Virus record (IMG/VR): IMGVR_UViG_3300027964_000001
Coordinates: 1-46,352 of that record
Strand: one strand, 5' to 3'
DNA length: 46,352 nt
From: a virus
Made by a program: the position numbers and the translations under genes. The notes beneath the pieces are model-generated. The model did not search any database. It saw only the letters and a list, made by a program, of their open reading frames with translations, and had not been told where the DNA came from. Shown one piece after another: positions 1 to 46,352 of the stretch (position 1 is its first letter; every line of letters begins with the position of its first letter).

Positions 1-127
1 GCTAAGCAGATGATGATTTGTCAGGAATCAGGTTATTACCCTCCTAATAATACAGCGTGTGTGCAAGGGCATTTTAAGTGTCCATTCAGTGATGCTTATA
101 ATAATGGGGGGATTTGTGGGGTTAGTA
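1..127. repeat. Terminal assembly overlap, copy 1 (identical to 46226-46352)
   Basis: The first 127 nt (gctaagcagatgatgatttg...gtggggttagta) recur base-for-base as the last 127 nt of the window. Confidence 0.97.
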
Positions 128-198
128 GAGAGATTAGAGAGCAGAAAATTGAAAGGTATTTTGTCGTTTCCGAACCTTGGGACCCTGAGAATCTTTAG
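1..198 (+). CDS. C-terminal part of the Cas4-like PD-(D/E)XK nuclease that starts at 45566 (partial because of the window cut)
   Basis: Frame 1 is open from base 1 and is the same frame as 45566 after subtracting 46225. It reads AKQMMICQES...ACVQGHFKCPF...GGICG, a C-terminal Cys cluster. Stop at 196-198. Confidence 0.85.
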   Translation, partial: AKQMMICQESGYYPPNNTACVQGHFKCPFSDAYNNGGICGVSREIREQKIERYFVVSEPWDPENL

Positions 199-207
199 GT
201 AACTTTT

Positions 208-489
208 ATGCACATCCATCGCTACCGTAGGGTTAATATTGGAAAGGATAAAACTTATTATGTAATGCAGTGCCGTAAGCCTAACTGCACACATTATACT
301 CCTATGCAATCAAAAGGTTCATGTCCTACCCTCATTGATAAGCAAGCTGAGTGTAATAGGTGTGGTAACCCTTTTGTCTTAGACCGTAGGGCTTTAAGAC
401 TAGCCGAACCTATCTGCTTTGGATGTGTAAACAGGAAAAATCTTAAAGATGCTGATGAATTCTTTAAAGAACTGGAGGAATCTATATGA
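208..489 (+). CDS. Cys-rich (zinc-ribbon-like) small protein
   Basis: 93-aa ORF with CRKPNC, CNRCGNPF and ICFGC pairs. Its stop overlaps the next start (ATGA at 486-489). Confidence 0.7.
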   Translation: MHIHRYRRVNIGKDKTYYVMQCRKPNCTHYTPMQSKGSCPTLIDKQAECNRCGNPFVLDRRALRLAEPICFGCVNRKNLKDADEFFKELEESI

Positions 490-641
490 ATAAAGAAGAA
501 CTCCAATTACTCTATGAAGTTTTAGATTGGACTATATCTACAAGTTCAATTAGATCTCATAATATCTATGATAAAGCTCAAGAGGCAATGAAGATTGTTG
601 TAAAGGAATTAAAGGAAAATGGGCCCTCTCAAAGCCGATGA
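486..641 (+). CDS. Hypothetical small protein (51 aa, below the ORF-track cutoff)
   Basis: ATG at 486 overlaps the upstream stop as ATGA. Reads MNKEELQLLYEVLDW...KENGPSQSR. Fills an otherwise empty 130-nt gap. Confidence 0.5.
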   Translation: MNKEELQLLYEVLDWTISTSSIRSHNIYDKAQEAMKIVVKELKENGPSQSR

Positions 642-1470
642 ACAACCTATCCGTCCAGTTATTTCTTTACTATCCAAAGGAGTAACCGGCACAGGTAAAA
701 CCGTTGCATCTTGTGGAAAAGAGTTTCGCCCTGTTTATGTATTCATGAATGAGGGCAGATTTGAATCAGTAATTGAATACTATAAGAGATTAGATGGACA
801 TGTCCGAGATGTAGAGTATGATAACTTTCATATGGGTTCAGGATTCTATTCTTTAGATAAGAGAATGGATGAGCTTATTAATTCCTGTCCATATAAAACT
901 GTAGTAATGTCATCTCTAACATCATATATTCATATTGTTCTAGCTCATCTAATTAAAGATAAAGCCGGGCGAACTAGACAATCAGGACAATCAGCAGGTA
1001 AGAAAATTGGGGGTATTCCGGTTAATGAACTAGAAGATTTCAATGCTGAAGATGCAGCTATTATTTTTGAGATGTGTGCATTCCTTCAGCAGCTTAAAGC
1101 TCAAGGGACTAATGTAATTCTTGAAGCTCATATCTCTCCCTATGAAGTTAGTTCTATTACTGATGGTAAGAAAGAATCTACTACCATCATGCAAATCTTA
1201 ACAAAAGGAAAGAAAGCCCCAGCACAGATACCAGGATACTTTAATGAAGTTTATCTATTTGAGAAGCGGTTTAAGGGATTTGGACAATCTGTAGCTTACT
1301 CAGTTAATACAGTAGGAGATTCAACTACAGATTGTAAAACATCTATGGGAATTGAGGGGTTTGATTGGTCCAATCGTGATTTTAGTGAATTATTAATTGC
1401 TCAATTATCTGATGAGATAAAAGAAACGAGTAGAAAGGATCCAAATGCTCCCGCTAGAGTTTCCTTCTGA
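619..1470 (+). CDS. Sak4/AAA_24-like RecA-fold ATPase (recombination/annealing helper)
   Basis: Walker A KGVTGTGKTV and Walker-B-like TVVMSSLTS; 283 aa. Sits next to a DUF669-like ORF and the Cas4-like nuclease, as in known phage recombination modules. Confidence 0.6.
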   Translation: MGPLKADEQPIRPVISLLSKGVTGTGKTVASCGKEFRPVYVFMNEGRFESVIEYYKRLDGHVRDVEYDNFHMGSGFYSLDKRMDELINSCPYKTVVMSSLTSYIHIVLAHLIKDKAGRTRQSGQSAGKKIGGIPVNELEDFNAEDAAIIFEMCAFLQQLKAQGTNVILEAHISPYEVSSITDGKKESTTIMQILTKGKKAPAQIPGYFNEVYLFEKRFKGFGQSVAYSVNTVGDSTTDCKTSMGIEGFDWSNRDFSELLIAQLSDEIKETSRKDPNAPARVSF

Positions 1471-1585
1471 TCTATCCCCTTCTATAATTATGCAGTCATT
1501 TAGTCCTGATGAAACATATAAAGATATTAATTTTGTAAGGAAAGAAACCGAACAACTTGCGGAACAGCTTAGGAGACTAGCATGA
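1445..1585 (+). CDS. Hypothetical small protein (46 aa)
   Basis: ATG preceded by AAGGA (5-nt spacing). Its stop overlaps the next ATG (ATGA at 1582-1585). Overlaps the upstream gene by 26 nt, so the start is uncertain. Confidence 0.35.
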   Translation: MLPLEFPSDLSPSIIMQSFSPDETYKDINFVRKETEQLAEQLRRLA

Positions 1586-1752
1586 ACCTCAAAGAGTATA
1601 TGGAAGAGATTGAAAGGATTTATAGGAAAACTGAGCAAATAGAAAATCAACTTGAGGACTGTGCAAGAATTATTCGTAGTATAAGAATTAAAATTGATGA
1701 TCTTCCAACAGATCCTAAAAATATTGAAATTGATAAAGAAGAAGATTCCTAG
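1582..1752 (+). CDS. Hypothetical small coiled-coil protein (56 aa)
   Basis: ATGA overlap upstream; its stop TAG abuts the ATG at 1753. Reads MNLKEYMEEIERIYRKTEQIENQLED... Confidence 0.5.
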   Translation: MNLKEYMEEIERIYRKTEQIENQLEDCARIIRSIRIKIDDLPTDPKNIEIDKEEDS

Positions 1753-1947
1753 ATGCCCATCTGGAGAGTCCTATTACCTTCAGGAGAGCAAATAATCCAT
1801 GCCGATGTAGTCCATCATGACCCTGTAGGTAATATCTATTTCTCAATAAGGAGGGATGATGATTATACGTTCACCGCCGCATTTGTAGACTGGAAAGAAA
1901 TTGAACTACTATCACTAGACCAACAACCAAACTCAACCAATAACTAA
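1753..1947 (+). CDS. Hypothetical protein
   Basis: 64-aa ORF packed tightly between neighbours on the same strand. Confidence 0.6.
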   Translation: MPIWRVLLPSGEQIIHADVVHHDPVGNIYFSIRRDDDYTFTAAFVDWKEIELLSLDQQPNSTNN

Positions 1948-1960
1948 GGAAACCCGAATC

Positions 1961-2347
1961 ATGATTAAAGTCACTTCAAGAGATGCACTTAAGTCTGAGG
2001 TAGTCAAGCCTGGAACTTATAAGGGCCGTTGCGTGTCCTATCAGGCTAAGACTGCTTCTAAGGATTCTTCAATCGTTCATTATTTTGAGATTGAAGTTGA
2101 GAATAGTGGTATGTGGTATCCTATTCAGGACTACATGGTTTCAGAGAAGGCAGCAGGAATGGGAAAGAACTTTTTCCTTGCCTGTGGATTTCCTGAAGCT
2201 GAATGGGATAAGCTGGTAAAGGGAGAGGCCACTAACGTAGATATTGACCCGAATGATTGTGTCAATAAGGAGTTCAAGGTTTCGGTTATCAATACTCAGT
2301 TTGATAATCGGACTCAAAGCAAGGCTGGAGATTTCTTTAAGCTCTAA
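1961..2347 (+). CDS. DUF669-like (putative ssDNA-binding partner of Sak4-type ATPases)
   Basis: 128 aa. SD AAGGAAA lies upstream. The pattern VKPGTYKGRCVS..AKTASKDSS..HYFEIEV resembles DUF669 proteins that accompany AAA_24 ATPases. Recognised by eye only. Confidence 0.4.
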   Translation: MIKVTSRDALKSEVVKPGTYKGRCVSYQAKTASKDSSIVHYFEIEVENSGMWYPIQDYMVSEKAAGMGKNFFLACGFPEAEWDKLVKGEATNVDIDPNDCVNKEFKVSVINTQFDNRTQSKAGDFFKL

Positions 2348-2468
2348 AAATTGTCCTATTAATCCTTGTGAATCCTAACCGTGTAGGTTGTCGAGGGGGA
2401 GATATAGCCATTCCGGTTATATTCTTGATACCGAGGGGGCGGATTCTAAATAGGAATTAGTGGGGCAA

Positions 2469-2522
2469 GGGAGAGGACTTTCATTCAAAGGTATAATAAA
2501 CCTGCGATGATTGTTCTCTCCC
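2469..2522 (+). other. Long imperfect hairpin immediately upstream of the SD-less start at 2532
   Basis: gggagaggac (2469-2478) pairs with gttctctccc (2513-2522) with one G-U. Inner pairs are tcat/atga and agg/cct around the loop tataataaa. Confidence 0.5.
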
Positions 2523-2531
2523 ATTTAAAAC

Positions 2532-2765
2532 ATGACCAAACTTAAGTTTAATCCGAACTATAAACAATGGAGAAGAGATTATGAAACTATACCAGTGTAT
2601 ACCAAAAAGGAACATAATGAAGCTCTAGCTAAAGTTAAACAAGAGCTAACTGTAAATAGAGTAGTGCAATCATTCACAGGTTTGTATGGTCCAGATGATT
2701 GTAGAGCTATGCAAATTCTAGCTATACATCAAACTCCTGACGGCTTATTGATTGTAGTTAGATGA
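2532..2765 (+). CDS. Hypothetical protein
   Basis: 77-aa ORF. Its stop overlaps the next start (ATGA at 2762-2765). Confidence 0.65.
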   Translation: MTKLKFNPNYKQWRRDYETIPVYTKKEHNEALAKVKQELTVNRVVQSFTGLYGPDDCRAMQILAIHQTPDGLLIVVR

Positions 2766-3022
2766 TGAACATCAAATCCGAACAAAATTGGGTCCGCAAA
2801 GTTCATTTAATAGCGGAATACCATAAAGCCCAGCAAGCTAAACATCCCAAGAAACGTAATCATGGGATATGGAAACTTGCTGATACCGCTAAAGAACTAG
2901 GATTCTCTACAGGGTATGTTTCGGAATCAATTAAGATATCAGACTACATAGATAAGCATCCAGGGGATTGGACTAAGGTGGATAGAGGAACGGTTTTGGA
3001 GATGATTAGAAATGAAACCTGA
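2762..3022 (+). CDS. Helix-turn-helix DNA-binding protein
   Basis: WKLADTAKELGFSTGYVSESIKI is a ParB/KorB-style HTH. 86 aa, overlap-coupled on both sides. Confidence 0.55.
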   Translation: MMNIKSEQNWVRKVHLIAEYHKAQQAKHPKKRNHGIWKLADTAKELGFSTGYVSESIKISDYIDKHPGDWTKVDRGTVLEMIRNET

Positions 3023-3197
3023 AAATCTTAAGTGCCCCGATTGTGATGGTCCAATGATTCCTAGAACTTCTCAGTATGGTAAGTTTTGGGGATGTAAAAA
3101 CTATCCTAAGTGCAAAGGAACTAGGGATAGTATGGGATTAAGTAAAAGAGAAAAAGAACAATTACAGGATGATTATGATAAAGGAGGATGGACATAG
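3012..3197 (+). CDS. Topoisomerase-type C4 zinc-finger protein (zf-C4_Topoisom-like)
   Basis: CPDCDGPMIPRTSQYGKFWGCKNYPKCKGT matches the CPxC...GxFxGCxxYPxC pattern of the topoisomerase I C-terminal zinc ribbon. Confidence 0.75.
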   Translation: MKPENLKCPDCDGPMIPRTSQYGKFWGCKNYPKCKGTRDSMGLSKREKEQLQDDYDKGGWT

Positions 3198-6100
3198 TGC
3201 AAGGATACGTCCCCGGAGTAGGCCCGAAATCAAAATTAGCTATTATAGGTATAGCTCCAGGCAGCGAAGAAGTCATTAAGGAGAAACCCTTTGTAGGTCC
3301 ATCGGGTTCCATTCTCCGTTCTGATCTTAAAGATGCCGGAATCAACATCGAAGAAACCTATAGGACTAATATATTCAAGTATCAATTACCTAACAATCAA
3401 TTTGAGAAGTATCAAGAAATTGGACTTAACTTACAAGAAGCTTTGGCTGACCTTCAAGAAGAGATTAATACAATCAATCCCAATTGTATCCTTGGTCTTG
3501 GAGATCCAGTATTAAAATCTCTCACTGGTCATAGTGGAATTAATAGCTGGCGTGGGTCGATTCTTTTTGCGCTCGGTAAGAAAGCTGTATTTACTTGGCA
3601 TCCGGCTGCGGAGCTTCATGGTGAGGGAGAAGGACAATGGAAAACATGGCAGCGTTATGTAAGAAAGTTTGATGTTCAAAGGGCTGTAGAAGAAAGTTCT
3701 TATCCTGAACTTGATTTATCCCATCGTAATCTTATCATAGCTAGGTCATATTCAGATGTATTTAGATTCTTTGAACGGAATAAAAATGAATCCTATTGTG
3801 CTTTAGATATTGAAGCTATTGAGAATATTCCGGTTTGTATTGGATTCTCATTTATACCCTCTGAAGCTCTATGTATCCCTCTCTTTAATACTCTTCCAAT
3901 TAAAGTAGATAATAAGAAAAAGTCTTATGAACGTAATGTTGAAATATCTACGATACCGTCTGGAGACCTCGCACTTATTTGGCAAGAAATAGCCAAACTA
4001 TTACTTAACCCTAAAGTTTCCTTCATAGGACAGAACTTCAAATATGATGAGGATAAATTAAACCGGCTTGGGTTTTTCCTACACTCTCTACACTGGGATA
4101 TTATGATAGGAACTCATTGTATCTCTTCGGAGATGCCCAAGTCCCTAGCATATCAGACCTCAATCTATACTAGAGAACCTTACTATAAAGATGAAGGTAA
4201 AGAGCTTAACTTTAAGAAGGAAGGAATAGAACAGTTCTTTCTATATAATTGTAAGGATGCTTGCATTACCCGTGAAATATTTGACGTTCAACAAAAAGAA
4301 CTTAAGGAAATTCCATTTGGTATTCCTCATGCTACATGGAGAATGCAACTTCATAAAGCCTATCTTGATTTAGACCGAGTAGGATTTGCAGTAGATGAAG
4401 AAGAAAGATGGGAACTAATTCATAAGTATGTAGAATGGGGAGTAAGATTAGAGAAAGAATTATTTGATTTAATTGGACATACAGTAAATTTTAGAAGTCC
4501 TAAACAAGTAGCTGAATTACTCTACGAAGAACTAAAAATACCAAAAAGAGCCGGAACCGGAGAACAAGTAATAACCGGACTTTTAGGAAATGTTCTTAAA
4601 CCCGGTAAACATAATACAGAGATACGAATATGTGAAATTATTCTTGAATATAGAAGGGTAGATAAATCATTAGGGTATTTAAAAGCAGCGCCGGATTATG
4701 ATGGAAGGATGAAAACTACATTTAGAATATGTGGAACAGAGAACTACAGAACATCAACTAATATTCTTGATCCTCCTATCAGACCAGAAAAGATGGGATG
4801 GGCAATGCAAACTGTAAGTAAACATGGAGATATTGGGAATGATTTAAGATCTATCCTAGTAGCCGATAGAGGATTTATCATAGTAAATATAGATCAATCG
4901 CAGGCTGAGGCTAGAGTATGTAGTTTATTAGCTGATGATGAAAAAACTCTAAAAGAGTATGACCTTATTGATAAACATGCTCTAACAGCTAGTAAGTTCT
5001 TCGGTGGAGAAGAGAAAGATTACTCTAAGAAAATCCTCGGTTATGAATGTCCTGAAAGATTCGTAGGTAAAGCACAACCTTTAACAGCTAAAATATTAAC
5101 TCCTTCTGGATGGAAGTTAATGAAAGATATTAGGATAGGAGATACTATTTGTAATAGTTACGGTTCAAGTAGTAAAGTTACAGGAGTTTATCCTCAAGAA
5201 AAGAAAGATATTTACGAGGTTGAGTTTTCAGACGGAAGCAAAACTCAGTGCTGTTTAGAACATAATTGGAATGTTCGTAGTCCCGCAGGTGCCTGGAGAG
5301 ATGGTCCTTATGAGATGAGAAGTTTATCTTATATAAAAAATAATCTGAGAAATAATTCAGGAGAACTAACTAAACTAATTCCAATAACCCGAGCTGTTGA
5401 ATTTGAGAAAAATCCTCTTCCTATACATCCATATGTAGTTGGATTACTATTAGGAGACGGAACCTTTAGACAAAAATACTCTTATGGATTTTCATCTGCT
5501 GATATTGAATTAGTTTGGGAATTTGAGAACTTAACAGGAATAAAATTAAGTAAAAGAAATGGTTATGATTATGCTATACCAGCAGAGTATACTAAGAAAA
5601 TAAAAGAATTAGGTGTTCATGGACAATACTCAGAGGATAAGCATATTCCTGAAAATTATAAATTTTCTTGTATAGAAGATAGACTAGCAATTCTTAGGGG
5701 GCTAATGGACACCGATGGAACAGTAAATAAAAGAGGAACAGGAGTCACATTTGATTCTGCCTCCAAACAATTAGCAAAAGATGTAATATTCTTGGTTAAT
5801 TCTTTAGGGGGTATTGCTACATATTCTAATCGGCAAACGAAATTTACTTATAATAATGAGACTCGGCTAGGGATGAAATCCCATAGAGTATTTATATCAA
5901 ATATGCAATATAATCCATTTAATCTAGATAGAAAGTTAAGTAGGTGGAAACAAACTACAGCTTACAGAAGATTTAAAAATATAAAACTTATTTCTAATGA
6001 GGAATGCCAATGTATTTCTGTAAATTCAGGAGATAGACAATATATTACAGATGATTTTATAGTAACCCATAATACTCTTCGCCATGCTTATCATCTTGAT

Positions 6101-6634
6101 ATTGGTAAGCGAGAGGCTATGGTTAATGTTAATACTGATGCTAGAAAGTATAAGATTCGAATTAGAATTTCAGAATGGAAAGCAGGAGAATGTCTAAAAA
6201 TTCTGGCTCAAGATACTCCTAAAATTAAATCAGTATTTCATGAAACAATTCAGAATCTTCTAAGAAAAGATAGGAGAATAGTTGGAACTTATGGTGCGTC
6301 GCGGTATTTTTACGATGACGATGGAACTAGAGATTTATATAAAGGAGCATATTCTTTCATCCCACAGCAAACAGTAAGTGATAAAACTAAACAAGTCCTA
6401 TTGAAGATTAAAAAGAATTTGTGGGATATTAGAGTAGTTGTTGAGACTCATGACGCGCTGACCTTATTAATCCGGGATAATGAGTCTCTGAAGGATAAGA
6501 TACTGGAAATACAGAGTTATTTCTTAGAACCTATTAGCTTTGCAGATTGCTCAATTCCTAGGAGAGATTTGGTGATTCCTTGCGATGTTGAAGTTGGTTA
6601 TAATTATAAGGAGCTTGGGAAATGGAAGGGATGA
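3188..6634 (+). CDS. polA: UDG-like domain :: 3'-5' exonuclease :: family-A DNA polymerase, interrupted by an intein
   Basis: N-terminus has IIGIAPGSEE..KPFVGPSGSIL and WHPAA (UDG family 4/5 type motifs). Exo motifs are CALDIEA, QNFKYDEDK and YNCKDA. Pol motif A is IVNIDQSQAEAR, the O-helix R-FVG-K|T is split by the insert, and motif C is VVETHDAL. 1148 aa in total, 814 aa without the intein. Confidence 0.9.
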   Translation: MDIVQGYVPGVGPKSKLAIIGIAPGSEEVIKEKPFVGPSGSILRSDLKDAGINIEETYRTNIFKYQLPNNQFEKYQEIGLNLQEALADLQEEINTINPNCILGLGDPVLKSLTGHSGINSWRGSILFALGKKAVFTWHPAAELHGEGEGQWKTWQRYVRKFDVQRAVEESSYPELDLSHRNLIIARSYSDVFRFFERNKNESYCALDIEAIENIPVCIGFSFIPSEALCIPLFNTLPIKVDNKKKSYERNVEISTIPSGDLALIWQEIAKLLLNPKVSFIGQNFKYDEDKLNRLGFFLHSLHWDIMIGTHCISSEMPKSLAYQTSIYTREPYYKDEGKELNFKKEGIEQFFLYNCKDACITREIFDVQQKELKEIPFGIPHATWRMQLHKAYLDLDRVGFAVDEEERWELIHKYVEWGVRLEKELFDLIGHTVNFRSPKQVAELLYEELKIPKRAGTGEQVITGLLGNVLKPGKHNTEIRICEIILEYRRVDKSLGYLKAAPDYDGRMKTTFRICGTENYRTSTNILDPPIRPEKMGWAMQTVSKHGDIGNDLRSILVADRGFIIVNIDQSQAEARVCSLLADDEKTLKEYDLIDKHALTASKFFGGEEKDYSKKILGYECPERFVGKAQPLTAKILTPSGWKLMKDIRIGDTICNSYGSSSKVTGVYPQEKKDIYEVEFSDGSKTQCCLEHNWNVRSPAGAWRDGPYEMRSLSYIKNNLRNNSGELTKLIPITRAVEFEKNPLPIHPYVVGLLLGDGTFRQKYSYGFSSADIELVWEFENLTGIKLSKRNGYDYAIPAEYTKKIKELGVHGQYSEDKHIPENYKFSCIEDRLAILRGLMDTDGTVNKRGTGVTFDSASKQLAKDVIFLVNSLGGIATYSNRQTKFTYNNETRLGMKSHRVFISNMQYNPFNLDRKLSRWKQTTAYRRFKNIKLISNEECQCISVNSGDRQYITDDFIVTHNTLRHAYHLDIGKREAMVNVNTDARKYKIRIRISEWKAGECLKILAQDTPKIKSVFHETIQNLLRKDRRIVGTYGASRYFYDDDGTRDLYKGAYSFIPQQTVSDKTKQVLLKIKKNLWDIRVVVETHDALTLLIRDNESLKDKILEIQSYFLEPISFADCSIPRRDLVIPCDVEVGYNYKELGKWKG
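5072..6073 (+). mobile_element. 334-aa intein with LAGLIDADG homing-endonuclease domain inside polA (aa 629-962)
   Basis: Block A is AQPLTAKILTPSGWKLMKDIRIGD (aligns with CLSFGTEILT-type starts, with Ala at position 1). Block B is CLEHNW. LAGLIDADG motifs are VVGLLLGDGTF and ILRGLMDTDGTV. Blocks F/G are CISVNSGDRQYITDDFIVTHN followed by Thr+1. Confidence 0.85.
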
Positions 6635-6786
6635 CCCTCAAACTTAAATACCATAACAAAGAAGAAAGAATCTTACAGGTAGATGCTATCCATTATCATA
6701 CAGAAGATAAGATACTGACTATCTATAAAGGGACAGGAATCTCTTTCGTCTATGATTATGAGATTGAATATTTTAGACTAACATGA
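6631..6786 (+). CDS. Hypothetical small protein (51 aa)
   Basis: ATG overlaps the polA stop as ATGA (6631-6634). Reads MTLKLKYHNKEERILQVDAIHYH... Confidence 0.5.
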   Translation: MTLKLKYHNKEERILQVDAIHYHTEDKILTIYKGTGISFVYDYEIEYFRLT

Positions 6787-6822
6787 TTCCTAGGGATAAA
6801 CTAGAGGATTGGGGAGAAAATC

Positions 6823-7011
6823 ATGACAAAGTGTGAATGTTGCAAAGCAGAAATTCCCTACGGTGTAGACTGTAATTATGAGATTAAAGGAGTAGTTAAA
6901 TTAACAGTATGTAAATCCTGCATTAGAAAAATTGATGATAAAGTATATGAGATAGGAGATAGGGCTACTAAAGAAATGAAAAATTTTGTTGAATCTCTAT
7001 TAAACACATAA
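6823..7011 (+). CDS. Cys-rich small protein (zinc-ribbon-like)
   Basis: CECCKAEIPYGVDC ... CKSC. SD GGGGAG lies upstream. Confidence 0.65.
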   Translation: MTKCECCKAEIPYGVDCNYEIKGVVKLTVCKSCIRKIDDKVYEIGDRATKEMKNFVESLLNT

Positions 7012-7018
7012 AACTTAA

Positions 7019-7095
7019 CCCCCAGTAATCCAACTGGCAGAGATAGCTGACTTAAAATCAGTAAAGTGTGAGTTCGAATCTCACCTGGGGGACCA
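7019..7095 (+). tRNA. tRNA, anticodon UAA (decodes UUA/UUG, Leu) with a short variable loop; CCA encoded
   Basis: Acceptor stem 7019-7025 cccccag pairs with 7085-7091 ctggggg. The D arm is atc/gat with GG in the loop. The anticodon stem is gctga/tcagt with loop c-t-TAA-a-a (7051-7057). The variable loop is aaagt. The T arm is gtgag-ttcgaat-ctcac. Discriminator is A, then CCA. Confidence 0.85.
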
Positions 7096-7113
7096 AACTA
7101 GAGGAGTTATAAG

Positions 7114-7350
7114 ATGCAACCAACCCATAGAAAAAGAGCTGTAGATGTTACCCTAATTAAAGTTACCGATGAATTTGAAGGAGCAGAAATTCGCCGAACT
7201 AATGGAAGATTAGAAGTTTGGAACGCTTTGCATAAAAGTTGGATTGGTTTTGATGACGATGATTATATTAATATTACCACTGCTGGAGACCATTATCCAG
7301 TAAGTAAATCTGTTGTAGATTCAATGTTTGATAAGATAGAGGAGTTATAA
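7114..7350 (+). CDS. Hypothetical protein
   Basis: 78-aa ORF with SD GAGGAG 7 nt upstream. Confidence 0.7.
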   Translation: MQPTHRKRAVDVTLIKVTDEFEGAEIRRTNGRLEVWNALHKSWIGFDDDDYINITTAGDHYPVSKSVVDSMFDKIEEL

Positions 7351-7351
7351 G

Positions 7352-7546
7352 ATGCAAGGAAAAATCATCAGAATTTATAAGGACAAGTCATTTGGTTTTA
7401 TCAAAGGAGAGAAAGGAGATTATTTCTTTCATCGTAATGCTTGTGTAGATAAGAGTTTTGATAATTTAGAAGTAGATGATGAAGTTAAGTTTAGACCAGA
7501 AGAAACTCCAAAAGGATTAAGGGCGGAGGAGGTGGAGTTGTTATGA
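7352..7546 (+). CDS. Cold-shock-domain protein
   Basis: GKIIRIYKDKSFGFIKGEKGDYFFHRNA...VKF...KGLRAEEV follows the CspA pattern (GFGFI / DvFvH / G.V.F / kG..A..V). Confidence 0.75.
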   Translation: MQGKIIRIYKDKSFGFIKGEKGDYFFHRNACVDKSFDNLEVDDEVKFRPEETPKGLRAEEVELL

Positions 7547-7902
7547 ATATTAATAAATTTCAAAAGATAAATGCTAAGAGGGCAAAGATTTGGCATTCAG
7601 ATATTAGCCGTCCTTGGTCATTACTTGAATGGGCAGGGGCTATGTGTGGGGAATCCGGAGAAGCTGCTAACTTTGCTAAGAAGATATTAAGAATAGAACT
7701 AGGAAGCATTAATAGGGAATGGGGAGTTAAGAAGAATAACTTAGAGGAACTAAAAATCAAATTAGCCAAAGAAACTGCAGATTCCATCATATATGGATTA
7801 TTAATTCTTAGTGAATTAGGTGTTGAAGCATCTGAGATTATAGCAGATGTATTTGACAATAAATCTATAGAGTATGAATTTTCTGAAAGGGCGCCAAGGT
7901 GA
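7543..7902 (+). CDS. MazG-like all-alpha NTP pyrophosphohydrolase
   Basis: LLEWAGAMCGESGEAANFAKKI and LAKETADSIIYGLLILSELGV match the MazG EXXE / EExxD-type helices. Confidence 0.65.
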   Translation: MNINKFQKINAKRAKIWHSDISRPWSLLEWAGAMCGESGEAANFAKKILRIELGSINREWGVKKNNLEELKIKLAKETADSIIYGLLILSELGVEASEIIADVFDNKSIEYEFSERAPR

Positions 7903-8048
7903 ACATCCAAATAGTTCTCTTAGATGGAGAAGGATATGTAATAGGATTTAAAAATTTTAGTGTAAAAGATCTTCAGATGACAGAATATATTGCAGAAGCT
8001 CTTGCTGATTTCAAAGTTCATAAGATAGAAATGAGGAAATGGAGATGA
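7899..8048 (+). CDS. Hypothetical small protein (49 aa, GTG start)
   Basis: GTG overlaps the upstream stop (GTGA at 7899-7902). Its stop TGA overlaps the ATG at 8045 (ATGA). Confidence 0.4.
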   Translation: MNIQIVLLDGEGYVIGFKNFSVKDLQMTEYIAEALADFKVHKIEMRKWR

Positions 8049-8296
8049 AGGAACAACTAGCCGAAAAGCATTTACATTGGACAATCCAATCCGGAACTCC
8101 TCATGAAAATGGAACAGGCCAATTAAGAAACTATACAGAAATATCAGTTACGGGTTATTTTACACCTGAAGAAGCTATTGAGGCAGCTAAAATGATTATG
8201 CCCGGAAAAGATATATATCATATTGCTAGGGTATTTGAATGTGCAACTTGTAGATTCCAACAAGAAATGCTTGAAAATATGGAGAGGGGACATTAA
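8045..8296 (+). CDS. Hypothetical protein (ORF track starts it at 8039)
   Basis: In-frame ATG at 8045 forms ATGA with the upstream stop. The stop overlaps the next start (TAATG, 8294-8298). Confidence 0.65.
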   Translation: MKEQLAEKHLHWTIQSGTPHENGTGQLRNYTEISVTGYFTPEEAIEAAKMIMPGKDIYHIARVFECATCRFQQEMLENMERGH

Positions 8297-8610
8297 TGAA
8301 AGAATTCGAAGATACCCTCCAAAAGATGTTAGAAGTTCATAAATCAAAGTCACAAGACTATGCCGATCCAAGTAATCCCTTTTCTAATTTTGATGTTTCT
8401 CATTATATTCTATCTCTTTTTAATGAGGACAGAGATAAGACCTTTGTATGGCCTATCGCTAATAAATTGGCTCGTCTGGCTACTTTGCTTAACTCTAACA
8501 ATCAGCCTAATAATGAGTCTATCGAAGATTCATTGATTGATTGTGCTAATTACTTTATTTTGTGGAAGTGCGACATAGAACGTAGACCAAAGAATGTCCT
8601 TCCTCGATAA
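8296..8610 (+). CDS. DUF1599-like / MazG-fold-like protein
   Basis: HKSKSQDYADPSNPFSNF ... IANKLARLATLL ... NESIEDSLIDCANYFIL resembles the Kn.DYg / dKl.Rl / nEs..Dtl.Dl.nY pattern of DUF1599. Recognised by eye only. Confidence 0.4.
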   Translation: MKEFEDTLQKMLEVHKSKSQDYADPSNPFSNFDVSHYILSLFNEDRDKTFVWPIANKLARLATLLNSNNQPNNESIEDSLIDCANYFILWKCDIERRPKNVLPR

Positions 8611-9811
8611 TGTGCTTTCATTTACTAAAGAGTATGAAGCCCCTCAAAAATTTTATTATTGGTCCGGTCTTGCCTCCATAAGTGCAATCCTTAAGGACAA
8701 CGTATACTTCGATATGGGTAAAGCCTACAAACTTTACCCTAACATATATGTATTGCTTTACGGTCCATCCGGTGTCCGTAAAGGTCCGCCTATTGCGATG
8801 GCCGAGAAGCTAGTAAAAGCAGTCGGTAATACTAGGGTAATCAATGGTCGTGCATCCATCGAAGCTATAATTAAGGAGTTAGGAACATTTAAGACTCAAC
8901 CAAATAAACAAATGGTAAAGGACTCTTGTGGGTTTGTAGTAGCTTCAGAGTTAGCATCATCTATTATTAGTAATCCTTCAGCTATGGATATCATGACTAA
9001 TCTTTATGATAGAATTTATAATGAAGGAGATTGGGAATATAAGCTTAAGGTAGGAGAATCGCATAAGTTATCCAAGCCTACAATAACTTGGTTATCAGGA
9101 TCTAATGAATCTTTATTCCGTGATTTCATTCCTGATAAGAATATTCATGGAGGACTAGTCGGGCGATTGTTCGTAATTGGAGAAACTAAACCTAACGTAA
9201 TAAACTCACTAATGTTTGATCCAGCTCAACCTTTAGATGATGAGGCATATAAGACACTAGTAAATGATCTACTACCGTTAAGGGAATTATCAGGTCCATT
9301 CTGTATGGACAAAGAAACTAGGACAGTGGTAGATGAATGGTATAAAAAATTTAAGAATACCAAAGCTCCTCAACTTGAAGATACTACAGGATTTGTAAGT
9401 AGGATATTAGACTTCTTGATTAAGACGGCGATGCTTATTAGCTGTGCTAGAAGGGGGGATAAACAAATCTTATTATCCGATATTGAAGAAGCCCAGGATC
9501 AGATATTACCTCTCCTTTCAACTATCAGTAAAGTTAGTAATTTATCAAACAAGAAAACCGACGCCAGCGAAGCAACTAAAAGGTCTCTTATCCTAACTTA
9601 TCTTTCAAACCGGGAGGAATTCAAAGCTGGAAGGCAGGAGATATTGAGGAGTTTAGGTCTACAAATTAATCATGAGGACTTAGATAAATTCGTAGACCTA
9701 ATGTTTCAGGTTGATGCTATTGAAACATCAAGGGAGGGTAATGAGCAATTTTACGGACTCAAGGTTAAGAATCCTAAGGTAAAAGCTTGGATTGAGAAGT
9801 TCCGTTCCTAG
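8594..9811 (+). CDS. P-loop-like replication-associated protein (deviant Walker A)
   Basis: 405 aa with VLLYGPSGVRKGPPIA and FVVASELAS. Last gene of the rightward arm. Function not resolved. Confidence 0.35.
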   Translation: MSFLDNVLSFTKEYEAPQKFYYWSGLASISAILKDNVYFDMGKAYKLYPNIYVLLYGPSGVRKGPPIAMAEKLVKAVGNTRVINGRASIEAIIKELGTFKTQPNKQMVKDSCGFVVASELASSIISNPSAMDIMTNLYDRIYNEGDWEYKLKVGESHKLSKPTITWLSGSNESLFRDFIPDKNIHGGLVGRLFVIGETKPNVINSLMFDPAQPLDDEAYKTLVNDLLPLRELSGPFCMDKETRTVVDEWYKKFKNTKAPQLEDTTGFVSRILDFLIKTAMLISCARRGDKQILLSDIEEAQDQILPLLSTISKVSNLSNKKTDASEATKRSLILTYLSNREEFKAGRQEILRSLGLQINHEDLDKFVDLMFQVDAIETSREGNEQFYGLKVKNPKVKAWIEKFRS

Positions 9812-11949
9812 TCTCCAAATCTCTGACTCCCCACTCCTAAGAAAGGTAATGGAGCAAGAGGTAATAAACTGGGATCTTCCTCAATCAGTTCTTGAATATC
9901 CTGAACAATCATAGGAACTACTAAATCTACAATCCTATCTTTAGTATCAAATGGAATCGGAGATGTGCTATTAGCATTAAGTAAATCATAAGCAAACTTA
10001 ATAGGTGGATTTAATTTATTAGTTGTGAACCGTTCTAATACATCTTTACGAGTATCTCTACCGAATCCTTCTCCTAATGTAGTTGTCCTACCCGTAGTCG
10101 GACTAGTAGATTCCCCAATCGCTAGTCTAGTAGCAGCAACTAAATATTGTTGAAATCCACCACCAGGATCTAGCCTAAAATTACCAATCCTTACTTTACT
10201 AAAATCCGAACTTCTAGGATCTAAAGAAATATCAGCACCGGCCATCTTACCTACACCACCAATAGTTCCCCAAGCAGAAGCTACCCCTAATAAAGATCTA
10301 AGCTGTTCCTTTCTTACTACCGGATTAGTCATAGCATATGTATAAGGATTAAAGAATCTATTCCACATTCTAACCCTAGAAGAGATAAATCTAGGAGAGT
10401 AGAATAAAATATTTCCTAACTCTGCATGCCGTTCAAGTTTGCCTAGTGAACCTCGTCCGGTCGCGTCATTAATAAAAGAAGTAATTGCTTTTGTTTCCTT
10501 CAAATTCTCTCTAGGATTAATACCGACGCGATCAAGGTCTTTTAATAAAGAATCAAAGGTATCCATCCTTAACTTATTAAGGAAAGAAACATAAGCTCTA
10601 TTAGATGCCCTAACTCCTTTACTAAGTAATCCAGGCTTAAGCTCTCCCTTACCAAACAACTTACGAACTGCGGAAGCAATAGAGGGAATCTTCTCTGCCC
10701 ATGTAGACATGAAGGCTTCTTCTCTATTGCGTAGATTAACTAAGTCAGTAAGTTGTAATCCAGATTCTTGAGCTAATCCATAATTCGGGTTCTTAACAAT
10801 AGAATCTTGAAGTTTATTAAAAAACTCTTCACTACCCCAAGCTCTTACCATATCATCTAGAGATGTCCACCATTCCCTACGGAGAATAAATGGTAATCCC
10901 TGACGCATAGGCGCTGACATATCCAGCGATGATTTAATTGCCCTAGAAAAGTTAATAGCCTCAAGAGCTAGGTTCTGTTTCCTATCAATCTTAGTTAAGT
11001 TTCTAATAATCTTATCTCCCAATTCCGGTCCGAGCGCCTCTTTAAGAAGATTAACCTGAGAAGGTTGGGGAACTTGACCTTTAAGTAATCTTTCTAATCC
11101 ATCTGCAGCATGAAAGAATTTGAACTTATCATCGAAAGCTTTGCTAAGATGGACAACTAAAGAGTCAACATCTTCCTGTCCAAGTTGAATAGGCTGAGTT
11201 CCAACCTTAGTATACTCCCCAGCTAATTGTCCTTTAGCTCTATGGAAATCTTCTAGTCCTTCAATCTTAACATCTCCCGCCCTCTTAATTCTTTCACCTT
11301 TCTCAGCAGTATAGATTTCCTTCTGAACTTTATTTAAATCTACAGCTTCATCCAGCGCCGTGCTTAGTTTCTGATAAGCTGGGAGGACTTCATCTGGTAT
11401 ATTAGTAGGACTGATTAATTGAGGTTTATTAACCACATTAAGTTTAGGAGTAGTCCCTCTAGGTCTAAACCCTCTAACTCCTAATCCTCCTAATCCTACT
11501 TCTAATGCCCCTGCACCTAATTCTGGTAAGCTCTCAGCATCAATCATTCTCTCAGCGCCGACACCCATCATTAAACCGCTACCACCCCTAATAGCTTTAC
11601 GTGCTACATTCTGTAATGCTCCTCTACCTAATGATGCCCCGCCGGTTGCAGCCCCCATTAACAAATCAAAAGGACTTGTCATCTGAGAAGCGAAATCGAG
11701 TGCAAAGTTAATAGGCTTACCAATAAAAGGATGTTCTTCAGCTACTCTCTCAGTTCCTTCATAAAGTTCAGGGGACTGTCTACGAATATCAATAACAGGA
11801 TCAGTAATCTTATCCCAAAATCCTCTTAGAGCTGTTTTTTGTTCTGGAGGTTGATCCCTTGAACTTAGTGAGATGTTAACCGAAGTAGGATCAGCATCAG
11901 AAGTAAATCTTGGATCTTCATCAGGAATAAACCTAGGATCTTGGGGCAT
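9808..11949 (-). CDS. Large ejection/internal-virion-like protein (713 aa)
   Basis: Terminal gene of the leftward arm and the largest of three consecutive coupled ORFs (269/408/713 aa), mirroring the P22 gp7/gp20/gp16 order. N-terminal DPRFxxDxDP duplication. No catalytic motif seen. Confidence 0.45.
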   Translation of the reverse strand: MPQDPRFIPDEDPRFTSDADPTSVNISLSSRDQPPEQKTALRGFWDKITDPVIDIRRQSPELYEGTERVAEEHPFIGKPINFALDFASQMTSPFDLLMGAATGGASLGRGALQNVARKAIRGGSGLMMGVGAERMIDAESLPELGAGALEVGLGGLGVRGFRPRGTTPKLNVVNKPQLISPTNIPDEVLPAYQKLSTALDEAVDLNKVQKEIYTAEKGERIKRAGDVKIEGLEDFHRAKGQLAGEYTKVGTQPIQLGQEDVDSLVVHLSKAFDDKFKFFHAADGLERLLKGQVPQPSQVNLLKEALGPELGDKIIRNLTKIDRKQNLALEAINFSRAIKSSLDMSAPMRQGLPFILRREWWTSLDDMVRAWGSEEFFNKLQDSIVKNPNYGLAQESGLQLTDLVNLRNREEAFMSTWAEKIPSIASAVRKLFGKGELKPGLLSKGVRASNRAYVSFLNKLRMDTFDSLLKDLDRVGINPRENLKETKAITSFINDATGRGSLGKLERHAELGNILFYSPRFISSRVRMWNRFFNPYTYAMTNPVVRKEQLRSLLGVASAWGTIGGVGKMAGADISLDPRSSDFSKVRIGNFRLDPGGGFQQYLVAATRLAIGESTSPTTGRTTTLGEGFGRDTRKDVLERFTTNKLNPPIKFAYDLLNANSTSPIPFDTKDRIVDLVVPMIVQDIQELIEEDPSLLPLAPLPFLGVGSQRFGD

Positions 11950-13175
11950 TACTCTACCACCTGATATCCAGCTTCTTGAGCTTCTTCAGCAGTTCCATTA
12001 AACCATCCGGTTTGACCATTGGAACTTCTTACTCTAATCCTTGTAGTTTCAGTAGTAGAACTAGTAGGCTGAGCAGACTGGCCATAAATGAAATCAACAA
12101 GTTTCTTACGGATATCTTCAGCCTTGGTTTTATCAGTAGTAGTTGGCATCTTAGCACCGAACCATCTACTAAGCATACCAGGAACCTGAACCATCTCATC
12201 TACAGTCTTAATAATAGGATATCCATTTTCATCAAAATCAAGCCAATCTCGCATATTTGGCTGATCTTGCATCATCTTATTGGCATTATTAATATATCGC
12301 TGCTTAAGCTGACTCTGGCTTTCCGTTCCAGTAGTTTGCCTTTCTCTTGCTAAGTTGTATCGTCCGGTAATCCTAATATTTTCAAGTTCTTTATCATTTA
12401 AATGTCTAAGAGCTTCCTCTTCCCTTCTTAATCCGCTTTGAATTCCTGCCAATCTTTCTCGATTTGCTTGCTCAACTGCTCTTAATGTTAAGTTTTGATC
12501 AAACCCATATTTCATCTTCTCAAGTTCACTAAGTTCTCCATGCCTAAGTTGGGTATTAACAATCTTATCTCCCTGTGGACTTACTAGATATACAAATCCA
12601 TCCTCTCCATTAACTAACTTCATATCTGGATTCTGGAATTTTAATAAATCTAATTGTAATCTTGCATCCCTAGTTCTAGCTGTATCTTTATCTCTCTGTT
12701 CTTGAAGTTGGCGCTGTAGTATATTATCTAACATTATACGCTCATTCTGATTAGATGATCTCTCAAGATTAGCAATCTGTTGGGTAGGCCCAAACCTAGT
12801 TCCAAATTCTTCTAAAGCTTCATTATAGGGCCTGTTAATGAATTCATATCCTTCTGGTCCCCCAATAACCATACCTCCTAGCTTACGCCAGATAGAAGGT
12901 TTATAATCTTCTCTATTAGGAATTTGATCTAACATATCATAGAGACGATTAGTAGCTCTTTCTTGTGGCTGATAGAGTTGGGAAATACGATCTACTATGC
13001 CAATAGAAGTAGGATCAAATAATGAATTTTTAGCTATTTCTTTATTCTGTTCTAAAGGAGATTCTTCTAATAAATCAAGCCTGTTATTAAAATTTTCTCC
13101 TCTATTAATTACCTGATCTCTAGAAGAATTAGAGGAAGGAAAAATATTTTGAAGAAGATCAAAAATTTGAGGCAT
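11949..13175 (-). CDS. Ejection/internal-virion-like protein (408 aa, coiled-coil rich)
   Basis: Long ORF. Its stop overlaps the next start (TAATG around 11949). Q/E/R/L-rich heptad-like stretches. Confidence 0.45.
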   Translation of the reverse strand: MPQIFDLLQNIFPSSNSSRDQVINRGENFNNRLDLLEESPLEQNKEIAKNSLFDPTSIGIVDRISQLYQPQERATNRLYDMLDQIPNREDYKPSIWRKLGGMVIGGPEGYEFINRPYNEALEEFGTRFGPTQQIANLERSSNQNERIMLDNILQRQLQEQRDKDTARTRDARLQLDLLKFQNPDMKLVNGEDGFVYLVSPQGDKIVNTQLRHGELSELEKMKYGFDQNLTLRAVEQANRERLAGIQSGLRREEEALRHLNDKELENIRITGRYNLARERQTTGTESQSQLKQRYINNANKMMQDQPNMRDWLDFDENGYPIIKTVDEMVQVPGMLSRWFGAKMPTTTDKTKAEDIRKKLVDFIYGQSAQPTSSTTETTRIRVRSSNGQTGWFNGTAEEAQEAGYQVVE

Positions 13176-13181
13176 AGGATT

Positions 13182-13991
13182 CTACTTTCTTCCAGGAGGT
13201 CTAGTATCCCCTCCCTGTCCTAATCTATCTAAAATATCATTAATATTTTCTCCTCCTTCTATTACTCCTTCCTGAGAAGAATTAAAAGGATAAGAATATG
13301 GTAACCCGTCTGGACTTCCCCCTCCACCCCCCGGGGCTCCACCCCCTGGAATACTCCCACCTAAAGGATTAATAAATCTACTGGCCAAACCGAGAACATC
13401 TCCAATCCTACCAAAAGTAGAACCCCATTTACCCGGTAATTGTGCGGCATTAAAATAATCATCAATAAGGGAAGTTCCTAGATTAGTCTGCTGCCCCATA
13501 TTCTGTAATAACTGATTACCAAACATATTAGTTAATCCTGGAGTAGTTCCGTATAAATTAGTAGCTCCTTGTAATCCTCCTAACCTACCCCTCTGAACCA
13601 TATCTGCGATGAGTGCTTCCGCATTAACACTAGAATCACTCATAGCTTGTCCAGTATCTCTCTGTAATCTACTTAGGGCAGCAGTCTTACCAGGATTATA
13701 TCCTCCTTGTAATGATGTCTGCCTATTAATATTACGCATTGCATTTTCATAGATTGCTCTACTAGGTGCAATGGCCCGACTACGGATAGCAGATAATCCC
13801 TCAGGAGTAAACCCGCCGGTTTTTTGGAAATCTTGAAATCCCCTAAATAGATCCATGTAGTTCTGCGTATTCATATCCGCAGCGCCACTATACCTATTCT
13901 GGAATTCAGTTCCTTGATTTACTAATCTTTCCTGCAAAGGTCCAGAAATATCTTGAATTCTTTCCCTTTGTTGTCCTCTTTCGTCGCCCAT
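13182..13991 (-). CDS. Ejection/internal-virion-like protein (269 aa, Gly/Gln/Asn-rich)
   Basis: ORF coupled to neighbours. C-terminal GGSIPGGGAPGGGGGSPDG low-complexity tract. Confidence 0.45.
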   Translation of the reverse strand: MGDERGQQRERIQDISGPLQERLVNQGTEFQNRYSGAADMNTQNYMDLFRGFQDFQKTGGFTPEGLSAIRSRAIAPSRAIYENAMRNINRQTSLQGGYNPGKTAALSRLQRDTGQAMSDSSVNAEALIADMVQRGRLGGLQGATNLYGTTPGLTNMFGNQLLQNMGQQTNLGTSLIDDYFNAAQLPGKWGSTFGRIGDVLGLASRFINPLGGSIPGGGAPGGGGGSPDGLPYSYPFNSSQEGVIEGGENINDILDRLGQGGDTRPPGRK

Positions 13992-14383
13992 TAATGTATT
14001 CCTAAATAAAGGTGGACACCTTTTTCAACAAAACCCCAACGAACTAAATGACGTTTCCATTTTTTATTAGAAGTTACAGCAGTAATTCTATCAAATCCTA
14101 CATATCTCATTAAATTTATTGAAGCTTTTAAGGACTCTAAAAATGCTCGACCCAATTTAAATCTATTCTCAGCTTTATTTACATAAAGTATTACTTCAGG
14201 AACCAACCGAATTCCCCCAGCTACTAATACTTTTCCCTCTTCTTCAATAACAAAAGAACACATAAATTCATCAGCATATTCAAAATCAGAAGAATAGTAT
14301 TTATTATAAAGTTCCCTTAGCTCTTTCTTATCTTTAAGAGGTCTTAGTATCATCCTTAGCTCCGGTGCCGAACCAATAAGCAA
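13991..14383 (-). CDS. GNAT-like N-acetyltransferase fold protein (start may be Met11 at 14353)
   Basis: VLVAGGIRLVPEVILYVNKAENRFKLGRAFLESL...ITAVTSNKKWKRHLVRWGFVEKG follows the GNAT beta4-alpha3 ... N..a..ly.k.GF pattern. The Q/RxxGxG/A spacing is off by one. Confidence 0.5.
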   Translation of the reverse strand: MLIGSAPELRMILRPLKDKKELRELYNKYYSSDFEYADEFMCSFVIEEEGKVLVAGGIRLVPEVILYVNKAENRFKLGRAFLESLKASINLMRYVGFDRITAVTSNKKWKRHLVRWGFVEKGVHLYLGIH

Positions 14384-14777
14384 TCTTTTCTGTAGGTCTA
14401 GTATCTACATGAACAAAGGTTTTATACTTTCCAATGCCTTTTATTGCAGGAATATACATTGCTAAGTCTTTAATATGATTATAAAATTCATCTACTGAAA
14501 CATTTCTTGGGGGTCTTAAATCAAGTGCTCTACCATGAAGATGCTGACTATTACGCGCTCCACCTATTTTCTTGTTCCATACCGGAGTCCTATATGCCGA
14601 GAGGACTTTTATAGGTTTATTCCATCTTGCTCTGATTACCTCAAATACTTCAGCTAGTTGAATCGCCCGATTATTCCTCCATTTATCAGGATATGGAGTT
14701 CCATCTTTGCATTGTAATTCATACCATGATAAATGTTTACCCAACATAAGATCTATCTCCCCCTCCACCCCCTCCAC
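14334..14777 (-). CDS. Peptidase M15 (M15A/DUF882-type) peptidoglycan hydrolase; probable start is Met11 at 14747
   Basis: LSWYELQC...PIKVLSAYRTPVWNKKIGGARNSQHLHGRALDL...GIGKYKTFVHVDTR carries the SxYR..N...GG...SxH..GxAxD ... HvD zinc-ligand pattern. Confidence 0.85.
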   Translation of the reverse strand: MEGVEGEIDLMLGKHLSWYELQCKDGTPYPDKWRNNRAIQLAEVFEVIRARWNKPIKVLSAYRTPVWNKKIGGARNSQHLHGRALDLRPPRNVSVDEFYNHIKDLAMYIPAIKGIGKYKTFVHVDTRPTEKIAYWFGTGAKDDTKTS

Positions 14778-15612
14778 CAGCAGGAGCAGTTCCCCATATT
14801 AAGGCTATATCTAATAATCTATCTGTAGCATCAGTAATATCACATTGACATCTAACTGCAAGTCTAGTAGAGGCTGCAATATAAGTAAAGTAACTACTAG
14901 TTCTATTAGTTAATGTTTCATTTGTGGCACCAATATTACATCTTGTATCTGCTACTAAAACAGTTTCACCTCCACCTGCACCAGTTGATAAATCAATAGA
15001 CCACATTGCGCTAGAAGCAGCCTGATTACCTTTAATAGTCCTTAATAAACATATCCATTGTGCTATGGCAGATAGTGATGCCACCAATTCAGCATAAGCA
15101 CCTTTAGTATTAGCTACAGCTCCAGGATCTATACCCAATCCTCCAGAATCAGAGGTATCTGCACCTTCATTATTAAATAAAGTAATTCCTTCAAGATCAG
15201 AATCAAATGTAGATAACTCTAAAGCAACGAAAATAGAGGAAGCACTTGTAGAACTTCCTTGAGCCCTACCAGCTATCCGAGTTCCTGATTCTACTTTCCA
15301 AGGTAAAACTAATGTTTCCTGAGCAGAATGACTAGAAGCATCAGTAATCTCTCCTATTACATCAGGAATTACAATAGTCTCTCCCCCACCAGCACCAGTA
15401 GCTATATCAAGTAACCATCTTACTGAAAGAGTAGCCCTTACAATTTCTACTAATACCCATTGAGAAGTAATACCTATACTAGCAGCAATTTCAACATAAG
15501 ATCCTTTAGTATTAGCAGATGCAGCAGTAACTACAGGTTGGCCATCCTGTATTTGTCCAGTCTCACCATAACTCTCGTATGTTAGACCAGCAGCACTCTG
15601 AGGATAGATCAT
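14737..15612 (-). CDS. Tail-fibre/receptor-binding-like protein with internal duplication
   Basis: Two ~140-aa repeats (ANTKGSYVEIAASIGITSQW...DIATGAGGGETIVIPD and ANTKGAYAELVASLSAIAQW...DLSTGAGGGETVLVAD). C-terminal G7 run. Confidence 0.55.
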   Translation of the reverse strand: MIYPQSAAGLTYESYGETGQIQDGQPVVTAASANTKGSYVEIAASIGITSQWVLVEIVRATLSVRWLLDIATGAGGGETIVIPDVIGEITDASSHSAQETLVLPWKVESGTRIAGRAQGSSTSASSIFVALELSTFDSDLEGITLFNNEGADTSDSGGLGIDPGAVANTKGAYAELVASLSAIAQWICLLRTIKGNQAASSAMWSIDLSTGAGGGETVLVADTRCNIGATNETLTNRTSSYFTYIAASTRLAVRCQCDITDATDRLLDIALIWGTAPAGGGGGGGDRSYVG

Positions 15613-15887
15613 ACTAATTTAAGTCCATTTTTAATCAATACAGAATTAGGAGCAATCCCATGACTAGTTCCACAATTAGGACAATGTCCTAAGGAACTAC
15701 ATTGTTCCTTAAATTCAGGATCACCACAATTTCTACAGTTCTTACCTCCATCTGGGCATTCCACATTCATTTCAGCATGAACATGCCCAACTTTATGAAC
15801 TTTGCTTATTCTTTTATGAGGATGGAATCTATACATCCATTTCTCAAATTCAAAATAACTTTCTTCGTCAAAAACTATTATCTTCAT
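15609..15887 (-). CDS. Cys/His-rich small protein
   Basis: 92 aa with CPDGGKNCRNCGD and CSSLGHCPNCG. ATGA-type coupling on both sides. Confidence 0.65.
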   Translation of the reverse strand: MKIIVFDEESYFEFEKWMYRFHPHKRISKVHKVGHVHAEMNVECPDGGKNCRNCGDPEFKEQCSSLGHCPNCGTSHGIAPNSVLIKNGLKLV

Positions 15888-16426
15888 GATGGTGCAATAA
15901 AGATTTCAAGAACTGACCAAGTTAATGTTCCTACTGAATCAATTGCAACTGCCATCAAATCCCCGACAGTTACTCCAGTAGACCACCCAGAAAGAGTATT
16001 ATCCTCAAAGAACTGAGCCGAACTTAATGTAGGTTTAGCACTTGCCGTAATACTATCAACTACAGTAGGGGGCCTATTAGCCCATGAATCATTCCATAAA
16101 TCATAGATAATATCTCCAGGTTGATCTGCTAAAACTCTAACTTTAGTAATAACTCCAGTAATAGGGATTGAAAAATATTTCTGAATCCCTGTGCTAGAAA
16201 CAGCAGAGCCCCCACCATCAATAGTAAAAGCTAATCTAACTAATTCCTCACCAAGAGTTCCAGAAGATAATAAATGCCAGCTTGTATCATAAAGATAGGT
16301 CTTACCTGTATCAGTTTCATACCAAATATAAATAGGTTGTATACCGACAGGAGGATCTGGAGTAAAAGCAGCTCGTTCTGCTGCTGTTCCATAATGTTCA
16401 TATACGTCGTATGTAAAATCACTCAT
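15884..16426 (-). CDS. Hypothetical tail-associated protein
   Basis: 180-aa ORF, overlap-coupled within the tail gene block. Confidence 0.6.
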   Translation of the reverse strand: MSDFTYDVYEHYGTAAERAAFTPDPPVGIQPIYIWYETDTGKTYLYDTSWHLLSSGTLGEELVRLAFTIDGGGSAVSSTGIQKYFSIPITGVITKVRVLADQPGDIIYDLWNDSWANRPPTVVDSITASAKPTLSSAQFFEDNTLSGWSTGVTVGDLMAVAIDSVGTLTWSVLEIFIAPS

Positions 16427-16869
16427 GGCATTGGATGAACAATAAGCATGGGATGATTACCAATAATTAAAAATAAAGGGCCTACGTTCATAGGTAAAAA
16501 TTGAACCCCTCCGGAAGCACTAATAGTTCTTTGATTAACTATAGAATCATCAAAAGTAATTCCGATTCCGGCCAATAAATTTCTACTATTTGGTAAGTTT
16601 AATGATTCATCCGACCAGGTTAAAAAATCACTATTCTGAATAAGAGTTCCTATAATAATTGTTAATGAATTATTAATAGAATTAATTTGTTCTATAAGAT
16701 TATTTATTTTAGTTTCAAAAGCTTGATCTCCCTGTTGAACTCCATCAATAAGACCTTTAATTACCTGCCATAAGGCATTATTCTTAGTTTGTAGTCCTGT
16801 TTCTGCCAGACTACTTTTTAACTTATCAAGATCAGGAGGCTCTGGCTCTCTTCCAGGTTTAAATGGCAT
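16423..16869 (-). CDS. Hypothetical tail-associated protein (coiled-coil N-terminus)
   Basis: 148-aa ORF, coupled by 4-nt and 1-nt overlaps. Confidence 0.6.
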   Translation of the reverse strand: MPFKPGREPEPPDLDKLKSSLAETGLQTKNNALWQVIKGLIDGVQQGDQAFETKINNLIEQINSINNSLTIIIGTLIQNSDFLTWSDESLNLPNSRNLLAGIGITFDDSIVNQRTISASGGVQFLPMNVGPLFLIIGNHPMLIVHPMP

Positions 16870-17171
16870 TATTGTGGATAAGAAGTATAAACAGTTTTGG
16901 TAAAAATAATTATACGATTGATACGGAAATATTCGTTTAGAGAATTTGTTCCTAATCTTAAATAAATACGTTGACTTATAAAATTTGTAATTTTTGTAGG
17001 TTGTTTATCTGTTATCATAGACATAGATAAGGGAACTAGTAACTTAGTTTTCACATTTTGTAATGTATGCAAAGATAAATCTAAATCGCCTGTTCCGATT
17101 ACTCTAAATCTAAGAGCAGCGATATGAATAATATTTTCACTATATACTCCTTGATTTCCAATAGAAGGCAT
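16869..17171 (-). CDS. Hypothetical protein
   Basis: 100-aa ORF wedged between coupled neighbours (1-nt gap or overlap each side). Confidence 0.55.
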   Translation of the reverse strand: MPSIGNQGVYSENIIHIAALRFRVIGTGDLDLSLHTLQNVKTKLLVPLSMSMITDKQPTKITNFISQRIYLRLGTNSLNEYFRINRIIIFTKTVYTSYPQ

Positions 17172-17172
17172 A

Positions 17173-18786
17173 TTAACTACCTACAATCGGGCCATCAATA
17201 AAAGGGTCAGGAATCTTAACAATCTCAGTAGTTCCAGCTATTGGATCAACCCATAAAGTATCATTACGCTTATCAGGAACTAGTTTATATATACCGGAAC
17301 CAGCAATAGCATTTCTAGTATTAGTAAATATGACAGTAACAGTCTCACCGGGTCCTACAGTAATATTTGTATTATCATTAGATGGATCATTACTAACTTC
17401 TACTGTAGTAGTAAATCCGGCTTCAGGTGTTTCTACTATAGAATACCCACCGGCAGCCGCCAAACCAGAAAAAATTTGACTTTCTCCATCTTGTAAACTA
17501 AAACTTGTTGGACTTAATCCCCCTGATGCCGTAAAATCAAAATCGGTTAACAGACCGGAAGGAATTGTAATTTTTTGAACTATAATAGTTCCAGTAGGAG
17601 CAGAAAAAGGAGTTCCTACCCAATCAATATTTGATATATTTAGTCCACTGCTTGCAGGCATCCGAAGAACAGAATTAAATAAATCTCCAGTTAATATGTT
17701 ATCATCAGCTTCTATATCAAACCATCCAGTAGTAGCAGCTGGAATCGTTATTTCATTATTCCCATCAACTCCATTAATTCTAGAAGTTAATGTAGAATCA
17801 CTACCATGACTATTTACATCTATATAGATAGTTAATCCTTCCAATACCCAATCAAAATTGGACTCAAATTGAGTTACTGCTTCACTACTAGAAGGAGCAT
17901 TAATACCACAGAGAGCAAAATATCTAGTAGCCCCTGTAATAGCCCTGCTTCCTTGACCACAACCACCAATAAATTTACTAGTGGCAGAATCGAAATTAAT
18001 TACAGACCTAATTAAACTAAAAGTCCCGGACGTTCTACTAGGAGATTGTATTCCCCAACTTACCAAATCATATTTAGAAACAGCAGCAGTATTAACAATA
18101 TCCTCAAAATGCCCGGTAGTTCCAGCAGGAATAGTTACAACTACTGATGTATTAACTCCATTTATCCTTAAAGTAACTAAACATTCTGCATCTAAACTAT
18201 TAAAATCTGTATAGACTCCTGCATTCCTAGCAGTAAAATCTCCTAGTATTTTATCTTGTTTACTACCTTCTGTAGTTAAAAATGCGGTTTGTCCCCAAAG
18301 ACTAAAAAAGTTTAAAATGGTAGAAGCGAGATCTGATATAAAAGATTGCGGAGATATAATACTTATAGTATCAGTAGATTCATTAGGAGTAAATAAACTA
18401 CCATAAGCTGTATAAATAACCTGTTTAAACCATTCAAAGTCTGCCTGAATCTTAAAATTATATAGGTCTCCAGCTACAACTACATCAGTATTAGTTAAAT
18501 CCTCAAGATAACCTGTAACTCCAGGAGGAATAGAAATAAGAAGATTACCATTAACTCCATTAATTCTAGATCTGAATCTAGTTGTAGCTGTTACAGTAGT
18601 ATTACTAATTATTTTAATTTTAAGATTTGAAAATATTCCAGGTTCCCTAACTCTAATCTGAGAATTAGCTTCAACTGCAAAATTACCTACAGGACCGCTA
18701 GTTGACGGAGCATAGGTATATGAATTACCATGTGTAGGTAATGTCTGACTAGCAGGATCACAACTAGTAAGAATAGATTTAGCCAT
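17173..18786 (-). CDS. Tail-fibre/spike-like protein with three tandem ~130-aa modules
   Basis: RINGVNGNLLISIPPGVTGYLEDL (aa 74), RINGVNTSVVVTIPAGTTGHFEDI (aa 207) and RINGVDGNNEITIPAATTGWFDI (aa 336). The C-terminal segment GGYSIVETPEAGFTTTVEV is Cna-B/prealbumin-like. Confidence 0.6.
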   Translation of the reverse strand: MAKSILTSCDPASQTLPTHGNSYTYAPSTSGPVGNFAVEANSQIRVREPGIFSNLKIKIISNTTVTATTRFRSRINGVNGNLLISIPPGVTGYLEDLTNTDVVVAGDLYNFKIQADFEWFKQVIYTAYGSLFTPNESTDTISIISPQSFISDLASTILNFFSLWGQTAFLTTEGSKQDKILGDFTARNAGVYTDFNSLDAECLVTLRINGVNTSVVVTIPAGTTGHFEDIVNTAAVSKYDLVSWGIQSPSRTSGTFSLIRSVINFDSATSKFIGGCGQGSRAITGATRYFALCGINAPSSSEAVTQFESNFDWVLEGLTIYIDVNSHGSDSTLTSRINGVDGNNEITIPAATTGWFDIEADDNILTGDLFNSVLRMPASSGLNISNIDWVGTPFSAPTGTIIVQKITIPSGLLTDFDFTASGGLSPTSFSLQDGESQIFSGLAAAGGYSIVETPEAGFTTTVEVSNDPSNDNTNITVGPGETVTVIFTNTRNAIAGSGIYKLVPDKRNDTLWVDPIAGTTEIVKIPDPFIDGPIVGS

Positions 18787-19105
18787 TTACTATATGCTTT
18801 AGTCCATGAACCTTAAATATACCATTAACTTTGGCTTTTACAGAGTCTGGAATCTTTTCAGTGCAAGATAATTCAAATCTATCCCCAACTCTAGTAAACA
18901 ATATATTTATAGGATCTATCTTCATCTCTCTTGCCAGATGACCAATAGCAATATTTTTACTTATATTTTCTTTATGAACTTCATCAGCATTCTTATGTAA
19001 ACTACAAGCCTTTAACATGGTTTTAGTAGGTTGGGGATTGACATTATCCCACTTAAATTCAATAATACAACTACAAGTATCCGGAATCCACCGTTGGACT
19101 TTCAT
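18779..19105 (-). CDS. Hypothetical protein
   Basis: 108-aa ORF in the tail block. Confidence 0.6.
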   Translation of the reverse strand: MKVQRWIPDTCSCIIEFKWDNVNPQPTKTMLKACSLHKNADEVHKENISKNIAIGHLAREMKIDPINILFTRVGDRFELSCTEKIPDSVKAKVNGIFKVHGLKHIVNG

Positions 19106-19115
19106 TGCTTAAACC

Positions 19116-21035
19116 TCAAGGAACACTCTGCTCTGCACCAATTAATAGAGTATCAGTATTAATCAATTCAATAGTAGTAGTTTCGATATCAAATGTCCAA
19201 GGTTCCCATTTAATAGTTTTATAATTTAATCCATTATCATAATTAGCATACAACATCTGTTTGTTTGGTAATGTTATATACAAAACCTTATTAATTGTAT
19301 CATTCTTAATTTGCATATTACCAAAAGTATTTCTATCTAAAGCTTCCCATAAATCTTCAATCTTCCAAGATAGTTCTGGCTTAACATAAGTTCCAGTAAA
19401 AGCATATAATCCAGGCCAACCAATAATTAAAATAAAATCTATGTTAACTCCTTGGGAATCTAATACAGTAGCTATACCATGAACAGAAGCACCAATACCA
19501 TTATCAACTGCTATGGGTTCCCAACTAGAAGGTAATCCACCATTATCATTAATAGCAAATGTTCTAGTTTGTTTCATAGAATAGAATACATCTCTAAATT
19601 CTATACCATTAGTAATAGGATTACCATCTAATGGAACTATAACAAATCCATCTACTTGATCAAATGCTTCAGGCTCTCCTGGAGAACTAAATCTAACTAA
19701 TGAAATATCATCAAAGCTAGTCCATAAGGCTAATCTACCATGATACTCTGCTAATCCAACCCCAGAAGGAATCTGAGAGAAATTATCAATAAGATGGGAA
19801 GCATCTTCTATTAGATCGGCATCAAAATAATTAACTTCTTTTTCTGTATCACTATTATTATCAATAGTTCCATCAGGAATAAAATAGAACTGAAAAGTAA
19901 ATTCTCCCTGACGATTATTACCATTAAAGTTTAGAATTGCTCTAGTTGATACCAAATGACGTTTAATAACAAAAGAATCAGGAGATGTTGGAATGTTATA
20001 TACCTTTATAGATTTCCTTTCATTTACATAAGATTGAACCGCAAAAAACTCTGGACCGGGCGATGTTAAATAACCTGTATCTGTCTCGTAAACTACACCA
20101 ACTACATGTAATCCTAAATCGCAAAATCCATCTGTATTAGTATTCTCAAGATACATAGGACTATTAGTTAATGTAGATAATCCTCCCGGAACAAAAGCGG
20201 TAACTAAAGAAGCATCATCAATATTAATAATAGTATCAATAGTAGTATTATCAGGAATTGTCTTAACTAGAAAAAAAGTATAATTATTTCTAATATCTCC
20301 ATCAGGATTCCAATCTTCCGGATCTATAGATTGGGTCATATATACTTTACGTTCAGTAATTCCTGCTCCGCCTAATGGAATATTATTAAGATTAATCTCT
20401 TTATCCCCAGGAGCATATACTATTGCTAATCCTTCTGGTCCTAATCCTCCCGATTCATCACCACCATCAGAAGCACTAATACCAATAATATGAATACCTT
20501 TACCAACTACACCATCAATAGTAGAATTATAAGCTATTAGTGCTGATTGCCCCCCATCAGTAGGGGAATCTCCAGCAGCAGCTCTAGCAGGATTACCATC
20601 TCCTAAATAAACAAATAAAAAATCACCACTCAATCCTTTTTGATAGTTTTTTCCATTATCATCTGTAAATGTTGCAAATAGAGTAATATAGGCTCGGCCT
20701 GCCCATGAAAATATTCTAAAATCTGTAGCTAGAGGATTAGATAAAATAGGACCGTAAACAGTATTAGAACCATCTAATAAAGCATGATAAAGATCTCCAT
20801 TGATATCAAGAATTAATAAAGATTGTCCTGTTTGCATTACATAATTATGAATACGTAATACATCTCCCTGGGCAAGAAAGGTATCTATTCCATCTCTAGT
20901 CTCAAATCCAGACTCAAAATGTTGAACATTATTGGAATCAATAAAATGATCTGGAGGACAAGAATCCTCATCTCCTCTTTTCCAGAGACCATTAAATTCT
21001 TCTAAAACAACTGGGTCATGTCCTCTAAGGACCAA
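19116..21035 (-). CDS. Large tail structural protein (639 aa)
   Basis: Long ORF downstream of the head genes. Size and position fit a tail hub/tubular protein. No motif recognised. Confidence 0.5.
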   Translation of the reverse strand: MVLRGHDPVVLEEFNGLWKRGDEDSCPPDHFIDSNNVQHFESGFETRDGIDTFLAQGDVLRIHNYVMQTGQSLLILDINGDLYHALLDGSNTVYGPILSNPLATDFRIFSWAGRAYITLFATFTDDNGKNYQKGLSGDFLFVYLGDGNPARAAAGDSPTDGGQSALIAYNSTIDGVVGKGIHIIGISASDGGDESGGLGPEGLAIVYAPGDKEINLNNIPLGGAGITERKVYMTQSIDPEDWNPDGDIRNNYTFFLVKTIPDNTTIDTIINIDDASLVTAFVPGGLSTLTNSPMYLENTNTDGFCDLGLHVVGVVYETDTGYLTSPGPEFFAVQSYVNERKSIKVYNIPTSPDSFVIKRHLVSTRAILNFNGNNRQGEFTFQFYFIPDGTIDNNSDTEKEVNYFDADLIEDASHLIDNFSQIPSGVGLAEYHGRLALWTSFDDISLVRFSSPGEPEAFDQVDGFVIVPLDGNPITNGIEFRDVFYSMKQTRTFAINDNGGLPSSWEPIAVDNGIGASVHGIATVLDSQGVNIDFILIIGWPGLYAFTGTYVKPELSWKIEDLWEALDRNTFGNMQIKNDTINKVLYITLPNKQMLYANYDNGLNYKTIKWEPWTFDIETTTIELINTDTLLIGAEQSVP

Positions 21036-21714
21036 AATAATTAACCCTCTTAAATGCAGCTCGAAAAGGTTGGCGCCGTGTTCTAATGTTCTGTCTACCT
21101 TTAGTTGATATTCCTATTGATCTATCCAAAGCTTTTTCAGCTTCAGATTGAAGAACTCCAGCACGCTCCGAATTCTCCCCAATAAAGAAAGCACAAAGAG
21201 CAGCAGTTCTATACTGAATATAAGACTGTGCCCGAATTATAGGAATATCAATATCTACATCATTAGCATCAACAGGAGAAAAAATGTCCTTTAAATAGTC
21301 AAGTTTAATTTGATTATCCTGAACCGATTCAGGAAAATGAAGTTCTTGGTCAACAAAAGCAAAAGCCCCAAATGAGTTAACAGTAATCCCTTCCCAAGAT
21401 AAAGGAAGAAACTCTAATCTCTTAACCCAAGAATAAGGATTAGTTTCTGATAACCTCTCCCAAACATTCTTGATTTCAACAAGATTAGAAGGTAGAGCAG
21501 GGGTAGTAGAAAATCCTATATTAGTTACCCCTGCTGCTACATCTATAACAGTGCTAACTTCATGAGTAGACGGAATATCGTTTAGCTGAAAAATCTCTTG
21601 GCAATCAGCTAAAGCGATATTAAAATAAGGCAAGCAATTATTATCAGTATACTCTTCCTGCGCTATATCATTCATTAGCGCAGCAACAGAACTAATAACA
21701 GTAGAGGGAATCAT
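21025..21714 (-). CDS. Head-tail adaptor / tail structural protein (229 aa)
   Basis: Assigned by position between the head module and the large tail protein. Confidence 0.4.
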   Translation of the reverse strand: MIPSTVISSVAALMNDIAQEEYTDNNCLPYFNIALADCQEIFQLNDIPSTHEVSTVIDVAAGVTNIGFSTTPALPSNLVEIKNVWERLSETNPYSWVKRLEFLPLSWEGITVNSFGAFAFVDQELHFPESVQDNQIKLDYLKDIFSPVDANDVDIDIPIIRAQSYIQYRTAALCAFFIGENSERAGVLQSEAEKALDRSIGISTKGRQNIRTRRQPFRAAFKRVNYFGP

Positions 21715-21724
21715 CTACCTAACC

Positions 21725-22399
21725 CTAGGAGGCAAACTTAAGTCCAAGTTCCTTAGCCCTAACCTCATCAATAATAACCTTGCAAGTCGGACAAATAACA
21801 ACTGCACTAGAGTTAAGGCTCCCACATGCCTTGCACTTAATAAGCTCAGCAGTAACCTGGTTCTTCAACCATTCCTTCTGAGTCATATTAAGTTCTTGGG
21901 CAGCTATTTTCATATCTGAGGATACAACCATCGGATTTCCGTTTGATCGCGCCCATAAAGCATCTGCTAACTTAGTAAGAGCTAAGAACCATTCCTTCTG
22001 TCTAATCTTAGCTCTATTAAGATGCGCAACGTAATCCTTCTTAATGACTGAAATTCCTACTTCCCCAGGAACAAAAAACAGTCCAGGCTGGGCTTCAGTT
22101 CTAAATTCTGTTAATCCTTTACAGTAATCATTAATCACAGATTCTGCCATCATAATAGCAGACTGTGGAACTTCAATTAGAGGAGATTCCTCAGAAGGAT
22201 CATACCACCAACTTGAAGGACCAACAACTAATGTAGAAGGATTATCGTAAGTTCCTGGGGGAATAACAAACTTACCAGGAAATACAGTATGCATTACCTG
22301 GACTACTTCTCTTGGTAAGATTGATACAATAGTAGCCCTATCAAGATTATTAACAGGACCCCTAATAACAGCTTTCATTCCTTGCGAAATCATCTCCAC
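21725..22399 (-). CDS. Hypothetical virion-module protein with C-terminal zinc ribbon
   Basis: 224 aa. Ends with CKACGSLNSSAVVICPTCK. Confidence 0.6.
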   Translation of the reverse strand: MEMISQGMKAVIRGPVNNLDRATIVSILPREVVQVMHTVFPGKFVIPPGTYDNPSTLVVGPSSWWYDPSEESPLIEVPQSAIMMAESVINDYCKGLTEFRTEAQPGLFFVPGEVGISVIKKDYVAHLNRAKIRQKEWFLALTKLADALWARSNGNPMVVSSDMKIAAQELNMTQKEWLKNQVTAELIKCKACGSLNSSAVVICPTCKVIIDEVRAKELGLKFAS

Positions 22400-22917
22400 T
22401 CCTTATTAGGAACAACAATTCCTTCTTTATAAGTTAAAGAATCCGTCGTAGAAGTCTCATCGCCGAATAACATTTCCTCTACTTCTTTAACTTCTTTTTC
22501 TAATACTTCAGCATAATTCTCTTTATACTGAGTATAGGATTGGGCTAACCTCTGACGATCGTAGTGAAATTCAATTAAGAACTTACAAGGCCAAAATTTA
22601 GGAGGAAGATAATTACCATTCTTATCTCTGAATACCCATAGAGGTTCATAAGAGTATTTCTCTACCAGGTCTGATTCTCCTACAACAGGAAAAAACTTCT
22701 CAAGAATATATAAAGACTGTATGTAGTGCTTATACTTCGGTTTATCTACTACTACAGGATAAATAAGTTCAAGTCCTTCCGGAGTATGCTGAACTAATCT
22801 CTTCTCTCTTTCATCATCAGAAAAGACTACCCGGTATTTCGGTAAACGTCCATCAACATAGCCAAACTCCCTAGCTAACTTCTCGTTGATGGATTCTATT
22901 GTTTCTGGTAAATCCAT
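22390..22917 (-). CDS. Hypothetical virion-module protein
   Basis: 175-aa ORF coupled to the glycosyltransferase gene (1-nt overlap at 22917). Confidence 0.6.
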   Translation of the reverse strand: MDLPETIESINEKLAREFGYVDGRLPKYRVVFSDDEREKRLVQHTPEGLELIYPVVVDKPKYKHYIQSLYILEKFFPVVGESDLVEKYSYEPLWVFRDKNGNYLPPKFWPCKFLIEFHYDRQRLAQSYTQYKENYAEVLEKEVKEVEEMLFGDETSTTDSLTYKEGIVVPNKEWR

Positions 22918-24230
22918 TAATAACCCTGCGGATGAATAATACGGACAGGATCAGTTCCATTGCTATGGTAATCAATAGCCCATTTACCATCCGGGGCCAT
23001 CTGATAAGGCTTAACCACTACAGATGAGATATGACCAACCGGCAAATCTAAGTCACAGTAAGATTTAAACTGCTTAGCATTGCGATAAAAATAGACATCT
23101 TCTCCAATAGAATCAGAAACTACCTGACCCATAGTAAAATAAGGAAATTCCATAGATTTAAATACCTTAGTATTAATTAAGCAAAATCCTAAGCCTGAAG
23201 CAACAATATCTACTAAACCAGTTTGTCCATGCTTAAGATTCATATGCCGTAACATACCATTCTCAACTTCTTTATCAAATACTAATGGAGGATGAGGATA
23301 TTCTCTTTTCAATTGTAGAGCAGTAATAATATCCTTATCATGATGTAACAGCTGATAAAGTGCATGGGGCTGGAAAATTACATCATCATCAATAAATAAT
23401 ACATGAGAAAATCCTAATTCAACAGCCTGCTTGGCAATGATATTTCTATTACGTGCAATAGCCTGACCATGAACTGATCCGTATGCTGAACTATTTGGGC
23501 GCTCAAGTTTAATTATATAATCATAGAAATCAGCTCTCCTAGCCATCTCAGCGGTGCAAATACCAATAAATACTTTATAATTAGAATCTGTAACTTTCCT
23601 ATATAACTGCATCCGAACATTATGCCGAGACGGCTCATGCTTTAGATACTCTACATTATCTTCCTTGTAAGCCTCTAGAGTATAATGATGGTCTTTAACC
23701 TGTCTATGATCTACTTCAATATTATCTAAATAAACTCTTCGTCCAGTTGGCATTACATCCCAGATTGTATTATCACATTTAGTAATCTGATAACCATTAC
23801 CAGGACTAAAATCTACTCCCATATCCATTACCTTACGAGAAAAGATAGGATGACAGGAAAAGAACTTATCAAACTCGCTATCCTTGAAATAAAATAAAAC
23901 AATATCATCAGGATAATCACAATAAGGAATTAACTTATCCCATCCTTTAGTCTTAAATAAAATATCATCATTACCCATTAAACAGTATCTACCAGTAGAT
24001 TCTTTATATGCCTTATCAAAGAAAGTAGACCTAAACTTCGATGGAGGAGAATAACAATATGTAATATTCCCATCCTTCCAAGTTTCCCGTTCTCCATCCA
24101 AACAAACTACAATTTCTAATTCATCGAAGTTAGTAGTTTCCTTTAAGTTCTGAATAAACTTTTCTCTTCTATCAGGATAAGCCGAGGGTAATAAGATCGA
24201 AAGTTGTGGTGTCATATTACCCTCGGCCAT
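22917..24230 (-). CDS. Two-domain GT-A-type glycosyltransferase
   Basis: N-terminal domain has LSILLPSAYPDRREKFIQNL..ELEIVVCLDGE and MGNDDILF. C-terminal domain has ARNRNIIAKQAVELGFSHVLFIDDDVIF (DxD). Confidence 0.65.
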   Translation of the reverse strand: MAEGNMTPQLSILLPSAYPDRREKFIQNLKETTNFDELEIVVCLDGERETWKDGNITYCYSPPSKFRSTFFDKAYKESTGRYCLMGNDDILFKTKGWDKLIPYCDYPDDIVLFYFKDSEFDKFFSCHPIFSRKVMDMGVDFSPGNGYQITKCDNTIWDVMPTGRRVYLDNIEVDHRQVKDHHYTLEAYKEDNVEYLKHEPSRHNVRMQLYRKVTDSNYKVFIGICTAEMARRADFYDYIIKLERPNSSAYGSVHGQAIARNRNIIAKQAVELGFSHVLFIDDDVIFQPHALYQLLHHDKDIITALQLKREYPHPPLVFDKEVENGMLRHMNLKHGQTGLVDIVASGLGFCLINTKVFKSMEFPYFTMGQVVSDSIGEDVYFYRNAKQFKSYCDLDLPVGHISSVVVKPYQMAPDGKWAIDYHSNGTDPVRIIHPQGY

Positions 24231-24234
24231 CTTC

Positions 24235-24555
24235 TTACGTTACGTTATTGGCACACCCATAATACTTGTCCTGATTAGGATCATAAAACATCAGGCAAGG
24301 CACATTGGGTGTAGGAACAACAGCATTAAGAATATTACCCGTAGTTAACATTGTAGCTGGAGAGCCATCTGTGAAGATGAGAGCTAACATATGCGCTCCA
24401 GTTACAGGCGGTGTAATCGTTGCAACAGCTACAGTTTCAGTGACAAAAGTCATGAAATGAACTGGTGCAATCGTAGTAGCCGATGAGATTGTATTCGGCT
24501 TTGGCTGCTGATTACTCTGAACGGTTGCTAAGTTTTGATGAAGAAGATCACTCAC
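24235..24555 (-). CDS. Small head-associated protein, paralog B
   Basis: 106 aa. Shares ..ATI.P......A.v......G....LTTGNI..AV.......L.(F)Y....DK(Y/F)Y.. with the adjacent ORF. Confidence 0.6.
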   Translation of the reverse strand: MSDLLHQNLATVQSNQQPKPNTISSATTIAPVHFMTFVTETVAVATITPPVTGAHMLALIFTDGSPATMLTTGNILNAVVPTPNVPCLMFYDPNQDKYYGCANNVT

Positions 24556-24842
24556 GAGATAGCTCCTGGGTAAAACTTGTCATCGGTCTTACTATAGACA
24601 AGCAGTGTTGCCCTATTCTGAGCCATTGTAACAGCCACAGCAATATTGCCCGTAGTAAGCAAACCTAATGTCCCGTCAACAGGAACAAGAACTACTGCAC
24701 CACTAAATCCCCCACCATATTGAGGAATAATAGTAGCGACATCGGTGCTTCCTGTTAACTTAACAAGATCTGCCTTTGGAGAAATACTAGCCGCAGATGC
24801 TAAAGTTTCCTCAGAAAGTTTAGTGGTTAAACCTGGAAACAT
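24552..24842 (-). CDS. Small head-associated protein, paralog A (decoration/fibre candidate)
   Basis: 96 aa, immediately downstream of the capsid gene. ATGA-coupled to paralog B. Confidence 0.6.
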   Translation of the reverse strand: MFPGLTTKLSEETLASAASISPKADLVKLTGSTDVATIIPQYGGGFSGAVVLVPVDGTLGLLTTGNIAVAVTMAQNRATLLVYSKTDDKFYPGAIS

Positions 24843-24863
24843 TCCTCCACCTCCTCTGTTTCC

Positions 24864-26117
24864 TTAGTAACCACTAGGAACAGCTAAATTGTCGATATAA
24901 GCACATGCAGCAGGATTCATTACGAAAGTCTGGAATCCCGTTGTCATATAGAAAATATCAGACGTGGCCACACCACCAGAAGCTCCCCGAAGCTCGAAGA
25001 TCCTCCTATTATCAACCGTATAGAAACCAATAGGAAGAATCTCACCACGACCCCACACAGAGTCAACAATGAAATCAATCCTCTCAGTATTCCAGTTAAA
25101 TGTTCTCCTAATAGATGCTCCGGCGAGCTGCATATTATCGCCGAAATACATATCAAGAGATTCTTCCTTAGCCTGCTTCTGAATGATTGAAACTAACTGT
25201 CCAATCTCTTCATAAGCCTGTGCCTGTGCAGGATGCAACCATGCAACAGGATTAAAGGCATTATCCTCTCCAGTTCTATTTCCAATCTTGTTAATAGCAA
25301 GTCTAGGAAATGGAAGAGTAAGAGGAGAACCACCAGCATTAACTCTGTTGGCTCGAATCTCAGGAGTTGCAGCCCTAGAAAATCCTAACCATGTTCCCGC
25401 CGAAGCATTTGAGTGGTGATAAGGAACACCAAACAAAGCTCCTAAAGCTGCCGGAGCACTAATACCCTCAGTAACTAGAACATCAGTAGCAGTAGCACCA
25501 GCAATTGCCGGAGTTACCTGAATCTGCTTGTTCTCAAGGTCATAAAGAGTAATAACACCTGAACCTCTATTGGTTGCAAGTGTAGAATCAAACACCTGAA
25601 CAGTCTGACCAAAGCGGACTAATCTCGCACCATGACCATCACTATTCAGAGTATAAGTATCTACACCAGCCGCAGTAGTAACTACACCAATAGTTCCGAT
25701 AACACCAGTTCCAGGCTGCTGAAGCTGAGCATCTAACTGCCGGCGAAGCTCTACGATAGCTGAAGCAGTTAATCTCCGAACTCCATTAATAACAGCCTTA
25801 CGAGCATCATCCGTAGCCCACTGAGTTAACTTGGTATACTCAATTCCAATCTTAGTAAAGACAGAATTAAGCACAGCCTTATCAAACTGTGGACCACCGC
25901 CACGCCCGAGATCGCCTCCATTAGGATTAAAGTATCCAAAGGAACCACCAGGGCGAAGCTCTAACGGAACACGCATCTGTCGATTAGAAATCTTCTCGAC
26001 ATTGCGCTTCTTAATACTGGAATAGAACTTATCTTCTCGTTCAAAGACGGTAGTAACTTTCGTTAATACCTTCTCAAGTTCTGTTCCAGCTACAGAAATT
26101 TCAGTAACTGGGGGCAT
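24864..26117 (-). CDS. Major capsid protein
   Basis: 417-aa ORF directly after the scaffold gene, in the order portal-scaffold-capsid. Strong SD (GGAGGTGGAGG). Confidence 0.75.
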   Translation of the reverse strand: MPPVTEISVAGTELEKVLTKVTTVFEREDKFYSSIKKRNVEKISNRQMRVPLELRPGGSFGYFNPNGGDLGRGGGPQFDKAVLNSVFTKIGIEYTKLTQWATDDARKAVINGVRRLTASAIVELRRQLDAQLQQPGTGVIGTIGVVTTAAGVDTYTLNSDGHGARLVRFGQTVQVFDSTLATNRGSGVITLYDLENKQIQVTPAIAGATATDVLVTEGISAPAALGALFGVPYHHSNASAGTWLGFSRAATPEIRANRVNAGGSPLTLPFPRLAINKIGNRTGEDNAFNPVAWLHPAQAQAYEEIGQLVSIIQKQAKEESLDMYFGDNMQLAGASIRRTFNWNTERIDFIVDSVWGRGEILPIGFYTVDNRRIFELRGASGGVATSDIFYMTTGFQTFVMNPAACAYIDNLAVPSGY

Positions 26118-26120
26118 TGA

Positions 26121-27317
26121 TCAATCCCTCATGAAAAAGTCTTGGACAGATTCACCTTTCTTAATTCCATCTGTTTTCTTATGGGTAGAAGATGGACCAC
26201 CCTTTGGGATTGGACCTTTTCGGTCTTTATCTGCTCTAGTAGCCCCGTGTCCCTTTAGAGCATCATTACGGGCTTTTTTGATAGCATCAGGCAATAGGGA
26301 TTTTGCCTTGTTTAAATACGCAGTCTTAATAGATTTCTTAGATTCAGCACTAAACTTACTCTTAAAAGCATTATTCCATAAAGACTGAATAGACCTACGG
26401 AACTTCTCATCATTCTTAATCTGACTCTCTACAGTTTCTAATACCTCACGAGTAGCACTCTTCTTGACAAATGGGGACATCTTGTTAGTTCGGTCAAGAT
26501 TAGCATCAATAATAGCTTTAATCTGATTAGTAGAGGATTCATAAAGTTCTTGAGAAGCTTCCTTATATCTCTCTTCGTAATACTTCTTTTTCTCTTCGTC
26601 TAATGAATCATCCTTCTCCTTAGCAAGTTTCTTAGGAGGTTCAAACTCATTAGAATTAAAGAAGAACTTATTAACCAGTGAAGCAGCACTTTCTAATGCT
26701 TTATTTTCATTCTTCCTCGCATCCGTTACCATCTGAGCAATGGCATTCTTAATTAGATTACCCGCTACATGATGGTATGCTTCCCGGTCAACTTTACCTA
26801 GAGTAGTAAGATAATCATCAGCAATACGATTAAAAGCATCCTTATTATCATCATGAATAACTTTTAGAATCTCTCCAATATTCCCTTCCTGAAGCTGACT
26901 CTCAAAATTATCAAGAGCATCAGCTTTACCCTTAGCATCTTTAGCTTCTTCTAAAGTAGGAAATACCTCTGAGTATTGATTATTACGATAGATAGCATGT
27001 TCAATATGTGGAAACTTCTTAAACAGAGTCGGAAATTCTTTAAGAATTGCTTGGCGCCCTTCTTGAAGAACTAACTTATCCTCTTCTTCCTCCTCTTCAT
27101 CTTCATCTTCTTTTTCTTCAGGTTCCTCTAATTCTTCTTCCTCCTCTTCCTCTTTATCCTCTTCAGGTTCTTCCTCTTCTTTCTTAGGTTCTTCCTTCTC
27201 TTCCTTATCATCCTCTTCCATTAAATTTACAATATCATCTACATCATCAGTCTTAATCTCAGGTTCTTCCGAATCAAACCTACCCTTTAAGCTATTGAAT
27301 GGGACCAAATGAATCAT
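26121..27317 (-). CDS. Scaffolding protein (start taken at Met27 of the tracked ORF)
   Basis: Lies between portal and capsid. Has a ~50-aa hyperacidic E/D/K tract and a helical K/E-rich remainder. The ATG at 27317 has AGGA upstream and removes the overlap with the portal gene. Confidence 0.7.
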   Translation of the reverse strand: MIHLVPFNSLKGRFDSEEPEIKTDDVDDIVNLMEEDDKEEKEEPKKEEEEPEEDKEEEEEEELEEPEEKEDEDEEEEEEDKLVLQEGRQAILKEFPTLFKKFPHIEHAIYRNNQYSEVFPTLEEAKDAKGKADALDNFESQLQEGNIGEILKVIHDDNKDAFNRIADDYLTTLGKVDREAYHHVAGNLIKNAIAQMVTDARKNENKALESAASLVNKFFFNSNEFEPPKKLAKEKDDSLDEEKKKYYEERYKEASQELYESSTNQIKAIIDANLDRTNKMSPFVKKSATREVLETVESQIKNDEKFRRSIQSLWNNAFKSKFSAESKKSIKTAYLNKAKSLLPDAIKKARNDALKGHGATRADKDRKGPIPKGGPSSTHKKTDGIKKGESVQDFFMRD

Positions 27318-29481
27318 TTTCTTTTCCTGCTTCCGGAACAGTCTCCTTCTGTCCCTTAGATTGATCGGAGATTTCAGGCTCCATAGGAGGAGCAATTAAC
27401 ATCATATGTTGCTTAAGATGTAGAAGAACATTACGATATCCTTCAGGATTCTCTATTTTGCAGAGCCGGCCTGCATCAGACACTAACCACTCACGGCAAA
27501 TAGTTGCATGAATTAAATGATCATCTACATCAGGCTCAACTTCAACTGATGGAAATTCTTGAGGCTGTGCTTGCTGTCCTGATACTGTAGCTGCTATAAT
27601 CATTTCTTCACTAGGAGGTAAAACAATCGGAGCACTATTAGTTAAGTTATAGATTTCCTCATACTGCTTATTACGATCATCTTCACCCGGAACAGTAAAG
27701 TCAATAAGCCCAATAGCTCTCTTAATATAAGGAATGTTCTCAGGAGCTAACATAGCTTGCATAATTGCAGGATTAGCAACCTGCAGAAGCTCCATAATTA
27801 CATCTTTCTGCTGAGACCATGAAACAGGTAATTGCTCATCTACATCTAACTCAATATTACCTATAGAGCCTTCAAGTTCAGTCTTACGAATAAATACATT
27901 AATAAATCCTCCGTTATTGTTCTTCTCTACATACTGCTCATCGTAGGATAAATCTTCAATATAATCCGGAATAGTCTTACTAAGAATCTCTTTCCACCAC
28001 TTAGTCAACATCTTCCAAGGAGTCTGTAATCTCTGAAGTGCCTGAGCTCTACTCATTGAATATTCAGCAGCAGTCTCAGAACCGGCCTTAGAAGAACCTC
28101 CGAACAGTGACGGGAGAGCACCAGAAGCTAACTGTCCTAATCCCTGGATTCTCTCAGAGAAAGGTAAAACCTCAGTTCCTAGTGATGCAGTTTTAAGTGT
28201 ATGAAATCCTTCTGCTAAGTTTCTACCAGGTATAGACTTCGCCGGAGTAACTCCACCTACTAGAACCTCTCGATTACGATAGGCTTCAAAATCAAGAACT
28301 GAGGGGTCAGCAAAGGTTTCAGGAACTCCATGCTCAATAGTCTGAAGAGTAAGAGAAGTAAGGTCATTAGTAATATCCTGAATAGACGTTAATAACATTC
28401 CAAGAGGATCAAAGGAAAGATAATCAGATAATGGATTATGGGTAATTGTCCAACAATCGTCTAATTTCTCTTCTACAGCTTCAGCAAAACAATCATTAGC
28501 AAATACAGCTTTGACTCCAGATGGATAATGATGCTCTAGTAATTTACGTTCTTCATCACCAAGAGTATAATAAGATGATGGCCTGAACCAAGCATTACGA
28601 CAAGTTACAGTATGTAATGGCTGTTCTCCATAATACTGCGGCGATGACCTTGCATATGCCTCATAAAGATCTGTAGATGGCCCTTCCATCAGGTTTTTCT
28701 TATCTTTTAAATGTGGATAACGCTGATAAATATTAGAGTAATGAGTTTCATATGACCATATCAAGTATGGCATATCTGCCTGTTTCATTGCATAGAGAGG
28801 AATCTTTACATATAATTGACCATAAACCTCAATACACTGCCGGGCTTTCGGTTTGGTTAATTCTTCCTTAAGTCGTCGGGCCGGTCTTAACTCAGATTCA
28901 AGAGGAATATCACATTCAGGACAATTATCCCCTTTCATACCTTCATAATTACAATTAGGACATACTCCTACCTCGGCTTCATATTCTTCATAGATAGATT
29001 CCTTATAAGTTCCATAAGATTCATCTTCTTTAGAGTAATTATAAGCTGCAATCATTCCTTCAGTGCAGTAGATATATAAAGCATGAATCCATAAAAGTTC
29101 AGCTTCATTATGCTTAAGAATCAGATTACCAATCTTATCCCCAGCCTTAGCAGTAGTTAGGTCCATTGGATTATTAGCATCCTCTGGGAAACAAACTGCT
29201 TTAGGAACGGTTACTGATAGTGCAGCGATGATAGATTCAAGATAAGCCCTGAATACATTAATAGGTTTATCGTAGTATCCTTCTTCATCCTGATTAGATT
29301 GCTCATCCCATACTCGCCAATCCCGGGCTACCGAATCATACCAAATACGGTGGAACCCGGCCCAATAAAATTTTAATTTTCTACAAATCCGTAGTTGTCT
29401 TTCTCTCGGAGCTTTATCCTCCATCTCGAAGTGGTCGAGAAGAGATTTAAGAGCTTTCTGAACGGGTTCGGGAGGAAGCAT
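27292..29481 (-). CDS. Portal protein
   Basis: 729 aa (P22-portal size) between the terminase and scaffold genes. Confidence 0.75.
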   Translation of the reverse strand: MLPPEPVQKALKSLLDHFEMEDKAPRERQLRICRKLKFYWAGFHRIWYDSVARDWRVWDEQSNQDEEGYYDKPINVFRAYLESIIAALSVTVPKAVCFPEDANNPMDLTTAKAGDKIGNLILKHNEAELLWIHALYIYCTEGMIAAYNYSKEDESYGTYKESIYEEYEAEVGVCPNCNYEGMKGDNCPECDIPLESELRPARRLKEELTKPKARQCIEVYGQLYVKIPLYAMKQADMPYLIWSYETHYSNIYQRYPHLKDKKNLMEGPSTDLYEAYARSSPQYYGEQPLHTVTCRNAWFRPSSYYTLGDEERKLLEHHYPSGVKAVFANDCFAEAVEEKLDDCWTITHNPLSDYLSFDPLGMLLTSIQDITNDLTSLTLQTIEHGVPETFADPSVLDFEAYRNREVLVGGVTPAKSIPGRNLAEGFHTLKTASLGTEVLPFSERIQGLGQLASGALPSLFGGSSKAGSETAAEYSMSRAQALQRLQTPWKMLTKWWKEILSKTIPDYIEDLSYDEQYVEKNNNGGFINVFIRKTELEGSIGNIELDVDEQLPVSWSQQKDVIMELLQVANPAIMQAMLAPENIPYIKRAIGLIDFTVPGEDDRNKQYEEIYNLTNSAPIVLPPSEEMIIAATVSGQQAQPQEFPSVEVEPDVDDHLIHATICREWLVSDAGRLCKIENPEGYRNVLLHLKQHMMLIAPPMEPEISDQSKGQKETVPEAGKENDSFGPIQ

Positions 29482-29636
29482 TACCCCTGCTTCTTCATAA
29501 ACATACTTCTCTTCTTCTTAGGGGTTTCCCTAATGAACTTCTCAGCTACACTCTTAGAAGGTAGCATAGGATTATCTACCTTAGAGTTCTTAGAGAGCTG
29601 CATGAGTCTATATTGTTTTCCTGATTTAGCCGGCAT
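29481..29636 (-). CDS. Small Lys-rich protein (51 aa, below the ORF-track cutoff)
   Basis: MPAKSGKQYRLMQLSKNSKV...ETPKKKRSMFMKKQG. Its stop overlaps the portal ATG (TAATG) and its start overlaps the upstream gene end. Confidence 0.5.
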   Translation of the reverse strand: MPAKSGKQYRLMQLSKNSKVDNPMLPSKSVAEKFIRETPKKKRSMFMKKQG

Positions 29637-29943
29637 CTTCAGTAACCTCTTTCTCTAGCTCTTCGTTGTCTTTCTTCATTCTAGCCTGAGCCATAGCTGC
29701 TTCTCTAGATGCTTGCTCTAATAATCTTAGTCTAGTATGCAAAGGCATTATCTTAGGCTTAATAGGATCAACATCTTTAGGTGATACTGCTTCATAAACT
29801 CTAGGCTTAGTAATATCAAGAAGCTGGTTCAGCAATCTGTCTTTCTCATCATTAGAGATTTGTAATTGCTGCTTAAGAACCTCACAGGATTTGCAGGGTT
29901 CATAATCTCTTCGACCAATAAGATAAGTAAGAAGTCTAATCAT
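29626..29943 (-). CDS. Hypothetical coiled-coil protein
   Basis: 105 aa. ATGA-coupled to the terminase stop. Confidence 0.6.
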   Translation of the reverse strand: MIRLLTYLIGRRDYEPCKSCEVLKQQLQISNDEKDRLLNQLLDITKPRVYEAVSPKDVDPIKPKIMPLHTRLRLLEQASREAAMAQARMKKDNEELEKEVTEDAG

Positions 29944-31556
29944 CGTCTAAGTCTCCTCCTTACCGTATTAGGAGTCCTACTTTTACTATCAAGATATTCC
30001 ATTTGTCTATAAAAACTTGTTACATCCCCATTAACCGCGTATTTATCTAGAATCTCTTGCCGGGTTTTTCTTTGCTGTAATTCTGCATCTAATCCATTAT
30101 TATAAGTATTAATAGCTTTACAGAAATAACGAAGATTGTCTAATGGATCATCCCCATCAAATTCTGCAATATCCTCTGGTCTCTTCTCATCATATATAGC
30201 TACAGGAATAGTCTCAATAAGAATAGGACAGGTATTAAAAATCTGAAGTTTAGGTAATTCTTTCTCTACATCTTCATCCATGAACATAGACTGATATTTG
30301 TTTACTGCTTCTTGTCCAAAGTTCCTGAAGATGTATTGAGCTTTATCCAAATCATAGACTTCACCCTCAGCTAGTAAATTTCTTTTCGGAGTCCATCTAA
30401 GATAATCATGAATTAATTGGATACCAGCAATTCTTGAACCTGGAGAATTATCAGAGCTAAAAGGACGAATCCCAGAGTATCTCTCAAACTGAATAGCAAT
30501 GGTTTCCGTTCCCCTCTCTTGCCATGCCGAACCACAAAGAATACAATAAACTATGTTTTCTCTATAAGAAGTTTCTTTAATCTCTGATGCCCAATAAGGA
30601 ACATCTACGTTCTTCCAGGCACGTTCACGGTAAATATAAGTTCTGCCCTGCGGAGAAATAGCTCCCCACATAGCATGGCACATAGCGCGCTTACCCCAAT
30701 CAATAGATAAAATTCTAGGCCACCATTCAGGAACATCAAAAGGTTCAATAACATGAATAGCATTATCAGGTTCATTAGGAAACTTAAGAGGACGAAACTC
30801 TGGAAATACTGATCCTTCAAATGCGTGCCAGTCTCCGTAGCGCTTTGCCCTTTTCTCTGCTTCTGGTAAAATTTCCAGTTTCTGAACATATTGAGGATCA
30901 TACTGCATCATGTAGGGATTGTCCTCTACAAATGCAGGTATAAACATTCTAGTAAGACCGGTCTTCTTATCTTTTAATAATTTATATCCTGTCTCGCAAG
31001 GTTTAACAAATCTATTATAAGTAAAAGTCTGTCCGATTCCTCCAGGATTAGTTCCATTACGAACAAATGAAATATTAAAAGAGCTACTTGGACGAACACG
31101 AGAACCTACAAAGTAAACATAAGGGGCTTCTTCAAAGTGAGTTAACTCATCAAATGCTGCATAATTATACTGCGATGAGTCATACTGGCGAATATCATGA
31201 GCATGATGGACATGACCAAAATCTACGTAAGTTCCATATTCCGGCCAATACCAACTATGCTTCTGCTCATTATACTTAGCACCCGTAATCGGATAATAGT
31301 CTCTAGATAATCTAATTATTTCCTTTTCTAAATCACTAAATGTCCGTCTAAAAATAATACCCCTAAATCCCCTAAACTTATAAAATCCTCTTATTAATGG
31401 AAGCAAAGTTAAAATGAATGATTTTCCTCCAGCAGCTGCACCACCATAAAGGACTTCAAAAACATCGTCAGGTATCTGTAAGAAATCTTTTTGACGATTT
31501 GTAGGCTTAACTTCTTTTATGAAGTCATTACCCGGATCACTAAGCTGCACTTGCAT
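29940..31556 (-). CDS. terL: Terminase large subunit
   Basis: Walker A is LYGGAAAGGKSF and Walker B-like is YNYAAFDELTHF. 538 aa. Lies upstream of the portal gene. Confidence 0.85.
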   Translation of the reverse strand: MQVQLSDPGNDFIKEVKPTNRQKDFLQIPDDVFEVLYGGAAAGGKSFILTLLPLIRGFYKFRGFRGIIFRRTFSDLEKEIIRLSRDYYPITGAKYNEQKHSWYWPEYGTYVDFGHVHHAHDIRQYDSSQYNYAAFDELTHFEEAPYVYFVGSRVRPSSSFNISFVRNGTNPGGIGQTFTYNRFVKPCETGYKLLKDKKTGLTRMFIPAFVEDNPYMMQYDPQYVQKLEILPEAEKRAKRYGDWHAFEGSVFPEFRPLKFPNEPDNAIHVIEPFDVPEWWPRILSIDWGKRAMCHAMWGAISPQGRTYIYRERAWKNVDVPYWASEIKETSYRENIVYCILCGSAWQERGTETIAIQFERYSGIRPFSSDNSPGSRIAGIQLIHDYLRWTPKRNLLAEGEVYDLDKAQYIFRNFGQEAVNKYQSMFMDEDVEKELPKLQIFNTCPILIETIPVAIYDEKRPEDIAEFDGDDPLDNLRYFCKAINTYNNGLDAELQQRKTRQEILDKYAVNGDVTSFYRQMEYLDSKSRTPNTVRRRLRR

Positions 31557-32001
31557 TACTATACTTCTTTAAATATTCTAACATATTCCAAATAAGATCT
31601 TCATTATCTTCTAAATATCCTAGTGCAATATTACAGCCATGACATAATAAGCCTCGAACTTGATTAGTTTTATGGTCGTGATCAACTGCTAAAGACTTTT
31701 TAGTTCTACAAGGTCTACGACAAATCGCACATCCTCCTTGATGCTCAATTAACATAAGCTGATAAGTTTCTGGACTAATTCCATATCGATTTTTTCTAGC
31801 ATTATTAGAATTATCAAATCTTCCAATTTTCTTATACCTTTCATATCGATCTTTAGCTACTCTAGCCCTCATAATTTTATAACAACTTTTACATCTATTA
31901 CTACGATATATTCCCCTACCTCCACTTAATACAACATCATTTTCTCCTTTAACTATCTTAATATCACAGTCCCGACACCGTTCTGTTCTACGCTGAGGCA
32001 T
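31540..32001 (-). CDS. HNH nuclease of the Endonuclease VII family with N-terminal zinc ribbon
   Basis: GGCAICRRP...LAVDHDHKTNQVRGLLCHGCNIALGYL is the canonical EndoVII/HNH signature. N-terminus has CRDC...CKSC. Confidence 0.88.
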   Translation of the reverse strand: MPQRRTERCRDCDIKIVKGENDVVLSGGRGIYRSNRCKSCYKIMRARVAKDRYERYKKIGRFDNSNNARKNRYGISPETYQLMLIEHQGGCAICRRPCRTKKSLAVDHDHKTNQVRGLLCHGCNIALGYLEDNEDLIWNMLEYLKKYSNASAA

Positions 32002-32176
32002 CCTTATTAGCCGGGAAGAAATAAACTGCTAATCCTGTAGCAATCAGATAAGTTAGAGCCTTTGTCCAATCTTCTGTGACAATAGCTTCCGGAACAAAAT
32101 AAGAAATTACAGGAGAAAGAACAGCCGCAATTGCATTACCAGCTCCGGCTCCGATTAGTTTGCTAAATTTTCCCAT
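31988..32176 (-). CDS. Holin-like small membrane protein (two predicted TM helices)
   Basis: 62 aa with the hydrophobic segments LIGAGAGNAIAAVLSPVISYFV and ALTYLIATGLAVYFF. Confidence 0.5.
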   Translation of the reverse strand: MGKFSKLIGAGAGNAIAAVLSPVISYFVPEAIVTEDWTKALTYLIATGLAVYFFPANKDASA

Positions 32177-32456
32177 CTCTAGGTTGATTCCTTCTTTCTA
32201 CAAGTCTATCAAGTTTTCTACTAAGCTCACCAAATTCTTCCCTTGCTTCGCGCCGTTGTAAATCCATCTTACCATCTAAGCCATTTAATCGTTTATCAAA
32301 ATCCTGCTTTATTTCTTTATATCTTTCCTCACATGAATCCATATGAGATTCTAAAGTTGATCGTGTATGATAATTACCTGCTATCTTCCAGGTTATAATT
32401 ACAATCCCACTAACTGCCGTAAATGTTAATCCAATTGCTGTTAGAATTTCATTCAT
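32163..32456 (-). CDS. N-terminal TM plus coiled-coil protein (holin/spanin-like)
   Basis: ILTAIGLTFTAVSGIVIITWKIAG followed by a charged helical tail. Confidence 0.45.
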   Translation of the reverse strand: MNEILTAIGLTFTAVSGIVIITWKIAGNYHTRSTLESHMDSCEERYKEIKQDFDKRLNGLDGKMDLQRREAREEFGELSRKLDRLVERRNQPRDGKI

Positions 32457-32686
32457 TAGTCACGCTTAAGAAATACAGTAGCATCTCCAGTTGTGCATCT
32501 TACAAATCCTCCAGCAACTACGGTTGGGGTATTCGCATTAACAGTTTGAGATGAAGAAAACGTAATATCTACGTCTACCTCTAAAGCTGTATCAGAATGA
32601 ATAGTTACTTTCGGGGTAGGAAGAGCATAGATAACATCCTCAACTAAAGTATGAGCCGGTCCTATAGTTAAAGCTTCCCTTGGCAT
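32456..32686 (-). CDS. Hypothetical small protein
   Basis: 76-aa ORF with a 1-nt overlap to the next gene. Confidence 0.6.
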   Translation of the reverse strand: MPREALTIGPAHTLVEDVIYALPTPKVTIHSDTALEVDVDITFSSSQTVNANTPTVVAGGFVRCTTGDATVFLKRD

Positions 32687-32689
32687 TTT

Positions 32690-33013
32690 TTACTCCGGAT
32701 AACGAGAATCTTTAGCAACAATAAAATCACCAATACTTAAAACTCTATTATCATCTGGTAAATTCCTAAACACGTCATACTTATAAACTTCAGGATTAAT
32801 ATCAGTCTGAATGGAAGTTAATGGAACATAGAATTGTCCATCAGGCCCAGATAAGACAGTTCCAGGTATAGTTAAAATCTTAGTAGTAGTATTAAACTTT
32901 TTTGTTATAGTCATTAATATACTCCATCCTGTAATATCTATAATTGGACTCATAGTAAATGTAATAATTACATCTTCTCCCCTATAAATCTTAATAGCCT
33001 GATTTAGCGGCAT
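32690..33013 (-). CDS. Hypothetical protein
   Basis: 107-aa ORF in a coupled string. Confidence 0.6.
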   Translation of the reverse strand: MPLNQAIKIYRGEDVIITFTMSPIIDITGWSILMTITKKFNTTTKILTIPGTVLSGPDGQFYVPLTSIQTDINPEVYKYDVFRNLPDDNRVLSIGDFIVAKDSRYPE

Positions 33014-33549
33014 TCTGAACCATCAGCAGGAAATTGAAGAGAATCAATATTAGCAGAAAAGTTTAATTCGTCTACTTTAGCCTTTAAAGAAATTTCCTCA
33101 ACAAATCCATCTAAGCAAATATCAACCCCTCTAGGAGTTGGGAATGGAGGAACTACTGGATTATAAAAGAATCCTACACTAGTCCAAGGTAACGATCTTA
33201 TCCTCTTAAATACTAACCACTCATTTTGATTAAATGGCTTAGTTCCTAAAACTTCTGTAAGATTAATTAAAGATGAACCAAATTCTGCTATCTGAGGTTT
33301 AATCTTAGCTTGAGGATTAGGCCACTTGTCTTGGAAAAAAGGTTTAACTATAATAGGGGGACCAAATAATGGAATAGCTGTATAATTAAGTCCTTGAGGT
33401 AATGTATGATGAATTGGATTAGGATTAAAAGAACTCTTAAAAGGCCCAGGTGGAACAGGCTTTACAAATTGGGTATAGTAACCTAACTCTCCTGCTAGAA
33501 TCTTTCTAGATCTAGGAGGTATAAAGTTTAGATTAGTCCCATCTGTCAT
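33004..33549 (-). CDS. Hypothetical protein
   Basis: 181-aa Pro-rich ORF with ATGA-type coupling. Confidence 0.6.
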   Translation of the reverse strand: MTDGTNLNFIPPRSRKILAGELGYYTQFVKPVPPGPFKSSFNPNPIHHTLPQGLNYTAIPLFGPPIIVKPFFQDKWPNPQAKIKPQIAEFGSSLINLTEVLGTKPFNQNEWLVFKRIRSLPWTSVGFFYNPVVPPFPTPRGVDICLDGFVEEISLKAKVDELNFSANIDSLQFPADGSECR

Positions 33550-34724
33550 GGTATAAACTCATACGCTCCAATACAATAAGCTGAGCCTTGAGGTCTACTA
33601 ACTCCATCAAAATCTACCGGAACAGCTAATAAAGTAGTCCCGGCATCCTTAGCCGGTGAACCGGAAAGAATATGAAAATCCGTCCCCCCAACAAATAAAG
33701 GATTAATACCAACTAAATTAGTTGACTGCATAACTGCTACAAGGTATCTTTCATTTGCTGAACCACTAAGATAAATAATATTATTTTTACTCTCGTTATT
33801 CACCCCTCCCTGAATTTCTAATCCCCATCGAGTATTATTATATATAGTATTATTATAAAATTTATTACCTGGAGATGTAGTGCAAACAATACCATCTAAA
33901 TTATTATAAATTAAATTATTATAACATAACACTCCCGAACCAGCGCCACAAACAAAACCTCCGCCGTTTGGACTAGTTAATCCATTATTAAATAAACGAT
34001 TATTTCTAGCTACATTTCCAGATTGATTAAATGTGTTACCATCATAAAACTGAATTCCATAAGCTTTATTATCGTGAATAGAAACACCTTCTATTAAATT
34101 ATTATCTCCCGCAAGATAAATACCATGATCTAAATTATCTCTAACTCCATTATTAAAAACTTCCCCTCCAGTTATCCATAAATCATGAGTATTATTAGTA
34201 GATAGATATCCAACAAATCCTCCCCTCGTTGCTTTACAATTATCAAATTTAATATGATGTGCAGTCCCGGCTATTCTTATAGCTGCTGAAATTCCGACCT
34301 TAGTTACATAATCTACAGTAATACCAATAAAAATAATAAATTGAGGAACACCAGAATTACCTATATTTATTTCTTTAATTATAGGGATTTCACTTTCATA
34401 ATTTCTAACAGTAATTGCATTATCATAATCAATTCCAGAATTAAAAGTTACTAAATTATCAATTATTACATTATTAGGAGAACTATATGTTCCCCCTCTA
34501 ACCCCTATAACTTGTCCAGCTACAGCAACCTGCAATGCATGTTGTAATGATGCCCAAGGATCATTAAAAGTTCCGGGATTTAAATCACTACCTGTCGGAG
34601 ATACAAAGAAATCATAATTAATTGGCGGGGGAGGGGGCGGAGGTGGAGGTGGAGGTGGTGGATCATGATCTAATATAAATTGACCCACCTTTTTACCTTT
34701 ACCTTTACCTTTACTTTTACTCAA
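33546..34724 (-). CDS. Right-handed beta-helix (pectate-lyase-fold) tailspike/depolymerase-like protein; TTG start
   Basis: FFVSPTGSDLNPGTFNDPWASLQHA...GGTYS (DUF1565-like) followed by repeated NN(L/T/I)IYNN rungs. The N-terminus has a KGKGKGKK tract and a P13 linker. Confidence 0.7.
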   Translation of the reverse strand: MSKSKGKGKGKKVGQFILDHDPPPPPPPPPPPPPINYDFFVSPTGSDLNPGTFNDPWASLQHALQVAVAGQVIGVRGGTYSSPNNVIIDNLVTFNSGIDYDNAITVRNYESEIPIIKEINIGNSGVPQFIIFIGITVDYVTKVGISAAIRIAGTAHHIKFDNCKATRGGFVGYLSTNNTHDLWITGGEVFNNGVRDNLDHGIYLAGDNNLIEGVSIHDNKAYGIQFYDGNTFNQSGNVARNNRLFNNGLTSPNGGGFVCGAGSGVLCYNNLIYNNLDGIVCTTSPGNKFYNNTIYNNTRWGLEIQGGVNNESKNNIIYLSGSANERYLVAVMQSTNLVGINPLFVGGTDFHILSGSPAKDAGTTLLAVPVDFDGVSRPQGSAYCIGAYEFIP

Positions 34725-35215
34725 ATAACTTCCATTATAATATGAGAGCCAAGTAATCCAGGTGAACCTCCAGTAAAAGCACTTAAAGAAAGCTCACCTA
34801 AAGATGCAACATTACCAAGTAATGAAATTCTCTCATCTTCATAATATACCCATCTAACAGTCCCCCCAAAGGCATTAAATGACAAATTAAGTAAGATACC
34901 TAAAGTAGAACTACGCTGGGGTTTAGTTGTAGAAATAGCAAAACTAGTAGGAACAGAACCTGGAGCAGTTGTAGATGGATCTAATGCGGCAAGTCTACCT
35001 GCTGTTAAAGTAGCTCCTACAGTAGAATCTCTTCCTACTACCATAAATGTCGGAGCTGATGCAGATGCCTGTCCTCCTAATTGAACTTCTCTTAATTCTG
35101 CTCGTTGAGTAGAACTACCCCCTTGCACAGAATGATGCCCACTATCAGTAAAATTAGTGGCATCTGCTACTGCTACTGGTGTCCAAGAAGGAAAAGCTCC
35201 GGAATATCGGGGCAT
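34721..35215 (-). CDS. Hypothetical virion-associated protein
   Basis: 164-aa ORF coupled to the beta-helix gene (4-nt overlap). Confidence 0.6.
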   Translation of the reverse strand: MPRYSGAFPSWTPVAVADATNFTDSGHHSVQGGSSTQRAELREVQLGGQASASAPTFMVVGRDSTVGATLTAGRLAALDPSTTAPGSVPTSFAISTTKPQRSSTLGILLNLSFNAFGGTVRWVYYEDERISLLGNVASLGELSLSAFTGGSPGLLGSHIIMEVI

Positions 35216-35216
35216 C

Positions 35217-35510
35217 TTAATCTCCTAACAATTTGGCAATAGGATTACATTCCTTATTGCAAATAGGATTATCGCAAATATAATGATCACATTTAGAACA
35301 ATATCCTCTAGGTCTTTTTCTTAAAGGATTAAGAATCACTTGTGCTCCACAATGGGAACAAAACTGAACATCTCGCTCTTCAATCTTACCAGCTCCAGCT
35401 ATAATTATTGAATTGCGTAATTTAATAGGGACTTCTTCTGGCTTTATTCCAGGTGAATCCTTATGATCTATAATAAGATAACTACTATGATCTGATAGAG
35501 ATCGCTTCAT
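35217..35510 (-). CDS. Zinc-ribbon protein
   Basis: CSHCGAQ...CSKCDHYICDNPICNKEC. Confidence 0.6.
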   Translation of the reverse strand: MKRSLSDHSSYLIIDHKDSPGIKPEEVPIKLRNSIIIAGAGKIEERDVQFCSHCGAQVILNPLRKRPRGYCSKCDHYICDNPICNKECNPIAKLLGD

Positions 35511-35694
35511 AATCCATACCAGGAATAGGATGGAAATAAATAACCTCTATTAAATTACTTGATCCACATACTTGGCATATATCAGATCTAGCAGGATTTC
35601 CTGTTATAGATTCTGGTCTAGAATTAAATAGCATTGTCGGACTAATATATTGTCTTTTACAATCATTACAATATTTTCTTATATGCCTATACAT
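35485..35694 (-). CDS. Zinc-ribbon protein
   Basis: CNDCKRQ...CQVCGS. 69 aa. Confidence 0.55.
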   Translation of the reverse strand: MYRHIRKYCNDCKRQYISPTMLFNSRPESITGNPARSDICQVCGSSNLIEVIYFHPIPGMDYEAISIRS

Positions 35695-35718
35695 TGTTCT
35701 AAATCCCCATTAGATATC

Positions 35719-35943
35719 TTACGAAGAAATAGTAATAGTCGTGGTAAGTCCCGAAACCGTCATCGTGATAGTAGCAATGTTAGAGTAATCAAATTCCTTG
35801 ATTCCTTCATCTTCCGTAAAGAATCTGAAAACTCTTCCATAGAAATCATACTCCATTCGGAGAACATCTGAAAGGACAATAGCTGTTGCTGAAAGATCAG
35901 GTCCGGCTTTCGCAGTTACGGTAGCAGTTCCAGTTCCGGGCAT
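35719..35943 (-). CDS. Hypothetical small protein
   Basis: 74 aa with SD AAGGAG 7 nt upstream. Confidence 0.7.
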   Translation of the reverse strand: MPGTGTATVTAKAGPDLSATAIVLSDVLRMEYDFYGRVFRFFTEDEGIKEFDYSNIATITMTVSGLTTTITISS

Positions 35944-36159
35944 TTTGATTCTCCTTAGATTGTTGACTATTGATTAGTGGACTAGTTAGTCGATCTACTA
36001 TTTAGACCAGGACCTATATTTCGATCCCCGATCGCCGAATTAAATTGGTAGAAGGAAATAGAATCTCTGCCTATTTTTGCGGCAAGGCTACCATCATGGC
36101 CCCGTTAATTGATTCATTTTACACTTTGACGGAACACGCAAGAAACCCTCTACCAAACT

Positions 36160-36657
36160 TTAACCAACCTCAATAACCTCATAATCCTCTACCTTCTTTT
36201 GATTAGGTAGATGAAAATGAAGCACAGTGCTAGATCCGTCTTTACTACGTCCGTGAATCTTCTCTACAATCCCAGATAACTTCGATGCGGCATTAACCAG
36301 GTCAATAGGCTTATCAATATCAGCAGGATTAAATAAGTCTAAAGTAGCCATTAACTTAGTGATAGTTTTATCCTCAATTTGATGCCTTACTGATAGGATG
36401 TTCTCTTTAGTCTCTTCCTTTACATCTTTTCCATCTTTGTATTTTGATGCAGAGCTTTGCGGAACCCCATTAATTTTCGCCGCTTCAGAAGCTCCAAGAT
36501 TTATCGCATCATAGGCAACTAGTTCTTTAGTTAATTCGTCTTCCCCTTTATCCCTCTTTCCTACCTCACTATGAATAACTACACCTTTATCCTCACTACC
36601 TACTAAGTCCTCAATCTTGATTTCTTTGATTTCTTCTTCCTCAGAAATTATATTCAT
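36160..36657 (-). CDS. Acidic hypothetical protein
   Basis: 165-aa ORF downstream of the promoter at 36704-36732. Confidence 0.65.
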   Translation of the reverse strand: MNIISEEEEIKEIKIEDLVGSEDKGVVIHSEVGKRDKGEDELTKELVAYDAINLGASEAAKINGVPQSSASKYKDGKDVKEETKENILSVRHQIEDKTITKLMATLDLFNPADIDKPIDLVNAASKLSGIVEKIHGRSKDGSSTVLHFHLPNQKKVEDYEVIEVG

Positions 36658-36703
36658 AAGATTCTATGAAAATTCATTTCTCCCCTACACCGAGGACGAC
36701 TAC

Positions 36704-36732
36704 AGCCTAGCACAGATTTTCCCCTTTGTCAA
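36704..36732 (-). promoter_or_regulatory. Sigma70-type promoter (leftward): TTGACA-N17-TAGGCT
   Basis: The minus strand reads TTGACA (36732-36727), a 17-nt spacer, then TAGGCT (36709-36704), in the 107-nt gap upstream of 36657. Confidence 0.6.
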
Positions 36733-36764
36733 TAGGCTGAAAGTTCACCTAAGAATATTAAGAT

Positions 36765-37313
36765 TTATTTAGCTCCAACTAATTTTAATAATTCTTCCAT
36801 AGTTTTAGGCTTATTAATTTTCTTTTTATCTTCATAAGATTTTCTAGATTTTTCTTTCCAGAAATTAGTAGAGCAATCTTTACAACAAAATTTTTGATTT
36901 AACAAACCTACGAAAGTATTTCCACAATAACAAACCCTCTCAACTTTAATAGTTTCTTTTCTAGGATGATCAATTTCCCAGTGATTAAGCCGGCAAACAT
37001 CACTGCAAAACTTTTTATTACTTCGACCAATAAATTCTTTTTTACAATACAAACATTCTTTTTTGCTGAGAGATGGAAGTTTTTTATTAAACTTTAGTTT
37101 CTTAGGTCTCCCTCTTTTACTTTTCTTTATAGTTTTATTCTCATTATTAAACTCCCACTTTAATTGTAATTTTTTCTGAATTTCAATTCCATGTTCTTCA
37201 CAAAAGAACCCTTCAAATTGCTCCCCTACTAAAACATAGGTTGATAACTTACCACATTCATTTTTATTACAAACTTGCAGGTTTACAGATAATAAAACAT
37301 ACTGAAGATTCAT
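36765..37313 (-). CDS. Multi-zinc-ribbon protein (two CxxC...KFCSxxC repeats), first gene of the leftward arm
   Basis: CLYCKKEFIGRSNKKFCSDVCRLNHW and CYCGNTFVGLLNQKFCCKDCSTNFW, plus an N-terminal CNKNEC...FFCEEH and a basic KKSKRGRPKKLK linker. SD GGAGG 6 nt upstream. Confidence 0.7.
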   Translation of the reverse strand: MNLQYVLLSVNLQVCNKNECGKLSTYVLVGEQFEGFFCEEHGIEIQKKLQLKWEFNNENKTIKKSKRGRPKKLKFNKKLPSLSKKECLYCKKEFIGRSNKKFCSDVCRLNHWEIDHPRKETIKVERVCYCGNTFVGLLNQKFCCKDCSTNFWKEKSRKSYEDKKKINKPKTMEELLKLVGAK

Positions 37314-37369
37314 TCGTCCCCTCCAGGTGACACCAACCGTGTAAATCCTTCCCTATCAGTCACTTACAG

Positions 37370-37402
37370 CCCCTCCCCCTTACCCCTACTTCTACCCCTC
37401 CC
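37370..37402 (-). other. G-quadruplex motif on the leftward (sense) strand
   Basis: Plus-strand C tracts are C4-t-C5-tta-C4-tacttcta-C4-t-C3, i.e. GGG A GGGG TAGAAGTA GGGG TAA GGGGG A GGGG in the leftward transcript 5' leader. Confidence 0.55.
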
Positions 37403-37422
37403 TAAAATACCTTTTGCAACGG

Positions 37423-37451
37423 ATTCTATACACCCTCAACGGATTTGTCAA
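37423..37451 (-). promoter_or_regulatory. Strong sigma70-type promoter for the leftward arm: TTGACA-N17-TAGAAT
   Basis: The minus strand reads TTGACA (37451-37446), a 17-nt spacer, then TAGAAT (37428-37423). Two direct caacggatt repeats (37417-37425, 37437-37445) overlap the -10 and the spacer. Confidence 0.65.
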
Positions 37452-37504
37452 GATATTCCCATACCCTAGCCTACCCCCAATTTTCCGAAATTTCACCTAA
37501 CTTT

Positions 37505-37532
37505 ATTATAGTATCTTTCATATGGGACCCAA
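37505..37532 (-). promoter_or_regulatory. Second, weaker leftward promoter candidate: TTGGGT-N16-TATAAT
   Basis: The minus strand has TATAAT (37510-37505) and TTGGGT (37532-37527). Confidence 0.3.
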
Positions 37533-37677
37533 TATAACAGGATTCCTTTATTTATGGAACCTATTTTTTATTACATTAGAGATAGTTGGATACCTCCGCT
37601 CCAGACGCCCTACTAAATGGGACCCGAGACCTTCCTATGGGTAGGGTATATGACCTATAATATAATTGGTATGATAG

Positions 37678-37705
37678 TTGCAAGTAAAATCAAATGGCAT
37701 AGATT
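37678..37705 (+). promoter_or_regulatory. Rightward promoter candidate: TTGCAA-N16-TAGATT
   Basis: ttgcaa at 37678-37683 and tagatt at 37700-37705. Confidence 0.4.
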
Positions 37706-38015
37706 TTGAATAGGCCGGCGATGGCATAGGTATTGCATATATCTATTGGTATAACAATTGCATGGACCGGAAAGAGAAGGGACATCGAAGGTATCTGATA
37801 GGCAGACTAATCTCAGATAAGTAGACAAAAGTCAACCATCGCAGGACTAGTAGCACTAGATATGGTATGGTTGATAGGGTAGGATACTAGATATGGATGG
37901 CATGGGGGTTGTATATATAACAGAGTAGACAATCTCTCTCCCAGGGGCGAGACATACTAGAATGGCAGGTATTTAACCTATAGTCGGCCGTGGGGGACTG
38001 AACGGAGGTAAAGAT

Positions 38016-38162
38016 ATGAGAATCCCTAGATACTCCCTCTATCAGAAGCGCGATGGTAGATTCTACAGAGTATCACCATACGCTTTCACAATCGTAACTG
38101 CGCTCCACTACTTCTCAGATAGGTTGGCGCAGGACTTGTCACTCATTCTTCGTCGAGTCTAG
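38016..38162 (+). CDS. Small basic protein (48 aa), unlisted in the ORF track; first rightward ORF
   Basis: GGAGG (38004-38008), 7 nt, then ATG. Reads MRIPRYSLYQKRDGRFYRVSPYAFTIVTALHYFSDRLAQDLSLILRRV. Stop TAG at 38160-38162. Confidence 0.55.
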   Translation: MRIPRYSLYQKRDGRFYRVSPYAFTIVTALHYFSDRLAQDLSLILRRV

Positions 38163-38179
38163 TTTAGGTCTAGTTTAGG
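38158..38179. repeat. Perfect tandem duplication of an 11-mer (tctagtttagg x2)
   Basis: 38158-38168 is identical to 38169-38179. Confidence 0.9.
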
Positions 38180-38183
38180 CTGT

Positions 38184-38213
38184 CCCCGAAATAGGACACA
38201 AAAAGTTTCGGGG
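38184..38213. other. 8-bp GC-rich hairpin (ccccgaaa / tttcgggg, 14-nt loop) just upstream of the -35 at 38230
   Basis: Direct complementarity. No U tract on either strand. Confidence 0.6.
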
Positions 38214-38229
38214 CTAGCCTAAAAAAGAC

Positions 38230-38258
38230 TTGACAAGCTCAGAACGGCGTGATAGACT
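38230..38258 (+). promoter_or_regulatory. Strong sigma70-type early promoter: TTGACA-N17-TAGACT
   Basis: ttgaca at 38230-38235, a 17-nt spacer, tagact at 38253-38258. Lies ~40 nt upstream of a consensus SD. Confidence 0.65.
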
Positions 38259-38299
38259 GCTTTTCGTTCGACGCTATTTGACAATTGGAGGACAGATAC

Positions 38300-38824
38300 A
38301 TGAGACTGAAGGGACGCTTTGACGCGGAAGAGAAGGCAGACGAGGTAGTGCGAAAGGAATCTACCCACGACGTAAAGAAAGGGTTTTTCTCAATCAAGGT
38401 CAAGGGAACCGAGCCTGGTAAGTATGCGTATGAGTCTGACGCTGAGCCTTTCGAGTATAAGGAAACAGACTCACTGGTAAACGCGCTCAGGCTCGAAGGC
38501 GCAAACCTTACCGATGATGCCATTAGCTTTATCAACGAAGCTCTGGCAGGTGAGGAAACTGGAAAGGCTGTTAAGGAGGTCATTACCATCTATAATGACC
38601 GAATGAAAGCCGATGCTAAGAGTTCCGCTTATGCCGCTATCGCTAATGAGCATAAGCCTGTAACCGCTGAGTCTATCGAGAATTCTAAGGCCCGTATGGT
38701 CAGAGATTTTATGCGGCAGACCAATTGCGATGCTGAGGTCGCAATCAATAAGCTCCGTGAGTTTGTTCCTAACTTCAAGGATTATACTCTCGCAGAGTTC
38801 CAGGCGAATAAGGGGCGAGTCTAA
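38300..38824 (+). CDS. Early protein of unknown function (174 aa) in a promoter/terminator-insulated, GC-richer cassette
   Basis: GGAGGA (38287-38292), 7 nt, then ATG at 38300 (the ORF track begins at an in-frame TTG, 38285). Codon usage is visibly richer in GCG/GAC/CTC/CGC than the rest of the genome. Confidence 0.8.
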   Translation: MRLKGRFDAEEKADEVVRKESTHDVKKGFFSIKVKGTEPGKYAYESDAEPFEYKETDSLVNALRLEGANLTDDAISFINEALAGEETGKAVKEVITIYNDRMKADAKSSAYAAIANEHKPVTAESIENSKARMVRDFMRQTNCDAEVAINKLREFVPNFKDYTLAEFQANKGRV

Positions 38825-38849
38825 TCATAACCTAATCCGTCCCTGAAAA

Positions 38850-38893
38850 GGTCCTAGGCTGGAATATATCTAGTCTAGGACCTTTTCTATTTT
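38850..38893 (+). terminator. Rho-independent terminator (possibly bidirectional)
   Basis: 11-bp stem: ggtcctaggct (38850-38860) pairs with agtctaggacc (38872-38882), one G-U. It is followed by ttttctatttt and preceded by aaaa. Confidence 0.8.
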
Positions 38894-38895
38894 AT

Positions 38896-39303
38896 ATGAC
38901 TACAAAAGACATAGCTTGGACTGCTGGATTCTACGAGGGAGAAGGTTGGATAGGTCGAGTAGGTAAAAATAATAAATACCTCCGTATATCTATCAGCCAA
39001 AAACAGAAATGGCCCTTAGAAAAGCTCCAATATTTGTTCGGTGGAGCAATCTACAAGGCTAAAAATAATACCGGTGGTTTCTTTATGTGGACTCTCACCA
39101 ATGATACTACCATATTAGGTTTTATCCTTACCATTTACTGTTTTCTTTCCCCAGGTAAAAAGCTACAAGCAATGAAAGCATTATCATTAGATGAAACGCC
39201 GATGAAATTGGTATGGATTCAGGCACAGATTGACCTCGAATTGATTGCAATCTGGTTAGGGCCAGCCGAGGCTAACCCCTTGTCGTTCCTAGACTTAGAC
39301 TGA
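38896..39303 (+). CDS. Free-standing single-motif LAGLIDADG homing-endonuclease-like protein
   Basis: IAWTAGFYEGEGWIGRVGKNNKYLRISISQKQKWPLEKLQYLFGGAIY matches LAGFxDGEGsi...l.i.Q....L..i...fG.G.i. No SD. Starts 3 nt after the terminator U tract. Confidence 0.65.
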   Translation: MTTKDIAWTAGFYEGEGWIGRVGKNNKYLRISISQKQKWPLEKLQYLFGGAIYKAKNNTGGFFMWTLTNDTTILGFILTIYCFLSPGKKLQAMKALSLDETPMKLVWIQAQIDLELIAIWLGPAEANPLSFLDLD

Positions 39304-39318
39304 CCCCTCCCCCTCCCC

Positions 39319-39359
39319 GGGGGGTTCAATGGGGGGGTATGGTAGGGGGTAGGTAGGGG
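39319..39359 (+). other. Canonical G-quadruplex motif (G6-N6-G7-N7-G5-N6-G4) preceded by a C4TC5TC4 tract
   Basis: G runs lie at 39319-39324, 39331-39337, 39345-39349 and 39356-39359. The C-rich tract is 39304-39318. Confidence 0.6.
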
Positions 39360-39382
39360 TAGTATAGTAGTAGTGTTATTCT

Positions 39383-39403
39383 ATTATTATTATCATTATT
39401 ATT
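39383..39403. repeat. (ATT)3-ATC-(ATT)3 microsatellite inside a ~55-nt nearly G/C-free tract
   Basis: attattattatcattattatt read directly. The surrounding 39361-39415 is TA(G/C)-poor. Confidence 0.85.
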
Positions 39404-39459
39404 ACTAACTACACTACCTACTGTCCTATCCAGATGACACTGTCCTCTACTAGGGACAC

Positions 39460-39489
39460 TTGACTAGGGTCGGGTAGGTGTGGTAGGAT
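39460..39489 (+). promoter_or_regulatory. Rightward promoter candidate: TTGACT-N18-TAGGAT
   Basis: ttgact at 39460-39465 and taggat at 39484-39489. Followed by a ~150-nt GC-rich leader before the ATG at 39646. Confidence 0.45.
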
Positions 39490-39645
39490 ATGGGGATAGA
39501 GGGAGGGGATTGGCTAAGTGGTGCAGGTTCAAGAGTTTAGGGTCGATCGGGCGAGGCCGAATCAGGACCGGGCCGGGGCCAAATCAGGGTCAGACCTAGC
39601 ACGGATGGCTGATAGCTTCACGGGATTATCAAAGGATTAATCATC

Positions 39646-39882
39646 ATGGCATACAAATTAGAGTATTGGGCCGATGATAACAGTATCGGACAAATTCAGC
39701 TTAAGTCCGTTAGACTGCACTCAATTGAAGAGGCATATCCCTTAAGTCTAGAGCATAACAGGCCTAAAGATTGTGTAATGGTCACAGTTAGACGGACTGA
39801 CAAGCAATCTCCTAATGAAAAGCTGATTTGGATTAAGCCTGGATATGTAGACCCTTGCTTACTTGGAAGTGAAGATATTTGA
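39646..39882 (+). CDS. Hypothetical early protein
   Basis: 78-aa ORF. Confidence 0.65.
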   Translation: MAYKLEYWADDNSIGQIQLKSVRLHSIEEAYPLSLEHNRPKDCVMVTVRRTDKQSPNEKLIWIKPGYVDPCLLGSEDI

Positions 39883-39934
39883 ATAAAGCTCATAAGGGTT
39901 TTATTGAGGTATCCTAAAATTAGAGGTTTAGAAT

Positions 39935-40642
39935 TTGGACAAGTATTGCCAGTCCTGCATAGAGCGTTATAAGATTACTAAGCCGGCGACGCGGCAATGG
40001 GCGGAGAACTATTATATTTGTGATGAGTGTTTCCAACCTCTCATAAATAATGTTCTAGGAATACCTACAGATTCTGACATCGCCTCAAAACCTCTAGATA
40101 AAGAATCTCCTATGGTAAATCAACTATATGATTTACTAGAGGTTCCACAGCATCTTAGAACCTACAATCAGGATAAGTTCCTAAAGGTTTATACAGACCT
40201 ATTCAACTATCAGTCTACCATGATTGCTAACTTGGAGCTTAAGGACCTAGTTAGCAAGCTTGAAGAATATCGGCTAATGTTTTCGGTTATCAAAAAGGGA
40301 TACGTGGAAGCCTATGTATCCAAGATTGATTCTCTGAAAAGAGAAGCCAGAGCGCAAGCTGGATTGGCTGGAGAAGAAAAGAGTAGGAAAGAACATAGTA
40401 AAGTTAAGCCTAGCAATGTCAAACTTTCTCAGCAGGAATCTTTAGCAAAGAGACTGGGTATTTCTGTTGAGCAATTAGAAGCGGCCTCAAAGTTTGCTAA
40501 GGTTGAACAGACTGCAAAGAATGAGGAATCATTTAATACCATGATTGGTAAAGATGATGGACAATGTAGAAAAGCCTATATTAAAGATGGGAAGCCTATC
40601 ATTTGTAGATTGAGTAAGGGGCATGAGGGAGAACATAACTAG
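39935..40642 (+). CDS. Zinc-ribbon / coiled-coil protein (TTG start per ORF track)
   Basis: N-terminus has CQSC...CDEC. The centre is a charged coiled coil. C-terminus has C..(x14)..C....H...H. Confidence 0.6.
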   Translation: MDKYCQSCIERYKITKPATRQWAENYYICDECFQPLINNVLGIPTDSDIASKPLDKESPMVNQLYDLLEVPQHLRTYNQDKFLKVYTDLFNYQSTMIANLELKDLVSKLEEYRLMFSVIKKGYVEAYVSKIDSLKREARAQAGLAGEEKSRKEHSKVKPSNVKLSQQESLAKRLGISVEQLEAASKFAKVEQTAKNEESFNTMIGKDDGQCRKAYIKDGKPIICRLSKGHEGEHN

Positions 40643-40690
40643 GTCAGCGACCGCAGGTCGAAGTAACAGTCCACAATATCCGGAATATAA

Positions 40691-40888
40691 ATGTCAAGCA
40701 TAAAAGAAAAAATCAAAGAATTTCTAGAATCTTTCGATGAACATTCTTTCTATGTAGTTATTATAGAGGATTCTACAGGCGATGTGGAACATCTCTATAA
40801 TGCTTGTCCTGTTTGTATTAAAGACGAGATAGATAGATTCATCGAAGATGAAGGAATTGAACATATAAAGGATAGGGGGATACATTGA
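40691..40888 (+). CDS. Acidic hypothetical small protein
   Basis: 65 aa, D/E-rich, with a CPVC pair. 4-nt overlap with the next gene. Confidence 0.6.
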   Translation: MSSIKEKIKEFLESFDEHSFYVVIIEDSTGDVEHLYNACPVCIKDEIDRFIEDEGIEHIKDRGIH

Positions 40889-41103
40889 ATACAGATTTAA
40901 GAGTAATCACAAGATTCCCTCCTAAGAATTTTCTTACCTTGGGCACAGTCCTATCCCTACTACCGTTTAAAGGTAAGAGGATTAATGATTTTGTCTACGT
41001 AGTTCCAGACCATATTTCAGAATTCCGTAGCTTGCTTTGGGAGCTTAAGGATTATAAGGTATCTTCTGTATCGGGTGGAAGTATTTGGTTAATTAAAAGA
41101 TGA
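40885..41103 (+). CDS. Hypothetical protein
   Basis: 72-aa ORF, overlap-coupled. Confidence 0.6.
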   Translation: MNTDLRVITRFPPKNFLTLGTVLSLLPFKGKRINDFVYVVPDHISEFRSLLWELKDYKVSSVSGGSIWLIKR

Positions 41104-41210
41104 TAGGAATAGTTAAATTTCCATTAAGTTTAGTTTCTGCTACCTTACTAGGATATTATATCTACAGGCTCAGCATAAACTTTAGTATTAGAGTAGATAA
41201 TATATGGTAA
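41100..41210 (+). CDS. Tiny membrane-like protein (36 aa)
   Basis: ATGA overlap at 41100-41103. MIGIVKFPLSLVSATLLGYYIY is hydrophobic. Its stop overlaps the helicase start region. Confidence 0.35.
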   Translation: MIGIVKFPLSLVSATLLGYYIYRLSINFSIRVDNIW

Positions 41211-43189
41211 GAACTATAGATTGCCAAACCTGGTGTGATGCTGAACTAAAGAGACACGGTCTTACATCTTGGAAAACAATCTTTACTAAGTCCGGTAAGT
41301 GGATAGCAAGATGTTATTACGATGAGCGTAGAATCGTGTTTAACATCTTGCATCTAGCATCTCGCAGCGAAGTAGAAGTTAAGCAAACTATTCTACATGA
41401 AGTAGCCCATGCTTTGGTAGGTCCAGGTTTTGGACATAATGAAGTATGGCGGAATAAAGCAAAGGAATTAGGTTTAGAGAATCCTTTACCTTGTGCTCCC
41501 TCAGATGTAGATGCTGGACGTAGTATTAATGAAGCTGAGACTCCTAAGCGGACTTTTAACCGGCTCAACATACTTTGCCCGGTTTGTAAGGTTCAGGCTG
41601 AAGAAACTTCCAGTGCAGTTATAAACGGTAAAAGATGGTCTCGGTTAAAGTGTGGCCATTTAATAAAGAAAGAAGTTCTTTCAGATTCTTTCAATTTCTC
41701 TGATTGGACTAGCAAAACCGGCAAGAAACTTTATCCATTTCAAATTGAGGGAATTAAGTTTCTAGAATCTTCAGGTGGCCGTGCTTTAATAGCTGATGAG
41801 CCAGGACTAGGTAAAACTCTACAAGCATTAGGATTCCTTTACGCTAATAAGGAGCAGGTTAGTCCTACTCTTTGGGTATGTAAGACTACCCTTAAACTTC
41901 AGACTGTTAAGGAAGCTCTAGATTGGTGTGGGCCGGAATTCATGGCTCAAATCATTTACAATCCAAGAAACATTATTATTCCGGGTTTGAGACTTTATAT
42001 TATTTCAATGGATTTGTTGAGAAATATGAAATCTGAAACCTTGGATTCTATTAACTTTAAAACAATCATCGCAGATGAGATTCAGCATTTCAAGAATCCT
42101 GATTCAACTAGGACGGCTGAACTTAGAAAACTCGTAAGCCGTTCAAGTTATTTCATTGCTCTATCAGGAACCCCCTGGAAAAATAGAGGACAAGAATATT
42201 TTCCTGTCCTTAACATGATTGACTCTTCTAAGTTTCCAAGCTACGCATCATTTAAGAATAGATGGGTAGACTACTATACCGATCCTAAGACCTTTAAGGT
42301 TAAGCAAGGGGGAATTAGAAATATTCCTGCGTTTAAAGAATATACTAAAGACTTCATTGTCAGAAGATTACGCGATGAAGTTCTCCCTGATCTTCCTAAG
42401 ATTAATAGACAAATAAGGTTTATTGATATGGAAGGTTTGTATCAATCATCTTATGACAAAGCTGAGGCTAAGGTAGCAGCGGTAATCCGCTCAGCGATGA
42501 TTGATGGTAAGGATGCCCAATCTATTGCATCTGAGATAATGCTACTTAAGCATATCACAGGATTAGCTAAGGTTCAGCCTTGTATTGAAGATATTCAGGA
42601 ATTTCTAGAACAGACAGAAGATTTTGAGAAGATTACTATCTTCCATCATCATATTGATGTAGGTGATAATCTCCAACAGGGAGATAAAACTACCTATAAA
42701 GGTTTGGATGAATGGCTAGTAAACAACGGATATAATAAGTCTCTCCGTCTTTACGGTGGTAGAAGTCCAGAAGAAAGAAATGATGTAATAAATAAGTTTC
42801 GTGACGATATCCGTAATAGGGTTCTCATTGCTTCAACATTAGCATCCGGCGAAGGATTGAATATTCAGTTTTGCCAGAATGCTGTAATGTTAGAGAGACA
42901 GTGGAATCCAGCTAATGAAGAACAAGCAGAGCTAAGATTTTCTAGACCACTAACAAAAGGAGAATTACCAGATTACCTTCATCACATTGTAGACCGTCAG
43001 GTTTCTATCCGTATCCCTTATTACATAGCAGACCAGACTGTAGATTCTATGCTTACTGATATTGTTGAACGTAAAAGGATAGCATTCAGAAATTCTATGG
43101 ATGATGCTGGTATGACTTGGGATACTAATGAGATGATGAAGGAATTAGGGGAACTAATTGTTAAGAAGGTTTATGGGGGAAAGAGATAA
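41204..43189 (+). CDS. SprT-like zinc metalloprotease :: zinc ribbon :: SNF2-family helicase fusion
   Basis: TILHEVAHALVGPGFGHNEVW (HExxH...H, SprT-like) and CPVCK...LKCGH. SNF2 motifs are LYPFQIEG, ADEPGLGKT, IIADEIQHFKN, LSGTPWKNR, STLASGEGLN and QAELRFSR. Confidence 0.85.
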   Translation: MVRTIDCQTWCDAELKRHGLTSWKTIFTKSGKWIARCYYDERRIVFNILHLASRSEVEVKQTILHEVAHALVGPGFGHNEVWRNKAKELGLENPLPCAPSDVDAGRSINEAETPKRTFNRLNILCPVCKVQAEETSSAVINGKRWSRLKCGHLIKKEVLSDSFNFSDWTSKTGKKLYPFQIEGIKFLESSGGRALIADEPGLGKTLQALGFLYANKEQVSPTLWVCKTTLKLQTVKEALDWCGPEFMAQIIYNPRNIIIPGLRLYIISMDLLRNMKSETLDSINFKTIIADEIQHFKNPDSTRTAELRKLVSRSSYFIALSGTPWKNRGQEYFPVLNMIDSSKFPSYASFKNRWVDYYTDPKTFKVKQGGIRNIPAFKEYTKDFIVRRLRDEVLPDLPKINRQIRFIDMEGLYQSSYDKAEAKVAAVIRSAMIDGKDAQSIASEIMLLKHITGLAKVQPCIEDIQEFLEQTEDFEKITIFHHHIDVGDNLQQGDKTTYKGLDEWLVNNGYNKSLRLYGGRSPEERNDVINKFRDDIRNRVLIASTLASGEGLNIQFCQNAVMLERQWNPANEEQAELRFSRPLTKGELPDYLHHIVDRQVSIRIPYYIADQTVDSMLTDIVERKRIAFRNSMDDAGMTWDTNEMMKELGELIVKKVYGGKR

Positions 43190-43401
43190 TGGAATCAAGT
43201 GCAGATTTTTACGGATTATATAATGTTAAGGTAACTTTTATAAATGGAGGATTTAAAACTTACAATAAAGTTTACATAGACCGTGAAGAGTATAAACTTG
43301 GCAGATTAGTTCTTACTTCAAAATCGGGTATAGTTGAATTATCTAGTGAAAAAGGGGAATGGAAAAGTATTGATTATAGGAGTAGCCCTGTAGGAGAATA
43401 G
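43189..43401 (+). CDS. Hypothetical protein
   Basis: 70-aa ORF with TAATG coupling to the helicase stop. Confidence 0.6.
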   Translation: MESSADFYGLYNVKVTFINGGFKTYNKVYIDREEYKLGRLVLTSKSGIVELSSEKGEWKSIDYRSSPVGE

Positions 43402-43409
43402 GAAGGTTT

Positions 43410-43622
43410 ATGGAAGAAAATAAATACTATAGGGTTTATCGTATTTTTACTAAAACTCATAAAGAATCTAGATGGTTTGTTTATGCTGACTATGGTCAGG
43501 ATAAGGAGGGAGCACTAGAAAAAATAAAGGTCCTACTTGCTGAGCCTCATGGACCTTATGGAGTAATGCTACAAACTGTAGATATAACGGAAGAGATTTG
43601 TAACGAGAGAGAATATTACTAA
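43410..43622 (+). CDS. Hypothetical protein
   Basis: 70-aa ORF with SD AGGAAGG upstream. Confidence 0.6.
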   Translation: MEENKYYRVYRIFTKTHKESRWFVYADYGQDKEGALEKIKVLLAEPHGPYGVMLQTVDITEEICNEREYY

Positions 43623-43834
43623 TGATTAGACAAAAACCGGTTAAAGGTGGTAGGTCATATCTATCTGGAGCTTTTATCAAGTCTATTGATAGAGAAATTA
43701 ATCGTCAAGCCAAGATGTTCAACGTCTCTAGGTCATTTGTTATTGCAACAGCGGTAGCAGATTCTCTAGGAGTTAAAGACCAAGAAGATTATAAGACTAG
43801 GGATAATATTAAGAGATTTAGGAGAAGGGCATAA
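43622..43834 (+). CDS. Ribbon-helix-helix (CopG/Arc-like) DNA-binding protein
   Basis: GAFIKSIDREINRQAKMFNVSRSFVIATAVADSLG fits a beta-strand plus helix-helix RHH pattern. Confidence 0.5.
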   Translation: MIRQKPVKGGRSYLSGAFIKSIDREINRQAKMFNVSRSFVIATAVADSLGVKDQEDYKTRDNIKRFRRRA

Positions 43835-44007
43835 TGAAACATCTAACATGGCGCGAACTTAAAGAAAAAATTAATCTTATAGACGAGTCCAAATTAGACA
43901 AAAAGGTAGTCATAGCATTTGAGACAGATGAAATGTATACCTGTATAGATTTACTTTATCATTTTGAAGATGAAGAAGGTGAACCTTTTATGGTAATCAA
44001 GATATGA
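43834..44007 (+). CDS. Hypothetical small protein (57 aa)
   Basis: TAATG coupling upstream (43832-43836) and ATGA coupling downstream (44004-44007). Confidence 0.55.
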   Translation: MKHLTWRELKEKINLIDESKLDKKVVIAFETDEMYTCIDLLYHFEDEEGEPFMVIKI

Positions 44008-44234
44008 AATCTATCATTCTCTCAACAATTCAGTCCAATCAAGCAATATCAGGCGTTCAACTAGTAATGAAAGTAATGCAAGTAATTAATCCTAATAAAT
44101 TTTCTAAAGAACAATACTTGAAAGATCTAGAAGAATTAATCTACGAGTATAAGATTCGTCGTCTTATTCTTACTCCACCGTCCGGTCCGCGTTCACATGT
44201 TTATATTTTAGCAGGAACTCAGATTGACGGTTGA
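44004..44234 (+). CDS. Hypothetical protein
   Basis: 76-aa ORF, overlap-coupled. Confidence 0.6.
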   Translation: MKSIILSTIQSNQAISGVQLVMKVMQVINPNKFSKEQYLKDLEELIYEYKIRRLILTPPSGPRSHVYILAGTQIDG

Positions 44235-44391
44235 CCTAGAAACAGCCCTAGCAATACGGGAATGGGTATATAAAAGAGTAGGACCTATATCCCATGAATT
44301 TGATGAGAAAGTCCATGAATTCTTGAAAGAACTAGATAGGTTTATAGATGACAGTGAAAAAACTGAAGGAACTACTAGAAAAGATTCCTGA
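44224..44391 (+). CDS. Possible small protein (55 aa, TTG start)
   Basis: The frame opens at 44212. AGGA lies 7 nt before the TTG. Fills part of a 313-nt stretch with no tracked plus-strand ORF. Confidence 0.3.
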   Translation: MTVDLETALAIREWVYKRVGPISHEFDEKVHEFLKELDRFIDDSEKTEGTTRKDS

Positions 44392-44506
44392 TGATTATGA
44401 TGTTTATCTTTTAAGAAAGAATAGGGCATTAGAGGAAACTAGATTAGTTGTTGATGTAGAGGTTAAGAATCTTGAAGGTTGGAAGATAGTAATAAGGACT
44501 AAGTAA
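44348..44506 (+). CDS. Possible small protein (52 aa)
   Basis: ATG-initiated ORF reading MTVKKLKELLEKIPDDYDVYLL... It overlaps the previous candidate by 44 nt and has no clear SD. Confidence 0.3.
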   Translation: MTVKKLKELLEKIPDDYDVYLLRKNRALEETRLVVDVEVKNLEGWKIVIRTK

Positions 44507-44547
44507 AATGACTACATGGATACATATACTTTTGATTATTTATATAA

Positions 44548-44751
44548 GTGATTCATGTTAGGGTATTAGCGACTATGCCGGCGCTGGAAAGGAATAAGAA
44601 AATTGTAGACTCGTGTGCAGTTCTTATTGCTTGTCCTAAAGAACATCAACATTCTATTAGGTCCGGCACCTGGGCTACCTTTAGATACGCATGGAAACAG
44701 AAAGTGGAAACTATAATCATTCCTCCTTTGGAGAGGGAATATGAATCTTGA
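44548..44751 (+). CDS. Short ORF resembling only the C-terminal half of a DUF2493/SLOG-type domain (GTG start)
   Basis: ERNKKIVDSCAVLIACPKE....SGTWATFRYAWKQKVETIII parallels RN..m...aD.liaF.....GT......A...g..v.vi. An in-frame stop lies directly upstream, so the N-terminal half is absent. Confidence 0.3.
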   Translation: MIHVRVLATMPALERNKKIVDSCAVLIACPKEHQHSIRSGTWATFRYAWKQKVETIIIPPLEREYES

Positions 44752-44968
44752 CATTATCTATGACATTTATATTAAAATTCAGGCGGGGAGCTGGATTAAA
44801 TATATAAATGAGTTTGACGAGGTTAAAGCTAATCAAATAGCTATGATTCTTTCTGGTAATTCTAATGTTACCGGAGTTAAGATTGCAAAGATTCATAGAG
44901 TTATTATTGATGAACAAATCATTTCTGATTCATCTTATATGGTAGCAGATCATGACCCTAACAGTTGA
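44741..44968 (+). CDS. Hypothetical protein
   Basis: 75 aa with SD GGAGAGGG upstream. Confidence 0.6.
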   Translation: MNLDIIYDIYIKIQAGSWIKYINEFDEVKANQIAMILSGNSNVTGVKIAKIHRVIIDEQIISDSSYMVADHDPNS

Positions 44969-45137
44969 TTGTAATATTGATAAGCTATTCATTGATGGAA
45001 TAGAAATTCCATTAAAAATACATCACCCCGCAGATTTAGTTGCAGTCCTAACATATATCTTTGATGCGATGGAACCGGACGGGTTATCTCTAGTAATGAT
45101 TAACGAAGATAAAAGATTGACGGTAGGGGAATGGTAA
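44952..45137 (+). CDS. Hypothetical protein
   Basis: 61-aa ORF overlapping the upstream gene by 17 nt. Confidence 0.5.
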   Translation: MTLTVDCNIDKLFIDGIEIPLKIHHPADLVAVLTYIFDAMEPDGLSLVMINEDKRLTVGEW

Positions 45138-45212
45138 AGCTTATTAGATTCCTTTATCGTTGGTTCAAGTATTACCGTCATGATGATTATCTTAGAGTAA
45201 AGAAGGAGTGGT

Positions 45213-45566
45213 ATGACTCATAGATTTGTCCATCAAGAACTAGAGAATGAGTATCTTGGTATTATTATCAAGATTCATACAGATGGTAAGGTAACTCTTC
45301 AAACTGATGAAACAGAATATGATGAGATTACTATTCCAGCATCAACTATCTTTAAGGCTCGGGATACTCTATCAGTAACTAGAGCCGGAGACGGATTTAA
45401 GCCGTTGACAGTAAAGAATCATGATGTAATGATTGAAATTAAACCTAGTGGAGATGTAAAATTTGAACGGTCTCCTGAGGATGTTATCACTGTGCCTAAT
45501 AGAGTAATCTATAAGGCTGCAAGGATGTTGAGGGTGACTAAGAGTATTGAATACGACAACGACTAA
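45213..45566 (+). CDS. Hypothetical protein with internal ~45-aa duplication
   Basis: IIIKIHTDGKVTLQTDETEYDEITIPASTIFKARDTLSVT versus VMIEIKPSGDVKFERSPEDVITVPNRVIYKAARMLRVT. SD AAGGAG. Confidence 0.65.
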   Translation: MTHRFVHQELENEYLGIIIKIHTDGKVTLQTDETEYDEITIPASTIFKARDTLSVTRAGDGFKPLTVKNHDVMIEIKPSGDVKFERSPEDVITVPNRVIYKAARMLRVTKSIEYDND

Positions 45567-46352
45567 TGATTACCATCACCCTAGACTCCCAAGTCCTATC
45601 AACCTTTATGTCCTGTCCCCGGAAGATGGACTATACCTTTAATAGACATCTTAAATCTATTTCTGGTCCATCTTCATCTTTACTTAAAGGTTTACTATCT
45701 CATGATGGATTACATGGATATTGGAAAGCCAGGATAGATGGTAATGATTATCAAGAATCTTCCCGTATAGGTCTTGAATATGCTAAGCAGAAAGCTAATG
45801 AATATCCAGACTTAGACCCTGAAGACGGACTAATGGTATTCAAGAATCTAGTTGAATACTATAAGTTTACAGCTTCGCTTAATTGGATTCCCCTATTCAC
45901 AGAACAAATATTTAAGTTTGTTGTGTATGAAGATTCAGTTCTGAACTACCGTATTGTCCTCACTGGCCGGATTGATTTAGGTATCAAGACTCCCCAACTT
46001 TCTATTCTACCTATCGACCATAAGTCAGAATCCGAGAGATGGTTTTACTCTGTAATGAGTAATCAGTTTAAAATCTACGCGATCGCCTGTAAAACTAATC
46101 TTTTAGGAGTTCAGAGATTCGGATTCCAGAAAACTAGGAGTCCGGAGGAAAGATTTAAGCTAGAACTTCTTTCATTTGATTCTGATCTTCTTGATGAGTT
46201 TAAGAATGTAACTCTACCATACTATGCTAAGCAGATGATGATTTGTCAGGAATCAGGTTATTACCCTCCTAATAATACAGCGTGTGTGCAAGGGCATTTT
46301 AAGTGTCCATTCAGTGATGCTTATAATAATGGGGGGATTTGTGGGGTTAGTA
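45566..46352 (+). CDS. Cas4-like PD-(D/E)XK exonuclease (N-terminal 262 codons; continues in 128-198 of the window after the overlap)
   Basis: TAATG coupling at 45564-45568. N-terminal Cys (FMSCPRK). Motifs GRIDLG, PIDHKSE (D-x-K) and NQFKIYAIA (QxxxY). The C-terminal Cys cluster lies after the junction. Confidence 0.8.
   Translation, partial: MITITLDSQVLSTFMSCPRKMDYTFNRHLKSISGPSSSLLKGLLSHDGLHGYWKARIDGNDYQESSRIGLEYAKQKANEYPDLDPEDGLMVFKNLVEYYKFTASLNWIPLFTEQIFKFVVYEDSVLNYRIVLTGRIDLGIKTPQLSILPIDHKSESERWFYSVMSNQFKIYAIACKTNLLGVQRFGFQKTRSPEERFKLELLSFDSDLLDEFKNVTLPYYAKQMMICQESGYYPPNNTACVQGHFKCPFSDAYNNGGICGVS
46226..46352. repeat. Terminal assembly overlap, copy 2 (identical to 1-127)
   Basis: Exact 127/127 identity with the window start. 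Confidence 0.97.

Follow-up and report, generated by a model that had tools for sequence, protein, structure and literature searches.

Sigma-54 holoenzyme forms stable closed complexes without an activator, and sigma-54 enhancers normally lie 80-150 bp upstream. To our knowledge, sigma-54-dependent transcription in phages is almost unexplored, isolated reports (YuA) aside. A precedent for the use of sigma-54 by a phage is Pseudomonas phage YuA, according to the passage on it in PMC10914365. In Salmonella, the bound promoters pspA, pspG and STM0649.S carry TTGTA or TTGAA (PMC3844500).

We have analyzed a 46,352-nt window (IMG/VR record IMGVR_UViG_3300027964_000001, positions 1 to 46,352) from a phage with a circular, ~46-kb genome, and in it the island at 37314-38299, where two arms of genes diverge. 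Comparison with relatives indicates that this uncultured phage family appears to carry, where its central control region lies, conserved sigma-54-type boxes together with a module that resembles an enhancer. The initial annotation had interpreted the island as a divergent control island with a promoter class of its own, a possible non-coding RNA, HTH and RHH proteins of the phage as candidate partners, and control over the early/late switch of both arms. As a whole, this interpretation is supported for the divergent control island and unsupported for the remainder: nothing supports control of such a switch, and the HTH (2762-3022) and RHH (43622-43834) proteins find no support in Pfam, PHROG or NCBIfam.

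Results

Extent and composition of the island

With genes assigned by arm, positions 37314-38015 (702 nt) form the longest gene-free stretch of the genome; a rival gap of 786 nt at the end of the window turned out to be coding once it was read across the circular junction. An ORF check confirmed that no ORF of at least 60 aa lies within 37314-38238. The description of the island as the sole large non-coding stretch is correct for these 702 nt, which hold no conserved ORF and are the genome maximum, but not for 38016-38162, which codes for 48 aa. The island is also richer in GC, as had been claimed (43.6% over 37314-38299 vs 37.0% for the genome), but this rise is not specific to it and continues through 38300-40000, with 48.2% in the 174-aa gene.

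All of the short repeats in the initial annotation are present. Repeated 9- to 11-mers number 14 in the island vs 2.8 in shuffles, but their count is not distinctive, since 19% of the genome's windows of that size reach it too. Nor is CTAG conspicuously frequent, with 9 occurrences against 8.7 expected under a Markov model and up to 12 in other windows. Among the original observations, then, the gap, two promoters and the clustering of motifs stand, whereas the weaker promoters, CTAG, the hairpin at 37790 and the repeat count do not. The comparison sorts real elements (two promoters, one small gene, one structured stem-loop and three sets of conserved motifs) from chance repeats. The features are collected in Table 1.

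Table 1. Features of the island, in coordinates of the window
Feature	Position	Strand	Sequence, basis or relation
G-tract-rich 5'UTR (plus strand C-rich)	37362..37400	-	read directly
AATCCGTTG direct repeats, two copies	37417-37425, 37437-37445	plus-strand coordinates	cover spacer and -10 element of promoter 37451-37423
Sigma-70-type promoter TTGACA-N17-TAGAAT	37423..37451	-	would serve 182-aa CxxC-rich ORF 36765-37313
Three ATGG(G/A)ACC boxes	37522, 37554, 37617 (37522..37625)	+	core GGGACCC nearly palindromic
T/A-rich tract, then element X	37540..37650	+	GTTGGATACCTCCGCTCC ... CTATGGGTAGGGTATAT; comparison
Lineage-specific insertion, ~125 nt, with four tandem sigma-54-type boxes a-d	37650..37775	+	comparison with L011
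Box a	37667-37682	+	TGGTATGATAGTTGCA; PSSM 13.8
Box b	37695-37710	+	TGGCATAGATTTTGAA; PSSM 14.6
Box c	37722-37737	+	TGGCATAGGTATTGCA; PSSM 17.1
Box d	37747-37762	+	TGGTATAACAATTGCA; PSSM 12.9
Enhancer-like module	37803..37885	+	aligned with L011, L031, L034
Box e	37898..37913	+	TGGCATGGGGGTTGTA; PSSM 14.6, tied second in genome
48-aa gene	38016..38162	+	MRIPRYSLYQKRDGRFYRVSPYAF...; SD GGAGG 38004-38008
Perfect tandem 11-mer, two copies	38157..38178	+	GTCTAGTTTAG; overlaps stop codon of 48-aa gene
Stem-loop, 14-bp stem, GGACA in loop	38178..38219	+	covariation
A-tract, sigma-70-type promoter and 5'UTR	38220..38299	+	A-tract TAAAAAAGAC; would serve 174-aa gene, ATG 38300

Sigma-70-type promoters

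Two promoters, 37451-37423 and 38230-38258, combine -35 and -10 elements, a spacing of 16-18 nt and a gene downstream. The perfect pattern TTGACA-N16-18-TANNNT is rare: it occurs four times in the whole genome, and three of the four lie within 36704-38258, each correctly oriented with a gene downstream. The proposed leftward promoter scores 11/12, the best within 36000-40000. The proposed rightward promoter (TTGACA 38230-38235, N17, TGaTAGACT 38250-38258) is the second of the two best, with 10/12 and an extended -10 element (TGn), and its position is conserved across the family: AAAAAAGACTTGACA and the -10 element are kept in L011 and L016, and the promoter is also found in L014, L031, L015, L017, L018 and L021. 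The 5'UTR of the 174-aa gene adds a conserved TTTGACAA and an SD (GGAGG, 38287-38291). The leftward promoter is lineage-specific, missing together with the 182-aa gene in L011, L031, L015, L017 and L018; the C-rich tracts of the 5'UTR at 37362-37400 have counterparts at the equivalent relative place in L011 and L031. The leftward promoter of the family is another one, at 36732-36704 of the window, and is conserved in L011, L031 and L022. With strong promoters facing the correct way, positional conservation of the rightward promoter and of the family's leftward one, and repeated motifs, comparison with relatives supports the view of a divergent control island.

The two weaker candidates, TTGCAA-N16-TAGATT and TTGTCA-N18-TAGTTT, fall under the 9/12 threshold and are not conserved. 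Two of the four promoters proposed for the island are artefacts, put together from halves (-24 or -12) of sigma-54-type boxes (TTGCAA..TAGATT is one). The proposed TAGNNT family, with G at -10 position 3, dissolves among homologous promoters, which read TAGACT, TACACT, TATAAT, TAAGCT and TACAAT; judged from these, TAGNNT is no distinct promoter class. Two further readings were rejected: ATGCTA as a T4 MotA box, which lies at the wrong distance from every -10 element, and 'TATAGGG'-like motifs of the relatives as sites of a phage RNA polymerase, the large ORFs having no RNAP domain.

Sigma-54-type boxes

Five boxes on the same strand, at 37667, 37695, 37722, 37747 and 37898, fit TGGCAY-N5-TTGCW, with deviations at -12 in box b (TGA) and box e (TGT instead of TGC) that bound Salmonella sites show too. 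On both strands of the 46 kb, TGGYAY-N5-TTGCW is matched perfectly only by boxes a, c and d, all three of which fall in one 96-nt stretch of the plus strand. The repeat 'atggcatag' and the 'TTGCAA..TAGATT' of the initial annotation are fragments of these boxes; it had overlooked the sigma-54-type consensus of the repeats, the insertion at ~37650-37775 and the 48-aa gene. Its 'atggcatag' and 'atgggaccc' repeats are clustered, on the same strand and conserved in relatives, more than expected by chance. The Met-Ala-stop mini-ORF in ATGGCATAG lacks an SD and is thus a by-product of the box.

To score the boxes we used a PSSM from 29 experimentally bound Salmonella sites, which have leave-one-out scores of 14.1-22.6. 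The five top positions genome-wide are the five island boxes (12.9-17.1), while the top score of shuffled genomes averages 14.3. A single score of 14-17 therefore arises by chance, and the case rests on clustering and on co-location across lineages. Clustering within the window arose through local duplication. The insertion that carries boxes a-d is missing in L011, with about 12 nt in its place. Across lineages, the best or near-best PSSM matches of L011, L022 and L031/L035 also lie inside their islands, and consensus sites number 8 in 6.8 kb of islands vs 2 in 103 kb outside. The boxes of L011, L022 (three) and L031 match with (A/T)TGC. Box e is, by sequence comparison, the ancestral box, with homologues by position in L011 (9163, TGGCATGAAGGATGCT) and in L031/L035 (TGGCACGAGG(G/A)ATGCT). 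Both doublets, GG and GC, persist across sites at a distance of exactly 10 nt, whereas the sequence of the 5-nt spacer varies freely (GATAG, AGGTA, AACAA, GAAGG, GAGGG, GAACT, GAATT, GATTT); going by these sequences, this is the pattern expected of a bipartite sigma-54 site. In L031/L035 the box stands 33 nt ahead of an SD-led ATG. Relatives with a gap of ~400 bp have none of the three: no boxes, no module and no small-gene cassette.

Several features count against a sigma-54 reading. In box e, a T replaces the near-invariant C at -12, although Salmonella pspA and pspG also have TGT there. Boxes a-d are spaced 25-28 nt, too close to be independent promoters; the putative enhancer is downstream of them, and between them and the nearest ORF are about 250-350 nt. 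In L022 the three best boxes have the opposite orientation, toward the structural arm. No GAFTGA-like motif was found in the six frames of the window, which encodes no AAA+ enhancer-binding protein; its sole Walker A motif is in a Sak4-like protein.

Other conserved elements

The enhancer-like module consists of an invariant CAGACTAATCTCAGA (37803-37817), AGTCAAC (37830-37836) and ACTAGATATGGTA (37855-37867), together with a GACTA..(T/A)AGTC dyad and an inverted repeat at 37832-37874; the block is present in L035 too. The 15-mer is invariant while neighbouring proteins share just 50-66% identity. Measured from box e, or from its homologues in L011, L031 and L035, the module is ~60-120 nt upstream, about where a sigma-54 enhancer would be expected; no known activator site was recognised in it. 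An IHF-like AGTCAA-N4-TTG between module and box in L011 and L031 was rejected as too degenerate.

Upstream of the insertion, the T/A-rich tract and element X are 75% identical to L011 8934-9031, and element X is recognisable throughout the relatives, even where the gap is 400 bp. Of the six genome matches to ATGG(G/A)ACC, three fall within 100 nt on one strand, each preceded by an AT-rich, -10-like hexamer. ATGGGACCC occurs twice each in the L022 and L031 islands, oriented as here, and is missing from the rest of those loci. The tract, element X and the ATGGGACCC boxes are conserved putative protein-binding or DNA-structural elements.

At the right-hand end, comparison shows that 38016-38162 is a real small gene: its ORF has homologues in L011 (9548-9700), L014 (about 1590-1748) and L016 (27-173), and its DNA is 77% identical to that of L011, while a family search with the 48-aa protein gave no match. 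The 11-mer over its stop codon is single-copy in L011 and L016, and the duplication is therefore specific to the window. The hairpin noted at 38184-38213 extends to 38178-38219 and is backed by compensatory changes in three lineages (window, L011 and L016): 6 of 14 pairs are changed on both sides and 95% of cells are paired, whereas slid alignments give 0. The GGACA of its loop is also one half of an inverted repeat, TGTCC-N9-GGACA. As an intrinsic terminator it lacks the U-tract, CTAAAAAAGAC coming next, and a terminator scanner called 38845-38887 and passed over 38178-38219. The conserved stem-loop and the A-tract precede the rightward promoter. The other proposed hairpin (37790-37817) is not maintained among the relatives and not significant.

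Relatives and host

Lengths of the gap range from ~400 to 1600 bp among relatives, with lineage-specific insertions of the 182-aa HNH-like gene, a LAGLIDADG gene and the 125-nt segment. The content of the cassette varies likewise: a 48-aa protein in the window, 122-aa, 50-aa and 53-aa proteins in L011, and a 66-aa protein with further small ORFs in L031. Searched against cultured phages, the DNA of the island gave no match, nor did capsid and portal. In IMG/VR, a 22-mer and a 17-mer DNA pattern, the 174-aa protein and the alignment of its family gave nothing, or chance matches in unrelated high-GC coding DNA; a gapped-pattern search of IMG/VR found one further contig only, of the L031 lineage. 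GTDB genomes searched by protein family and by the conserved module yielded neither a prophage nor a host. The endolysin type suggests a Gram-negative host, and the nearest PolA matches include a Microcystis phage (27% identity). The sigma factor gene rpoN is absent from most cyanobacteria and actinobacteria.

Discussion

We hold, with about even confidence, that the island is a composite control region in which sigma-54-type promoters feed a small accessory-gene cassette. It would be a compound transcription-control region where the two gene arms diverge. The leftward sigma-70-type promoter would drive the inserted 182-aa gene, and the rightward one, with its A-tract and extended -10 element, the 174-aa gene, the right arm's first conserved gene. 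The small cassette that the stem-loop closes holds the 48-aa gene, with the sigma-54-type boxes ahead of it. Host sigma-54 RNA polymerase may bind the boxes and an enhancer-binding activator the upstream module; since the phage encodes none, the activator would most likely come from the host. Together, polymerase and activator could switch on the variable small-gene cassette independently of the constitutive-looking promoter of the 174-aa gene, and the stem-loop would end or stabilise the cassette transcript. If this is true, these phages wire genes to, or interfere with, host transcription that is activator-gated and signal-dependent.

The most serious competitor, which we consider unlikely if by no means negligible, takes the boxes, and possibly ATGGGACCC, for iterons or operators of a phage protein, their likeness to sigma-54 sites being coincidental and the island being an origin or a repressor-controlled switch. 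Were a phage protein to bind the boxes, the arm junction would carry an operator or iteron system of a new kind. There are four or five boxes in direct repeat, 25-28 nt apart, and they do adjoin a T/A-rich tract common to all relatives; box copy number and orientation differ among lineages, which can hold for iterons as well; and among the phage's proteins is one of the primase/helicase type (DUF3987, PHROG DNA primase) to which recognition of an origin could fall, while no phage-encoded sigma-54 activator was found. The cumulative GC skew also has its minimum at ~37000-37500, but this is uninformative, since gene orientation changes at the same place. A distance of 3-17 kb separates the island from the replication genes, and an adjacent initiator gene is absent. 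In iterons, the whole length is usually conserved and changes go in step with the initiator, whereas here the positions kept across four lineages are exactly the sigma-54 contacts and the box spacers are unconserved. Moreover, the short-gap relatives have the T/A-rich tract and element X but no boxes, and an origin would therefore not need the boxes.

The sigma-54 reading itself has a variant, in our estimate improbable, in which the tandem boxes are not, or not only, promoters and form a phage-borne, high-affinity array for the host sigma-54 holoenzyme. Multiplied by phage replication, such an array could titrate scarce sigma-54 and blunt sigma-54-dependent stress responses of the host, for instance phage-shock or RNA-repair operons; alternatively, the boxes would couple the accessory cassette to a host stress-sensing enhancer-binding protein. 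Arrays occur in either orientation, with five boxes in this phage and three or four in L022, and on this variant would have been amplified independently.

There is only a small chance that the island, apart from the sigma-70 promoters and the 48-aa gene, is mostly debris of mobile small-gene insertion and deletion with no collective function. The variable gap length, the lineage-specific insertions and a repeat density ordinary for the genome would all fit debris, but the invariant 15-mer and other blocks outdo neighbouring proteins in conservation, and the same-strand motifs recur in lineages at only ~50% protein identity.

We see a slim prospect that ~37586-38015 is transcribed as a non-coding RNA with a defined structure, or as a long 5' leader with a regulatory role, in which, for instance, CCUCCG (37593-37598) would pair with the SD CGGAGG (38003-38008) of the 48-aa gene and so govern its translation. 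Both the MFE and the centroid fold pair 37591-37598 with 38003-38010, a CCTCCG/CGGAGG pair occurs in L011 as well, and the conserved blocks and motifs share one strand. However, the L011 partner of CCTCCG is neither positionally homologous nor an SD, a 125-nt indel lies mid-region, and the module is upstream of the sole conserved promoter-like box. The initial annotation had seen about 300 nt of room for a non-coding RNA, and here Rfam matches, a convincing folding z-score and covariation all failed to appear. In searches of the window and eight relatives with Rfam 15, at the gathering score and at E up to 10, the islands were empty: a tRNA alone reaches the gathering score in the window, and 36600-39700 gives only sub-threshold chance matches, microRNA-like and CRISPR-repeat-like. 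The folding z-score of 37580-38015 is weak (plus strand -2.0, minus strand -1.2), as is that of the L011 core (-0.5), and RNAalifold found no supported consensus structure for element X (7 lineages) or the enhancer-like module (4 sequences), the module being without covariation.

Physical genome ends, that is, a terminal repeat or packaging site with repeats like T7-type end arrays, are very unlikely: the island is the largest non-coding stretch, repeat-rich and at the junction of the arms, and the assemblies are circular or permuted, but no contig of the phage or its relatives ends in it (contig ends are scattered), the terminase gene is 6 kb off and no end-specific feature was found.

It is instructive to compare the island, on the preferred reading of a composite control region, with described systems. 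With lambda ori and P4 ori/crr it shares same-strand repeats beside an A/T-rich tract and, in its genome, a primase-helicase-type gene; unlike theirs, its repeats are irregularly spaced, have unconserved internal spacers and are missing in close relatives that keep the A/T-rich tract, and its initiator gene is not adjacent. Like lambda PL/PR, it has back-to-back sigma-70 promoters at the arm junction, with boxes (AATCCGTTG twice, and ATGGGACCC) that overlap or adjoin promoter elements; it differs in having no identifiable repressor, Cro or HTH gene beside it and in being far longer, with a gene cassette and sigma-54-type boxes included. As with YuA, a lytic-type phage genome would combine sigma-70-like and sigma-54-like promoters. 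The two phages have no sequence relationship, YuA has experimental promoter data whereas the promoters here are predicted, and the passage on YuA describes no tandem arrays.

The closest comparison is with RpoN promoters. The phage island departs from these in having up to five tandem boxes, 25-28 nt apart, four of them upstream of the putative enhancer, and in being a phage-borne element without an activator gene, reversed in one lineage. The likeness of these putative promoters is as follows: a dyad module lies upstream of the putative ancestral box, the SD-led gene of L031 stands at the normal distance, and the island boxes, TGGCA(C/T)-N5-(T/A)TGC(A/T), hold GG and GC exactly 10 nt apart, as do pspA, pspG, hypA and glnAp2 of Salmonella and E. 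coli.

Genome organization and relatives

The record is a complete, circular assembly of ~46.35 kb from an uncultured phage, and contigs identical to it are present in JGI, ENA and Logan assemblies. Positions 46250-46352 repeat positions 1-100, one peptide being read twice across the junction; this duplication is the assembly overlap of a circular contig. Because an ORF spans the circular junction, 45567-46352 is coding and does not form a second large gap. The island lies at the exact point from which the two gene arms diverge (Table), and its large ORF-poor gap, as initially described, stands: no gene-free stretch of the genome is longer than 37314-38015 (702 nt). The tRNA called in the second arm is, at 77 nt, too short to include the long variable arm that bacterial tRNA-Leu typically has.

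Among cultured phages we found no DNA match to the window phage and no capsid or portal match. Its endolysin is similar to those of phages from Gram-negative hosts, and a host search of GTDB genomes with the protein family and the conserved module gave no match. Homologues of both proteins flanking the island led to related uncultured phages: L011 (66-77% protein identity to the window), L031-L035 (~54%), L022 (~53%), and further lineages comprising L014 and L016, and L015, L017, L018 and L021. The junction gap is long (~0.8-1.6 kb) in the window, L011, L031-L035, L022 and two further contigs, and only ~400 bp in L015, L017, L018 and L021.

Features of the island and its surroundings, in window coordinates
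Feature	Position	Strand	Remarks
Structural/lysis arm	9808-37313	minus	terminase, SU10-type adaptor, M15 peptidase endolysin, beta-helix protein
Second arm	38300, across junction, to 9811	plus	SNF2/SprT helicase, Sak4-like protein, UDG-PolA with LAGLIDADG intein, primase/helicase
DNA polymerase	3188-6634	plus	fusion of uracil-DNA-glycosylase domain, 3'-5' exonuclease and family A polymerase; LAGLIDADG intein-like insert at residues ~820-905
tRNA	7019-7095	plus	called Leu (anticodon TAA)
182-aa ORF	36765-37313	minus	CxxC-rich; weak HNH-endonuclease PHROG match
Sigma-70-type promoter	37451-37423	minus	11/12
Box a	37667	plus	perfect sigma-54 consensus
Box b	37695	plus	-12 variant TTGAA
Box c	37722	plus	perfect sigma-54 consensus
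Box d	37747	plus	perfect sigma-54 consensus
Box e	37898	plus	-12 variant TTGTA; ancestral
48-aa gene	38016-38162	plus	homologues in L011, L014, L016
Inverted repeat	38183-38202		TGTCC-N9-GGACA, in and beside stem-loop
Sigma-70-type promoter	38230-38258	plus	10/12, TGn-extended
Canonical terminator hairpin	38845-38887		place of relatives' pistol ribozyme
Free-standing LAGLIDADG endonuclease gene	38896-39303		place of relatives' pistol ribozyme
Second non-coding gap	39304-39645		342 nt, 51% GC
Long A/T-rich imperfect hairpin	39341-39453		after C-/G-runs
TTGACT-N18-TAGGAT	39460-39489		after A/T-rich hairpin

Composition and coding content of the island

The island is GC-richer than the genome (43.6% versus 37.0%), but the elevation is not specific to it, since it continues for ~2 kb through mostly coding DNA. 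The reported excess of CTAG disappears against a Markov expectation (9 observed, 8.7 expected). Short repeats of 9 to 11 nt do exceed those in shuffled sequence, yet 19% of same-sized genome windows hold as many, so the bare count is no evidence. Nor is the island wholly non-coding: judged by its homologues, the 48-aa gene downstream of the gene-free stretch is real.

Sigma-54-type boxes

The duplicated atggcatag, initially listed as a short repeat, and the TTGCAA and TAGATT hexamers, initially taken as promoter elements, each represent one half of a recurring 16-nt unit, TGG(C/T)AT-N5-TTG(C/A/T)A. Boxes a, c and d match the sigma-54 consensus TGGYAY-N5-TTGCW perfectly, and are the sole perfect matches on either strand of the genome. 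We scanned the entire window with a PSSM built on Salmonella intergenic sites for which binding had been shown by experiment (29 sites; sequences taken from PMC3844500). The island boxes took the top five places; all of them are on the plus strand and together span less than 250 nt. Both -12 variants have counterparts in Salmonella promoters shown to be bound, pspA and pspG among them (PMC3844500).

Consensus sites recur at positionally homologous places in L011 (TGGCATGAAGGATGCT) and L031-L035 (TGGCACGAGG(G/A)ATGCT), and L022 has three (TGGCACGAACTATGCA, TGGCACGAATTATGCT, TGGCATGATTTTTGCA). Altogether, 8 sites fall in 6.8 kb of islands versus 2 in 103 kb outside, with none in the short-gap relatives. 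From site to site the GG and GC doublets stay at a constant distance, whereas the spacer varies freely; this pattern marks a bipartite sigma-54 site and not an iteron, which would be conserved uniformly. In L031 and L035 the box sits at the expected distance 5' of an SD-led ORF, and box e lies ~100 nt 5' of the 48-aa gene. Enhancers usually lie 80-150 bp upstream of sigma-54 promoters, a range overlapped by an invariant module ~60-120 nt 5' of box e. This module, common to the window, L011 and L031-L035, comprises an unchanged 15-mer (CAGACTAATCTCAGA), AGTCAAC and ACTAGATATGGTA, and its conservation exceeds that of the neighbouring proteins.

We give about even odds that the boxes are sigma-54 promoters with a putative enhancer, because of several limits. 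A single PSSM score of 14-17 is attained by chance in shuffled genomes. The window cluster is a product of local duplication; boxes a-d, inside a ~125-nt segment missing from L011, are too tightly spaced for independent action and stand 5' of the putative enhancer. In L022 the boxes face the other arm, the window encodes no GAFTGA-type activator, and rpoN, which the host would need, is mostly missing from cyanobacteria and actinobacteria (PMC12316311).

That the boxes belong to an operator, iteron array or origin we consider unlikely. Less probable still is a non-coding RNA, for which the initial annotation saw room. A predicted CCUCCG/CGGAGG closing helix would mask the SD of the 48-aa gene, but its position is not conserved in L011, folding z-scores are -2.0 (plus strand) and -1.2 (minus strand), no covariation was found, a large indel falls mid-region, and Rfam gave no family match in the window or relatives. 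That the island represents genome ends, or evolutionary debris, we regard as improbable to a similar degree.

Sigma-70-type promoters and the stem-loop

Two of the island promoters originally proposed are strong (Table); the other two score below 9/12 and are not conserved. The genome has only four perfect copies of TTGACA-N16-18-TANNNT, and three lie at 36704-38258, facing genes. The rightward promoter keeps its position throughout the family, reading AAAAAAGAC-TTGACA-N17-TGnTA(G/C)ACT in the window, L011 and L016. Directly 5' of it is a stem-loop with a 14-bp stem; 95% of its pair cells are paired, and both sides have changed in 6 of the 14 pairs (three lineages; slid controls, 0). The upstream cassette ends at this stem-loop, although, having no following U-tract, it falls outside the definition of an intrinsic terminator. 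The inverted repeat keeps constant spacing in four lineages (window, L011, L016, L031), and could be a protein site or a pairing alternative to the long stem.

L011, L031, L015, L017 and L018 all lack the 182-aa ORF. This ORF appears to be an inserted gene, perhaps a mobile one, that would have imported its own promoter, the leftward one, into the island.

Other conserved elements and neighbours

Every lineage, whether its gap is long or short, has a recognisable T/A-rich tract and, after it, element X (GTTGGATACCTCCGC...GGGTATAT); RNA consensus folding of element X gave no supported structure. The window, L022 and L031 have ATGGGACCC boxes in their islands, always on one strand, and at no other place in those loci. 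Boxes of (T)ATGAGAC(TC), in both orientations, are found in L015 (1466-1660), L017 (848-1075), L018 (4748-4950) and L031 (~2215, rc), with none in the window; one overlaps the -10 of the rightward promoter (tatGAGACaat), and they are likely an operator set.

ORF-free stretches of ~450-570 nt precede the first rightward gene in L022 (930-1500, rc) and L014 (1-437). They share only short blocks, such as ATGGCCGTATTCGAGCC, and neither has an Rfam match; in IMG/VR this 17-mer was matched only by chance, in coding DNA of no relation.

The second gap carries C-runs and then G-runs (cccctccccctcccc gggggg ... ggggggg ... ggggg ... gggg), possibly forming a hairpin or G-quadruplex. The minus strand has similar G-tracts at 37362-37400, as do L011 and L031 at the corresponding position. 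Pistol self-cleaving ribozymes (RF02679), both above the gathering threshold, lie directly 3' of the homologue of the 174-aa gene (first of the right arm) in L016 (1037-1092, plus, 45.8 bits) and L021 (4811-4866, minus, 42 bits); the equivalent window place gave no match.

The divergent control island is real, a compound control region conserved across the family. Its description as an undescribed early/late switch is unsupported; several details of the initial annotation were right and several were chance. Of most interest is the array of sigma-54-type boxes with its enhancer-like module, a rare, testable feature for a phage, with a precedent for sigma-54-type promoters in phage YuA (PMC10914365).
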